In this document: piece after piece, positions 1 to 64,000 of the stretch
Layout: every line of letters begins with the position of its first letter
Position numbering within the stretch: position 1 is the stretch's first letter
DNA from: Corallochytrium limacisporum Hawaii
Lineage: Eukaryota; Protista; Pluriformea
Reading direction: 5' to 3'
DNA length: 64,000 bases
Assembly: GCA_002811645.1 (NCBI GenBank)
Contig: PDIP01000001.1
Location: 268,608-332,607, forward strand
Program-made: the position numbers and the translations under genes
The notes under the pieces: model-generated
The model's input: the letters and a program-made list of their open reading frames with translations, nothing else
Databases searched by the model: none
Told to the model about the DNA's origin: nothing

Positions 1-2800
1 AGTGTGGCAGAGGGGAAGGCGTGGAAGAAGGGGGGGGAGGGGGGTTGTTGGTTCCCGTCTCCCCCTCCTTTCCCGCCCACCCAGCGCCGCGCTAGGCACG
101 GTCAAAGCTGTGCCGACCGACCAACGGGCCCAGCAGCAAAGCAAGAACCAACCAACCAAAAAGACCCAACAAAATAAACCAAACCAAACCTCTCCCCAAG
201 AGAGAATGATGCGCTAGCCATAAAATATTTACTTAAATTGTTTCAAACAGCAAGGGAAAAAATGGGTTAGCCAGAGAGAAAAAAAAACAAGGAGTGACAC
301 AACACGGCAAAAAAAAAAAAGAGGGGGGAGGTTCGAGCACACCACAACGACGGCAGCTGCTGGTGGTGGTTGTTACTTTGGCCTACTACCACCACCAAAA
401 AGAACAATGACTAAAAGTGAAAGACAGAGAAAAAGAGAGAGAGAGAGAGAGAGCATTCTCACCCACGCACGAAGCTCTCTGTTTCGCTGGTTTGCTCCTG
501 GGCTCTCTCTCTCTCTCTGTGCCATCGCTTACGAACGTTACCTTTTCATTTGCTCGCTCACTCTCGCTCTGTGTCTCTCCGGGAGCGCCTGCCAAGTTTT
601 TTTTTCTTCCTTTTTTTTTTCGTGCTTCGTTTCTCAGAAAAAGCAGGGCACCTTCTTCGTTGCCCGCGCTGCTTGGGGTCTCGGTAAAAGAGGCAAAGAA
701 AAAGGGGGAAAATAGGGGGGAAAAAAAGTAGGGCGGGGAGCCAGGCCTTCCAGAACAAAAAGCCACGCGAAAAAAGAAAAAGAGAGAGAGAGAGAGAAAG
801 AGAGAGTTGACCCGCGCCGAGCGCCGCGCCGCGCCACCGGGGAGGGGGGAGGGAGGAGGAGAAGGGGCCGCGCACGGCACCACTTTCCATTTTTTTTTCT
901 GTTGTTTTTTGTATATTCAAATCGTCCCTTCCCCCTCCCTCTCCCCTTCCCCCCCCCTTTCCCCGCCCTTGCCCTTCTTTTTCACCGGTAGGTACTGTCA
1001 CGGGGAGAAATCATTGTTTGGGTATGGACAGGGCGGACGGTTACTTGCGATTGGTACCGTTCGACGACTGAACATCCGCGAGGGACCCTCGGATTCGCTG
1101 GGTTTTTTTTTACTTTTCATTTTTTTTCAAACGCGGGACGCACGGATCGCGAGCGTGCAATGAAAGAGAGACCTCGGTTGCCGCCCCAACCCGCCACCGC
1201 TGCCATGGTCCCACACCGAGCAAAGTGTCCATTTTTAATAGTTAAAGACGGTACTTTTTCATGGTAAAGTTGTTTGTTTTGACGACATGGGCCTCCCTAA
1301 ATTTTCGCTGGTTGGGTTTTCTGGAAATTTCGGAACTCCAATTTTCTGGGTGTGCGCGCGTCCGTGGTTGCCAAAAAGCGCAGACAGCAGCACAACAGCG
1401 AAGAAACCCAAACAAAAGAAAAAAACGGACGTATCGCGCTCGCTCTCTGTCTCGCTGTCTGTTCTCTGGTCCGTGCGTCCGTCCCAAATCCACCCCAAGC
1501 AGGGAAGTAATTCAGAAAATGCTCCAGCCATTTATGGACGTGAGCATAGTTGTCATATATTTTGTATATCTGAATGTATTTTTACGTCATACATTGCCAA
1601 AATTACCTATCAAGAATGATAAGATTGATAGCGGCCAAAACAGCCACTTTTTCAAAACACCCAAAAAAAAATGTTTCGCGGGCTCGCGCTTGGTTTGTTC
1701 CATCCGCCCCAATTCCTGTCTCCCCCCCCCTTTTCTCCCCGCAGGGCCCTAGGCTAGGGGTCTCGCCCAAGGAAAATGTGAGAGAGAGAAAGAAGAAAGA
1801 AAAAAAAATAGAGGGAGAGAGGGAGAGAGAGAGAGAGAGAAAAAAAAAAGGAAGGGGGATGGGGAGGGGGAAATGTGCTTCGCATTCGGACGCGTGGAGG
1901 TCGTCGTTCGGGCCAATCACAGCCTTTGTAGCCCATCTACAGCCAATCGTCGGGAAGGACTGCTCCTTTTGTGCATTTTGCCAGTTCGTCCGACTCCGTT
2001 GGTGTTCTCTGTCGGGCCTCCTGTGCGGGCTGAGCGCTGTGTTTTTGGTTTCCATTTCTCGCCAATTTCATAGTAAATATACTAAACATTTTAGCCGGCA
2101 GTGGAAACATTCCGTCGCGCACACCGGGATCAGTTTGGGCGCACCTGCCACCGTACTGCAGAACCGAACCCTACTCCTAAGCAACCGAATTGAAAACAAA
2201 AAAAGAAAGAATACATCCCACGGAATAAACATTTATTCATACATTACATACCCACAATACGTGTTTTCTATTTCGAAGGGGGGGAAGGAGGAGGGCAGAG
2301 GGAGCTCTGGTCCGTTTTGCTTTTTATATTCTCGGGGTTTCGGTCGTTCCGAGTTTTGGTGCGAAAGACAAACCCCCCCCCCCGCGGGGCCCCCGGGGGG
2401 AACGGGAGACGGGCACTCTGGCTTTTGCACAGCCTTACCTTTCTTTCTCGGTGTGCCTAACAATGAACCCTAATATAATAATTAATTGAATTACTGGGGG
2501 GAGGCCACTGGGTTTTGATATACCTATTATCTGCATGCTTGAAATGGGACAAGGTCCCCCCCCCCCTGGCACACAAAAAAAAAAATACGCCGGGAAAAAA
2601 GGAAAAAGGAAAGGGCCGTTATCGACAAAGGGGGGGAAAAAAAATACATAAAGTGTCCTGGGCCAGCGCGACAGATAGAGATGGAGGGCCCACGACAAAA
2701 GGCAAAGCGGCAAAACGTCCAGCTCGGGGAAAAAAAAAAGGAATCATTGTAAAAAGTAAAACACGCCTTCGTAGATTTTGTATGGGGAGTGTGTGTGAGT
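1..2800. repeat. Low-complexity non-coding region with (GA/TC)n microsatellites and long A/T/G/C homopolymers
   Basis: (GA)n at about 434-453, 780-806 and 1810-1840, (CT)n at about 503-517, and many homopolymer runs. All ORFs here translate to R/E/S/L/F/K low-complexity strings. Confidence 0.85.
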
Positions 2801-3402
2801 GTGAGATGAAGTGTTAAGTACGCGTTGCAAGTCTAAAACATTTTCATTCCCATTGACGTACAAACCCGTCACCCCGCTTCCAACAACTCCCGTGGATTCA
2901 GTTCGAGAGGGCCAAGGCTGGGAGAGCGAGAGTGGGTTTCATGGGGTAGAATGGGAGGACCGGGTGTGATGATGACATCGCCAGGGCCCCCCCTTCCCGG
3001 GGGTTGGGGGGGGGGGGGTGTGTTTGGGTCGACTGCGGGACCCGTATTGTTGTGTCTATCGGGGCGTGTGCGACAAGCCACAAAGTGCGTGTAGCGTTCA
3101 CGTAGTCGTGAAGGGATGTGAAATCTTTTGCTGGGTCCTTTCTTGCTTGATTTGAGTGTGATAGATAAGTGATATCCAATGAAAACTTTTTATGGGCATG
3201 ACTCTGGGGTCTGCGTGTGCTGAGACACGGAAGATCAAGGTATCCAAGGGCTCAGGATATGTCTATGACACGTAAAGGCAACATCTCCAACAGAGCGATA
3301 TCTCTAAGTGAGGAATCTGGAACTGTATTATATGTCGACCTGCAGATAAAGAACAGATACCAGGGGTACAACAGTGCCAAGACGAGAAACACAGCAGCTA
3401 TC

Positions 3403-4020
3403 ATGTCCACAATGTACGACAATACTGAGCCCCAGCCTGGACAGGCTCAGCCTCTGGAATTCCCCGATGACGACACTCTGCTCTTCGATACCCATGGGGG
3501 TCGCGACAGTGCACCACCTCCGCCCTACACCGAAGCAGGAGGATCACCGCCCGATCCCCGTGCCGACATTCCTCAGGATATCCTAGATATGCCAAAGCAA
3601 GATTTAGAGGAGGCCACACATGAACTTGACATTGCCGTAACCCGTATCAAGGTGGAACTGCGGGAAAAGGAGAAGCGATTGAAATTCATGCAGCGCCAGC
3701 TGAGGTACCTGAATGGAGAGAAGAACCTGGAGGATCAGATGCGGGAGGCGTCTACCAAGGTCAACGCTGCCCTGGCTTCCAGCTACCGGTCGGCCAAGGA
3801 AAGTCAGGCAGCCAAGAAGACAGCAGAGGAGATGCAGAGGCTTCGCCAGTCCGAAACGTACCACAAAATTGAGGAAGGATCGCAGAAAGCCTACGTTGCC
3901 ACCAAGGAAGGACTAAGTAAGGCATCGGAGTCGGCCATGATATGGTGGAACAAGACATTCAATGGACCCCCGGCAAGCGATGGCACAACCCAGCAATCCA
4001 GTTCTGTCGATGCTCAGTGA
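3403..4020 (+). CDS. TPD52 (tumor protein D52)-like coiled-coil protein
   Basis: First well-placed ATG at 3403 (ORF open from 3217). Acidic/Pro N-terminus with a PPPY motif, coiled coil 'LEEATHELDIAVTRIKVELREKEKRLKFMQRQL', and D52-like 'LRQSETYHKIEEG..KA'. Confidence 0.55.
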   Translation: MSTMYDNTEPQPGQAQPLEFPDDDTLLFDTHGGRDSAPPPPYTEAGGSPPDPRADIPQDILDMPKQDLEEATHELDIAVTRIKVELREKEKRLKFMQRQLRYLNGEKNLEDQMREASTKVNAALASSYRSAKESQAAKKTAEEMQRLRQSETYHKIEEGSQKAYVATKEGLSKASESAMIWWNKTFNGPPASDGTTQQSSSVDAQ

Positions 4021-4199
4021 AACGTATGGTCCCTGGAATACAAAAATTGAGTTTGGTCGCTAGTGAGACTTGCTGAGATGTAGATTGAAGAGCAATGAGA
4101 CTACAATACACAAACACGCCCTCACAGTTATAGACTTTGCAACAAACACTTGAAATCCTATCTGTAATGTGAAATGACTTCTTTGCAGTCGGCCTACCT

Positions 4200-4850
4200 T
4201 TACCTCGCAGTGTACATAGCAGCAACTAAACTATTAGTTGTCTTGATGAGATCGTTGGCAGCGGTAATCACCACCTGGGGATTGCCCCGCTTAAAGTAGT
4301 CCTTCAGGGACTCACTAAATGTCTTCGATGTGAGAATGAATGCCTTCTTCTTTTCGTCAATGGTCTTGCGGTCCGCAGGACTGAATGCTCGAGACTGTCC
4401 GTCCCTACCCTCATTCAGCAACTGTGCGTTCACTGCCTCCAAGAGGTCCTTGATCATGCTGGCAATGTTCTTAATAGTGGACAGGAAGATACTCCGATCA
4501 TTGAACTGATCTTGAATCTTGGTCAAAGTGGTGCACAGTTTGTACGCAAGCAGCTGTACTGTGCTCTTGGCGTTCTCGGCCGCATCACCGGAGACGCTGG
4601 TGGATTTGGCCTGTTCTTTGTTGTAGATGTTCTGCAGGACATCGCTGACCTTCAAGTCCAGGCCTCCCTCCTTCACACACGCCTGAAGGAATTGCTTTGT
4701 AAACCCACGGTTTGACCGCTCTGCTTCCTCAAAGATTGAACCGATTTCCCGAATTTGCGTCATACTCCTCTCGTCCGCTGTTGTGAACGTGAGAAGCGTG
4801 GGGATGATGATGTGGTCCAGGGCCACACTACCGGCCTGCTTCGGTGCCAT
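4200..4850 (-). CDS. PDCD10: Programmed cell death protein 10 / CCM3 homolog
   Basis: 216 aa. 'FLSTIKNIASMIKDLLEAVN' and 'KKAFILTSKTFSESLKDYFKRG...AANDLIKTTN' match the PDCD10 FAT-homology C-terminal domain. Confidence 0.92.
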   Translation of the reverse strand: MAPKQAGSVALDHIIIPTLLTFTTADERSMTQIREIGSIFEEAERSNRGFTKQFLQACVKEGGLDLKVSDVLQNIYNKEQAKSTSVSGDAAENAKSTVQLLAYKLCTTLTKIQDQFNDRSIFLSTIKNIASMIKDLLEAVNAQLLNEGRDGQSRAFSPADRKTIDEKKKAFILTSKTFSESLKDYFKRGNPQVVITAANDLIKTTNSLVAAMYTAR

Positions 4851-5309
4851 GTTGTCTGTGTTTTTGTTTCTGTTTCTAGCTTGTTACTCTTCAGTCAGAA
4901 CCACGGCGTGGTAAAGCCATCCCCTTATTAAAACCTTTTCACAAGACAAAACTTGCACTCGTAAAGTCAACAACGCTGCTTTTGTCGTCTCTCGGTCCAG
5001 TCTTGCAGCACATTGACATCAGACAGCGCGTCAGTTGAACATACTTTTGCTGAATCATATTATGAGATACCACTGTCATTCAAATACACTTTCGTCGGCT
5101 GCTGACGAAAGTAATTGGTAGCAAAGAAAGTCGAGGAACAACTGGTCTTTCTTACAAGGACCCCTTAGGAATGGCTTCGTACGGCGAAGTTGGGTCGATG
5201 CGGAACGACGGAAGGAACCGACTTAAGCCGACCAACCGGAGGCCCCAATCCAACCGTCCCCTAGCTTCTACCCTGGACACTGCTGTTAAGGGGGTTGGCC
5301 CCCCCGGGG

Positions 5310-5542
5310 NNNNNNNNNNNNNNNNNNNNNNNNNNNNNNNNNNNNNNNNNNNNNNNNNNNNNNNNNNNNNNNNNNNNNNNNNNNNNNNNNNNNNNNNNNN
5401 NNNNNNNNNNNNNNNNNNNNNNNNNNNNNNNNNNNNNNNNNNNNNNNNNNNNNNNNNNNNNNNNNNNNNNNNNNNNNNNNNNNNNNNNNNNNNNNNNNNN
5501 NNNNNNNNNNNNNNNNNNNNNNNNNNNNNNNNNNNNNNNNNN
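5310..5542. other. Assembly gap (N run) within a GC-rich C-run/G-run segment
   Basis: Run of n characters. Confidence 0.99.
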
Positions 5543-5778
5543 GAAGGGGGAAGAGGGGCCGCTACGCCCGGGGGGGGAACCAATCCCAAAACAGTGATTT
5601 TCAAAGAATCCGGTATGTACAATTAAATAGCAAGCGGGAGAGAAAAGGAAAAAAGGAAGGCCTGGGGGGGGGGGGGCGGAATGAGAGAAGAGAAACCTGC
5701 ACCCGAGAACGGAAAAAGAAAACCAAAGAGCCCTCAATCTAGGCAGTATGGGGATACTCAATCTATTTCTGGTTATCA

Positions 5779-8565
5779 TCACATACGGATCAGCCCAGCG
5801 CGGTGAAGAGCCTCTCGCGCTACGTCTTGAATGTGCCGAAATCGATCAGGTCCGAGCATTACTCCGCCCCACCATCGAGTCACGACTACGACGCAGTCCT
5901 GTGCCTGACTGCGCTCGAGAAGTTGGGCCAGCTTGCCACCGGCCCACTTTTCACCATCATCGTCGCTATGGGTCTCGTAAACAGCCACATCAGCTCCTGG
6001 CCGGGCCACACGACACGCCCAGCAGTTGTGCCCCGCTTCGCGCAGCTTGGGATCCATCAGCAACGATTCACGGAACTTCATGGCCTCTTCATACGTTGAG
6101 CAAGGCGCAGCATGAGCTTGGAACACACTCTTGCGATCGACAATGGGATCTGAGCGGGCCATTGCCCACGGGTTCTCCTCATCCGCAAGTTCGACCTTCA
6201 CGCCAACCTGGTCGGAAGCCTTGTACGAGATGGGCTTGCCGTTTGCATCCAACGCCTCTGTGACTTCTGTACGTTTGCTCACTGTGGCGTCTTTGGCACC
6301 TTCAATCATGGCATTGGCCAGACCGGAACCTTCAATCTGCTCGACCGTGAGCAGACTGAGACCGATTTGATCTGATTGGTTGAATGGCCGCGCCATTTCA
6401 CGCAGGAACTTTTTTGCGATCGAAACGGCATCGTCCACGCTGAGATTAGCAAACTTGTCGGTAAGGTACTGTTGGATCCACTTTGGTAAACGGCTCCGTT
6501 TATCCTGGCGGCTGAAGCGCTTGTCTGCAAAGACCATGATACCGTAGTCAGTTTTGCCACGCAGGGCACGTCCGACACACTGACTGGCATGACGCAGCGC
6601 ATCAAAGGTGAGAAAATCATTCTCGCGGATCTGGAACTGATCGCGCAGGTACTCAAGACGTGCGCGCAGGATGCGAGATTCTGTATAGACGTACGGAATG
6701 CCAAACATAATAACCGCACGTCCATAGTGGTGGTCAAAATCGATGCCTTCGGATACCTTACCTCTCGCGACAGAGAAAAGGACTGCACCGCGACCGTTCT
6801 CGCAAGCTTTTCGGTAGTTTTCCAGCGCCAGAGCGGTCTCAGTCTGATCTTGAGTTTCGATGAATAGGAGCTTGTACTTGAGTACTTTCTTGAGTACTCC
6901 GAGGTCATGCCATTTGCTCACAATGCCCTCCATGTAGATATACGATGTAAAGAAGCACACAAGGCCATCTGGAACACTCTTGGCCATTTCCACCAGCAAA
7001 TTGCCATAGTTCCGAATAACTGGCAGATCCTCACGCTGTTCGAAGCGCGAGGTCATCGCCACCTGGTCGCTGCCACGCGTGACGATCATCGGTGCCACGG
7101 ATGGCCGTGCCAGGGTCATTGTGAAACTGTTCGTGGTCACCGGAGTAAAGTTGAGAATCTTTGGGTACATATCCAATGGGCTCAGCGTACCAGACGTAAT
7201 AATCACGCTGCGAAAACGATCAAAAACTGGCTTAATGGCTAAGGATGCATCCATGCAAGAGAAGTGCAGCACCGGATTCGGAATGTTTGGTGCCTTGTCA
7301 TCGAATGGTTCAATGATCAAACTGAATCCTTTAGTGTACGTGCTAACCAAGGTGGCAAAGTTGGTGACCTTCGCAAGAGATGAGTACTCCTCGAGACGTG
7401 GCAACTCTAGTGTCTTCATCAGACTTGCCAGCCGTTCGCTGCAGAACCGTAGCGGTTTGCGTTCGATGCCGACAGACTGGTACACATTTTGCACGAAGGA
7501 CAGCGGACTCTCACTGACCACGTTTGTGACTCGCAGGCGGACCTTTAGGTGCTCCACAAAACGCTTAAGGAAGCCCAGAAAATGTTCCGCTCTCCGCATG
7601 TTGCCCGGGATTGCCTCCTTTAGAACTTCATCTGGAAGGATGGGATTGCTCATGGTAGCATCCGTCTCACGATTCTCGCTCGCAACCCGCAGACCCTCCA
7701 CCAGTTTTTTGTACTCGTCTCGTAGGGCGTTGGTGTCCCGCTCTTTGATCTCGTTCAGGGAACGCTGCAGACTGGTGATGTTGCGGGTCGCACCATCAAG
7801 AATACGGCGGTTGATGGTCACACTCATGGATTCGATGCAGACATTGTCAATGTTATGAGCTTCATCAAAGACCACGACACTGTCTTTAGCCAGTTCCTTG
7901 CTGACTAAATCCGCAATCTTCGGGTCCAGTAGGTAGTAGTAACTGTAAATGATGACATTGCTGAAACTCATCATGTGTCTCGCAAGGAAGTACGGGCACC
8001 ACTTATTCCTTGCGCCTAGATCCCTCAAGTCATCAATTGTGTACACACCCGCAGGTACCATAGCCTCACGTCCTGAGCGATTGAATTCCTCGTAGAACTC
8101 GCACAGATCCACATTTGGATCAGTTTCGGCTCGCATCCGGACCCAGGACGCAGTCAGATCCATACATCTGCCATCAACGATCTTGCCATCGCGTGAGTAC
8201 TGGCTTACTTCAGGGTGGATACAGTAATTTTTACGCGAGGTCAATCCCATTCCCAGGAACTTTACTGGTTCGCCAGTTTCCTTCTCGTAAAACTCCATTA
8301 GTCGTTTCATCTCTTCCAAAGCTTTGTCGATCTCAGGTACGGTACGAGTGCAATAGATGAGCTTCCCCACATTCGGATGTGCCCGTTGGTAAGCAATGAT
8401 GAGACTGAGAATGGTCACGGTCTTGCCAGTACCGGAAGGCATCTCCAGTACTCCATGACCTTTTGCGTCAAGGGCATATTTGAGCTCCCGCATGTACGAG
8501 TACTGCTCTGGATAGATGTAGTCGTACGGGAAGTAGACCAGCAGGCCATCAATATTGAGCTTCAT
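5779..8565 (-). CDS. ERCC2: TFIIH/NER helicase XPD (RAD3) with C-terminal IMPACT/YigZ (UPF0029) domain fusion
   Basis: N-terminus [21 protein letters not shown], Walker A MPSGTGKT, four Fe-S cysteines, DEAH box, and [14 protein letters not shown]. After about aa 800: 'DRKSVFQAH...HNCWACR...[12 protein letters not shown]...[20 protein letters not shown]', the UPF0029 signature. Confidence 0.97.
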
Positions 8566-8880
8566 GGTTATTTTAACCCTCTTGAATGGTTAGAACTGTT
8601 ATACTATGTGTTTTGATCAACTTCCTGATCCCTTGCTTTACATCTTGAAGCCCCGGTCGTTGTTATTAAATCTACTACGGCTTGAGATCTCGTCTGCTTA
8701 CAAGTAAGTGCTCTTTCTACAACATCGGCCTTCTTATCAGTCTGTGCTCAAGTACCACTTTTGGCGTATGGTAACATGTACACATTTGTGAGGAGTTCAC
8801 TCTGCTTACTCTCCCTGATCTGTCTGCGAACAAGATGGCTGTGTTTGCGTTCAACTGGTAAAGCGCGGAATGGGATCGCT

Positions 8881-8970
8881 CCCCTCTCCCCCCTGGAGGG
8901 GGGGCTTTTGGTGTAGGGAGACGGTGAGCTCATTACAGGGCCCCCGGCCCCCCCCCCTCCCGCGGGGGGG
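8881..8970. promoter_or_regulatory. C-run/G-run element in the XPD-DHX16 divergent intergenic region
   Basis: CCCCCTGGAGGGGGGG and CCCCCCCCCCTCCCGCGGGGGGG. Similar elements recur upstream of other genes. Confidence 0.45.
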
Positions 8971-9254
8971 AGAGAGCAAGGGTGGAAATTCTCACCCGCC
9001 TCTGCCGGAGGTGTGATGTGCGTGTCCTAACGGCCATCGTTGCGTCTTGTACTGGAAAGCGCTTGGCGCACCTGTCGTGTCGCTTGGAGCACGGTAGCGG
9101 TATTTGATCTGCTATGCTCTGAATGAAGCATCTAAAGTCGGTAGCAACACTAATATGAACTGTGAACATATACGCGGAGAAACGGATATCGGAATAGTGG
9201 GAATGTCGTCTACCGAGTTGTCAGCTACGTAGGGTATATTCTTGGGACTATGCC

Positions 9255-11837
9255 ATGCAGTCAGAAAGAAAACAGAAATCTGCTGACCCAAAGCCACAGC
9301 CACACATTCTAAAGGATGAGGACGGCCACTACAGTATTCCAAACGAAGATGATGGAGCAAAACTTGAGGAATATGCTGAGCAAGACACAACTGACGATGC
9401 CCGCCTGCGCAGGCGCCGGTGGAGGAAAGAGGACAGGAGAGTTGGCGGTTTGAAGCGCTCCAATCTGTCCAATAAATCGGGAGGATATCAATCCTTTGAA
9501 AGAACGCAACTAGAGAAGGTTTCTTTAACCCAGCCAGCAGTTCGACCGGATGGAGCGATACGGCACCACGGGGAAGACCAGAGTCGAAAATATGATCTTA
9601 TCTTTGACGATACCATCGACTTCGTTACTGCCCGCAAGGCACTGACACACAGAGATCTTCTCCCAAATGATGATGAAGAAGAACAGGTTACGGAAAGTGA
9701 AAGCAACCATCGAAAAGAGCCTACCAGTAGTAGAGAAACTGTTGATAGTAAAGCAGCGGGCAGCATCCGTAAACTTCGGCAATCTTTGCCAGTGTTCGCG
9801 CATCGTGAACAAATTCTCAACACAATCGAGCAGAACACTGTCACTGTGCTTGTGGGTGAGACAGGCAGTGGTAAGACTACGCAGATCCCACAGTATCTGT
9901 ACGAGGCTGGATATTGCAAGGGTGGAGGAATGATCGGCGTCACCCAGCCGCGGAGGGTTGCAGCCATGAGCGTGGCCAAACGTGTGAGCGAGGAAATGGA
10001 CGTGGCTTTGGGCCAAGAGGTCGGCTATTCAATCCGATTTGAAGACATGACCTCCAAGAAGACTCGTCTTAAGTACATGACAGATGGTATGCTTCTGCGG
10101 GAAATGATCAACGACGGCAACCTAGAGCGGTATAGTGTCATTGTGATTGACGAGGCCCATGAACGGACTCTGCACACTGACATTCTCTTCGGGTTGCTCC
10201 GGGATCTGTGTCGGGCCAGGGCAGATACCGGTGTGCCTTTAAAGCTGATCATTGCGAGTGCAACTCTGGATGCGCAACGATTCGCTGAATTCTTTAACAA
10301 CGCTCCAATTGTTACAGTTCCGGGCAGGATGTATCCCGTGGACATCTTCTACACCAAGCAGCCGGAACCCGACTACGTGGAGGCGGCGATTGTGGCGGTA
10401 CTGCAGATCCACCTTACACAGCCGATGCCAGGAGATATCTTGGTCTTCCTTACAGGCCAAGACGAAATCGAGGGTGTCATGGATGGCCTAGAAACGCGCA
10501 TGGCTGCCATTCTTCCCAAAGACGACGAGGGCAAGCTACCCCCTCTTTGTACACTTCCAATTTACGCTTCCCTGCCACCAGAACAGCAGGCAAGGATTTT
10601 TCGGCCACCCGAGCCGAAAACTGCGAGGAAGTGCATCCTTGCCACAAACATTGCAGAGACTTCCCTGACTATTGACGGCATCGTCTTTGTGGTCGACACC
10701 GGTCTGGCGAAGCAGAGTAATTACAATGCGCGATCCGGTATGGATTCGCTTCTGGTGGAGCCAATCTCCCAGGCAAGTGCAAATCAGCGGGCTGGCCGCG
10801 CCGGTCGCGTTCAGGCTGGAAAGTGCTTCCGGCTCTATACTCAGCAATCCTTCGAAGCTGACTTGCTGAAGGCCACTGTGCCCGAAATCCAGCGTACAAA
10901 TCTACGCAATGTAGTGCTCATGCTCAAGATGCTTGGGGTGGACGATCTGTTAAACTTTGGGTTCATGGACCCCCCACCGGCGGAGACCTTAATACGGGCA
11001 TTGGAAGAGCTGTACGCCCTTGGAGCGCTTGCCTCGAATGGTCAATTAACCCATCTGGGAACCCGCATGGCCGCACTTCCCTTCGACCCCCAGCTCTCCC
11101 GTTCGATCTTTGCGGCCGAAGAGTACGGCTGTTTAGACGAAATGCTTACCGTTGCAGCCATGTTGTCAGTGTCCAGCGGAAGCGGTGGTTCCGGTCCATT
11201 TTACCGGCCGCGCGGCCGCAAGCTCGAGGCCGACCAGGCCCACCGCCAGCTGCATGACCCGAGAGGAGACCACCTGACCCTTTTCAATGCTTACCATGAG
11301 TGGGAAGGCAGTGGGTACTCCAGCAACTGGTGCTATGCCCATTTCATCCATCACCGGATCATGAAACGCGCACGGGACGTACGGGACCAGCTTGAGGATT
11401 TATGCGAACGGCACGGCATGGCCATGAGCAGTGTAAAACTTGACGACGAGGATCCTCGTGGCAAGACCAGGCTTGAAGACTACACTGTACCGATCCGCAA
11501 GGCCTTGGTCGCTGGTTACTTCTACCACACTGCCCGAATCGGCTCGGGGGGCGGTTACGAGGCGTTGAGAGCCCTACAGTCGCCCTCCTCTGGCGGAAGC
11601 AGTGGCAGTGGTCAGGTCACTGTCTATATCCATCCGTCGTCCTCCCTGGCCTCCAAACCACCGCGCATGGTCATCTACCACGAACTCGTGCTCACCAAGA
11701 AGGAATATATGCGGCAAATTGTGGCCATCGAGCCCGCCTGGCTGCAGGAATTGGTGCCACACTTTTACAGCGTGGATGAAGTTTCGGAGATGACAAAACA
11801 CAAGAAGAAGATGCCCAAGGCGATGCATAGGTGCTGA
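9255..11837 (+). CDS. DHX16: Spliceosomal DEAH-box RNA helicase, PRP2/DHX16 type
   Basis: GETGSGKTTQIPQYL, TQPRRVAAMSVA, DEAHER, SAT and QRAGRAGR motifs. 'LRQSLPVF', 'YTKQPEPDYVEAA' and C-terminal 'KKKMPK' favour DHX16 over DHX8/DHX38. Confidence 0.85.
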   Translation: MQSERKQKSADPKPQPHILKDEDGHYSIPNEDDGAKLEEYAEQDTTDDARLRRRRWRKEDRRVGGLKRSNLSNKSGGYQSFERTQLEKVSLTQPAVRPDGAIRHHGEDQSRKYDLIFDDTIDFVTARKALTHRDLLPNDDEEEQVTESESNHRKEPTSSRETVDSKAAGSIRKLRQSLPVFAHREQILNTIEQNTVTVLVGETGSGKTTQIPQYLYEAGYCKGGGMIGVTQPRRVAAMSVAKRVSEEMDVALGQEVGYSIRFEDMTSKKTRLKYMTDGMLLREMINDGNLERYSVIVIDEAHERTLHTDILFGLLRDLCRARADTGVPLKLIIASATLDAQRFAEFFNNAPIVTVPGRMYPVDIFYTKQPEPDYVEAAIVAVLQIHLTQPMPGDILVFLTGQDEIEGVMDGLETRMAAILPKDDEGKLPPLCTLPIYASLPPEQQARIFRPPEPKTARKCILATNIAETSLTIDGIVFVVDTGLAKQSNYNARSGMDSLLVEPISQASANQRAGRAGRVQAGKCFRLYTQQSFEADLLKATVPEIQRTNLRNVVLMLKMLGVDDLLNFGFMDPPPAETLIRALEELYALGALASNGQLTHLGTRMAALPFDPQLSRSIFAAEEYGCLDEMLTVAAMLSVSSGSGGSGPFYRPRGRKLEADQAHRQLHDPRGDHLTLFNAYHEWEGSGYSSNWCYAHFIHHRIMKRARDVRDQLEDLCERHGMAMSSVKLDDEDPRGKTRLEDYTVPIRKALVAGYFYHTARIGSGGGYEALRALQSPSSGGSSGSGQVTVYIHPSSSLASKPPRMVIYHELVLTKKEYMRQIVAIEPAWLQELVPHFYSVDEVSEMTKHKKKMPKAMHRC

Positions 11838-11977
11838 TGGTAACTTTTGAGTTGCATATCTGTTCCTAAATAAGTTCTACTATTACTAAATCTGTACGAT
11901 GCTAATCGAAATCATGATGAGGAATAATTCAAAGAGAAATACTGCTAAGAATACTATGGAAGAACGAACAAACTGTC

Positions 11978-14416
11978 TCAGAAGGTGGACAACGACGCAG
12001 CCTCCAGTCGGCGTCGGAACTCCTCCACCTCGTCATCAACGTCCCGGCCAGCCAGGGTGTTCGGATCGTCGAGATGTGCAAGGTCGTCCTCATCAATCGC
12101 CCACTCAATATCTTCAAGATTTGGCAGAGCTTTCATTTTCTCGGCCAACGCAGCCGGGAGTGTCGCCTTGGTTCGGTCCATTGGCATCGACCATTCAATG
12201 TTCGTGGCTTGCAGTCTCGGTTTCACAACCTTCTGCGGAGCCAACACGTTGTCCTTCGTTCCGACCGATTCGTCTTTCGAATTGCCTTCAGCCTTCTTGC
12301 CATTGGTCTGGCTCTCTTGTCCCCGCTGTTGTGGCTGTTGCTGCTTTCGCTTCGTCTGCTGCTCCCGCTCCAGCTGCTCCCGCTCCTGCTGCTTCTCTAG
12401 TTCCTTCTGTTTCAGTTCCTGGAGCTGCTGCTTTTTCCGCTGGCGTTTGGCACGTTTCTTCGCAGCCTTGGATGTAGTTTCGTCGTCGTCGGCTCCGCTC
12501 TGGCCCATGTCGTTATCACCAGCTGAGAGCTGCTTCGCCGGCTTTCCGTCTAAGAACGCGAGCAAATCGTCAACATCCCGCTCATCGTCCGCCTCGGTTA
12601 CCTGCTCGTCCAGCGAGCCAGTGTCACCGATGTCGCCATGGCCAGAACCATCGCTGCCCTGACGTTGCATGGCCAGCAATTTCTGCCGCAGGCGTCGCCG
12701 CATGAACTCACTGCCGCGCGGTTTGACATTGTTCTGCGATGGCGCGGTGGGTGGTGGCGGAGCGGCAAGGTCCGGAGGTAGGCCATCTGCTCTCGGATGG
12801 CGCATGCCTGAATGATGATGGTGGGCCCCTCGATAATGATGATGTGGATGGTGGTGACCGTGGTGGTGAGCGTGATGCCCATGATGGAGGTGCTTGCGAT
12901 GATGGTGATTACCATGGTGATATTCGGGATGATGCCCCGGTGCACCAGGGTAGGGTCCAGCGTCTTGAGACAGGTCCTGCTGGTGGTCGGAGCGACCGTG
13001 GAACGTAGGTGTGACGTAACCGCCTGTAATTGGAGGTTGTATGACATGGCTGCCCTGCTGCTGCACCATTTCGTTCCTCGCCTGACAGGCGTCACAGAGA
13101 CAGGGTTCTTCTGTGATGCCATCGCTGGGACCGTACATCATCTCTTGCTGCATCTGTTGTTGGTGACTGTATGCCTGTCTCTCCTGTTCGTGCAGATCCG
13201 CACATTCCGAGCAGTCACAGTAGTACTCTTCACCTTCGTCTTCGCTGTAGTACTGATCTCCTTCAACGTAGTCTTCGTACTCGTCATCATCTTCGTAGTA
13301 CGGCGGCAGCGCCGTCCCGTCTCTCGCAATTGGTGGTGGCATGTACTCCATGGGTGGCGGGAGCTGTCTTGCTGCCCGAGCCTTGCAGTACGGACAGTTG
13401 GCGCAGTCGTCATCGTCTTCGTGCGTCGCCATCCCGGTTGCCTGCAACTGCCTCTCTCCGATCGGGGTTGAGGGCACGTGTTCCGGGTCGTCTGTGGTTA
13501 GGGGAGGCGCAATCTGTGTTGCTGACCCTGCGGCCAGGGATGGAGGAGGTGGCGGCTGTGTTGCGTTTTCGTTTGTAGCAGCCCGCATTGAATACATTGA
13601 CCGTAAAATCTCCGGATCCCCACCACTAAGCTGGTGTGCAATGGCCTTGGACGTAATATTAACTAAAGGCTTAATATCCAGGTAGTATGCCGTGGATGCC
13701 AGCTCGCAAAGATGGTTCTGATCCATGATCATGTAGTGGTCTACATTTAGCGGGTCACCTGTCCATGATGTTGGTCTGTCTCTGTCACTGATCTGTTGGT
13801 TTGCTGACATAATCGAGCTTGTCCTCGAATCGCTCTCCTTTGCCTTGTCCCAGCCCCTGCGGTTAGTTTCTGCTTCCAAAAACCGGAACACCCAGTGCAG
13901 GATCACATCTCTGACCTCCGGTAGGCGGATGAAGACTGCGTTCTTTTCCAAATTCTGCGGCTCCGTCGGCAGCTGTCGTGTGTACTCGGCGAGAGGAGGT
14001 ACGATCTCCGCCAGCAGACGCATTTCCTTCTTTAACAGGGCCTTACCGTTTTCAATTGTGAATATGCTGCCACCTAGAGTGTTGCGGAAGCTCGTCTGCT
14101 TCCCAAGGACTAGATGCCGTGCCGTCGGGCAAAGAGCAAGAATACTGTCATTGATCCATGCCAAAAAACCGTCCTGCGAGATCAGAGCCACTGCTTTGTT
14201 ATCTGCGAACCTACACGAGGCCGGCTTGCCAATAATGGACTGGGTCACAGGCACCCATTCCAATTGTCCTACTGGAGTCGTCTGTGATGTAGATGCAGGT
14301 GATGATCCATCGCTTCCTGACGGTATCGGATCCTCCTGATCCTGCATAGTTGGCTGTAATACTTCCGGCAATGCCTTCGCCGGGGAGGAACCAGTTTTAT
14401 TCCTCGCTCTCCCCAT
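11978..14416 (-). CDS. Type II SKP1-like protein (ASK20/21-like) with His/Cys-rich insertion and FAM193-like tail
   Basis: SKP1 POZ-like 'ALISQDG...LCP...IRLPEVRDVILHWVFRF', dimerisation region 'MDQNHLCELASTAYYLDIKPLVNITSKAIA', and tail motifs 'DERDVDDLLAFLDG' and 'DDEVEEFRRRL'. Confidence 0.75.
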   Translation of the reverse strand: MGRARNKTGSSPAKALPEVLQPTMQDQEDPIPSGSDGSSPASTSQTTPVGQLEWVPVTQSIIGKPASCRFADNKAVALISQDGFLAWINDSILALCPTARHLVLGKQTSFRNTLGGSIFTIENGKALLKKEMRLLAEIVPPLAEYTRQLPTEPQNLEKNAVFIRLPEVRDVILHWVFRFLEAETNRRGWDKAKESDSRTSSIMSANQQISDRDRPTSWTGDPLNVDHYMIMDQNHLCELASTAYYLDIKPLVNITSKAIAHQLSGGDPEILRSMYSMRAATNENATQPPPPPSLAAGSATQIAPPLTTDDPEHVPSTPIGERQLQATGMATHEDDDDCANCPYCKARAARQLPPPMEYMPPPIARDGTALPPYYEDDDEYEDYVEGDQYYSEDEGEEYYCDCSECADLHEQERQAYSHQQQMQQEMMYGPSDGITEEPCLCDACQARNEMVQQQGSHVIQPPITGGYVTPTFHGRSDHQQDLSQDAGPYPGAPGHHPEYHHGNHHHRKHLHHGHHAHHHGHHHPHHHYRGAHHHHSGMRHPRADGLPPDLAAPPPPTAPSQNNVKPRGSEFMRRRLRQKLLAMQRQGSDGSGHGDIGDTGSLDEQVTEADDERDVDDLLAFLDGKPAKQLSAGDNDMGQSGADDDETTSKAAKKRAKRQRKKQQLQELKQKELEKQQEREQLEREQQTKRKQQQPQQRGQESQTNGKKAEGNSKDESVGTKDNVLAPQKVVKPRLQATNIEWSMPMDRTKATLPAALAEKMKALPNLEDIEWAIDEDDLAHLDDPNTLAGRDVDDEVEEFRRRLEAASLSTF

Positions 14417-15853
14417 CTCTTCAATTAGGGTTGTTATAGTCGCTTTGCGAGGGATTTTCTCATGACTTCCGAAGCGTTCCCGATAGTTCTTGTTGCGATT
14501 CTGTCATAGTTGTTTGGTCTGAGATGTTGTCTGCCTTCACGCGTGCAGCTGCCCTTACAGTAAGGCTTAGGAACAGCGTTCGTCCCTGTCAGAACGTGTC
14601 CCATCATGGTTGTATGGCGGAATGCACCGGAAATAGCAGTCTACGGCCCCTCGCCACCTGACGTTTTCAACGGAACAGGATGTGGAAAAAGGATGCCAAA
14701 GACTTGTCACTTCCAGAAGAAATAAACGCTAGAGAATACAGAGAAGGCTGCTACTGACTCGAATACATTCATAAACTCGCCCGTTCGAGCGGCCACCCGC
14801 GCGCTTACGAGGCCCACTTGCCCGCGGGAAGATGGGAGTGCCAGCGCGGGACACCTTGCCACCCGACTGGTGTTAAAGAGGGAGTTTGAGAAGGGAGGTT
14901 GCGGGTACAGTGCCCCCCGGGGGGAAGGGGGGGGGAGGGGTGGCAAGGAGAGAGCTGACGAAGGAGAACTGTCAGCGTCTATCTACTAAACTCACCCAGC
15001 CTCCGCCTACCCCCTCCCCGGGCCCAGGGGAGGGTGAGTGAGCGGGAGCCCAAATAGAAGCATTCTCCGGGAGCCTCCCCTCGCCCGGAGCAGTAGGAGA
15101 AAACAAGGCGAAAATAGCCACCACCAACCTCCAGTGTTTTGATTATGGATTCTGAGATTGTGCCATGTGTCGAGTACACCAACCGGGAAGGAACCAGGAA
15201 CCAAGGGGGGAGAGCTAGAGTTGTTTGATTAGCAAATGGAGACGATGGGGGTTCTGGGATCACAATCAAAATGATACTAGACACAATCAAGAATGGCCCT
15301 CTGGCCTCAAGGGGACGAGAGTGGGAGGGGGGAGGTGTTGAGGTTGTTTGGAGCAAATGACAAGCGCACGCTAACCCTGGCCTCACGGAGGGCCAGCGGC
15401 CCATGAGAATCTGTGACCTTGAGGGCATAGGCAAAGGGATAGTGGTAAACACCCGGCACAACTGCCACAGTGTATGAATCCTTTGCAAACTCCACCCGTC
15501 CCAACGGAACGAACAGTATCAGCTGCTCCTGATTTCTCCGGTGTTGAGTTTGCACAAGGCAATGTTCAGGTTTGTACAAAATTTGGAGGTTTGGATCCAC
15601 GAAAAGAAAGGTATAATGACACGAACATCTGTTTGAAACCTCTGTACACGGTGCAACGACACTTACACAATAGATTCTTTGTTTCAGGGAAAGTGTTCTC
15701 ATAGTCAAGTTTGTGGGTTGTCCAAATAACGATCGAACACGGTCGCTAAGAACCAGAAACAGGACGTCGGAATCGCGCTAAATTGTTCTAGTATCGCGAA
15801 CGAGAAGTAATTGTTGTGGGCATATCATAGAATACCACAAAAAGAGAACCACC

Positions 15854-16117
15854 ATGCGTGTCACACAGGTTCTTCGCGGTGGAGTCAAGCGCTACCCTTA
15901 CCCCAAGGCAGTCTGGAGTCCGGCTGGAGGCTGGTGGCCAGAGCCCGTGCACTGGAAGCGCAATACGGTCATTGCATTCGCTATGGGATTTGCCCTCTGC
16001 GTTCCGGTTATGATGATCTCTTCTGCGAATGAGAAGAGCTTGACCCCCAACCGTCCCATTCCTTCAACGGCATGGCGCAAGCACGGTCCCATGGATCAGG
16101 AGCCTAAGAAATACTAA
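15854..16117 (+). CDS. Mitochondrial complex I accessory subunit, fungal NUUM-like
   Basis: 87 aa. 'GG..RYPYPKAVWSPAGGWWPEPVHWKRNT' followed by one transmembrane helix. Confidence 0.8.
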   Translation: MRVTQVLRGGVKRYPYPKAVWSPAGGWWPEPVHWKRNTVIAFAMGFALCVPVMMISSANEKSLTPNRPIPSTAWRKHGPMDQEPKKY

Positions 16118-16463
16118 GTGGAGGATCTGTTATGGGATGATATAAAATAACGAAACACAAAAAAGTCACCACGAGTAGCACACGTGATCGCACCAGGGAT
16201 TTGGATCATTGGAAACCCGATGATCACAAAACACATAAAAGTATGAGCAAATACAAAGTTCCTCCATGTGAGGATGTTAGTTCCGTAATCAATTCCAGGA
16301 CTTATTCTATTACTTTCTTTCTCGATTTCATATGTGCAACTACGTTTTATGTTGTTTCTTTGTGGCTATAACTAAGAGCAAGGTATGTTAGAGAAATGGT
16401 TGTGAACGCGCAATTGTGTTGTTCAGGTCACCGGCTGCAACTCCGTGTGCAAAATGTCATCTG

Positions 16464-17600
16464 TTAAACGGGAACGTTTTCATACAGATACGACACAGAC
16501 TCGTTGTGATGAATGCGACGGATCGCTTCAGCAAACACCGGAGCAACGTCAATAACTTCGAGCTTCGATGACATCCGGCAGGCCTCCTCTTGAGGAATCG
16601 TATTGGTGACAATGATTTTCTTCACCGTCGATTTCTCAAGTTTCTTCAGGGCATCACCGCTAAAGATACCGTGCGTGGCCATGACGTAGACCTCCGTGGC
16701 ACCGGCATCCTTCAGGACCTCAGCGCCCCTCAAGAAAGACTTGCCTTCATCAATCAAATCATCAAGCATGATACAGCTGCGTCCACTCACGTTTCCGATG
16801 ACAACCATGGTTCCTTCCGGGCCATCCTCATCATCAGACTCACTCATGTCGCCAGTCATAGGCATGGCTTGGTTAGGGTTCCATTTCTTTGACTGTTCTA
16901 CGGCCTGGGCGGCCAAATTGTTGTCCGCTGTGCTGGTCAGGCGCCGACGGATCTTCTTAGCCTTCTGGGTCGGCGTTTCTGACTGGTGAATGATTGCAAA
17001 CTCAAGTCCAAGTTTATCCGCGACGTGGGTCACGCGCTTAGCACCACCGGAGTTTTTGGCAACGATGACCAGGTCCTGTGGGGACATATCGTTGGCCAAC
17101 ATGATCCTTCTCTGGATGTACTGCACCTGCAGGGGTACTGGTACCAAGTTATCAACCGGAATGTCAAAGAATCCCTGAATCTGTACTGCATGCAAATCCA
17201 TGGTTATCAGCTGGTCCACTCCCGCCACACGCAGCATGTTCGCAACCAACTTAGCCGGAATATTACCGCGTGTATATTTCTTCTTGGACTGCTTCGAGTA
17301 CGGGTAGTATGGCATCACAGCCACTACCCGCGCAGCTGAAGCTGTACGGCAGGCATTAACCAGGATAAGCAGCTCCATGAGCACGTCATTCACCTCACCG
17401 CAGCCCGACTGCAAGACAAAGGTGTCCGTCTCACGCACGCTCGACCGGATTTCGACACGGGTTTCCTGGTTGGCAAATTTTCCGCACCTGACTTCGGTGA
17501 GCTTTATGCCGAAAGTTTCTACGATTTTCTGGGCGAGTTCCGGGTGTGAGTTGCCACACATCACTGTAAGTGATGCTTTACCTCCCTGCGGCGTCGTCAT
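16464..17600 (-). CDS. Phosphoribosyl-pyrophosphate synthetase-associated protein (PRPSAP-type, probably non-catalytic PRPS paralog)
   Basis: PRPS fold (GNSHPELA, MDLH..QIQGFF.IPVDNL, THG.FSG, AEAIRRIHH.ESVS) with PRPSAP-type substitutions PYSKQSK, IVAK and DDLIDE, plus a long loop insertion. Confidence 0.85.
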   Translation of the reverse strand: MTTPQGGKASLTVMCGNSHPELAQKIVETFGIKLTEVRCGKFANQETRVEIRSSVRETDTFVLQSGCGEVNDVLMELLILVNACRTASAARVVAVMPYYPYSKQSKKKYTRGNIPAKLVANMLRVAGVDQLITMDLHAVQIQGFFDIPVDNLVPVPLQVQYIQRRIMLANDMSPQDLVIVAKNSGGAKRVTHVADKLGLEFAIIHQSETPTQKAKKIRRRLTSTADNNLAAQAVEQSKKWNPNQAMPMTGDMSESDDEDGPEGTMVVIGNVSGRSCIMLDDLIDEGKSFLRGAEVLKDAGATEVYVMATHGIFSGDALKKLEKSTVKKIIVTNTIPQEEACRMSSKLEVIDVAPVFAEAIRRIHHNESVSYLYENVPV

Positions 17601-18829
17601 TATTTAACAATGTATGGTCTTCTCAACGGATCCCTAACCTCTGATTTATTTATTTAGCAGTAGGTGTCGTCTCGGTCCTCTATTGACAGCCGATGGAAAA
17701 CGAACGTGCTTCACAATATGCTTCAAACCAATATATCTCTGGTAGAGTACTTGTGACCTTTGTAATTTCTGCCCTATGGTACAGTTCGAAATGATATTGA
17801 ATTGCTATTCCTTTGAGGTGTGTACCACATGGTGCTTTCGTGCACGGTAACTACAACTACCTTCTCTAAACTGCAAGTCGTCAAGATTCACACACGGAAT
17901 CCTTCCAGAATTCTAAGCAAAGTTCTGGGCCATAGCTGCACAAATTGCTCAGTCATGGAGGCAACGAGATAGAGTCCACTCGTTTCCTCCTATCTAACTC
18001 ATCCCATGACGCCTGCAACTTAGTTGAGAGAAACTCTCCTATCTAATTTGGCCCCTTGACCCGCACTGGCTCCTCCTCCTCTTTCTTATCATTTAGGTCG
18101 CGCGCATTGGCGAGGTCTGTGGTCCACCGTGCGGCTGGTAGCGCTCCCCGCCAGAGAAGCGCGCTTGATGGGCGGCCCGTAGAAGATACCATACGGACCA
18201 AGGGAGGGGGACTGTGCCGGGAGAGAGGGGGCTTTAATATACGATAGTATCTGGAGAACCGTTGCTGGCCCTCCCGAGGTCTTGACAACTCCTAGGCAGG
18301 AAAGGCAACGGGGAGGCGCCCACCAGCGGAGCCCAAGTAAAGGAGGAGAAGCTGGCAGCGCACGCAGCCACTAGCGTGCGCCTTGGGGTCTTGGGTGTTT
18401 GGCTCCTTCCGCAAAATTCTCGGATTCGCAAATCTCCGTTTCTCTCACCACCCTTTGTTATGGGATTTCCTTAGCCTCAGACCTGGCTGTCTGAACTGGC
18501 TGGCCGTCTACGCGCAAGCGAGCTCAAAGAACAACTTACTAAGCGCCGCCCCGACCGGGCGGAGGGCACCCCGTGGGTAGCCCCCGGGAGGGGTGGGGAG
18601 GTTAAGCCAGCGAGCAGGTGGTCTCACACAGGCTGCGTAAGACTGGCTGGTGGTTGGGAGGGGGAACCTCACCAGCAAGCTTACCGGATGCCCTGGCTTG
18701 TCGAAATGGATGGCACTTCTAATTCGAGAGATGGATCGCATATTTGGGTGTTTAAGAAATGGGAATGGACTTGTCAAGTGTGCACTCGGGGAGCGGAAAT
18801 TGATACAAATGCTAGATTCCAATGAGGAG

Positions 18830-19126
18830 GTAAGTATTTCCAACTATCAAGGCTCGACCGGACGCGGAAGAACGAATCAACATCCTAACTCTGACAAATT
18901 GACTTGGTAGTACAAATCTGCCACCATTTCTGAGTCTCATTATCAGAGGAGAACGATACTATAGAGATTTATATAGCTTTTGGCCTGTGGGAAGTCAACA
19001 GTGTCCACAGGTCACTCAAGAATCTGACATCGTTTGCTTTCTTCTCGTCTGTTCAGGATCTCTCCGTTGTGTTTCTACAAGGATTCTTTCGCTAACTCTT
19101 GCATACTTGTTCATTCTGATCTTTAG
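18830..19126 (+). other. Candidate spliceosomal intron 5' of the GNAT gene
   Basis: AG|GTAAGT donor at 18830, GCTAAC branch point at 19091, pyrimidine tract, TAG acceptor ending at 19126. Alternative acceptors at 18910 and 19056. Confidence 0.5.
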
Positions 19127-19138
19127 GTATTGTGTGTC

Positions 19139-19738
19139 ATGACGACATCATCCATAGAAAACCAGCCACCGGGACCGGCTCGCATTGACCTTGTGCGCTC
19201 AAGGACGCTCGAACACAAGGAATCTGAGCTCCTGAAGTCACGGGAAGATTCTGGCGCAACATTAGCTTGCGTACGCGTACCGCATGGATCAGAACTGTAT
19301 TCCAAAGTGATTGATTTGCGTCGTGATCTTTTAAGGACACCTTTGGGACTCGTATTTACAGAGGAAGAGATTGCAGCGGAGGTCGCGTGCCTGCACTACG
19401 CCATCGTTGTGCTGAGGACGGGCGAAAACTTAGATCAGATCCCTAAGGAAGATTTGTTGGGAGTCTGCAAGCTTACTCTGAACGATCCTCAGGGTAGATC
19501 ACTGCAGATTAAGCAAGTGGCTGTGTCACCGACCGCCCAAGGATATGGTATTGGGTCCACGTTGATGCTCACGCTAGAGGGCCTGCGATCCGACCCCGAG
19601 CTGCGAACTACACGCTTGTTCTGTCACGCGAGGGACCACGCTGTACCCTTTTACGAGAAACTCGGATACACACGAGAGACTGAGAAACCGTTCCTAGAAG
19701 TCACAATCCCGCACCATCGCATGGGCAAGCTGATTTAA
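19139..19738 (+). CDS. GNAT-family N-acetyltransferase (YjcF/ElaA-like)
   Basis: 'LRRDLLRTPLG', acetyl-CoA motif A 'QVAVSPTAQGYGIGSTLM', 'LFCHARDHAVPFYEKLGY', and C-terminal 'FLEVTIPHHRM'. Confidence 0.88.
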   Translation: MTTSSIENQPPGPARIDLVRSRTLEHKESELLKSREDSGATLACVRVPHGSELYSKVIDLRRDLLRTPLGLVFTEEEIAAEVACLHYAIVVLRTGENLDQIPKEDLLGVCKLTLNDPQGRSLQIKQVAVSPTAQGYGIGSTLMLTLEGLRSDPELRTTRLFCHARDHAVPFYEKLGYTRETEKPFLEVTIPHHRMGKLI

Positions 19739-20772
19739 TGTGGGCAAACGACAACGGGACTATGGACGGAAGGAACACTCCTAGAGATGGCAATGGCGAT
19801 GCCACTACCGCGCTGATGAATAATGAACGGAAGTTTCCCTTCCAAGAGTGGAAACGTGAAATGATCTCCGCCGGTCTAGTGCCGGCCGAGCTTAACACAA
19901 AATCTAGTATCAAGAAATGGCTCAAGAACCAATGGTTCGCTATTCACAAGGCCCAGTGGAGGCACGAGGAGCGACAGCGTCGGAAGGACAACAAGCGGAA
20001 GTACCATGAGCTTATGGAAGACCAGGCAGTGAAGTCGACTGGAGATGGCGATAAACGAGACAGTGAAGAACCATTGGCATTTGGGCCAGGTAGGAAACGC
20101 AAACGTCAGTTCATGCATATGGCGGACAGTCCGAACAAGACATCAGTGGTGCTCGATCTCATGGCTGTTCATGTTATGACCGACTCGGAGACCTCAAAAG
20201 TTTTGAGCCAAGTGTCACGGTGCTATTCGATTAATCGTCGCATGGAGCAGCCGTTCCAGTACCATGTGACGTCGCTGGAGACAGTTAAGAATAAGTTGCC
20301 GCAAAACTATGTTAACTGGGATTGCCAGAAACACGACGCGGACTACCTCGATGTCTTTCGCGATCGCAAACAGAACATCATCTACCTCACTTCGGACAGT
20401 CCGAACGTCCTTCAAGAATTTAATCCCGAAGACGTCCTCATCATCGGAGGACTAGTGGATCACAACCGTTTGAAGGACTACACAGTTCGGCATGCTAACG
20501 AAGTAGGTGTCAAGACAGCACGGTTGCCGATCCGTGAGAACTTGACCTACCCCCTCAGAGAAGTGCTGAGTATTCCTCACGTCTACGACATTCTGGCGCA
20601 CTTTCAAAAATCCCGGGACTGGAAGCAAGCGTTGGAGGCCGGCATACCGCCTCGAAATTTAGAGCGGGCAGAGAGCCAAGCGGCGTTCATGAAACAGAAG
20701 CAAGAGGACGCCGCAGCAAAGAGGGCCGCCAAGGAAGCGAAGAAAGCTACTGATCAGCTAATAGTAGATTAA
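19738..20772 (+). CDS. TRM10: tRNA m1G9 methyltransferase TRM10 (SPOUT family)
   Basis: 'QVSRCYSINRR', 'IIYLTSDSPNVL', 'IIGGLVDHNR', 'TARLPI', 'VLSIPHV', 'WKQALEAGIPPR'. The start may be 19738 or a later ATG (19762, 19816). Confidence 0.92.
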   Translation: MWANDNGTMDGRNTPRDGNGDATTALMNNERKFPFQEWKREMISAGLVPAELNTKSSIKKWLKNQWFAIHKAQWRHEERQRRKDNKRKYHELMEDQAVKSTGDGDKRDSEEPLAFGPGRKRKRQFMHMADSPNKTSVVLDLMAVHVMTDSETSKVLSQVSRCYSINRRMEQPFQYHVTSLETVKNKLPQNYVNWDCQKHDADYLDVFRDRKQNIIYLTSDSPNVLQEFNPEDVLIIGGLVDHNRLKDYTVRHANEVGVKTARLPIRENLTYPLREVLSIPHVYDILAHFQKSRDWKQALEAGIPPRNLERAESQAAFMKQKQEDAAAKRAAKEAKKATDQLIVD

Positions 20773-20849
20773 ACTGAAGACATTTCAACAATGTAATCTT
20801 CTGTATGTTCTTTATTGGCTTGATTAATGACATGTATCTAGATCTCTGT

Positions 20850-21134
20850 TTAGACTTTGAGAATGTGGCGCCGTTCCACCTTTAGTGTCGACTCGCGCAA
20901 AATGGCCTTGTCCATATTATCAATTGCCGCAGTGCAGTCATCCAGGTCTTCATATTCAATGAAAGCCATGGGATTATGACTTTTTCTTTGTGTTTCTGAG
21001 ATCTCTATCGAAACAATTGGTCCGAAGGCATTAAAAAGTAGCTGCAGATCCTCATTTGTTACGTCCCCAGGAAGACCTCTCACGCATACTGTCCTCTGGG
21101 CCCGTGCCTCATCACTTACGGCTGCTGATTCCAT
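20850..21134 (-). CDS. Stand-alone RRM protein resembling the N-terminal RRM of cyclophilin E (PPIE/CYP33)
   Basis: 94 aa. 'RTVCVRGL', 'FNAFGPI' and 'AFIEYEDLDDCTAAIDNM', where AAIDNM is typical of the PPIE RRM. Confidence 0.7.
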   Translation of the reverse strand: MESAAVSDEARAQRTVCVRGLPGDVTNEDLQLLFNAFGPIVSIEISETQRKSHNPMAFIEYEDLDDCTAAIDNMDKAILRESTLKVERRHILKV

Positions 21135-22202
21135 GGTATTTAACCGGAGTCATCCAGTGAACTAGTACCTCCTGACAAGTCTGTGATTGATACCCCAAAT
21201 ACGTTCATTGAGAACAGTGTGCGCAAGTGGCACCTTTCCGGAAAAAAGTCGCGTGAGGGCCCGTTGGCTTTAGTTTCGTCCGTGTACACAAATAGGCCCC
21301 CGCTTGTGTCCCACTGGTAACTCGAGGAGATGTGAAGTCTCGCTTTGCGCTCAGAGAACTGCCAGTCGTTGGAGTGACAGTGAGCGGTTTAGCAAAGGCC
21401 ATGGCCCGGCTTAATTTCGAAACCGATGCCTAGAGTGTCAGCATCGGCGCCCAACTCCGCGGATCCGGCAGTGACGACTGCGACCCAGACATTGTGCACA
21501 TAGAAACATTATTGACGATCCTCGGGAAGTACGGTGATGCGTAGGGCATCCAAGACATTCGCATGGTCATGGCCCAATTGTTGTAGTGCAGTGAGCTAGA
21601 ACTGGAGTTTAAGCTGCCGTCTGCGTTAAACACGGGCAGTCTGGTCAAGGAGGTACTGGGCTTCCAGTGAGTAGCCTTAATAGTATATATCCACCTACGC
21701 ACAGGAATTGAGACGTCCACATTCATAATGCACCGGAGTATAGAGGCTCGAGTAACCGTGTACTGAAACTACTGTTTGTCTGTAGAATTGACAACTTTTT
21801 TCTCTGACCCTCCTACGGTTTCTCCCTCTCGTCCCCCCTCCCTCGCGTTTGAGCTGCACAGTGCGAACCCGCCCCGTAGGACGGCGAGGGCCCACGAGGA
21901 CTGGAGCCCGTTGCCTGCTCGTGCCCGAGCAGGAACCCACCCGCATCAGCTTAATCAGTCTCTTTGTCCTCGCTCTCATCTCTTTCCTGTCGTACGTGTC
22001 ATAAATTTCTTTTTGTAGTTCTGCAAAGGTATTCCGGGAGCGACAGACTGGGTTTACCAATTTGGAGCTTCGAACTAGGAAAACCAGATCAGTTTACCTA
22101 GTCAACCTAGTCACATCCACCAAGATTATGATACAGGCATAAGGAAAAGGAAGTACCTCGGGATACATCTTGCAAGCAGACACACGTATATAGGTGCCGA
22201 AG

Positions 22203-24041
22203 ATGGTCACCACACGTCGGGGCGCGGGGGTGCCAATTGAAACTGTGGCGGAGCCTACGAAACCGACAGAAACAGAAGAAATGAAGGACTTCAACAAGAC
22301 GGAAAGGAAATCGAGGAAGGACAAGAAAGAGAAAAAGGAAAGTAAGTCAAAGAAGGACAAGAAGCAAAGGAAGAATAAAAAAGCTTCTTCAGAGAAAGGG
22401 AGCGATCTGTCGAAGGACAAGGACAATATTAGGGATCAATCTGCGCAAGAAATAGCAAGTAACGGCACCAAGAGCCTGTCCGCCCTGCTCGTGCAGAACG
22501 ATGATGACATAGATGAGGGCGTAGCCTCCCTTTTTACCGTTACCAAAGTCGACCCCTTTGCAGTGGTCAAAAAGCGTCAGGCGGATATCGAGAGCAAAAT
22601 CGAAAAAGATCCTCTGGTTCGGTCCGCCCACGCGAAAAAAGAAGCAGTGAAAGAGGCTCGGGACGATGCCGAAAACGAGGATGCAGATGTGGACGTGGTC
22701 GGTGATGCAATTGATGAATTGAAAGCCGCAAAGAAGCCATGGATGGCCCGCTCCGAGGCTTCAGAAAAACGACAGGTTGATCCGAACCGCATTCATCGCA
22801 CTCTGTTTGTCGGTAACGTGGCCCTGAACACGCGCTCGAAGCATTTGATATCGCTATTCGAACGCCAAGGAGAGTGTGGCAAGGTGGAATCGGTGCGATT
22901 CCGATCAATTCCGATTGCTCAACCCAAGATTCCGCGCCTTGTGGCGCTGCAAAGCCGTGAATTTCATGAAAAACGGTCGAGTATGAACGCTTACGTCGTT
23001 TTTATGGAGCAGGAGAGCGTGACGAAAGCGATTGAACTGTTCCAGGGGCATGAGTTTAAGGACAAACACCTCAGGCTTGATTACGCAGCCGGGCACTCGA
23101 ATTCTGATCGCAGTAAATCCGATACCGACGGGTCCGGGCAGTCCAAGTTACCGATTGCTTCAAAGCAGCTTAACCCAAAGTCCGTATTTGTCGGCAATCT
23201 GCCCCTCGACGCTGAAGAGGAGGATTTGCGAACGCTCTTTGCTGAAGCGACAAAGTCCATGGTCCGTGATGCTCGCGTCATCCGTGATCGCAAGCTAGGA
23301 ATTGGGAAGGGCTTTGGATATGTCACTTTTAATGATGCAGTTAGTGTGGCGGCGGCAAGTGCGTTGCATTTGCAGCTCAAGTACAAAGGACGGCCGTTGC
23401 GTGTCTTCCGCGTAAACGCCGAGCTCGCCAATGCAAGCGCTAAGGCTCGCGAATCAGCAGCAAAGAAAGGAAACAAAATCAAAACCACAACTGTGACCAA
23501 GACTTCTGCTCCTGCGGCTGGATCAAAGAATTCAACTGCGACATCAATGATGGACGAAGATGTTCGGGCCGCGAAGAAGGTCATCCGTACCGCGCGACGG
23601 GCAGCACTGAAGGCCGGTAAGACGGAAGCTGAGGCTGCCGCTGCAGCAGAGCAGGCAAAGAAGGAACTCAAGAGTTCACTTAAGAGCGCTACCAAGGCCG
23701 CACTGAAGCGCAAGGCTAGGACCGAAGCAGATGCGAAGCGGCTTACCGCTGAGGCAGTGAAGAGGCGAATCGAACGGCGCATGCATAAGGACCGTTTCAA
23801 CCACCGGGCGGGCGTGACCAAGCCAGGCAAGTCTGGCAAGAAGAAGTCAGGCGGCAGGGCCACGAAGACGCAGCTCGCGTGGGGACAGACGTCCCGGGCA
23901 AGTGGACAACAGCTCAAGAAGGTGGCACGACAGGAAAAGAGGCTCAAAAAGCGCAACTTGGCAACAGTGACGACCACAGCTGCCGGAGAAGGCGGAAAGA
24001 GTAAGAACAAGAAGGCTTCGTCCAAGAAGCACAAGAACTAA
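22203..24041 (+). CDS. RBM34: Nucleolar RNA-binding protein NOP12/RBM34 (two RRMs)
   Basis: RRM1 'RTLFVGNV...VESVRFRSI...NAYVVF...HLRLD', RRM2 'SVFVGNLP...RVIRD...GIGKGFGYVTF', and Lys-rich termini. Confidence 0.9.
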   Translation: MVTTRRGAGVPIETVAEPTKPTETEEMKDFNKTERKSRKDKKEKKESKSKKDKKQRKNKKASSEKGSDLSKDKDNIRDQSAQEIASNGTKSLSALLVQNDDDIDEGVASLFTVTKVDPFAVVKKRQADIESKIEKDPLVRSAHAKKEAVKEARDDAENEDADVDVVGDAIDELKAAKKPWMARSEASEKRQVDPNRIHRTLFVGNVALNTRSKHLISLFERQGECGKVESVRFRSIPIAQPKIPRLVALQSREFHEKRSSMNAYVVFMEQESVTKAIELFQGHEFKDKHLRLDYAAGHSNSDRSKSDTDGSGQSKLPIASKQLNPKSVFVGNLPLDAEEEDLRTLFAEATKSMVRDARVIRDRKLGIGKGFGYVTFNDAVSVAAASALHLQLKYKGRPLRVFRVNAELANASAKARESAAKKGNKIKTTTVTKTSAPAAGSKNSTATSMMDEDVRAAKKVIRTARRAALKAGKTEAEAAAAAEQAKKELKSSLKSATKAALKRKARTEADAKRLTAEAVKRRIERRMHKDRFNHRAGVTKPGKSGKKKSGGRATKTQLAWGQTSRASGQQLKKVARQEKRLKKRNLATVTTTAAGEGGKSKNKKASSKKHKN

Positions 24042-24287
24042 AATTGCCCAGCAATAAATGAAAGTGTTAAGTTCGTCAATCATTTATGCATATCAACACA
24101 GTGGCCCAAAGGCATGGTCTATGGAAAACACATTGATTGGAGAAGCTATCATACTAAGAACGTTTGGCCTTTATGAGATGCATCGACTTTCTGCTTTGCC
24201 GAACATGATTGTGAGCCAAGAGATATTGAACTCAGTCATGCTAAGCACATGAATCCGGCGCAATGGAACAATTTAGGGTTTTGTAAT

Positions 24288-25697
24288 TTACTTGCTCTTC
24301 TTCTTCTTGAAGCTGAACTTCCTGCTCTTGCGTTTCTTCGCGGCTTCCTGGTCAATGCTCTGCAAAACGTTGGTAAATGGTGTTTGGGATGAAGGATTGG
24401 CCAGAGAATCACTGGACGCCAGAGAATCTGTGGAAGCATCAGGATCGTCATTGATAGCACGCTTGTTGACCTTAGAGGTCATACCAGCGTCAGCCATGAC
24501 GGAGCGGATAAAAAACCAGCTGCGAATGGCATAGAGCGCCAGATTCACCATGATTGGATGGTCTGTTCCCAGCACCTTGCACATGACAGTCCAGAGGCCC
24601 ATGACCATGGAGTAAGCGACATACAGCGCAGTGTCAACGATAAACTTACGAAAGGCGACGAAGAATAGGGCCAAGCATGCAATCTGAACGACTTGCATCA
24701 GCCAGTAGAGAGGCCTCTTTGCACGCTCACGCTTGGCGTGGGCACCCTTCACGTCTGCAGAAACGAGGTAGTCGTACACCTTGGAGTTCTTCTTTAAGTA
24801 GTCACAGGTGGCCTTGCAAATATTCTCTCCGTTCGCCATCTGTTTCATAATAGCCATCTGGTCCGTGGCCCGCACGTTCAGGTCCCGAATAAAATTGAAG
24901 GCTTTTGGATTGGTATCCTCCAGACCTGGCCAGAGTACCTTGACGGCGGAGCTGACCTCCTCATGGCCACAGTCACCCGGAGTGCAGCTTTCACGATGTG
25001 GTGGTAAGGACACCCGGCGCAGATTGTATGTCTCAAAGATGGGATGCGGATACCAAGCACCGAAGAAGATGGGCTTCTGTGCGTCGAGTGCTTTCGTCAC
25101 TGTGGCCTCGAGGTCGTTCCAGTCTGCATAGGTCTTAGGCTTAAAGGCCGACGAAAATTGGGTCTTTAGCAGGGCTTCGTTGAATTGCTCACCAGCCCAA
25201 TTGAAGTTATAGCCATGGTAGGTCTTATCGAGAGACTCAGCGATCTCATAGAGATCGTTTGGCGTAACCACTGTCTTACCTGGAAGTAGGTAGCTTGGTA
25301 CGAAGAAGCCTTCATAACCGGAGACACCGAGAGCACCCGCAAATTGTACATCTTCGAGTTCAACGGTGTGCTTGTAAAGCTCATCGGAGGACGTACCCCA
25401 GACCTCCAGAGAAGCGTGCACGTGACCATTGGCCAACTCATCCCAGGCCACAGACTCAGTCGTCTCAACTAGCTCAACCGGTACGCCAAGCTTCTCTTCC
25501 AGCAGAATTTTTGCGACGCCAGCTGTGATCTTGGCACCCTCCCAGCCGGGGACCGAGAGCTTCACGGGGGCTTCGACCTTGTCCACGGGATGGGGAAGAC
25601 ATTGCAAACTCTGAAAGCAACCAACATCCTCAGAACCCGGTGCGGCACTAATTACGACGGCAGCCCCTAACAGAGAAGCCACAACCACATGTATCAT
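24288..25697 (-). CDS. Membrane-anchored glycine betaine/proline-binding (ProX/OpuAC-like) solute-binding protein
   Basis: ATG at 25697 begins a signal peptide (MIHVVVASLLGAAVVISA). Then 'W.....TAGVAKILLEEKLG..VE', 'LANGHVHASLEVW', 'GFFVPSY' and 'KPIFFGAWYPH', followed by hydrophobic helices and a basic tail. Confidence 0.78.
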   Translation of the reverse strand: MIHVVVASLLGAAVVISAAPGSEDVGCFQSLQCLPHPVDKVEAPVKLSVPGWEGAKITAGVAKILLEEKLGVPVELVETTESVAWDELANGHVHASLEVWGTSSDELYKHTVELEDVQFAGALGVSGYEGFFVPSYLLPGKTVVTPNDLYEIAESLDKTYHGYNFNWAGEQFNEALLKTQFSSAFKPKTYADWNDLEATVTKALDAQKPIFFGAWYPHPIFETYNLRRVSLPPHRESCTPGDCGHEEVSSAVKVLWPGLEDTNPKAFNFIRDLNVRATDQMAIMKQMANGENICKATCDYLKKNSKVYDYLVSADVKGAHAKRERAKRPLYWLMQVVQIACLALFFVAFRKFIVDTALYVAYSMVMGLWTVMCKVLGTDHPIMVNLALYAIRSWFFIRSVMADAGMTSKVNKRAINDDPDASTDSLASSDSLANPSSQTPFTNVLQSIDQEAAKKRKSRKFSFKKKKSK

Positions 25698-28600
25698 AGT
25701 GGATGGTGGATATTTAATTAACGACGCAACATAAAAGGAAGAAAGAGGAGGAACCGACAGAGAGGATGAGAGAAGTTTCTCTCGTTTAGTCTTTCCGATG
25801 TTTTCAGCCCTTATAATGAGACTGATGTGTGCCAGCTGGCGAATGCCACAACCATGGTTTCTCAATAACCTTCTCCGTCACGCTGTATAAGTGGCTTACT
25901 CTCTCTCTCTCTCTTTCTAATTGTCTCCAGCTTTCGCGACACCCATCGGACTGAACTACGCACACAAGATCGTTCCGGGACAAGGTGGTGCCCCTTTGCC
26001 TGTGCGCACTCAGTGTACCGTCTGCCACGCAAGTCGCTTCTCACTGCGGTGGTCCCGCCAGGCGCAAGGACCCCACCCTCACTGCAATTTCTAGAGGCCG
26101 CTGACAATGTCCCTCTTGGGGTTCACCACAAAAAAGTGTCTATACAATTAATACCGGTTACCGTCAGTCATTCCCAGACAAGGTTTGTTGAGGGGTTGGC
26201 TGCGCCCCCCCCCTGGCTCTCTCGCTCAATCGCCCGATGCTTGTCCCCTCCCCGGGGACCCCCTCTCTGTGCTGCGGGTGTGAAGAATCAGCCGCAGTGG
26301 ACCTGTCGGTCACGAAGCCACGCAGATCGATGGTGCAGGTGAAAACACTCACGCCCGCGCACACACACACATAGCCAGCCAGACACACGCTTACGCTGTC
26401 CACCAAACCTCTCTACGAAACCAATCAACCAGCCAAACATCCGTCCGGGATATTTTTCATTCTTCGTGTTTCCTGCCCCGGAGGCGGAAGCAAATCACCA
26501 ACCTCACAAAGAAAAAGTCAAACGGTGCTCTCGTTTACCCGCCAACGCTGCGATCAACCGGCCACCTGGCCCGGGGCGAAATAACTTCTTGTCTAGAGGC
26601 GTGCCACCAAATTACACACAGTTTTTCCTTGCCGCGGCATCTCGTAGAACGGTGGCGGAGCATTGCACACAGAATCTCAACGATCGCCATGCCATGGTTC
26701 CTACCCCACAGACCCGGCAATTTAATAATAGGTGTACTATTATTTGAATCAGCTTTCTACAACTTCCACTGAAAAATCAGGCCGTCATGCAGTTCTGCAA
26801 ACAGAGACGTCCCAGCATTGGTTACTTCCTGTGCGCAATGTCCGTACTCAATGTATTGCAGCCTGTCCAACTGCCGCTCAAGTTTCGCCCCAATCCTGAG
26901 CGACGGCACTGTCGAAGGGTCCGTGCGTGTTTGCAGCACAGAGGCGCCAATTTCTCTTGAACGGGGCCGGTCGAGAGGAGTGGCAAGGAAGAAAATACAG
27001 TCCAATTCACCCTCTCTCCAAAACTCCCTCTTCGCCCCTCTTTTCCTCCTCCCCAAGTGTTTCTCCTGGGTACTGAATGGATGGGAGAAGCAAAAGCGCT
27101 CCAACCCGCCCAGAGCCAGATGATCCGGAGAGCACCATGATTTGTTCATACGGAACTGGCAATGGTGCCGTTCAGCAGGACAGTCGCCCAGTTGAAATTC
27201 CAATTCCAACCGCATTGCGCTCCCCAAAGTAGGAGAGAACTGGTAGGGCTGAGAAAGTTTGTGGGACACCGGATGAGATGGGAAATAGTTTAAAGGTCGA
27301 TTTCTCGTGATCTCGTGGACGAAGCCCATTCAGTGTTCACGCCCAGACTAATGCAAACGAGCCAAGGTTGTGTGACATGAACATCGTTATTAATATCTCG
27401 AGCTCCACGAAAACGAGCTGGCAGGCATCCTCAATCATCAAGAACATCGAAACTTCGACCAGGCAGAAGGGTCATGACGCATGTCTTATCGTCTGCATTG
27501 TTGGTAGCTACGTCATGTGTCCCTGTTATCAAAGGGCCTATCCATTGACCTAGTTCTAGGTGAGATGACCGCATACGATCCACTTACATACAAATAGCAG
27601 TCTTGGTCGTCTCCGGATTTCCCAATTTCCTCTCAGTATACGTATTATCATAGATCATGCCTCCTCTTCAGCTTCTATAGTCTTACGCCCTCATGGCGTA
27701 TCAACCATAAATCAATCCTCTGGGATGATGACTCGATTGATCTTATGCGCTGCTGTGCTCCATTGGGATAGCCAACCCGTTACCAGGAGTAAAGGTCCTA
27801 TCGTAGAGATCAAGGACATGATCCGTGAACGATTCATAACCAGGAACAGCCGCTTCTCAAATGCCTAGGGTACATGAACATCTATTTAATGTCAAGATGC
27901 AAGCTATCGGAACTGTCGTGAATCCCGTCCCCGTAGTGTTCAAATTACATCAAGTCGATTCACCATGCCCTTTATTGGAGTCCGCTGAGCGGCATAGGAT
28001 CGATAGGCCGAGAATTGTGCTTCAACTTATTCGACAATAATGACGGGGTCCATGTGAATCATGTGGATCACAAACTCACCCTAATCGCTATCCGACCTAC
28101 AGCTATCAGACATTGCTCTGCTGACTAAGGTTCGATGTGCTTCATTGATAATCAGTCGGCCATCGACAGAACATAAATTATGCCCAAGAATAATCCTAAG
28201 CCCTGTCCTACTAAAGGCATGCACGCAAGCGCAACGAGAAGAAAAAAAACCACAACCAAAACGTGCCTCTGACTGTGAGCGATTGGACCAGCTGATTGTT
28301 CCCCGCTGGGAAACTAATTACTTGCATAGAGTGTGTGAGGCCAACCTTATGTCGCCACTTGTGCGAAGCGAGATTTGGATTCCTAGAATTATCAGTGTGA
28401 ACTCCCGGTGAAGTCTTGTACACATTGAGTTTCTGTCTTCCGATTCAAACATGAACTGAAGAAGGCTCACCGAGAGAGGACTTTATCGCTCTTAGTGTGT
28501 ACCGTCCATGGCTGCCACTACTGTCCATGGCTGCGGTTGTCATTGTTTCCTTGCCACCCTTCCATTGACCCTACCCACCCCAAGATTCCCAAGATTTGAA

Positions 28601-29023
28601 TTGACTTATTCGGTAACGTGAATGCGTAGTACAATAGTCCCTTTTTAGGACGGCAGTGAAAATGGATGGGAGAGGGCAATGTGGGTTATGGCTACTGCTG
28701 CAGTATCAAAAGAGAGTAGGGCAGTAGTAGCTCGCATCAGGTTTTTGAATTTCATATCGTTTACTTCAGATTGCTTGGGCTTATCAACAGTCTGTTGTTA
28801 AATACCCTATCCTTTCGGACAATATCAACTGGATGATAGCATTGAATGACTCCCCTATGAACAAGCTTAGGAGGTTGAAGGAGAGCTTACTAGAGTCAGT
28901 CATATGCGCACCTCTCGCAAATGAACAGGTATTTAGGGGACATCATATCCAAGAAGACAAAGATAGAACCCAGAACTCACAGCATAGATCAAAAATTCTT
29001 GCTACTTTGCCACAACATTAAGC

Positions 29024-29533
29024 ATGGTCGCTGCTGCAGTTGACAACGGATTCCTTGCACTCTTTGGAGCCAATCCCGCTCTCAGTGTGGACAATGATTT
29101 TCACTTCGGGCCTATCAACCAGTACTACTGTGGTAATACCGCGACAGCCGTTGACATCGGAGTGTTCTGCCAGAGCTGGTACATCGAAGACGGGACAAAT
29201 CAAGTGACCTTTGCCTACCCGGCCGCCATTACCGGCAGCTTTAAAAGCGGCGAAGACGTCTGGCACCTGACACCCAGGCAGACTCCTGACCAAAACGGTT
29301 GGATTAGTTGGGCCCAGAGTGTCCCTGTTGGTAAAGACAATACCTTTACGCTGGAAGTTGGGTTCGAGGGTGACAATGAGCGTCTGCTGGCGAAGCGAGC
29401 AAGCTTCCTTGAACCCCACCTTACCACGCCCATCCTATCGGCTCAAGCCGAGTATTTCTGGCTGCAATCAGTTGAGGATCCCGTGACAGACAACAAACTG
29501 TCCTGCACAGTTATTGCCATCCCCTATTGCTAA
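29024..29533 (+). CDS. Hypothetical protein, 169 aa, predicted beta-rich
   Basis: ATG-initiated ORF with protein-like composition, convergent with ASH2L. No family recognised. Confidence 0.5.
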   Translation: MVAAAVDNGFLALFGANPALSVDNDFHFGPINQYYCGNTATAVDIGVFCQSWYIEDGTNQVTFAYPAAITGSFKSGEDVWHLTPRQTPDQNGWISWAQSVPVGKDNTFTLEVGFEGDNERLLAKRASFLEPHLTTPILSAQAEYFWLQSVEDPVTDNKLSCTVIAIPYC

Positions 29534-30012
29534 AGGCCATACATGTTCTCAGTCAGCATGCACTGTGGGCACAGATCTGCACTGCCACAAAGCGTTTCAT
29601 CCGGGGTACACGAATATCAAACTTAGGTGTCTGAAATCAGGCCGTTCAAAGCAAACCCAATAGACTCTTCCCATATGTACAACCGAGACTGTTGATTCAC
29701 GCATAAGAAAATCGGAAATTACAACAGCCGCAGTGGTAGACTGGATTCCCCCAAATCAACGTCGGTCACGACCGAACATTGCCTTGTGCTATGGCCGCTG
29801 AACCAACAAACCCTGTGGAGTTAGGAAACTTCTATTGACATGCCGTGAATCTTCACGAGGTTTCTTCATCGGTGTCCACCCACCATGTTCTTGATTTAAT
29901 GTCTGATCGTGGTCAGGTCAAAATGTGTTTCAATTTTACAGATAGGACTTTATATGCAATGTCAGTAGAAGTATCTAACTGAAAACTGCCTTACAGTAAT
30001 TTGCGGATACCG

Positions 30013-31122
30013 CTATACCCACTCTCCATCCACCAGCGTGATGATGTCATCCAGGCACAGCTCTATACAGTGCTCATACTGGCGGTCAGCCATGGGTTGC
30101 CATGTGCTACCGGGACCTACTGAGCTCCGATCGGTGATCTGCGCAATGAGTTCGTCAGGGTTGGAATCAAAGGCTGGCCCAAAATTTGCGGCGACTTGGG
30201 CTCCACCATAGAGTGAAGCCGTTGGGAAGAGTAGGACACCGTCGGGTATAAGCATATCCCGGGGAAGGCAGCCCATGTAGTCACCGTTGCGAAACAGGTA
30301 AACGTTTCCGATTCGGCCATCTCCTGTAGAACAGGTTGGTGGTGATGATGAGGGACGGTTTTTGAGCAATGTCGAGGATAACTGCATGACACAGTGATAA
30401 GAGTCTTCTCGGCTCTGCCCGTGCTCACTGGGCCGCTGCAGGATGAGTCCATGCCGGTGCAGGAGCAGTTCCGCCGTCGGGCACTCTAAACTCCTCAAAT
30501 TTCCAAGTTCCTTTCTGCCAAAATCGATGAAGAAGCCAATGGTGTCCCCATCGCCGAAACTGGCGCTTTGGTCGGCGGTGGCCTTCCCTCGATCGGAAAT
30601 AGGGTATGCAATCTTCCGTCTGTGCATTACACAGCCGTCCTTACTCCGCCAAGCCCAGCCCTCCGCATCAAACCCAACTGGTGCCAGAGAATCGCCCCAC
30701 AGTGTACTCACGCCTAGACGCCAAGCAGGTGGATCATTGTGTGATTTCTGCGCGGGATCGCGGTTTCTATATGGATCTGTGACAGAGCACTTGAGCTCAA
30801 AGTACCAGCGCCCGTTCGTGACTCCATGTGTCGACCGTACACTTGCGTACCCATGCAGGGAATGCGCTGTTAATAGATCTTGGCTTAAGATACAATGTCT
30901 TGACCTGTCAGACTGTGACCACGTGATGCGTTCCATCAGTCGTGGTCGCCAGCGAGGTGCCTCACGGGCATGGGGACAACGTTCGTGCAGGAACAAGCGG
31001 GACTCAATCCCATCGTGTACAAGTGCGAGCTCGTCCCTTTCATCAGTGTCTCTATCCTCAGCTACTTCGACGTTTCGCCTAGTCGCCCTCCTTTTCTTGA
31101 AGGAGCGCAGATCATCGTCCAT
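30013..31122 (-). CDS. ASH2L: COMPASS subunit ASH2L/Bre2 (SPRY domain)
   Basis: 'SDRS....LSQD.LT....GYASVRSTHGVTNGRWYFE', 'RLG......LAPVGFD...WAWRS', 'FGDGDTIGF', 'FPTASLY....V..NFGP', and a C-terminal DPY30-binding-like helix 'IELCLDDIITLV'. Confidence 0.85.
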   Translation of the reverse strand: MDDDLRSFKKRRATRRNVEVAEDRDTDERDELALVHDGIESRLFLHERCPHAREAPRWRPRLMERITWSQSDRSRHCILSQDLLTAHSLHGYASVRSTHGVTNGRWYFELKCSVTDPYRNRDPAQKSHNDPPAWRLGVSTLWGDSLAPVGFDAEGWAWRSKDGCVMHRRKIAYPISDRGKATADQSASFGDGDTIGFFIDFGRKELGNLRSLECPTAELLLHRHGLILQRPSEHGQSREDSYHCVMQLSSTLLKNRPSSSPPTCSTGDGRIGNVYLFRNGDYMGCLPRDMLIPDGVLLFPTASLYGGAQVAANFGPAFDSNPDELIAQITDRSSVGPGSTWQPMADRQYEHCIELCLDDIITLVDGEWV

Positions 31123-34100
31123 GACAGTTTCGTATTCCCAAGAGGAATAACTTGAAACTGTTCACGTTTCTTCTGAACTCTGCGGACACAACATTAGTAT
31201 CCATTCCTTGCAACACTCACAAGATAGTTGTGCCACAGATCTTCTGATCCTTTTCATCAACGGTAGCCATTATTACCTGAGCAGCGTGTTATTGCATTCA
31301 ATGCTGCACAGCTTACTCGGTCTCCAATTGTGAGCACCAGCGCCATACTCCCCCACCCCCCCCGGCGCCATATCGGGCACGTCGTCAATCTCTGGATCGT
31401 TGTCCTGATTCAAGAATATATTCTATTGGCATTACCAAACTCGTGAGTCGCCGGTCCGACACTGGAGGAACTGCAACGTCTCCATTTCCCTATTGAAAGT
31501 ATTGCAGAGAGTGGGAGGCAGGTGTGCGCGTACCCAGAGGGGGGAAGAAAAAACTTTTTACTGTGTGGCCTACCCTTCCGCTCCTGCAGTGGGCACACTG
31601 AACCTTCGCCACCGCTCCGAAAGTGTTCCATCCAACGTACCGAAATATCCTCTCTGTTGGTTGCCTTGACTGACTCGGCGTGCAAGACCCTTGGGCCTGA
31701 ATGCTACCCCGCAGTTATGGAGAGAGCCTTGTAAATGGATCCCTATCGCAGACTCCACTTCTCTCAACTGCACACTGCACATGTCTGTAATTGGATTGGT
31801 GAGCGAAGAGACAATCAATCAATGGGATGAAACCGCTTTTTTATTTTTTTTTTCGGCAGGAATCGGACCGGTCTACTCCCTGCCGGAATATAAATATGGC
31901 CTGCATCACATGCATTCATGATGAAAAGTATGAGGACTATGGTAAGCCAATTGCAGGGTAATAGTTTGATGATCAAATGCAAGATCAAAAAGATTAAAAC
32001 AACAATGCACGCGTAGTCCATTGTCTTCGCTCACCACCTAATGCAACGGGCCTGGTGCTTCTTCCTGTGAACTCGGAAGCGTAATTCCGGACAACAAGAA
32101 AACACTCTTTATCAAAGGAAGACTAACGCCCCCGGCGCGGTGCGAGTTAGTACACTTTAATATTCAAATACGGTGAAGTACAAAACTGGATGTTTACTCG
32201 GCGTTGGTAAGATAAGGGCAATCGATGTCGGAATCCACCGAAAGAAGAAACGAAAACGTGCTTCTGCGTGCGAGCCTTGCGTTTACAAACCACTGATTGT
32301 GGCACGCTCAGCTTCAGATATATAGCTACTAGAGTCTCTCTAGACGGGAATAGCACCTATACGAAGCAGGCACTACAGGCTAGCGCACAAACTAGAACAA
32401 GTACCAGACAGAGAACCCCTCGACTTTGTGGACAAAAAGAAACGACAGGTACCCTAGGTGCTCAAATTTTGTGACTACTATCAACTGCACATAGCTTATC
32501 CGGGGATGCAATTTTGGCAGACTTAAGATATCCACCTGGCTGCGTACTTTGCGAACAGCTTTGCCTGCTAAGTGTATGTAATTCCACGCAATTCATGGAC
32601 AGCTCTAAGACGACGACCAAACCACGAAGAGAAATACTACAGACCACTTTCAAATTTCACTCTCTCTCCTCGAACGCGTGGCTGAGCTTGGTTTTGATAA
32701 CTGTAAACCGGGGCCGAGGACATGGTCCAGACATGCTATTCGCGGACCCTTGGTGTGTCACAAACGTGAGCGGCAGACAAGTGTCTTGATGGCAGACACA
32801 GGCACATCCCCTTCGCACTCTCCCCTTCGCAGTCGCACAACCTTTGCGTAAGGATTGACTTTTCATTGTGAATGAACTGGACCAGATGCTCCAGAAATGG
32901 AGGGATATTTTCTTCCTCTGTTTGGGAGAGACAGTTCCCAAGACCGGAAACAAAATTTCCCTAATGGAGTGACAATTGCGCCTGACGAGACTCTGCTGGT
33001 AGTGGACCGAACACAACCGTGACACTTCTCTTGGGGAGAGGGGGGGTCGGGGGGCATTTTGAAAGGATTTCCCGCACACATCTTCGTGATCACTCATCGC
33101 TGTTCAAAGTAATATGTAAAATGGGCACACCTTTCCATTACTTCGCCATGTCCTATCCATTCGGTGGCTCTTCCACCGCACCTTCTATACGTGCAATCTT
33201 CGCGTAGCATCTCTGAAACCCCTAATCATAAATCCACGACGAAAGTGATGTTACCACTACACTTGCCTGCAGATCCTAAATACATGTTCACTCGCTCCCT
33301 TCCCTGTAACCCCTGGGACTAGATATCTCCCTACAGTCGCAATCGACTTATCATGGACAACGGAAAAGAGTCCGTCTGACATGACATGATGTGCGTATGG
33401 GCTTCAGACATCCGAGTTCGCTTACTCAAAGAACTGAACCTGCCCATCTATACGAGATGGCCCGGGAGTTAACCCTGCTGGAAATTATGGGAGGAGAGAA
33501 AAGCGTCCGGCCAAAACACAGGAATATATCCCATACTGCCAAAGGGGAACTCGGAATTGCGGTCCAGAGGAAACAAAGTGTTTGCTGTGAGAGTGTGTGT
33601 ATACTCGTGCGTCCATCACGGGACATCATCGCCCTGGCAGACTTCCGCACTGAAACTATTGCTGACGAGTCACAGAGAACCCGTGCTGTTGGGAAGTTCA
33701 GTACTAAATGACTGACATTATTCGGTCTCTCTTCTGAACACTGTCCTAAAGATCATGGGGCTCTCTCACCCAATGTCAGAACACTGGGGACGGGAGGATT
33801 TGGGCGAAAAAAAAAAACTTTCTTCCCCGAGTCCTTCCTACCGTTGGCTCTCAGTGCGAACACCGCACAACTTCCCCCTTGTTCATTTCGCGGACCCACA
33901 CGACGCAGTCTCTGAGGACTGGTAGTGCAAAATTGCTGTTCGAAAGCCGGCTCCGTCGTCTTCCAGTAGTTTGACAAGTGAAAAGAGGGACCTTCTCCGG
34001 CAGCCCCAGCGTGTTTCATAGCGCAAAACATTGCAGCTAGGCACAGACCAATACGTTGAAACCACTAAAGCCGAAGGAGGGGCCCATCCCCTGGGGGCGG

Positions 34101-34598
34101 GTGGAGATTGGCTCTGAATGTATTGCCTTTGGGGAAGACTGCACAGGACCAGTCCGCTTCCATTTCACTTGTTTCCCGTCCGGTACCACAAAAAGGTCTT
34201 GGCCACATTTAGCGCGAGGGAAGGGGGGGTGGACCACACGGAGCCCCAGCCCTCCCACACTACCCGTACTGTACAGGAGAGTAAGGAGGCGGGACACCCC
34301 CGAGGAGAAATTTCAGGAACGAACTATTTGGTCTTGGATGTGTGTGTGTGTGTTTTTTGGTTTTAGGGTTCTTGGTTTTCCAATTTATTAGTGACAACGG
34401 TTTTTGTCAATTTCCAGGAAAATGAACTTTTAAAAGATATATTCGCGTATTGAGGCTACACTTAGAATATGACAGAAAGGTACTTCCGATCAGACAAAAA
34501 CAAATTCCCGAAATATGGGAAACGAGAGCACAGCGATCACAAAAACCACGGACACCTTGTAAGGGATACAAGTGAGCCCACAAACAGATACAGTCATC

Positions 34599-36278
34599 AT
34601 GGCAGCTTTTGCTGTTTCATCAACTCAAGAATGCAAGACCTGTCTGTTCATCAGAGCAGCAGTGACTCGCAACCCCTGGCCAGAGAACTTCTGGAGCCGT
34701 CTGGAGGTAATGCGCCTGGACTGGCGAAAATCGGGCAGTCTCTGCTGCCCCTGGATTGCTTACGCTTTCCCTGAGGTGCTGATCAAGAAAATGGAAGAGA
34801 CTGGAATTTCAACTTTGGGAAAAGAACAGGCTGGGGCTATCATTACCATATACAGTGACTTCTACACATTCTCACCTGGACGGGGTGCCAACTTGCTGAC
34901 GACCACCACACCATTGATCCGCCACCTGGCCCTCCGAGACATTCCACAGACTCTGCTCCTTGCGGACAGCACATCCGAAGAGCGTCGTAAGGCTATGGTA
35001 TTCTATCACAACCTGTCTGCGTCTGAGGAGAAGGGCAAGGACCTGGTTTGGACCGCAATGCTGTCCAACCCTACCCTCTTCATGGGTCTTCGCTTTCTGG
35101 GACAGGAAGTCGACGATGCTGAGGTCCCGAATCAAGTCTCCTTCAGCCCGGCGACAGCCAACGGCATGCAGGGCAGTCCTGACGACAACCCGGAATTAGT
35201 CCTTGAGGCTTGGGAGGAGGTCATGGTGGCCGTTGTGTTCCAGTGTTTGAACGTGCCCCCGCATCCCCAGGCCATCGGCAGCGACCTCGCCACAACTGGG
35301 CCCACTGACGGGCAGAAACGCTGGCAACAGCTCTTGCAGACTCAGCTGAAGGGCATTTGGTTGGCATTCTTTGATGCCCTTGCGGGACTTGCGCTCTACA
35401 ATTTGGAGGATAAGCGTACCGACAAGCAGTCCTTGGGGCGAGGTGTGGAGTACGCCGTCTGGATTCTGGATTGTGGTTTGAGTGAAGGCATGCTAGAGCA
35501 CATGTCCATGAATTCGTGTATTTCTCTGCCCAACATTTTGCGCTACACGCGTACATTTGCCAAAGCTGCGAACGGTGTAGTTGTGGTGGACCGCAGTGCA
35601 GAGCAGTATCCGCGGGGGGATCTGCAGGAATGGTACGATGGAAAGAAATGTATTCTCACCCGTGGGGCGGTGCAGCATGTTGGTAAAATGGTATCCTGGC
35701 TCGGTGAGAAGGTGACGTCCCATGTCCAGGTGCAAGCTGATGTAGCAACGGAACGTATTGCTGATTTCTGGAAGATCACTCTGGACATCATTGCATCAAT
35801 TGCCCTGCACTCTGGTAGTGACAATGCTGACCTTCGGGCAGAATTGGTGGAAACTGGTGTTATGCAGGGGCTTCTTATTTTGCTAGACCACTTGGATATG
35901 CTTTTCGCACCAATTCGGAAACCGGGAGAGGTAGCTACTCATCCATGCGACGGTCTGAAGACCGCTGTCATGCGTGCTTTGGCCAACCTTGTCTACAATA
36001 GTCCGTATGCTCAGGAGGTCATGCGTGAGAGTGGTGCTTTGCGGGCGGCCCTGAACCACTGCGTGCACGACGAGCGCAACCCTTACCTTAGGGAATGGAG
36101 CATCTTCGCCATTCGCAATGCAATTGTACACAACAATGAGAATCAGGAGATCATTCGCCAGATGGAACGCAACCAGGAGGTCCCTATGGAGGTCCTGGAC
36201 GGTGCCGGGTTTGAGGTTGACATCCTCGACGATGGTGGCCTCAAGCTGCGTCGCAAAGACGGATCGGAGGGAAGCTGA
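34599..36278 (+). CDS. ATXN10: Ataxin-10 homolog (ARM-repeat protein)
   Basis: C-terminal 'LKTAVMRALANLVY...QEVMRE.G.L...LNHC..DERNPYLREWSIFAIRN....N.ENQE.I' is the ataxin-10 domain. Start codon uncertain (34599 or 34790). Confidence 0.85.
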   Translation: MAAFAVSSTQECKTCLFIRAAVTRNPWPENFWSRLEVMRLDWRKSGSLCCPWIAYAFPEVLIKKMEETGISTLGKEQAGAIITIYSDFYTFSPGRGANLLTTTTPLIRHLALRDIPQTLLLADSTSEERRKAMVFYHNLSASEEKGKDLVWTAMLSNPTLFMGLRFLGQEVDDAEVPNQVSFSPATANGMQGSPDDNPELVLEAWEEVMVAVVFQCLNVPPHPQAIGSDLATTGPTDGQKRWQQLLQTQLKGIWLAFFDALAGLALYNLEDKRTDKQSLGRGVEYAVWILDCGLSEGMLEHMSMNSCISLPNILRYTRTFAKAANGVVVVDRSAEQYPRGDLQEWYDGKKCILTRGAVQHVGKMVSWLGEKVTSHVQVQADVATERIADFWKITLDIIASIALHSGSDNADLRAELVETGVMQGLLILLDHLDMLFAPIRKPGEVATHPCDGLKTAVMRALANLVYNSPYAQEVMRESGALRAALNHCVHDERNPYLREWSIFAIRNAIVHNNENQEIIRQMERNQEVPMEVLDGAGFEVDILDDGGLKLRRKDGSEGS

Positions 36279-37928
36279 GTGACCACGTCTTCATAAGAAA
36301 CACCAACAACCCATCGACCAAATGTGCACTTCATATAAAGAATTCCATTTAATTTACCGACAAAGTTTAGTAAACTCCATTTGATCGATCTATGGCTTGA
36401 GCTTCTCTGTAGTACAGAGGGGGACTTAAAGGGTCCCCTTCCTCGAATTATCATGCCCTGATGGAACTGGCACAACAAATTGGCCCGATTCGACTGCATA
36501 AGTCCGGGACGATGATCATCCTTGGGAATCTGTCATAGACACACGACCATACATTGGCCCGTACTCCTCAGAACCAACTACTCTGGATCATCTTGCGATG
36601 ACACGTTCAATTTAGAACATGTTTACAATATAGTGGCAGTGCTCTGAGAGCCGAGTAGCTTGATGGCAAAAGATCTATGGCGTGTCCGCTGTCGAACATG
36701 CTCTAGACAGGTATTTAAATATACGGACAGTAAGAGCGAGGTGACACTGGATGTGATTCGCAGAGTCGGGTACCGGGCCGGGTTAAAGTGCGATCGTACC
36801 ATAGCAAAAGCTCTGAGTTCCCCACACAATTCCAATAGTGAACAGGTGGAATATTTCTTCCAATGCAAATGGAATGGGTCGGGCGGGGAAGTATATTCAA
36901 TTATTCTGGGCACTAGGCAAACAGTGGACCACATAACCGTCACCCACCAACGCGAGGCCTACCTCCCAGCACACACAAACGCAGGCGCCATTAAGCATAA
37001 CAAATCACCGAGCCCCACTCCAATCGCCTTTGTTCGATCACACGTCCCAACCATGCACTATTGTGACTGCCAGTGCGGGGAAGGGATAGGCCGTTTCTGC
37101 CGAAACCGCCCGTTCTGATACTCCCCAACCTCTCTCGCGGTCCCCGCCTGTTGTTCTCCAAGGGTTGCCACAGAGAGGATCGATGCCAAAGAACGCAACC
37201 CAGCCGTACCCAAAGAAGGGGGGGGGGGGATTGCTGCCGGTTGATCGGACCGGAGATGCTAGGCACGGGGATTCGCAATACAGTGAATTGGACGTCCTTA
37301 CCGCTTTCGAGAATGAAGAATAGTCAAATAGAGTGTCGGCCGTGTTCACTTCTTGCTGTCTGGGGACAACACTGAAGTAGAGTTTCGCTCCAAAACGGGC
37401 TCTGTTCCTTCGTCTTTCCTTTGCTTCCTCCGTGCGTTTCGCTTCGTGCGTTTCCTTTGGTGAACTAGCTCGCCTGGTTGGGTTACCCCTTGCTTCGCTC
37501 AGTTTTCACCATGGCAAACCTGCGAATTAGAAAATCGGCCGCTGGCCGAATAGTGCCAATGCTTTCTTTATTTAGTTGGGAGGTATGGAATTGTCGGGGC
37601 TACCCCGTGTGGGACAGTTTTTGGGACAGATTTGTCTGTCTGCAGCAGGACTCGCGCATGGGGCCACCATACGTCCTAAGTGACCAACGGGTCCGGACCG
37701 TACAGAATCTATTTGATGCATGTTAAACTATGAACTTACCAGATGTTGAGCGAAGGAAGCAGAGCGATACCCAGTTCGAATGACTGAGCAAACTTGTGGG
37801 AACAAAAACTTTTCAGGACTGGCAACAAACTCTCAAATCAGTGCACATCTGACACGGACACTCTGCCCCAGTAATTGCAGTCACACGTTCATTCAATTCG
37901 CATAGATATCATCAACACCAAGACGGAC

Positions 37929-39056
37929 ATGTCGGGAAATACACCGCTGAAGAGCATCCAGATCAGCGGGACTGGGACTGCTCGCACGGTCAGCGGAGAC
38001 AAGTTTATCGGAGACCGCCAAGTCGTTCGAAGCAGAAGCGTTAGTGAAGCAGACCCAGCGCTGCCCCTAAAGAGCCCTTTTGCGCCGTCAAAAACCCCCG
38101 CTGAGCCTACCAACTTGAAGGTCGCCCTGGTCACTGCGGTTTGGTTTCTGTCAAACATTACCATTTCCAATGTGAATAAGGTAATCTTCAAGTTCTACGA
38201 CTTTAAGTTTCCCATTTTTGTCACCATTGTGCATATGGTTGTATGCAGTATAATGAGCTTCCTGTTTCTCAGGGTGTTTCGTTTTGGTATCTTGAAAAAG
38301 GTACCCCAGCGCATCTTCTACCGCAGCATTGTCCCGCTCGCCTTTGTCTTCTTTGTCAGTGTTTGCAGCGGCAACGTGGCCCTGAAGTACATTTACGTCA
38401 GTTACGCTCAGATGATTGGTGCCACAACACCCCTGTTCACAGTGGTAGTTAGCGTATTGGTCACGGGTGCGACCTTCAATCAGTATGTGTGGCTGTCCAT
38501 GGTGCCCATTGCGGGTGGCATTATGCTGACCATCTCCGGGGAAGTTAACTTCAACATGGTCGGTACACTCTTCCTCATTCTAGCTACAATTGCGAGGGCT
38601 TTGAAAACGGTATTGCAAGGTATGCTGCTGAGCGGTAAGGACATGAAGATGGATAGCATGAATCTACTTTACTATATGGCACCCGCTACTGTTGCTTTCC
38701 TGACACCAACCTGTATCATCTGGGAAGGCTCTGATCTATTAGTAAGATTCTATGAGAGCGACGATAGTGGTCTGTGGCAATTAGTTTTGGCATCGGGTTT
38801 CACTGCATTCTTTGTCAACTACTTCAACTTCCTCGTCACCCAGTATACATCCGCCGTGACCCAGCAGGTGCTAGGTAACCTCAAAGTGGTCATGAGTATC
38901 ATCTCCTCAGTAGTCATATTTGAAAATGAGATTTCAGGTTCAGCAGCCCTTGGATGTCTAATTGCACTTTGCGGTGGTGCACTGTATGGTAGGGTCAACA
39001 AGTGGCCCAAGCACCTGAAACTTGGAGAATTCCCCGAAGACAAACAGCTATTCTAG
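37929..39056 (+). CDS. Nucleotide-sugar / triose-phosphate translocator family transporter (SLC35E-like)
   Basis: About 10 transmembrane helices. 'NK.IF..YDFKFPIFVT..HM', 'GNVALKYIYVSYAQMIGATTPLFT', 'RALKTVLQ', 'NLLYYMAP', 'TSAVT.QVLGNLK'. Confidence 0.92.
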   Translation: MSGNTPLKSIQISGTGTARTVSGDKFIGDRQVVRSRSVSEADPALPLKSPFAPSKTPAEPTNLKVALVTAVWFLSNITISNVNKVIFKFYDFKFPIFVTIVHMVVCSIMSFLFLRVFRFGILKKVPQRIFYRSIVPLAFVFFVSVCSGNVALKYIYVSYAQMIGATTPLFTVVVSVLVTGATFNQYVWLSMVPIAGGIMLTISGEVNFNMVGTLFLILATIARALKTVLQGMLLSGKDMKMDSMNLLYYMAPATVAFLTPTCIIWEGSDLLVRFYESDDSGLWQLVLASGFTAFFVNYFNFLVTQYTSAVTQQVLGNLKVVMSIISSVVIFENEISGSAALGCLIALCGGALYGRVNKWPKHLKLGEFPEDKQLF

Positions 39057-39480
39057 ATCACAAAACCATAATTTTCACTGTAGTATACTAAAACTCGAGA
39101 CACATCGTACAAAAATATTGTATTGTTGGGTGTTACTATTGTCTGTTTCCGTGAGTGCAAGATAATGCAATACCTGTTCACTATCTTAGTGCGCGTTCGG
39201 CATATATTTAAGCACATATGCATCTTACAATAAAACAAATTCACCAGTGCACACAAACGAAACAACAAAACACATAAGGATCCGACAATATATAGCTCTC
39301 ACGGCTAGGAAAAGAAGAAATATGTGTGGAACGACGATGTTCGATTTCGAAATACCAAATAGATCTTATAGGAAAATATGAGCTCTTTTTCAATTGTACG
39401 AAAGTCCTACATTGAAATTGAATATGGAAAAGTGCATGAATTACAATTACGGGCAGAATAATTGGTATACAAAATAAAAT

Positions 39481-40170
39481 TCAGATCTTACTGGATGTGT
39501 TGAGGAATGGATCGCTGCGGTACTTGACTTGAGATTCGTGGTCTAGATGGCGTCTTGTGAATTCAATATCAGCATTGATATCATCTTTCAGGGCCTCTAG
39601 ACTGTCGTAATTTTTTTCTGGCCGAATGTATCCACAAATGATGAGGTTAAGCTGCTCTCCATAGAAATCCTCGTCAAAATTAGAGATCAAATGAGCTTCC
39701 GCGGACCGCTTCTGGTTATTATAGAAAGGATTCCATCCAATACTCATAACCATCGGATAAATTTCACCTCGCAATCCAGCCCATCCCATGTAAATTCCGG
39801 ATTCCAGATCTGCTGGCAAGTTGTCAACCTTGTCCTGCGAGAAATTCGCCGTAGGGCAGCCCAGCTCTTTACCACCACGCCCATAGCCGCGGGCAACCGG
39901 GCCGCTGAGATACAGGGGCAGGCCAGGTGCATCGTATCCCTTAGCACCGACTGCGTTCTTCTGTCCCGGTTGTGATCTGGCAGTCACCATGGCCGCAAAG
40001 TGTCTGACAGTACCTGATTCCAGCCGGGTTTGCGTCTCCTGCGGTAAAGATTCACGGGACAGGGTATAGTGCTGACAGGAGTATGACCACCGGGAACGGT
40101 TGTTCTGTGGAAACCTGGCTGCCGTTGCAATGACTTTAAACAATGGACTTCCTGCACAGCGAATGAACAT
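39481..40170 (-). CDS. RFK: Riboflavin kinase with N-terminal presequence-like extension
   Basis: 'GPVARGYGRGGKELGCPTAN', 'GIYMGWA', 'MVMSIGWNPFY', 'EAHLI' and 'YIRPEKNY'. Confidence 0.95.
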   Translation of the reverse strand: MFIRCAGSPLFKVIATAARFPQNNRSRWSYSCQHYTLSRESLPQETQTRLESGTVRHFAAMVTARSQPGQKNAVGAKGYDAPGLPLYLSGPVARGYGRGGKELGCPTANFSQDKVDNLPADLESGIYMGWAGLRGEIYPMVMSIGWNPFYNNQKRSAEAHLISNFDEDFYGEQLNLIICGYIRPEKNYDSLEALKDDINADIEFTRRHLDHESQVKYRSDPFLNTSSKI

Positions 40171-40904
40171 GGATTTCCGCCGCCAATCAAAGAGAGCGAT
40201 AAAGCACCGGGCTCTCCTGAGTACACTAACTTAATTCACAAATGTGAAAGGTCACCACGATCTCCTTCCTTGTGAAATTTAATAGTTAGCCAAACTCAAT
40301 CCTTACAAATGGGTTAAAGTATTAAACACTATGTGAGCGAGATTGTAAGTACTGCTACCATGGTACACTGTGTAGAAAGGTGCACGCAATATCACAACAG
40401 TGATTCAAATAAGTCCAGAATTGTACATACAGACCCGCCGGTAGTTGCCCCCATATCACTGTGGCACCCTCCAAAGGCCTGCTCTCGCCTCCCATTGTTC
40501 TCTTCCGTCTTGTCTAGCTCCGCTTTCTTCCTTTCTCTCCGTCTGAGGGGCCCTCCGCGTGTGTATGCAGTGAGAACTGGGTAGGGAAACCCATTCTGCG
40601 TTCGTTGTTGTCTTGATTCCGCAGGCAAGTGCCCCCTCAGCTGATGGAGTAGCAGGTCCCACAATCAATTGATCTCGTGGTTGCATCAGTTTGCGGGAGG
40701 GCGCAGAATTCGATTGACCCGAAGGTCCTCGAAGATATGATCGAACGACCCAGTCATCATGCTGGGCTCACAAGACCTAGGTAGATGTATTCATTATGAA
40801 AGATGCTTATTATTAGAAACATTCCTTATGGGCAATTGATGCATTATGAGAAACAGGCCTCTATGAAGATGGATGCGATAATCGGTGATGCCATCCTCTA
40901 CGAT

Positions 40905-41942
40905 TCAATGTATCCGCTTGGGCAAGGTCACACCGTAGCGATCAGAGTATAGTCGCAACAGTGTCCCCGACAGAACACCAAAGATCACTCGCGGTGCGTG
41001 TAGAGCAGGCATGGCCGTCCGGGCCAAAAGATAAGTGATTGCGGACACTGCAGCTGTAGTTGCATAGATGGCCTTGTCAGAGCGCAAAATCCGCGGCTTA
41101 CCACCACCAGTGAGTACGTCGCGGGTCATCCCACCGAAGGTGGCGGTCATGACTCCGCACATGACACAGAGCAAGGGAGCACTAGCCAATCCACAGCGCA
41201 GGGCATTCTGACATCCGATGACGCCAAAAGCACCTACTCCTAGGGCATCTCCTAGTTCGAGTGCAATGTTGCGGGGCTCCTCACGCTCGAGACGGAAGGA
41301 AACGCCGTTCGAAGAGGTGGACAGTGTCGAAGTCGACGATCCTTGCTGTTGCTGCTGCTGTTGCCTCTGCTTCACGTCTGAGAGGTGTTTACGGTCTACT
41401 CCGGGATGCCGCGGCTGGTGCAGGCTTTGTGTGTCCTCGTCATTCTCACTTGACCACAGTGCAAATGTAAGCATGGAGCACACTACAGCAATATATATGT
41501 ACTCGGGCTCGTCGAACCAGAAAGCCCGTCTGCCCAATAATACATCACGCACACTACCACCACCGACAGCAGTGATTGTGGCCACGGCAGTGCAGCCAAA
41601 GGCATCCATTCCAAAGGCAGAGGCTGTGAGGGTCCCACCGACAGCGAATGCGGCAGTACCTAGATAGTCAAAGCCCCGAAGCATACCACCGGCACTGATT
41701 AATGACGGATAACGTGGCATGCCGTCGATGGCATGACCAGTGGTAGGCATAATCCAGTGAGGATCTGTGTAAGAAGGAGTTTCTGACGACTGGTCTGCAG
41801 TGTGGAAGCGTGCCACAGTTGTCGTGCGAACCGTGGGAATCCCATTTGGCCATCGAGCCCGCAGAATAGTACTCTGTCCCAAAGCATCCGCAGTTCGAGT
41901 GCCTTGCAGCAGCCGTGTTACTAATCTGCTGCTGATCGGCAT
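40905..41942 (-). CDS. TRIC / UPF0126-family membrane protein with presequence-like N-terminus
   Basis: Two repeats: 'DYLGTAAFAVGG...MDAFG......TAVGGGSVRDVLLG' and 'DALGVGAF...G.....TATFGGMTRDVL'. Confidence 0.88.
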   Translation of the reverse strand: MPISSRLVTRLLQGTRTADALGQSTILRARWPNGIPTVRTTTVARFHTADQSSETPSYTDPHWIMPTTGHAIDGMPRYPSLISAGGMLRGFDYLGTAAFAVGGTLTASAFGMDAFGCTAVATITAVGGGSVRDVLLGRRAFWFDEPEYIYIAVVCSMLTFALWSSENDEDTQSLHQPRHPGVDRKHLSDVKQRQQQQQQQGSSTSTLSTSSNGVSFRLEREEPRNIALELGDALGVGAFGVIGCQNALRCGLASAPLLCVMCGVMTATFGGMTRDVLTGGGKPRILRSDKAIYATTAAVSAITYLLARTAMPALHAPRVIFGVLSGTLLRLYSDRYGVTLPKRIH

Positions 41943-42319
41943 GGTCTATATCGCGGTGGAAAATAGGCAAGAATTCTGTGGAACCCGAACCGATCAAGCA
42001 CTGCCATTCTCCTGCTCAGTCACACCCACGGTACGCCCACCAGTTTCCATGAAGTACCCGCCCTTAATCCTAAATGACGCCATTCCCCGCGCGATCATAA
42101 GAAATCTGCGCCTTTTTTATTAATGTGTCTCACCCTCCTCGCTCCCTCTCCGTCTCCCTCACCCTGTTCTGTTACTAGTCCCTTCACTCAAGCTCCTTTT
42201 CCCCCAAGCTTTACATAAGCCCACCGGAACGGGGGCCGCATTTCCGACTCGGCGGTGTTTGGAACCCTCCCCTTCTCCTTTGGACCTCAACGAGACCCGC
42301 GTGGAAAATGTTCCAATTC

Positions 42320-42350
42320 TCCCCCCCCCCCTCCCCGCGGGGCGGGCGAG
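42320..42350. promoter_or_regulatory. C-run/G-run element in the TRIC-DDX27 divergent intergenic region
   Basis: CCCCCCCCCCCTCCCCGCGGGGCGGGCG, roughly 380 and 450 bp from the two ATGs. Confidence 0.45.
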
Positions 42351-42789
42351 GCGGGTTCATGACTTTCTTTGCTGGCACCCGTGCCACGCACGACCTCATT
42401 GCCTGGGACTCTCTGCCCAACTGGGCCCGTTTCCCGCACAGCAGCAATCCAGCCAACAAATTGAGACCCGCGTGTGGTTCACTGTTTGGCTTGTGCTTGT
42501 CGAGGTGGAAGGGCAGGAGTCCGTGGTCGGTGGAAGGAGAAGGGCCACCGAAGGCTTCCTGTGCGCAGAAAGTTATCTGATAGTGGCCATTGGTGCTACA
42601 AGTAAGTTCGTATTACATTATGCGATGACACCGAAGAGAATCTGTGAGATTAATGGGAAGGAACTGCAATCTGTGCTCACAGAAGGTGGCATGGAAGATC
42701 AGGGATACGCCTGAAGGCATGTGTTGGAATTTAGGTAGGGAATAACTATAGATAGGGATACTCACGTATATAATACACAAACAGCAACG

Positions 42790-45174
42790 ATGGCTGATAA
42801 AGAATTAATGTTTAGCACTCTGGATGACGACGCTGATGTCGACATTGTTTCCGAAGCGGAAACCGACGATGGTTATGAAAATAAGCACGGCGTCACGAAC
42901 GACACATCCAGTAAAGCAAAGAGCAAATCACTAAAGAAACAGAGAGCCAAAGTGGTAAGGGAGCTTGCAGACAAGGCCGTCAAGGCGCGCGAAGTGTTGA
43001 ACACAAACTTTGAGTTCTCTATGCAGGCACCACAGGTGAAATCGACTTTCCTTTTCGGTGGCTACGGTGGCACGGGAGCTGAGCGGCGAGCCCCTGTTGA
43101 TGATAACGCTGTGGACGTGGAATTCAGTGGATCGAGCGATGGAGAGGAGGATGACAATGATAACGAAGGAGGATGGCTTCAAAACGAAGGGGAAGAGAAT
43201 GAAAACGAAGACGAGGAAGATATGGAAACGGATAGTGCGGACGAAGATGATGAGGACGACGAGGCAGACATTGTCAAGCCTTCCCGGCGTGCCAACACTG
43301 TTGGAGTGGAGTCTACTGGAGACAACAGTGATGATGATGACGATGAAGAATTTGATGAAGCAAAGGAAGCGGCCAAGCGTGCCTTCTTTGACACCATTGA
43401 TGACACCAAGAATGCTACCCTGGCTTCATCCTTTAAGGATCTTCATCTCTCTCGTCCCATCCTCAAAGCTTGCGACAAAATGAAATTGAAGGTACCCACT
43501 CCTGTGCAGAGTGCGTGCGTGCCCGTCGCTTTACAGGGCCGGGATATCTGCGCCTGTGCAGAAACTGGCAGTGGTAAAACTGCAGCGTATCTACTGCCCA
43601 TCTTGGAGCGTCTTCTCTTCAGACAGAAGCAGGAGCCAGCCACGCGGTGTTTGGTGGTCTGTCCGACTCGAGAATTGGCAGTGCAGGTGCATGAGGCTGT
43701 GGTCAAGTTCACCGAATTCACAGATGTCACGTCCTGTCTTGTGGTAGGTGGTACCAGTGAACAGCAGCAGGCTGCGGTCCTACGTCAGTACCCCGACCTT
43801 GTAGTGGCCACACCGGGTCGGCTAATTGACCACGTCATGAACACGCCTGGCTTCCACCTAGAAGCTTTGGAATGTCTAATCTTTGATGAGGCCGACCGTC
43901 TGTTAGAATTAGGATTCAAGGACGAGGTTGACGAGATCGTCAAGTACTGCGGACGCAATCATCAAACCATGCTCTTCAGTGCGACCATGACTGATGAGGT
44001 GGACGACCTGATCAATTTGAGCCTACAGAATCCTGTTCGCCTGTTTATCAATCGCAATCGGGAGGTTGCCGTAAATGTTGTACAGGAGTTTGTGCGCATA
44101 AAGCAAACACGCGAGGCAGATAGAGAAGCTATTCTCCTGGCTCTTCTACGCCGATCCTTCCGGAACAAACCCGCCATTGTATTCTTCCGAACCAAGAAGC
44201 AGGCTCAGCGCATGCGCTTGCTCTGCAAATTGCTTGGCCTGCGCGCCGCCGAACTGCACGGCAGCCTGAGCCAGAATCAGCGCCTGGAGAATCTGCGCCA
44301 GTTCAAGGAGAATGAAGTGAATGTATTGATTGCTACCGATCTCGCAGCCCGTGGTCTAGACATTGAAGGAATCGAGGTCGTGTTGAATGCGTCCATGCCA
44401 CCAAAGGCACAGCAGTATATTCACCGTGTCGGTCGCACGGGCCGTGCTGGTCGGCGAGGTCTGAGTGTGACGTTGGTGGGAGAGAGTGATCGGAAAGTGT
44501 TGAAGACCGTGCTAAGGCGAAAGAGTGTGGCAGGAAAGACAGGCAAGGTCCAGGCGCGTTCCCGCACCGTGCCCCAATCCGTTATTGACAAGTACTGTGC
44601 CAAGATTGCAAGTCTGGAGCCCAAGATTGTGGCAGCACAGGAGAAGGAACGGGAAGAAAGCCTCCTGGTCAAGACGGAGATGGAACTGCGAAAAGCAGAG
44701 AACCTTCTGGTACATGGCGATGAAATCCGCAGCCGTCCGAAGAAGGAATGGTTCCAAACGAGCAAAGAGAAGGCCGCAGCCCACAAGGCGGACTTGGCTG
44801 CCAATGCCGGGGCGGCTCTGGCCATACGGAAAGATGCGAAAGCACAGAAACGTGGTCAGCCAAAGTTGGCCCCGGAGGAGGCCAAGGCCTTACGTACGGC
44901 TAAGGCCAGTGCTCGTAAAGAGAAACGGTCCAAACGCCAGGGCCGCATCCATGGTCTTGACGAGAGTAAGCCCATTACTGGTATTGACTTCGCAATGCGC
45001 CGTACGACGGGTAGCGGCGGAAGGGCCAACGGTGTCAGTGGGCCCGGAGGCAAGAAGCGTCAGGTGGAGGGATTCCTGAAAGAAGTAGAGAAACTGGGCA
45101 GTACCAAGCGCAAGAAGCCGAAAGGCAAGGGTGCGCAATCGTTCAAGTCACGGAAGAAGCATAAACGCCGTTAA
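42790..45174 (+). CDS. DDX27: DEAD-box RNA helicase DRS1/DDX27 (60S biogenesis)
   Basis: 'LHLSRPILKA', 'GRDICACAETGSGKTAA', PTRELA, DEAD, SAT, 'QEFVRI', HRVGRTGRAG and 'EIRSRPKKEWFQ', with an acidic N-terminus. Confidence 0.95.
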   Translation: MADKELMFSTLDDDADVDIVSEAETDDGYENKHGVTNDTSSKAKSKSLKKQRAKVVRELADKAVKAREVLNTNFEFSMQAPQVKSTFLFGGYGGTGAERRAPVDDNAVDVEFSGSSDGEEDDNDNEGGWLQNEGEENENEDEEDMETDSADEDDEDDEADIVKPSRRANTVGVESTGDNSDDDDDEEFDEAKEAAKRAFFDTIDDTKNATLASSFKDLHLSRPILKACDKMKLKVPTPVQSACVPVALQGRDICACAETGSGKTAAYLLPILERLLFRQKQEPATRCLVVCPTRELAVQVHEAVVKFTEFTDVTSCLVVGGTSEQQQAAVLRQYPDLVVATPGRLIDHVMNTPGFHLEALECLIFDEADRLLELGFKDEVDEIVKYCGRNHQTMLFSATMTDEVDDLINLSLQNPVRLFINRNREVAVNVVQEFVRIKQTREADREAILLALLRRSFRNKPAIVFFRTKKQAQRMRLLCKLLGLRAAELHGSLSQNQRLENLRQFKENEVNVLIATDLAARGLDIEGIEVVLNASMPPKAQQYIHRVGRTGRAGRRGLSVTLVGESDRKVLKTVLRRKSVAGKTGKVQARSRTVPQSVIDKYCAKIASLEPKIVAAQEKEREESLLVKTEMELRKAENLLVHGDEIRSRPKKEWFQTSKEKAAAHKADLAANAGAALAIRKDAKAQKRGQPKLAPEEAKALRTAKASARKEKRSKRQGRIHGLDESKPITGIDFAMRRTTGSGGRANGVSGPGGKKRQVEGFLKEVEKLGSTKRKKPKGKGAQSFKSRKKHKRR

Positions 45175-45364
45175 TGTCTTGGGACCGCTCACTGATAGCT
45201 AAATGAAGGACTATTGAGCAGACGTACATCTGGTAAGCAGATTTGGAGTTGAGTATAATCAAACAAAAGATTCTAAGACTTGTTCGTGCCTGTGTGCATT
45301 TTGCTGTTGATTTTCTAACTAGTGTTGCTAAAGATCATCAAAGAGTTGATGTACAAGTAAAATT

Positions 45365-48300
45365 TCAAAAGTTGACAGATCCGTTGCCCACCTGCTCGGT
45401 CTGTTTGTTCAGATTTCGGAAGAAACTGACGTCAATGTTCACTTTCTTACGCTCACCGACGGGCTCGGCCCTAAAGCAGAGTTGCCTGAAACGTTCCACT
45501 TCCTCGTCTAGATCAGTGAATTCATCCTCAGTATTGGCGTTGGCCTCCAGCATGGCGGCTAGACCGTTTGGAAACTTTTGCGCCAGGGTCTCTTGTTGCG
45601 CTGCAAACTGATTGTGGGGATCATCATTGTCAGTGCAACGGTTGCCATTGGACCTAACAATGTCTTCACGTGCGCCATCATCATTGACTGTAGGAGTAAA
45701 AGTGCCACCGTTTCGTTCGTCCTTCTTGAAAGTCGTATTCGTTGTGGATAACCGCTCATCTTTCAGTCTCTGCTTTTGCGTCTGATCGCACAGGGCTTGT
45801 TCCAGAGCAGCAGCATTCTGGCTGCCTGAGACGGCATTCGAATCCACAACAGACGTATTGCCACGACCGAAATCCTTGGTTGTCGTGGCAGAGGGATTCT
45901 TCTTCTTTTTCTTCTTTTTCTTGTTCTTCTTCTTGCCGCCTTCGATGAAATTCAACAGATCATCGACGTCCCTCTGATCCTCCAGCGGGGGTGCGGCGCC
46001 CGTGGCCCCGGCGCTGGTATCCGGAGGAAGTTCGTGTGTGGCGTTGCAATGGTCAGCCCTGCCATGTCCGAATACGCCGTCCATACCAAGTTGACACACA
46101 TCCGCCACGGTACCGCCGTCCATGAACTGACGACTATGCAGACGGGCGCGCAGCTTCTCCCGCAGGCGGTCTCTGCGTGCGGCATAGTTATGACTTTTGC
46201 TCCCCCCGAGCATTTCACAGTACACGCATTTGCACGGTTTGACGTGCTGAATGCATTCTGGACAGTCGCACGGGTACTCGTCTTCGCCAATGGAGTCCTC
46301 GTAGTGGTCACCACCACAGCTGCAGTTCTCATCGCTGCAGTATTCTTGGCTGTACATGTCACCGTTATGCCTGTGGCCATTGCAATGTTCGTGGTGGCCG
46401 TGGTGTCCGGCGTCATCATTGTGACAGTAGCAATCGCAGTCGTCTCCGTTGTGATGATCATGGATACATCCGCAGTCCTCTTCGTCCGGCTCCGATTCGT
46501 GGCATCCGAAGTTTGTGTCAGATGGGTGATGGTGATGATGGCTATGGTGATGATAGTAGGCGTCACTGGTGGAACCCATATCTTGAAGGGATTGATCTGG
46601 GTGGTGTTGCTGAGCGATTTTGGCGCTACCAGCATCAGCGTCTCCATTTAGCGCAAACCGTAGTTCCCCGTGAGGTGCTCCTACCCTAAAAAGATTGGGC
46701 GGCATATGATTGACAGCGGACTGCCGCTTCTCTTGCAGCTTGATCATTACTTCCTTCAGCAGATTTCCGATAGTCTCGAGCGTTTCCTTGCTCGCTTGAC
46801 TGCGTCCATCGTCGAGAGAGTGCTTGAGTTTGACAATTTTGTTCCACGCCTGGGGCATGACTTCCTCACCGTCGTCAATGCTGGCCTTGATGCCCTCAAG
46901 CGTTCTCATAAGTTCGTAAGCTGATGTAGAGTGGGCGTCAGTGTCCGCCAGATGAACGTCATTCCCCGTCATTCCATCGGAAACTGACTCCGAATGCACC
47001 GATGGCATCATCGGTGCAGCAGTAGACAGAGATATAGATTCACCCTTCACCTGACCAAAGGATAGCATCGATGGTGGAATTTTCTTCATCTCACAGTCAG
47101 CATCAGTGGCAGGCGTGCCGCTCCTGGGGCCCTCAAGTAGACTGCGAATCTGCACCAGTCGCTCTTGCAGTTGATTCATGTCATGCGTGAGCATGCAATA
47201 GTGCTTACGGATTTCCTCATTCTTGTTCGCTGCGGACTGCAGGAATGAAAGCATCATCTCCACGTCCGGGTCCATGAGAATGATCTCAATGAACATACAC
47301 CGTCCAATATCAGCACAACTAAGCCGGTATTGCTTAAGATACTCCGCCTCTAGTTCTCCGAAGATTGAGGAAAACCGGTCATTGACATCGCCCAATGCGT
47401 AAAAGTGCTTCAGTAATGTCAGAACAAAGACTTCCATGATATCTGGCACTCTTCTCAGATCAGGCATAGTGTCATCCTGTGCCACTTCCTTCCCCTCTTC
47501 CTCTGAATAGTCCCGATCCGTGGCGTAAATAATTCGGAGATACGTGTCAATGGACCGCTGCCGATCCTGCCAGCGTCTCACCTCGGTTGAGTATTGTATC
47601 CACTCTAGCTCTAATTGGTCGTCATCAGGTCCCATGGCTCGTTCGACCGCTTCTGGCGATTCTCGTACCCACTTGATGCCAAGTTCCTGAGTCAGTGCGA
47701 TAGCATTCGGACTCAACATATCTGTGGCCTTGGCCAGACTGCCGCCTACCTCACCGACAAACCTCTTATAGAAAGACAAGTTCTCTGACATAATGGGTTT
47801 CCGCATACCAATCATTTTCTCCACTATTTTAACTAATTCATCACGGATCTGCCAGTTGCAGACCTTGGCCACGTTGACCAAGGCCTGGAACACTTTCTCC
47901 GGGTAGGTCTTACACAGCTGATCCGCAATGTCCTTGACCTGCGATACCAAGTTCTGAAACCACGGTCGCTGGTACAGATCTGGCTGATAGAGGCCGTGCA
48001 TAAAGATCTCTAGCCGTGGCGCAAATTCATCCTCAGTTTCTCTGTCCAAATGGCCCATTTCGCGCCCAATATATTCCCACCAGGCCAACATGGCGGCTTC
48101 ATCCTCTGCTTCCACTCGGGAAGTCAAGCTGGAATGTGCGTGTTCCTGACCCGCCAATGTCGATGCGGGTCCACCTTCTTGATCTAAATGACTACCGGTA
48201 CCAGCCGGCGTCTGCGTTGTAGTCCGTAGCTGTGCTGTTGATCTGTCGTGCGACACACGAGAGTGTTGGAATGTGTACGGATGCTGCTGATCATAGAGAC

Positions 48301-48835
48301 TTAGTTCCTCTCCGTACGATCCGCGCAGCTCTTCATTGTATTCTTGCATTAGTGGATGAACATATCCGTAGCATGTGTAGCAAAAGCCCGCCTTGTCATA
48401 ATACATGTATCCGAACCGACACATGCACAATTCCTCCTTCTTGCCTAATTGTGAGAGCTTTGCTAGAAACCCGCAGTCGTCACACTGCCAGTACATCGAA
48501 CCATCGTAAGTAATTGGTCTGTGAACCCTGACATCTTCAGAGCAGTTCGGAGACTTACATATAAACCAGAATCCCTTCGTCTGTGCCTGGTTCCGCCTGC
48601 AGCGCACAATACTATCAAGAGCTTTACCCTCTGCTTCTGTTAATGCCACGCACCATCGTGCAAATTCCACATCACTGCAAATGTCGTCCAAGTCTATCGA
48701 ATTGGTTGGGATGTGGCTTACATTGTTGCCTGTACTTCCCAGTACCATCTGTGGTGCCGCATGGTCTGCAGTAGCCGCGGTTTTCTTCGGCTTGTGTGCG
48801 GGCCGTCCAGTCTTTGACTTTCGGGCACGTCCCAT
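45365..48835 (-). CDS. FAM193-like protein
   Basis: 'CKCVYCEMLG...NYAARRDRLREKL', 'DQRDVDDLLNFIEG' and C-terminal 'DEEVERFRQLCF....RKKVNI' parallel the conserved FAM193A/B motifs. A central helical region is also present. Confidence 0.7.
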   Translation of the reverse strand: MGRARKSKTGRPAHKPKKTAATADHAAPQMVLGSTGNNVSHIPTNSIDLDDICSDVEFARWCVALTEAEGKALDSIVRCRRNQAQTKGFWFICKSPNCSEDVRVHRPITYDGSMYWQCDDCGFLAKLSQLGKKEELCMCRFGYMYYDKAGFCYTCYGYVHPLMQEYNEELRGSYGEELSLYDQQHPYTFQHSRVSHDRSTAQLRTTTQTPAGTGSHLDQEGGPASTLAGQEHAHSSLTSRVEAEDEAAMLAWWEYIGREMGHLDRETEDEFAPRLEIFMHGLYQPDLYQRPWFQNLVSQVKDIADQLCKTYPEKVFQALVNVAKVCNWQIRDELVKIVEKMIGMRKPIMSENLSFYKRFVGEVGGSLAKATDMLSPNAIALTQELGIKWVRESPEAVERAMGPDDDQLELEWIQYSTEVRRWQDRQRSIDTYLRIIYATDRDYSEEEGKEVAQDDTMPDLRRVPDIMEVFVLTLLKHFYALGDVNDRFSSIFGELEAEYLKQYRLSCADIGRCMFIEIILMDPDVEMMLSFLQSAANKNEEIRKHYCMLTHDMNQLQERLVQIRSLLEGPRSGTPATDADCEMKKIPPSMLSFGQVKGESISLSTAAPMMPSVHSESVSDGMTGNDVHLADTDAHSTSAYELMRTLEGIKASIDDGEEVMPQAWNKIVKLKHSLDDGRSQASKETLETIGNLLKEVMIKLQEKRQSAVNHMPPNLFRVGAPHGELRFALNGDADAGSAKIAQQHHPDQSLQDMGSTSDAYYHHHSHHHHHPSDTNFGCHESEPDEEDCGCIHDHHNGDDCDCYCHNDDAGHHGHHEHCNGHRHNGDMYSQEYCSDENCSCGGDHYEDSIGEDEYPCDCPECIQHVKPCKCVYCEMLGGSKSHNYAARRDRLREKLRARLHSRQFMDGGTVADVCQLGMDGVFGHGRADHCNATHELPPDTSAGATGAAPPLEDQRDVDDLLNFIEGGKKKNKKKKKKKKNPSATTTKDFGRGNTSVVDSNAVSGSQNAAALEQALCDQTQKQRLKDERLSTTNTTFKKDERNGGTFTPTVNDDGAREDIVRSNGNRCTDNDDPHNQFAAQQETLAQKFPNGLAAMLEANANTEDEFTDLDEEVERFRQLCFRAEPVGERKKVNIDVSFFRNLNKQTEQVGNGSVNF

Positions 48836-50620
48836 GATTGCGACACAGCTTGTCTTTCCTTCAGAAGAGACGTTTACTACTGATCCTACAGTTTGGCCAT
48901 GTCTGTGTAATTTGAGCAGAGTTCGAAGTGTTCGAACTTCCCCGGCCCATCACTTTCTAAATTGTGCTATGCAAGTGGTAGAATTAATATTAGTACACTC
49001 CAGAATAAAGCAGGTGTGTTATCGCTAACTTTCTCAAATATCCCCTTAGAGTGATCAGATAATGATTGTAATCATGCTATTATAACCAAGGCCTGCCAGT
49101 AACGTTACTGGCGGTTGGGAATGTGTCCAAAAGGATAGCAGACTTGCGCCATGCTGCACTGGCCCACATCAGCAGATTCTCATCCTTCGAAGCGGGAGGG
49201 AGGCCTTTAATGCGGCGGGTGGGGGGGCCAAGGGATGGAAAAATTGGCCAGTGGGAACATACTGGCTAATACAAACCTCGGTGGAAACCGAACCCGCCCC
49301 AGCTTTCTCCCCTTTCCGTCTCTTTTCCGGCACCGTTTCAGGTCCCTGCTGCTAACCCGTCCCCGCGTGACTCCATTCAAGAATCCCTCCCTACCCTGCT
49401 GTTGCTGACCTCACGAGCTGACTAGCGCTTCCCGTTGATCCTCTCACATCCAACAGGGCTAAAGTAATGATTTGCACTATGCTCTGGAATGACATTGATC
49501 ATGCTTGTGCTTGCGCTTGGGTTGTTCTTTGCTGTGATAGACCAGTGCCACCGGTGGTACTGTAAAGCAGAAAGAGAAGGCGCTGATTAGATGCCCATTC
49601 CATTGGTGGCGAAGGATTTTGAACAATTCGGCGAGGTTTGCCTACATTGTTGTGGCTGACTGAATTCCGGACACGGTCAGATAGAGAATTACACTACCAA
49701 AGGAATCTTCGGCATCGTCAGCCTGTAGATCATGGTCATCCAAAGCAGGTTCCGTGGTGCCTTCCAAGTCGACCTGTGTCCGGTGGGTGGCTGAGTCGTG
49801 ACTTGCGCAATACCTTAAACTTATATCGGGCTTCCGGGCGGGTGAAGGATTGTATGGCGCTAAAAAGCCAAGGCATTTTAAATATCCGGAATATCTTGAT
49901 AACAAAACGGTCTTTCTAAATATTTATATATTCTAATAAATTTAAAGTTATATATATATATACTGATAGTTTATAAATCAAATTTCACGCACTTCAACGT
50001 GAAAATCAGCAGGGGGAGTAAGCGGATTGGGGCCTAGGTGGCGAGTGCGGTACACGGCCACTCGACTGCTGCGAGGCACCAGGGAACGACCGACCACACG
50101 GGTGACCCCCGGCTACCAGAGCGGACATTCGAAGGGGCACTCTCACAGAAACAGAGCCAAAACATCGGAGCCGAAGGGCGGGCCAGAATCGGTTCGAGGG
50201 GAGGCAGCAAGAAGAGACTGAACTGACGGAGAGAGAAGGGCGGCCAGCCAGTCATGAGGGGCGGCCTCGAGCGACGAAGACCTTGGAACCGCTTCTTCAC
50301 CGACAAACTGAACTTTGAACACCAAAAAGTCCAACTTATTTCTCAGTTGCACACGGCTAAATGTGTTTTCCAGTACCGTCCCATTTAGCAGCTATGTCAA
50401 ATTTGAATGCTCAGAGACTTGGTAATTATCGGTTCGCAAAAGTTTTATGCGTGTACGACTTTAAAGAAGCACATATTGGAAAACCTTGAATGATGTGCGA
50501 GTTCGACAAATCGTGAAACCAACAGAATGAAATGACTTCGACAGTGTATTGGATGAAAGAGCTGGAAATCAGTTGTATTGGCAAGGCATAGACATAACGA
50601 CGTTAGAAAACAAAATTAAA

Positions 50621-53600
50621 ATGACATCAGTGCACACCGGGTACAATCCTCGTTCTGGTGGAAGTCAGCGCTATGGAGGCTCCACAGAGTCACAAACAGT
50701 CCCCGAATCTGAAGGTGTGCTGGTGATTCGTAAAAACAATGGCGAAGTCATCGAAGTTCCGGTTGATTCGCTCCCCGCAGCCTATGAGACTACCGGTCTG
50801 CTTGAAATGGAACGGTGCTCTCTGCAGTACTGGAACAGGGCAGCTATTGCATACTACAGTGTAGATCGCGGCGAAGAAGCCATTGAAGTGCTGCAACAAG
50901 CTGCACGGGCCACAAACGTACCTGCAGAAAAGAGCGACCGAGCACGTGTACACACACTCATGGGCATTGTACAGTTGGAGCGGGCCATGGATCTGGTCCT
51001 GGGACGGTCCAAGGACGGAGAGGGTCAATCAACTAAAAAGAGCAAAGAAGAGTATCTACAGGATGCAAACACAGAGTTCACTAAGGCCACGGCAATTGAT
51101 GCGGATGACGTCCAACTGACAGTGGCGCGCGGTGTCATGCAGCTGCTGCGGAGTAGTACAGCAGAGAATGACAAGGCCCAACAGACCTTCAGTTCTGCAC
51201 TGCGCCAGAACCCTCGGTTGGTGCCGGCGCTATTGGGCCGTGCGGTCGTAAGGTTCCAGAAAAAGAATTATGAAGGCGCTTTGAATGACTATCGGTATGC
51301 TCTGCGCTCTGCCGGCAGCGATAAAGCTGTGGCTGACATTCGCGTCGGCGTTGGCATCTGTGCATTTCAGCTGGAGCGATACGGGCTTGCTGAACGGGCA
51401 TTTAATCGTGTTCTGGTCCTGGATGCCAACAATGTCTCTGCAAAACTGGGACTGGCCCTGATCCAAATGAACCGTAAGACTAATGAAGGGAACCAAGAGG
51501 GCGTCAAGATCCTGCGCAGCGCCTATGATGTCGAGCCGACCAATTCCTTGCTGTTGTGCCACCTTGCCAACCATTTCTTCTACCGTCGTGACTTCGGTAA
51601 AGCGCTGACTCTGGCTACTGTAGCTCAGACCCACGCTGAGAGTAACGAACGCCAGGGTGAGGCCTGCTACCAACAGGCGCGTGCTTACCATGCGCAAGGA
51701 CAACTGGACAAAGCCCTACGCTTTTACTACCAGGCCGTGAAGATGAACGAGGATCACATGCTGGCCCGCTTTGGTCTGGCCCAAATGTTCATGCGCGAGG
51801 ACAAGAAGGACGTCGCCAAGGCCATCGAACAGCTGCTCGCTATCCACCGCAAACAAGGGCCCACCTACGAAGTGACGAAGCTGCTCGGGTCCCTGTACGC
51901 CAGCACACATCCTCCACAGGTAGCCAAAGCCACTGAGTTCCTGAAGCAGGCTGTGGAGAAGACGCCGGAGGACCTTGAGTGCCTCATCGAGCTTGCAGCG
52001 GTGCAGGAGAACACGGATGCTAGGGAAGCCTTGAAGACATACGAGCTTATCATCAGAACGGTGGTGGAGAGCGGCTACGGAGTACCCCCAGTCTTCCACA
52101 ATAATTCTGGGGTTATGCATTTCCGTCTGGAGCAGTATGAACAGGCTCTGAAGTCGTTCCGAGCAGCTCTTAAAGAGCTAGAGGAGCTGCAGGAGGACGC
52201 CGACGAGGCTGAAAATGCTACCGCAACGGACAATGTCGACGCCGCCGATGCAGAGGACCAAGCGGATAAGAAATACGCCGTAACGATTCGCTTCAATATC
52301 GCGCGAGCATGTGAGGCCCTGCATCTGTGGGACGACGCTAAGAAGGCTTACGAGAGTCTGCTGGAGGATTTTCCTTCTTATGGTAGTGCCCAACTGCGCA
52401 TGGGCTTCTGGCATCTGGAGCAAGGCGATAAGGACGCCGCACTCAAGGTCTTTGAAGAGATTGCCGCCAAGACCCAAAAGCGTAGCAGTCGTCTCAATGA
52501 CACGACCCACGCCGATGCTGTGTGCATGCAGGGTAATATTTTACTACAACAGCAGCGCTGGACGGACGCCCAACAACGCTTTGACTCTGTCCGAAATCGC
52601 GCCCGTGACGACGAGTATGCGAGTGTGCAACTTGGTAACATTTACCTCCGAAGTGCCAGCCTCAGCCCTGACCCCACGACCAAGGAAAAACGTCTTGCGC
52701 GTGCTTACCAGCTTTTCAGCGATGTTTTAAAGAAGCACAAGCGCAACATATTTGCAGCTAATGGTCTAGGCGTGATTATCGCCGAAAGCGGCGAAGACTA
52801 CCTTAACGATGCCAAGAATGTCTTCATGACCATTAGGGAGGCCACCGGCGAGCAGGCTGATGTGTGGATCAACTTGGCCACAGTCTGTACGGAATTGGGC
52901 AGCCACCAGCAGGCTGTAGCACTCTACACACGGACTCTGAAGCGATTCTTTGCCAATTCTCCCCAGAAAAGTCTACTGCTAATGATCGCGAGGGCGAACT
53001 ATTTGATGAATTCATACAAGGACGCACTGCTCAGCCTGGAGCATGCTCAACATCTAGACCCTAATGACAAGGGCGTTGCAACCAACATTTGTCTGGTACA
53101 GCAGCAGATTGCACAGTCGATCCTCGAGCAGCAGACGCAGAGCGTGGAGGAGACGAATCAGGCACTGAAGGCCATCGAACTCTCTATTCGGTCTCTGAAC
53201 ACTCTTTTCAACTCTGTCCAGAAATTGGAGGAGACCCTGAAGAAAAATCCGAGCGAGGTCACAGGAAATCCCAGGGACACCAAACCGTTCGATGGAGCGA
53301 GCCGCCGCCGTTTTCTGGGTGTCGACTCCAAGCAGATTGGATCCCTGGCCAAGCGTGGCCACACTCTCTACGGTAGAGTTCGGAAGATGGTCGAGAGTGC
53401 TAAGCGCAACCAACAGCACGTTCAGGAGCTTGCGCGGCAGCAGGAAGAAAAGCGCCAAGAGCTCCTCGCGCGCAAGCAGCGCGAGAAGGAAGAAGAGGAA
53501 GCGCGCAAACGGGAAGTGGAGGCCAAACACGAAGAGATCCTCCGCAAGCTGGACGAGGAGGCAGAGGAATTGAAGGAGAAGGTCAAGTCCACGGCTGCCA

Positions 53601-54316
53601 CCGTCAAATCACGCAGTGGTGGTGGTCGCAGGCGCCGCAAGGAGGACATGAACGGATTCATTGAGAGTGAAGATGATTCGGATGCGAGTGGTGTCGATTA
53701 TGGTGCCAAGAGGGACAAGAAGTCTAAGGGTAAGAGGAAGCCCAAGAGGATGAAGCAGACGAGGCTCTACGAAGGATCAGACGCATCTGACTCGGAAGAT
53801 GAATCGGATATGTCCGAGGAGGACGCTGACGATGATGTCACCGACAGTGATGCCTCCGGAGATGACAGTCAGAAGAAAAAGCGCCGAAAGAGCAAGAAGC
53901 GCAGGCGGAGGTCGAAGAAACGCCGCTCACGCAAGGCTTTAGACTCCGACGATGACGAAGTCGACGATGATTCGGAGGAGGATCGCCGTCCAACCTCGCG
54001 CCTACGCCGTGGTGGTGGGGACCGTGGAAGAGCCAGCAAATTGACAGCGGACGTTATCGAAGACAGCGATGAAGAAGCCGAAGCGGCTGGTTGGGTCAAG
54101 CCACCCGCCCCCGTTGCAAAGACAGACGGAGACGGAGACGGTACGGTCGACAAGGAAACAGTGGAGGAAAGCCCGAAGCGGACCACGGCGAAGCGCGTCG
54201 TTTTCGCAGACGACGACGATGACGACGACGACCTCGGCCTCGACGGAGATGGTGACAACGACGAGCCACCAAAGCCAAAGAGGGCCCGCGTTGAATCTGA
54301 TGATGATGACGACTGA
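50621..54316 (+). CDS. CTR9: PAF1 complex TPR subunit CTR9
   Basis: 'EVIEV..D.LP......LLEMERC', many TPRs, 'HLANHFFYRRD', 'NIFAANGLG', 'DVWINLA', and a long acidic/basic tail. First ATG at 50621. Confidence 0.93.
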   Translation: MTSVHTGYNPRSGGSQRYGGSTESQTVPESEGVLVIRKNNGEVIEVPVDSLPAAYETTGLLEMERCSLQYWNRAAIAYYSVDRGEEAIEVLQQAARATNVPAEKSDRARVHTLMGIVQLERAMDLVLGRSKDGEGQSTKKSKEEYLQDANTEFTKATAIDADDVQLTVARGVMQLLRSSTAENDKAQQTFSSALRQNPRLVPALLGRAVVRFQKKNYEGALNDYRYALRSAGSDKAVADIRVGVGICAFQLERYGLAERAFNRVLVLDANNVSAKLGLALIQMNRKTNEGNQEGVKILRSAYDVEPTNSLLLCHLANHFFYRRDFGKALTLATVAQTHAESNERQGEACYQQARAYHAQGQLDKALRFYYQAVKMNEDHMLARFGLAQMFMREDKKDVAKAIEQLLAIHRKQGPTYEVTKLLGSLYASTHPPQVAKATEFLKQAVEKTPEDLECLIELAAVQENTDAREALKTYELIIRTVVESGYGVPPVFHNNSGVMHFRLEQYEQALKSFRAALKELEELQEDADEAENATATDNVDAADAEDQADKKYAVTIRFNIARACEALHLWDDAKKAYESLLEDFPSYGSAQLRMGFWHLEQGDKDAALKVFEEIAAKTQKRSSRLNDTTHADAVCMQGNILLQQQRWTDAQQRFDSVRNRARDDEYASVQLGNIYLRSASLSPDPTTKEKRLARAYQLFSDVLKKHKRNIFAANGLGVIIAESGEDYLNDAKNVFMTIREATGEQADVWINLATVCTELGSHQQAVALYTRTLKRFFANSPQKSLLLMIARANYLMNSYKDALLSLEHAQHLDPNDKGVATNICLVQQQIAQSILEQQTQSVEETNQALKAIELSIRSLNTLFNSVQKLEETLKKNPSEVTGNPRDTKPFDGASRRRFLGVDSKQIGSLAKRGHTLYGRVRKMVESAKRNQQHVQELARQQEEKRQELLARKQREKEEEEARKREVEAKHEEILRKLDEEAEELKEKVKSTAATVKSRSGGGRRRRKEDMNGFIESEDDSDASGVDYGAKRDKKSKGKRKPKRMKQTRLYEGSDASDSEDESDMSEEDADDDVTDSDASGDDSQKKKRRKSKKRRRRSKKRRSRKALDSDDDEVDDDSEEDRRPTSRLRRGGGDRGRASKLTADVIEDSDEEAEAAGWVKPPAPVAKTDGDGDGTVDKETVEESPKRTTAKRVVFADDDDDDDDLGLDGDGDNDEPPKPKRARVESDDDDD

Positions 54317-54561
54317 GGAACAAAATGCCACTACGCTGACCCATGAGCGTGTCGGCCGACAAGTGAACGCAATTTCCAGGTTGGAGACCTCAGGTGTAAA
54401 AACTTTTAAATATAGACACTAGTACCAGACCAGATCATGGCAGGGAGAAAGTGCGAAATGACGGCGTAGCACTGTTACGCTTGGTATGTATTTGTGAAGG
54501 GCCCATTGCAAAAAAATGGTAGGTACTTGACATATGCTTGGTAGTCCGTTCGCTTTATTTC

Positions 54562-56751
54562 TCAAGGGCACTTCTCGTCAAAAATATCCGGATTTTCAAT
54601 CCATTCCTTGCGGTTACACCACAGTTGATTCGTTGTGGAAAGTGAGGCCATGATACTGCCTCCGATCCATGCGGCATGCCTGCGTTCCACGGTGCTGCTC
54701 TGAGCACTGAACTTTACACGTGTACCCATGGGTGCCTGTTGAACAACGTCGTTATGCACACGTTCCACAAAGCCGGGCGTCAGGGACATGGCACCTGTGA
54801 GGATAATACCAGCGTACAGCGAGGGTCGCAGATCGACATGGCACACTTCGAGAGTCTCTAGGATCATGTCCACAACGCCAATTAGTCCGCGCTGAACTGG
54901 ATTAGACACTTTCTCCGCTTCGGCTCCGTCTATATCTGTCCCATTTCTCTTCTCAGCAGCACCAGATACGTCCATGGCATCTCCAGGGTCAGCGTCTCCG
55001 TTGGCTTCGGCAGATGCTGCTGATGCGCGCTCTGCAGGGCCAGCACCCGCGGTCGCCTCTCCGCCCTCCGTAGTCGGTGCTGTTGCACCACCCTCAGCAC
55101 CACCGTTGTTCTCAGCGCTACCGCCTACAGCATCCGCGGTAGTGTCTGTTGTCTTGGGTTCGGCAGCACTGGACGCAGCCGCCACGTTCTTCGAGGAGCC
55201 ACTGCTTAATCCGAGGGCCTGCAACTTCTGCCCACTGCTCTCGCCACTGTAGCGAATAGTCCCAGCCAAGGGACGTCCCAACAGGGGATGCTGCCACTGC
55301 GTATCGATGCAGTATTCCTCGGGCTGGAACAGACCCTCCGGAATTGCGAATCGTTCAGGACCGTAAGCCACCGTTACACGTCCCGGGAACTCGTAAGACG
55401 GCTGCGGCAGCTGTTTGACTTCGTCCTCATTGTAAGGATACTCCATAACCTGGCCAATGTGATTATGCACATCGCGCATGAGTTGCAGCTGGGCGTATTC
55501 CTTGAACTGTGCAGGAATAGCCTGCTCCAGCACTGCGCGTGCCATTGAGCCCGAGGTCGTGGCGTCATCTCCTTGGGCGGCTTTGCGGCTCTTTGTCTTG
55601 CGTTGGCCACCGTTCGCAGATGTAGCATTGGCGGCCCCTCCCTTTTTGGCCGCATTCTCGATAAATTCTTTGGCATGCATGGACAGATACTCCAGCGCAG
55701 CCCTTAGTCCAGGAGCAAGAACGTCCGGCGCTTCCTTAGCCTTCGATGCAGACTCCATGAGGTCAAGGAGGTACTGACCCTGAATGAAATGCGCACCGAG
55801 GCCGTTTCGGACAATCGGACGCCCGAGCACAGAGCCATCCACCACGGACACCACTGACGCACCCTCTATGCCACAGTCGACCACCAGAGCCGTGCTGCGA
55901 CCGTTGGCAAATGCTGTCAGTACGCCTCTCTTCGCAAAGTACAGGACCGGTGATTGCAGGCGATCAAAGAAAAGGCGTGCGATGCCCTGGCGCTGTGCAC
56001 GGGTAGCCCAATTGCACTCGGCCCAGAGCACAGGGTGGTGCCGCACATCTTCGACACAGAGACCGCTGAGGGGTCGCATGGCATAGCGAACCAGAAGTTC
56101 TAGAATTTCCCAGTCCATCACTTCACCATGTTCATTGCAGACAGGCACAATTTTGAAGCGAGGGCTTTCGGCTGATTCTCTGGTACCGTCTGCGTCCTCG
56201 CCGTCTCCCTGTGGCTCCGAGGAGCCATGACGATGAATATAATCTTGAACCAACCGACGCAAAATTTCAAAATCATCCGGACTTGTGCCCAAGCCAAGGA
56301 TTCGGGCCTGGCCGTCGCGGATAAGTGATGCCGCTTCGTCCTCCCGCTTCAGTGTGAGGTATGGCTTCAGCCGCTCCTCCTCAACATTACCATCACTGTC
56401 CAGAGTGCGGATCAGATTCTGACGGAAAGCTTGATTTTCCTTTACCCCTTCCGTGTCACCAGCGGTCGTAATAGTGCCATTAGCATCCTCACCTTTCTGG
56501 TCGGTCGCGGGTCCACCTTCCGCAGACTTCTTCGGGTTGCCTCCCGAGGAGTTCGCGGACAACTTCAGCTTGTCTGCCTCAGCTGCCGCTTGCCTTTTTT
56601 CATCTTCATTCAGTGTCTGGACCACTACACAACTGGGAATCATAAGACGCGGGGTGTCCTCACCGGCGAAGCCACACCGAAGGTACTCAAAGTCCAGATC
56701 AAACACGATTGTGTTGATGTCCTGGCCGCCAAACTGTTGTGAACTGGTCAT
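54562..56751 (-). CDS. ARP4: Nuclear actin-related protein ARP4/BAF53
   Basis: 'FGGQDINTIVFD...RCGFAGEDTPR', 'VLTAFANGRSTALVVD', 'YEFP......GPERF.IPEGLF', 'CHVDLRPSLY', 'ERRHAAWIGGSIMASL' and terminal 'KCP'. Confidence 0.9.
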   Translation of the reverse strand: MTSSQQFGGQDINTIVFDLDFEYLRCGFAGEDTPRLMIPSCVVVQTLNEDEKRQAAAEADKLKLSANSSGGNPKKSAEGGPATDQKGEDANGTITTAGDTEGVKENQAFRQNLIRTLDSDGNVEEERLKPYLTLKREDEAASLIRDGQARILGLGTSPDDFEILRRLVQDYIHRHGSSEPQGDGEDADGTRESAESPRFKIVPVCNEHGEVMDWEILELLVRYAMRPLSGLCVEDVRHHPVLWAECNWATRAQRQGIARLFFDRLQSPVLYFAKRGVLTAFANGRSTALVVDCGIEGASVVSVVDGSVLGRPIVRNGLGAHFIQGQYLLDLMESASKAKEAPDVLAPGLRAALEYLSMHAKEFIENAAKKGGAANATSANGGQRKTKSRKAAQGDDATTSGSMARAVLEQAIPAQFKEYAQLQLMRDVHNHIGQVMEYPYNEDEVKQLPQPSYEFPGRVTVAYGPERFAIPEGLFQPEEYCIDTQWQHPLLGRPLAGTIRYSGESSGQKLQALGLSSGSSKNVAAASSAAEPKTTDTTADAVGGSAENNGGAEGGATAPTTEGGEATAGAGPAERASAASAEANGDADPGDAMDVSGAAEKRNGTDIDGAEAEKVSNPVQRGLIGVVDMILETLEVCHVDLRPSLYAGIILTGAMSLTPGFVERVHNDVVQQAPMGTRVKFSAQSSTVERRHAAWIGGSIMASLSTTNQLWCNRKEWIENPDIFDEKCP

Positions 56752-57211
56752 GATTTAGTGTGCAAACTACTGCTTCGATCTGTGTGCGGATTTATCTCTA
56801 CTATTTCCTTCTTCAGTCTTAAGGACATTCACTATGGCATGTTTAAGGTTCTTTTGCTTTGTTCTCTTCCCACAACACAACCGGGACAATATGTTTATAG
56901 CAGAACCATTTACAGGAACGCCCTCTGTAACATTCGTTTGTAGCCTGGCGGTATCTAATTTATTAGTCGCATCAAATACTTTCATAGCACTAGATGCCAT
57001 CTCTGTGAAAGAGAGTGCTACCAACCAAAACTAACAAAATGTGTCCAACGTACACACAGCCCGATGCGTCTCTCCAGGGACGGTCCTTCGAGTGCGCCTG
57101 CGCTCTCAAGGGCGCAAGAAACCAAAACACACCCAGGAGGCCGGGATAGGAGAAGGCAAAAGGGAAACCACCTGGCCCAACTGGCACACCATGTCCTCCC
57201 CTTCTCCAGCT

Positions 57212-57240
57212 CCCCCCCCGGGGGGGGGGGTTGAGGGGAG
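57212..57240. promoter_or_regulatory. C-run/G-run element upstream of ARP4
   Basis: CCCCCCCCGGGGGGGGGGG about 460 bp upstream of the ARP4 ATG. Confidence 0.45.
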
Positions 57241-57576
57241 GCCTCCTCTTTGCGGCCAATACGCAAATCGGCGGAAATATGGGCGCGCAGACTCTTTTGA
57301 CAAATGTCAGTATATAAATCATAATAATGATCCCTTGGTGAATTATGAAAACAAAGTAAGAAAGTATATTTGAATAGACTGTGATTAGTATGGTCGTTTA
57401 AGGGTGACCCCGCCCCCCGAAAGGGGAGAGTTGGGAGGAAAAAGGGACTCCGATCGGCACCGGTCCATCATCTTTCACATTTGTCCCTTCAGCAACCGAT
57501 GCTTTTCCCCTTGATATACACCTTGATCATTGCTTTTCAATGAAAAACGAACAAGTTTCTAGCTTGTACTTGCCAC

Positions 57577-58590
57577 TCAGATCTGACTCTCAAAAGGGAA
57601 GACTTGGCCACAGCCGGGCGTCCACACGAGGGTCATGGTGCTGCTCTTTTTGATGCTGGTCAGTTCCTGGTCATGGTACTGAACCTGCTGAGTGTTGCGG
57701 TGTACATCACGCGCGATCTCCCGGATATCACATTCACGGTGCAAAGTTTGTATAGTTTTGATCGCACTTTCCAATGACTCTACCTTGGATGGCATTGTCT
57801 CCAGCTGGCGCATGGTGACCGCATTCTGTGCACTCTCAACGCTCACCACGTCAAGCAGCCGTGAGACGTGATCAAATCGTACTAGTAGGTCATGATACAT
57901 TGCCTTCATTTCCTTCATGGATTGAGTGTTGATCTCTTCGCTGATCTCGGAGTCAGCGGTTCCGGCAAAACTGCTGAGAACCTCAGAAGCGGCTTCAGCA
58001 TCAAGTGCCGCGGTGAGCCCTGTGTACTGCGGTCCGGAGCGCAGTGTTGCCAGTCCAGGTGTGCCGTAGCTGAGCAGACTGCGTCGACTGCTCATACCAC
58101 TAGTCAGTCTCCGACGGGCACTCGAGAGCCTTTCGTTTGCACTCATTCCCTGGGGAAGACGAGGGACGCCTTTTGCAACTTCCGGCGTTATGGCGCTGAT
58201 TCCACTCTGCATTGTGCTGTTCAGATACTCCTTCGGGGGAGGAGTAGGGTGTACGTCTACGGGCTGTGATCCGTTTTGGGGCCTTGAAAGCGCTATGGGC
58301 ATGGTGCGTCTGTAATTGTCGTCTGTGTAGGGATATTGCACGTCTGGAGTCCGATTCGCCAATTCTTCGCATATTGGTCCTTGCTTTCAAGTAGAGCTAT
58401 GAGTCTTCTAGATACGATACATTCTCATTGCGTCAACGTCGCGACCAAACTCCGGAAACGTGGCTACCCTTTGGGCCACCGTCTGGTTCTCCAATGAGGA
58501 CGTAAGACCAGCCGTGCCAAGGTGGGTCTGCTGGTGAATCTGCTGCCTGCCACCGTGATTGACGGCCTCGGGTGTGGGGGACCCAAACAC
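57577..58590 (-). pseudogene. Degenerate ORF with coiled coil; possible decayed gene or transposon gag/ORF1 relic
   Basis: ORFs 58408..58590 and 57577..58362 are in the same frame, separated by a TAG and a TGA. The product is Pro/Ser-rich followed by a coiled coil. No family recognised. Confidence 0.35.
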
Positions 58591-61279
58591 TAGTTCAGGC
58601 GGGGAAGTGGGGGGTGTTCTGCGTGCAACTTAAAATAGCAAAGTTTCTCCCGCCAAAACACACCACAGCTGTTCTGTATACTGAACATATGGACTGACTT
58701 GGAAGAGTGGAAGGGAGTCTGATTAATTGTGTCATATTGGAATCGGTCCCCGCTCCCTCTTCGCTCTCTTCCGCGTCCAACAGGGGTGGACTGCTTGGGT
58801 CTTCATTCCGGGGCCTCATTTTTGCTAGGAAACCCCCTCACAAAAATAGACTCCAAGTAGCAGGGCAACTTGGCAACAAATATCAGGAGTCCATTTAAAT
58901 GTATTGGACAGTGTGGGTGAGCAAGTTCGGTTGATCACGGACTGCACGGGGCCGGACCGTAGTCCTCATGTTCTCCCAAGCACGCATTCTTCTGTCCGAG
59001 GGGGCTCCACACGAGAGTGCGCCAGAGACTAGACATCCCAGGATCCCTCAGTCCCGAATCTGGGTGAGGAGAATGTCCAATGTGTGCCGGAGACGTTCTC
59101 GAGATGCACTAGTTGTGGTTCGGCTGGATGACTTTGACTTTTGTTGTGGGTTTCTCAAAGATGGACTGGATTGCTTCTGTCCTTTGTTTCGGGATGTGCC
59201 CGTCCAGGAATGTGCAAGGGGACATCATGCAAGCATCAATGTACAGAGACGAGATCTGGTAGCACCAGCCGTATGACCTCACCATATGCAATCCTATTGA
59301 GGCCGCTGCAAGGAGTATCTCATGGAACGAAAATGGCACCTCCACAAGATCTTCCCGTATGAAACTGGAGGGCCGATGGTGATTCCTCAACAGCAGTACG
59401 CAAGCGGACTCGAAACCTACCTCGAGACAAACGTATCGTTCGGAAGTAGACGGGCACGGAGAAGGTCATGAAAACATTGTCCGTATATCGGTTTCATGTG
59501 CGTCCTGAGCAGGGCTGGTCCACGCTTAGAGAAACGTTACATTGGGGAAGTTAAAGACAGCGCGCCGGAGAAAACGCTACCCAACCGCGTCATTCCTCTC
59601 GTAAAAGGCGGGGGCCCACTCTCCGAAAAGGTAGCGCTCTGTACAAAAGTATCAGATGGAAGAAGAGACAACATTAAATGCAAATTGTCATGCATTCTTT
59701 CTTTGGCAGGCAAAGTGTCGAGTGCAGTGTTCAAACGACAATCTCCACCATCACACGGTGCGAAAGGCACAATGGAATTGATGTAAATTAATCACAAATG
59801 ACAAATGCTGTCCGTACTCTGAACTTGGTGTGATCGTCACCGAAGGTCCCTTTTGGGGTGAAGGGCAAAATACCAGAGGGAGGAGATCCCGAACGAAGCC
59901 GGGGATATACCTTCAGGACCAACACTAGTCTTCCATACTCGTTGTAAGAGAAAGAGCTGGCATTTTTCCAACTCTCACCCATTCCGTTTCCAACCAACAG
60001 CTAAGCCTAACTAGGGACTTATTCATTTTTCTCCATTCTTTCTCTATTATTTTTTTTCTTTTCTTGCTGAGATATCTGACATTCTTTCTGTACTTCCTGT
60101 TAGGAGACCGAACGAGTTGGGCCACTGGTGAGAGAACAGGGAAAGCGTTTGCTACGCCCGCAGACGGAGGGACAAAAGGCGGCCGTCATCATGTGCGCGA
60201 TTTGTCGTCATTGCCATCATCATGATGATGAGAAGGGAAGAAGACGACGTAAGACTACATAATCGAGGATTTGGGTAGGCAAACGACGCGTCTACACCAG
60301 CATGCACATGCTGACTGATACACTGAACACGAGCAGAACGAAAGCTGACGAAGTAGCGTCTCGTGCTGGGTGCGGTTGCTACACATGAGTTGCACAGACT
60401 CGCCTAAGCGATTTCCGAATCCCTTTGTTCCCTCCGGTCATTCATCACTTTGACTTTGATGACATTCCCAACCATGGTAGAAGTCATCCTGCTTTCTCTT
60501 TAGATCTCATCTACCGGACCCGAAACAAATCACGCCATGGAAAATCTTCATGGCTGGGGAAATATTTTTGGTTGAAAGCAAGATTTCAGTGAGAGTAACT
60601 GCGTCTTGTGTAGGTCGCATCCTTGCGAACCACGCTCGGATGCCGGGTATTGGTAGAAGCAAGATTGATCTTCGCCAGGGTATTTTAGATTGCGCGATAA
60701 CACAAAATCTTCGCGACGTAATGTATCACTCTGATGGCTTGGAGGGGGGTGGGACAAAGTTCTAGCCTGTCACCCAGGGAGGGGTGCGGAGAACGATGGT
60801 CTTGGAAACGGACACAGATGGACAACAGCCAAAGGGAAGCAAATTCTGCAAACTTAAACTGAAACCGCATGGCGGGACGTAGCGTCATGGTATCAGAATA
60901 CGCATATTAACGTAGAGTAATCCCAGCTGTACGCAACCAGAACTACTATGTTTCCAACATCGCTTAAGTTTGGCCTCGTATAGAGGGACAAGAGCACTGG
61001 TACGTATGCACCCACATGTTGACCCCGTGTCTCCTGGAGATCGACCACGCGTAGCGGTCATAATTTGTCGGGCTGTGGTTCTGCGACAAAAGGAACACCC
61101 TTTCAAGGTAACCGCGACCACAAGGCCACAGCAGCGCCGCGGGTCGTCAACCACTCTCTAAGTGCGAGGATTTCTGTTACCAACCCTGCCTGCTCCTTGC
61201 TTTTCCACCGGCGTGAAGCAAGCTCTGCTATGCCCGGGCAGAAGCAGCAGGAATTGTCATAATGTCTCAGAGTGAAGTG

Positions 61280-63600
61280 TGTCGGGCCCCGGGGAGGAGC
61301 GAATACAAAAAGGAAGGAGGAGAGGGGGAGAGTTTGGGGGGGGGGGGGATGTAATTGAATCGACATGAAAAAAAAACTGAGTGAATTCAAAATTGAAAAG
61401 GAAGTAGACTCATTCGACTCGGCGTCGAGGACGCCAAGGAACCACCGACGAATCACGAAGAAAAAAAAGCGAAGGAAAGCATAAAATTGAAAATGGGCAG
61501 CAGCGTAGAGCCTCCCAGTCCCGTCCGCAAAGTTTAGGAGAAAGAGAGGAAAGAAAATCAAGCGTAGGGGAATGCGGCCCCTCCCCTTCTTTCCCCTTCC
61601 AGACTCTCACTCTTTTCCACTTCTACCATCACCTGCTCGGCCGCATTGCACAAACCACTACGACGGAGGAGAGAGAGCCAGCGAAGGCAGACTTCTCTCC
61701 CCTTCTGCCCCGCAAACGAAATGCCTGTGGTTCAGAAACGAAAGCAGGGCCAAATGAGACTTTGTGAAGGCAAGAGCGAAGAGAAATAACGGTAGTGTGG
61801 TTATTGGAGAAATAGTGTGACCCCAGTGCCACAAGGGAAAATTGGAAGCATAAGGTCCGTCCTCAGCAGGGACCCCCTCCTTCTCCTTCAGAGAGAGAGA
61901 GAGGGAGAGAGAGGGAGAGGGAGAGTGAGGGAGGGAGAGCAGTCGGACGATGGGGGACGGGTGAATCCTGCAAAAGAATGTAAAAGGAATGCAAGATCAC
62001 CACGCAACAGAAACGACGTACGTACCATGCACCGGCCACATGCTCATAGATCAGTGCCTACCCAACCCATAGCAAACACAATGCTTAAAAGCCGAAAAGC
62101 AACCCAAGGTTCTTGCCAATTAACAACAACAATTAAGAGCCAATTCCAATCGAGATCCCCTCACTGACACAACACACGCTCTCTTCCTACGTACCCGTGC
62201 AATCCCACGAGAGCCAACCCCCCCCTCCTCCTCCTCCTCTCCTTCCTCTCTGTTTCTTCCAGTGACAAACCCCCCCTCTAAAAACCCACTTGGCCAGCCT
62301 TTGGCCTTTTGGGAGGGAGAGGGAAGTGGAAGGAAAGGAACGAGGGGCTAGCGTAGGGAGAGAAGAGAGAGAGAGAGAGGGAGAGGGGGCGGTGGCCTCC
62401 CCTTCTTTTTCTGCCTCCTTTCTTGTTCTCTCTCGCTCGCTCGCTCTCTCTCTCTCTCTTCTCTTTCCGCACATTTTCAATAGTTTCTGGTATTTTTGGC
62501 CCCTTTGCGTGTGATGTGACGCCAAACGGGCGTAGCTTTCGCCGGGGGAAGATTGAGATGTTTCCGTAGCGTATCAATGGCCCGGGAAATTAGTATCTCT
62601 TAAAACTGAAAATCGAAGGGAGGGCGGGGGACAAAAGACTGAGGAGGAGGACGACGAAGAGAGCGGAGAGGAAAACATAGAAAGAAAGAGAAAGAAAGGA
62701 ATAAAGAAGAAAAAAGAAAGAAAGAGCAAACAAAAAGAGAGAGAGAGGCACACACGCACCCACACACGCGCAGCATAGACAGAGAGAGAGAGAGAGAAAG
62801 AGACAGAAGGACTGAGGAGTGCACAAAGGAAAACCAACCAAAAAAAAAGAAGATGAGAAACCAAAAAAAAATAGAGGGGGACACTGCGGCTGGGGACCAA
62901 AGCACCGTGGCACGTTTACGACACAACGAAGACTGGGATCGGAACTAAGAATATACCGGCCACACCCCCGCGCACCGGAGGAAGTGCAAAGGGCAGGGAA
63001 GGGGAGAAGAGAGAGAGACACACACACACACAGAGGCACAGAGAGAGACACAGAGAGAGAGAGGGAGAGAGCGTCCCGCTTGGGTTCCGCCCGGGGCGGG
63101 GGAGGGTGCGGTTTAAAGGGTGAGTCGCAGCGCAACGGGCGCGAGCCGAATATTAAAAAAAAAAAGGACCCAGAGTTCCCCCATTCTTTTTTGGGCTCCT
63201 AGCGAAAAAAGCCATTCGTAGTTTGCCCCTCCTTTTCACCGGTCCACCAGGGTCAAAAGCGAAGGGTGTCAGACTGCCGTTGTTCCCTCACTCCCCTTTT
63301 CTGTTGCGGAGAGCCCCCGGGGGAGGTTGGGGGAGGGGGGAGGTGGGAAAGAACGGAACGTTTTCATCTCCAGGCCACACTTGGCCAGAAACAAAGGAAC
63401 GCAGGCAGCAGAAGAAAAGAAGCGAGAGGTAAGGGAGCAAAAGACATAAGAAGAACAAAAGAAAAAAGGAAAGGAAAGAAAGAAAGAAAGTAAAGGAAAG
63501 GAAAGGAAGGGAGCGGGGGGGGTAGGGGGAACACAGAGAGAGAGAGAGAGAGAAGAGGGACGGCAGGGAGCGAGAGAGATCCCGGGAGAACGATGGGTCC
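61280..63600. repeat. Low-complexity purine-rich region with (GA)n, (CA)n, (GGAAA)n and homopolymers
   Basis: (GA)n at about 61890-61940, 62360-62380, 62780-62800, 63010-63070 and 63535-63555; GGAAA repeats at about 63468-63510. Confidence 0.85.
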
Positions 63601-63728
63601 TGCTTAAGTGAATTTTGTGCGTTGGGGGTGCGTTGTCCTTGCCTCCGGAATCAATAGAAGTTAGTGACCGGAGCTTTCCGTCAGTTCGGTACGTATTTTC
63701 CGTTTGATTGTGGACATACCACCGGGCC

Positions 63729-63732
<4 letters not shown>

Positions 63733-63781
<49 letters not shown>

Positions 63782-63866
63782 TATCTAGTNNNNNNNNNNN
63801 NNNNNNNNNNNNNNNNNNNNNNNNNNNNNNNNNNNNNNNNNNNNNNNNNNNNNNNNNNNNNNNNNN

Positions 63867-63912
<46 letters not shown>
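63733..63912. repeat. (TG)n microsatellite interrupted by an assembly gap (N 63790-63866)
   Basis: Pure TG dinucleotide runs on both sides of the N run. Confidence 0.95.
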
Positions 63913-63913
<1 letters not shown>

Positions 63914-64000
63914 CATCTAGTCACCTGGATTGTGTTCGTTGGCAGAGGGTGGCCGCTCAGGTACACACCGTTGTCACATTCCGTCGCCAACCGATATTGA

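Follow-up and report, generated by a model that had tools for sequence, protein, structure and literature searches.

An XPD helicase carrying an appended IMPACT-type UPF0029 domain in Corallochytrium limacisporum

Organisation of the locus

The reverse strand of the window, i.e. the whole stretch of 64,000 nucleotides of Corallochytrium limacisporum Hawaii DNA analysed here (contig PDIP01000001.1, positions 268,608 to 332,607), carries at positions 5779-8565 an open reading frame of 928 codons with an ATG start and, according to the listing of open reading frames, without internal stop codons (Table 1). An earlier reading of this DNA, made from its letters alone (the sequence-only reading), had described an XPD helicase that continues in the same frame into a UPF0029 domain, and its coordinates and domain order were both confirmed by the open reading frame listing and by Pfam, which identified DEAD_2, HBB, Helicase_C_2 and UPF0029 as that reading had expected. 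The frame extends for 181 codons beyond the region of XPD homology and includes there a full-length match to the UPF0029 profile, indicating that the junction is not due to chance. The G+C content at third codon positions is similar in the three parts of the gene (0.59 in the XPD part, 0.64 in the linker and 0.58 in the UPF0029 domain), and composition thus gives no sign of a foreign origin for any of them. The protein ends eight residues past the UPF0029 envelope, and a run of N letters at positions 5310-5542, located 237 nt beyond the stop codon of the fusion, leaves the gene untouched.

Table 1. Features of the fused gene, in window positions (residue numbers refer to the 928-aa protein)
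Feature	Position	Strand	Remarks
XPD-UPF0029 fusion, complete CDS, 928 aa	5779..8565	(-)	Stop codon TGA at 5779-5781
XPD/Rad3 part, residues 1-747	6325..8565	(-)	Colinear with residues 1-747 of the 760 of human XPD
DEAD_2, residues 71-254	7804..8355	(-)	Pfam
HBB (Arch), residues 270-413	7327..7758	(-)	Pfam
Helicase_C_2, residues 524-699	6469..6996	(-)	Pfam
Linker, residues 748-799	6169..6324	(-)	No Pfam match; low AlphaFold2 confidence; holds G776S
Folded UPF0029 domain (ancient domain of IMPACT), residues 800-928	5782..6168	(-)	AlphaFold2, Pfam, Foldseek
UPF0029 Pfam envelope, residues 811-920	5806-6135	(-)	Pfam
UPF0029 motifs			DRKS 810-813, DDDGE 868-872, RWWGG 897-901, LGPDRF 904-909
Transcript-like contigs, two samples	5742..8693	(-)	From ~127 nt 5' of the ATG to ~30-37 nt past the stop codon

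The XPD part

XPD (ERCC2, Rad3) is the 5'-3' helicase subunit of TFIIH and is essential. The N-terminal part of the fused protein scored 870.7 bits against the rad3 model TIGR00604 of NCBIfam (cut-off 246.95) over residues 8-708, and in a search of the Protein Data Bank residues 1-747 aligned residue for residue with human XPD at ~1185 bits, which upholds the claim of an intact XPD of about residues 1-745 with its helicase motifs and Fe-S cysteines. Motif I of the SF2 helicases (GTGKT) was located at residues 45-49 and the DEAH box at residues 234-237, the cysteines of the 4Fe-4S cluster (C115, C134, C155 and C190) align with those of human XPD, and the three Pfam domains follow one another in the order DEAD_2, HBB (Arch) and Helicase_C_2. 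Furthermore, R683 and R722 of human XPD have their counterparts at identical positions of the fusion, and the helix that contacts p44 is retained. With XPD as known from human (PDB entries 6nmi and 8ebs) and Capsaspora (CAOG_08527), the fusion thus has in common the helicase motifs, the four Fe-S cysteines, the Arch domain, R683 and the R722-bearing helix that touches p44. Other XPD proteins, however, end ~13 residues past position 747 at a total length of ~758-780 aa, whereas the fusion runs 181 residues beyond that position.

When the Capsaspora XPD was compared with the whole genome, the fusion locus matched at 71% identity and three other DEAD_2 helicases at 23-34%; the fused gene therefore represents the sole XPD orthologue rather than a duplicate. 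The same genome also encodes p44/Ssl1 (251 bits) and MAT1 (136 bits). In human TFIIH the C-terminal segment of XPD runs along RecA2, with the helix at 718-725 touching p44, and the CAK module is attached to XPD via MAT1 (PMC6422496).

The linker and the appended domain

The linker of about 55 aa proposed by the sequence-only reading was confirmed in length and corresponds to residues 748-799, and residues 745-810 gave no Pfam match even when E values of up to 10 were admitted. The linker contains an internal methionine, Met753, and Met802 lies just inside the folded domain. An AlphaFold2 model, which covered residues 740-928 only and was built with 70 aligned sequences, assigned pLDDT values of 95-98 to residues 800-928 and low values to most of residues 740-799.

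The domain itself is complete, as had been claimed: PF01205 matched along the full length of its 107-position profile, at 97.3 bits (cut-off 27) and E 6.4e-28, and residues 800-928 are folded in the model. Its affinities are with the eukaryotic members of the family. In a sequence search of the Protein Data Bank the domain matched Yih1 (6bqi) with an E value of 1.9e-25, far above bacterial TT1547/YigZ, and Foldseek ranked Yih1 6bqi (E 5.8e-11) before 2cve (E 2.7e-07) and 1vi7 (E 1.4e-06), with nothing else below E 0.01. Bacterial YigZ/TT1547 (PDB 1vi7 and 2cve) share the UPF0029 fold with the fused domain but possess a second domain, DUF1949, that the fusion lacks, and their sequence similarity to it is much below that of eukaryotic IMPACT; consistent with this, the YigZ model TIGR00257 gave only 34.2 bits (cut-off 167.95) over model positions 19-110.

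IMPACT and its yeast counterpart Yih1 are regulators of GCN2, in which an N-terminal RWD domain competes with GCN2 for GCN1. Their ancient domain is of the same eukaryotic type as that of the fusion, with DRKS, DDDGE, RW-GG and LGPDRF-HI motifs, and the domain of Yih1 is 43% identical to the fused one when their structures are aligned, but in the fusion the domain sits behind a helicase. Pfam found no RWD domain in the 928-aa protein, as the sequence-only reading had stated, and the fusion thus lacks the module for GCN1 binding by which IMPACT function is defined. Yih1 and IMPACT have been found to co-purify with Cdc28/CDK1, and a fragment containing the ancient domain (133-258) still binds, although the main Cdc28-binding determinant of Yih1 is its linker and not the ancient domain (PMC4503747). 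Conservation of the ancient domain extends from bacteria to humans, and its function is described as unknown (PMC7140605). No direct support was found for a role on nucleic acids in NER or in the initiation of transcription, as the sequence-only reading had suggested.

Aligned with 156 homologous domains, the copy in the fusion retains 39 of the 42 columns whose conservation reaches 80% and all columns whose conservation reaches 95%, a count that is partly circular since the homologues were picked by their similarity to the query. Its identity is 47% with the ancient domain of the IMPACT-like gene of the same genome and 35% with a second, shorter paralogue (see below). In a domain tree built by a quick method, the fused copy is sister to neither paralogue and sits on a long branch, with 1.37 changes per column where the median is 0.44. 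In this tree it pairs with another long branch (support 81), which is possibly a case of long-branch attraction. The tree consequently points to no donor, and the constraint on the domain may be partly relaxed. A docking prediction of XPD 1-760 with UPF0029 795-928, run without controls, returned no answer (score 0.00), which counts neither way.

Genome setting and further UPF0029 genes

The genome assembly comprises 24,109,830 bases in 286 contigs, in agreement with the published description of Corallochytrium limacisporum as having a genome of 24.1 Mb with 0.0 introns per kb of CDS (PMC5560861), and the genes in the window are intron-free. Two further UPF0029 genes were found in the genome, 2.4 kb apart on contig C250. 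One encodes an IMPACT-like protein of 334 aa and is likely the canonical IMPACT of this genome. The separate RWD-IMPACT gene that the sequence-only reading had proposed to look for was accordingly found as far as its IMPACT-like character is concerned, but it matches RWD only weakly, at E 0.004 and below the Pfam cut-off. The other gene encodes a mini-IMPACT of 144 aa, whose TAG stop codon is separated by 18 sense codons in the same frame from the ATG of the next open reading frame, 55 nt away. Since the mini-IMPACT and this open reading frame share one frame, they are a single stop codon away from a second fusion.

DNA and transcript support

In DNA assembly X1, which stems from the likely source sample, one contig spans positions 5702-6372 without any difference from the reference and the next covers positions 6343-8957, the two overlapping by 30 nt (6343-6372); one of them bears an adapter-like loose end. 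Two further assemblies, X3 and X4, derive from 2015 samples of different studies and are presumed to represent RNA. The contig of one sample (a 2955-nt record) covers positions 5750-8692 with no differences, and that of the other (a 2953-nt record) covers positions 5742-8693 with 12 substitutions, neither of them having a gap or a joint. The stretch at 6100-6400, for which the sequence-only reading had proposed a check of reads, is hence spanned by both without gap, joint or stop codon. Both assemblies leave the intergenic region at ~8694-9166 uncovered (up to 9235 in one of them) and resume in the neighbouring DEAH-box helicase gene, and each totals ~13-14 million letters against the 24 Mb of the genome; while the RNA label is a guess, the uncovered intergenic stretch and the small totals fit an RNA origin.

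The 12 substitutions in the second isolate create no stop codon and alter only two residues, I273V and G776S, the latter lying in the linker and being the sole non-synonymous difference outside the XPD part; the UPF0029 domain is unchanged. Together, these contigs indicate that the fusion frame is likely transcribed as one piece in two isolates. Being contigs, the records carry no transcript starts, ends or relative amounts, and a separate product from Met802 (or Met753), or a shortened XPD message, may exist alongside the fusion. As the XPD frame has no stop codon before position 5781, any message ending earlier would be one without a stop codon.

Occurrence of the architecture elsewhere

Among the best 120 of 4141 XPD-like proteins, PF01205 was detected only in the window's own protein, and the closest named XPD in this set was that of Capsaspora (71% identity). 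A word-index search with residues 760-928 against proteins of 510-1624 aa returned only the own protein and one of 601 aa from a cockroach, which lacks helicase domains, although the recall of this search was limited, as it missed known UPF0029 proteins of 569-610 aa. A word-index search across the junction (residues 672-928) recovered the own protein with 574 bits, and the next matches were plain XPD proteins with no more than 110 bits. An exhaustive search of 1.84 billion representatives at 50% identity with residues 690-928 yielded only IMPACT-type proteins of up to 610 aa; the own protein, presumably placed behind an unfused XPD representative, was itself not returned, so that this search is largely blind to XPD fusions and provides weak evidence of absence. 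Additionally, XPD sequence was found beside none of 36 metagenome UPF0029 loci (28-52% identity), and in Capsaspora the gene downstream of XPD encodes a DUF747 protein and not a UPF0029 protein. The literature searched on XPD with IMPACT/UPF0029, on YigZ and on Corallochytrium TFIIH made no mention of the fusion, 'impact' and 'yigz' being noisy search words. A public protein collection does hold an identical 928-aa protein, and the gene model is therefore not new, only unremarked. The statement of the sequence-only reading that it knew of no such architecture elsewhere thus withstood the protein and metagenome searches, each with its blind spots, and within these no second example came to light; the fusion is apparently a lineage-restricted new arrangement of two known domains.

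Origin and interpretation of the fusion

The evidence is best explained by a real fusion gene that is the organism's only XPD and bears a tethered IMPACT-type domain, an explanation that we consider probable. The most likely origin, proposed by analogy only, is that the stop codon of XPD was lost and translation then proceeded into a small stand-alone UPF0029 gene located just downstream. Such an event would fit the position of Met802, eight residues before DRKS and possibly an old start codon, the absence of a family match in the linker, and the near-fusion of the mini-IMPACT to the next gene in a very compact genome. No relative shows a UPF0029 gene that adjoins XPD, the downstream neighbour in Capsaspora being the DUF747 gene. 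Under the same explanation, every TFIIH core of the organism would bear one IMPACT-type domain, held on a flexible tether from the C-terminal segment of XPD and positioned near the XPD-p44 side, and the catalytic core of XPD would be unchanged by the addition. A tether so close to the p44 interface would bring the domain's own conserved, putative binding activity next to TFIIH. The tethering to TFIIH proposed by the sequence-only reading accordingly stands as a fair expectation, given the sole XPD, the R722 helix and the p44 and MAT1 genes; its Rosetta-stone reasoning proved weak.

It is quite conceivable, at somewhat below even chances in our estimate, that the fusion is real but that the domain is a neutral passenger of the stop-codon loss, acting as a free mini-IMPACT would or doing nothing useful, with no link to TFIIH. 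Single-lineage fusions are common in compact protist genomes and are often tolerated accidents, and because a fusion confined to one lineage of a very compact genome can be such an accident, the Rosetta-stone argument loses much of its force. The occurrence in one organism only, the low-confidence linker without family match, the long branch of the domain, the retention of both a full IMPACT-like gene and a mini-IMPACT, the ease of joining that the near-fusion of the latter illustrates, and the lack of a UPF0029 neighbour at the Capsaspora XPD are all in line with a passenger. Against this, nearly all conserved positions of the domain have been kept despite its divergence, two isolates carry an intact frame and an unchanged domain, and anything appended to the sole copy of an essential TFIIH subunit comes under selection. 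An artefact, whether a misjoin of the DNA or a pair of separate products (XPD and a UPF0029 protein begun at an internal methionine such as Met802), is very improbable. The break between the X1 contigs with its short overlap and adapter-like end, the N run beyond the stop codon and the fact that all of the evidence consists of contigs, blind to transcript ends, would be compatible with it. The break, however, falls inside the XPD homology (residues 731-741) and not at the domain boundary, and it is crossed by the reference and by two independent assemblies, the latter in single gap-free contigs; a shorter message would lack a stop codon, and the identical protein was already in a public collection.

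A further explanation extends beyond this organism and holds that the ancient domain is linked in the nucleus, and quite generally, to TFIIH or its kinase module CAK, for instance through CDK or nucleic-acid binding, a link which the fusion has made permanent; we regard it as unlikely. It draws on the co-purification of Yih1 and IMPACT with Cdc28/CDK1 and the binding of fragment 133-258 (PMC4503747), on the attachment of CAK to XPD via MAT1 (PMC6422496), the gene for which is present here, and on the intact conserved loops of the domain. Conversely, the main Cdc28 determinant lies in the linker of Yih1 (PMC4503747), the fusion was found in no other organism by searches that have blind spots, and no IMPACT-TFIIH link was found in the literature searched. 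Were such a general and hitherto unrecognised link to exist, for which we see little probability, the domain might bind at TFIIH to a CDK or to an intermediate of nucleic-acid processing, and throughout eukaryotes it would have a nuclear part in transcription, repair or the control of the cell cycle.

In the fusion, an enigmatic domain of universal conservation is permanently tied, through the organism's only XPD, to an essential and well-understood machine. Its attachment to the sole XPD gives the search for partners of the domain a concrete place, namely TFIIH, CAK and the DNA under repair or promoter opening. Corallochytrium can be stably transfected (bioRxiv 10.1101/2020.11.12.379420), and hence the appendage can be tagged or deleted. 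Should the domain turn out to be dispensable, the gene would still be an example of how the loss of a stop codon can fuse genes in a densely packed genome without introns, and would indicate that the C-terminus of XPD tolerates an addition of 20 kDa.

Other eukaryotic UPF0029 proteins without RWD

The mini-IMPACT described above and tandem-domain proteins such as P0122, P0123 and LOC116292303 of Actinia tenebrosa have in common with the fusion a eukaryotic ancient domain without RWD, but in none of these proteins is it attached to a helicase or to any TFIIH subunit. These proteins show that the ancient domain has been duplicated and rearranged in eukaryotes.

Genomic context of the fusion gene

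The XPD-UPF0029 fusion gene and the DEAH-box RNA helicase gene beside it are divergently transcribed, with a 689-nt spacer between them, while the opposite neighbour encodes a PDCD10-like protein (Table). The assembly gap lies 237 nt past the XPD stop codon, with homopolymer stretches of G and C on its flanks; DNA contigs from run X1, the likely source sample, terminate at this gap with poly-G loose ends.

Table. Features surrounding XPD in the window and UPF0029 loci on another contig (C250) of the same genome (G000)
Feature	Position	Strand	Remark
216-aa protein	window 4200-4850	-	XPD neighbour; PDCD10/CCM3 C-terminal domain (E 1e-12)
Assembly gap (N run)	window 5310-5542		between XPD and the PDCD10-like gene
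860-aa DEAH-box RNA helicase	window 9255-11837	+	XPD neighbour; HA2 and OB domains
334-aa IMPACT-like gene	L001:880-1884		G000 C250
Mini-IMPACT gene	L003:1429-1863		G000 C250
Mini-IMPACT and start of downstream gene	L003:1429-1921		G000 C250:39260-39752

UPF0029 genes elsewhere in the genome

Contig C250 carries a pair of UPF0029 genes spaced 2.4 kb apart, encoding the 334-aa IMPACT-like protein and the mini-IMPACT. The N-terminal RWD match of the former is weak (E 0.004) and falls under the Pfam cut-off. Its UPF0029 domain is identical to that of the 312-aa public protein P0130, which is probably the product of the same gene with its start placed later.

The 144-aa mini-IMPACT is terminated by a TAG codon (L003:1861-1863), after which 18 in-frame sense codons lead to the ATG at L003:1919, where the downstream gene starts within a 449-aa ORF listed from L003:1870. 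The two genes are set apart by a single stop codon, such that readthrough or stop loss would yield a second UPF0029 fusion.

Related architectures in other organisms

Tandem UPF0029 domains, two or three in number and without RWD, occur in the eukaryotic or metagenomic proteins P0122, P0123 and P0125; Actinia tenebrosa LOC116292303 (610 aa) exemplifies such proteins. The XPD gene models of the oysters Magallana gigas and Ostrea edulis (P0067 and P0304; 1184 and 1203 aa, respectively) list PF10237 and PF06839 between HBB and Helicase_C_2, which may stem from the nesting of one gene in another or from the merging of gene models. In the 980-aa EukProt model P0003, the DEAD_2 region is doubled (residues ~95-310 being repeated at ~300-520), probably as an assembly or gene-model artefact, and the C-terminal end is of the normal XPD type.

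Occurrence in sea water

Small shares of the sequence words sampled from the XPD-UPF0029 gene were present in the marine metagenome runs X5-X10. Alignment of X5, the sole run of this set to be aligned, to the fusion gene region yielded short, low-depth pieces with one or two differences per piece; that sea-water sample therefore contains either this organism or one very closely related to it.
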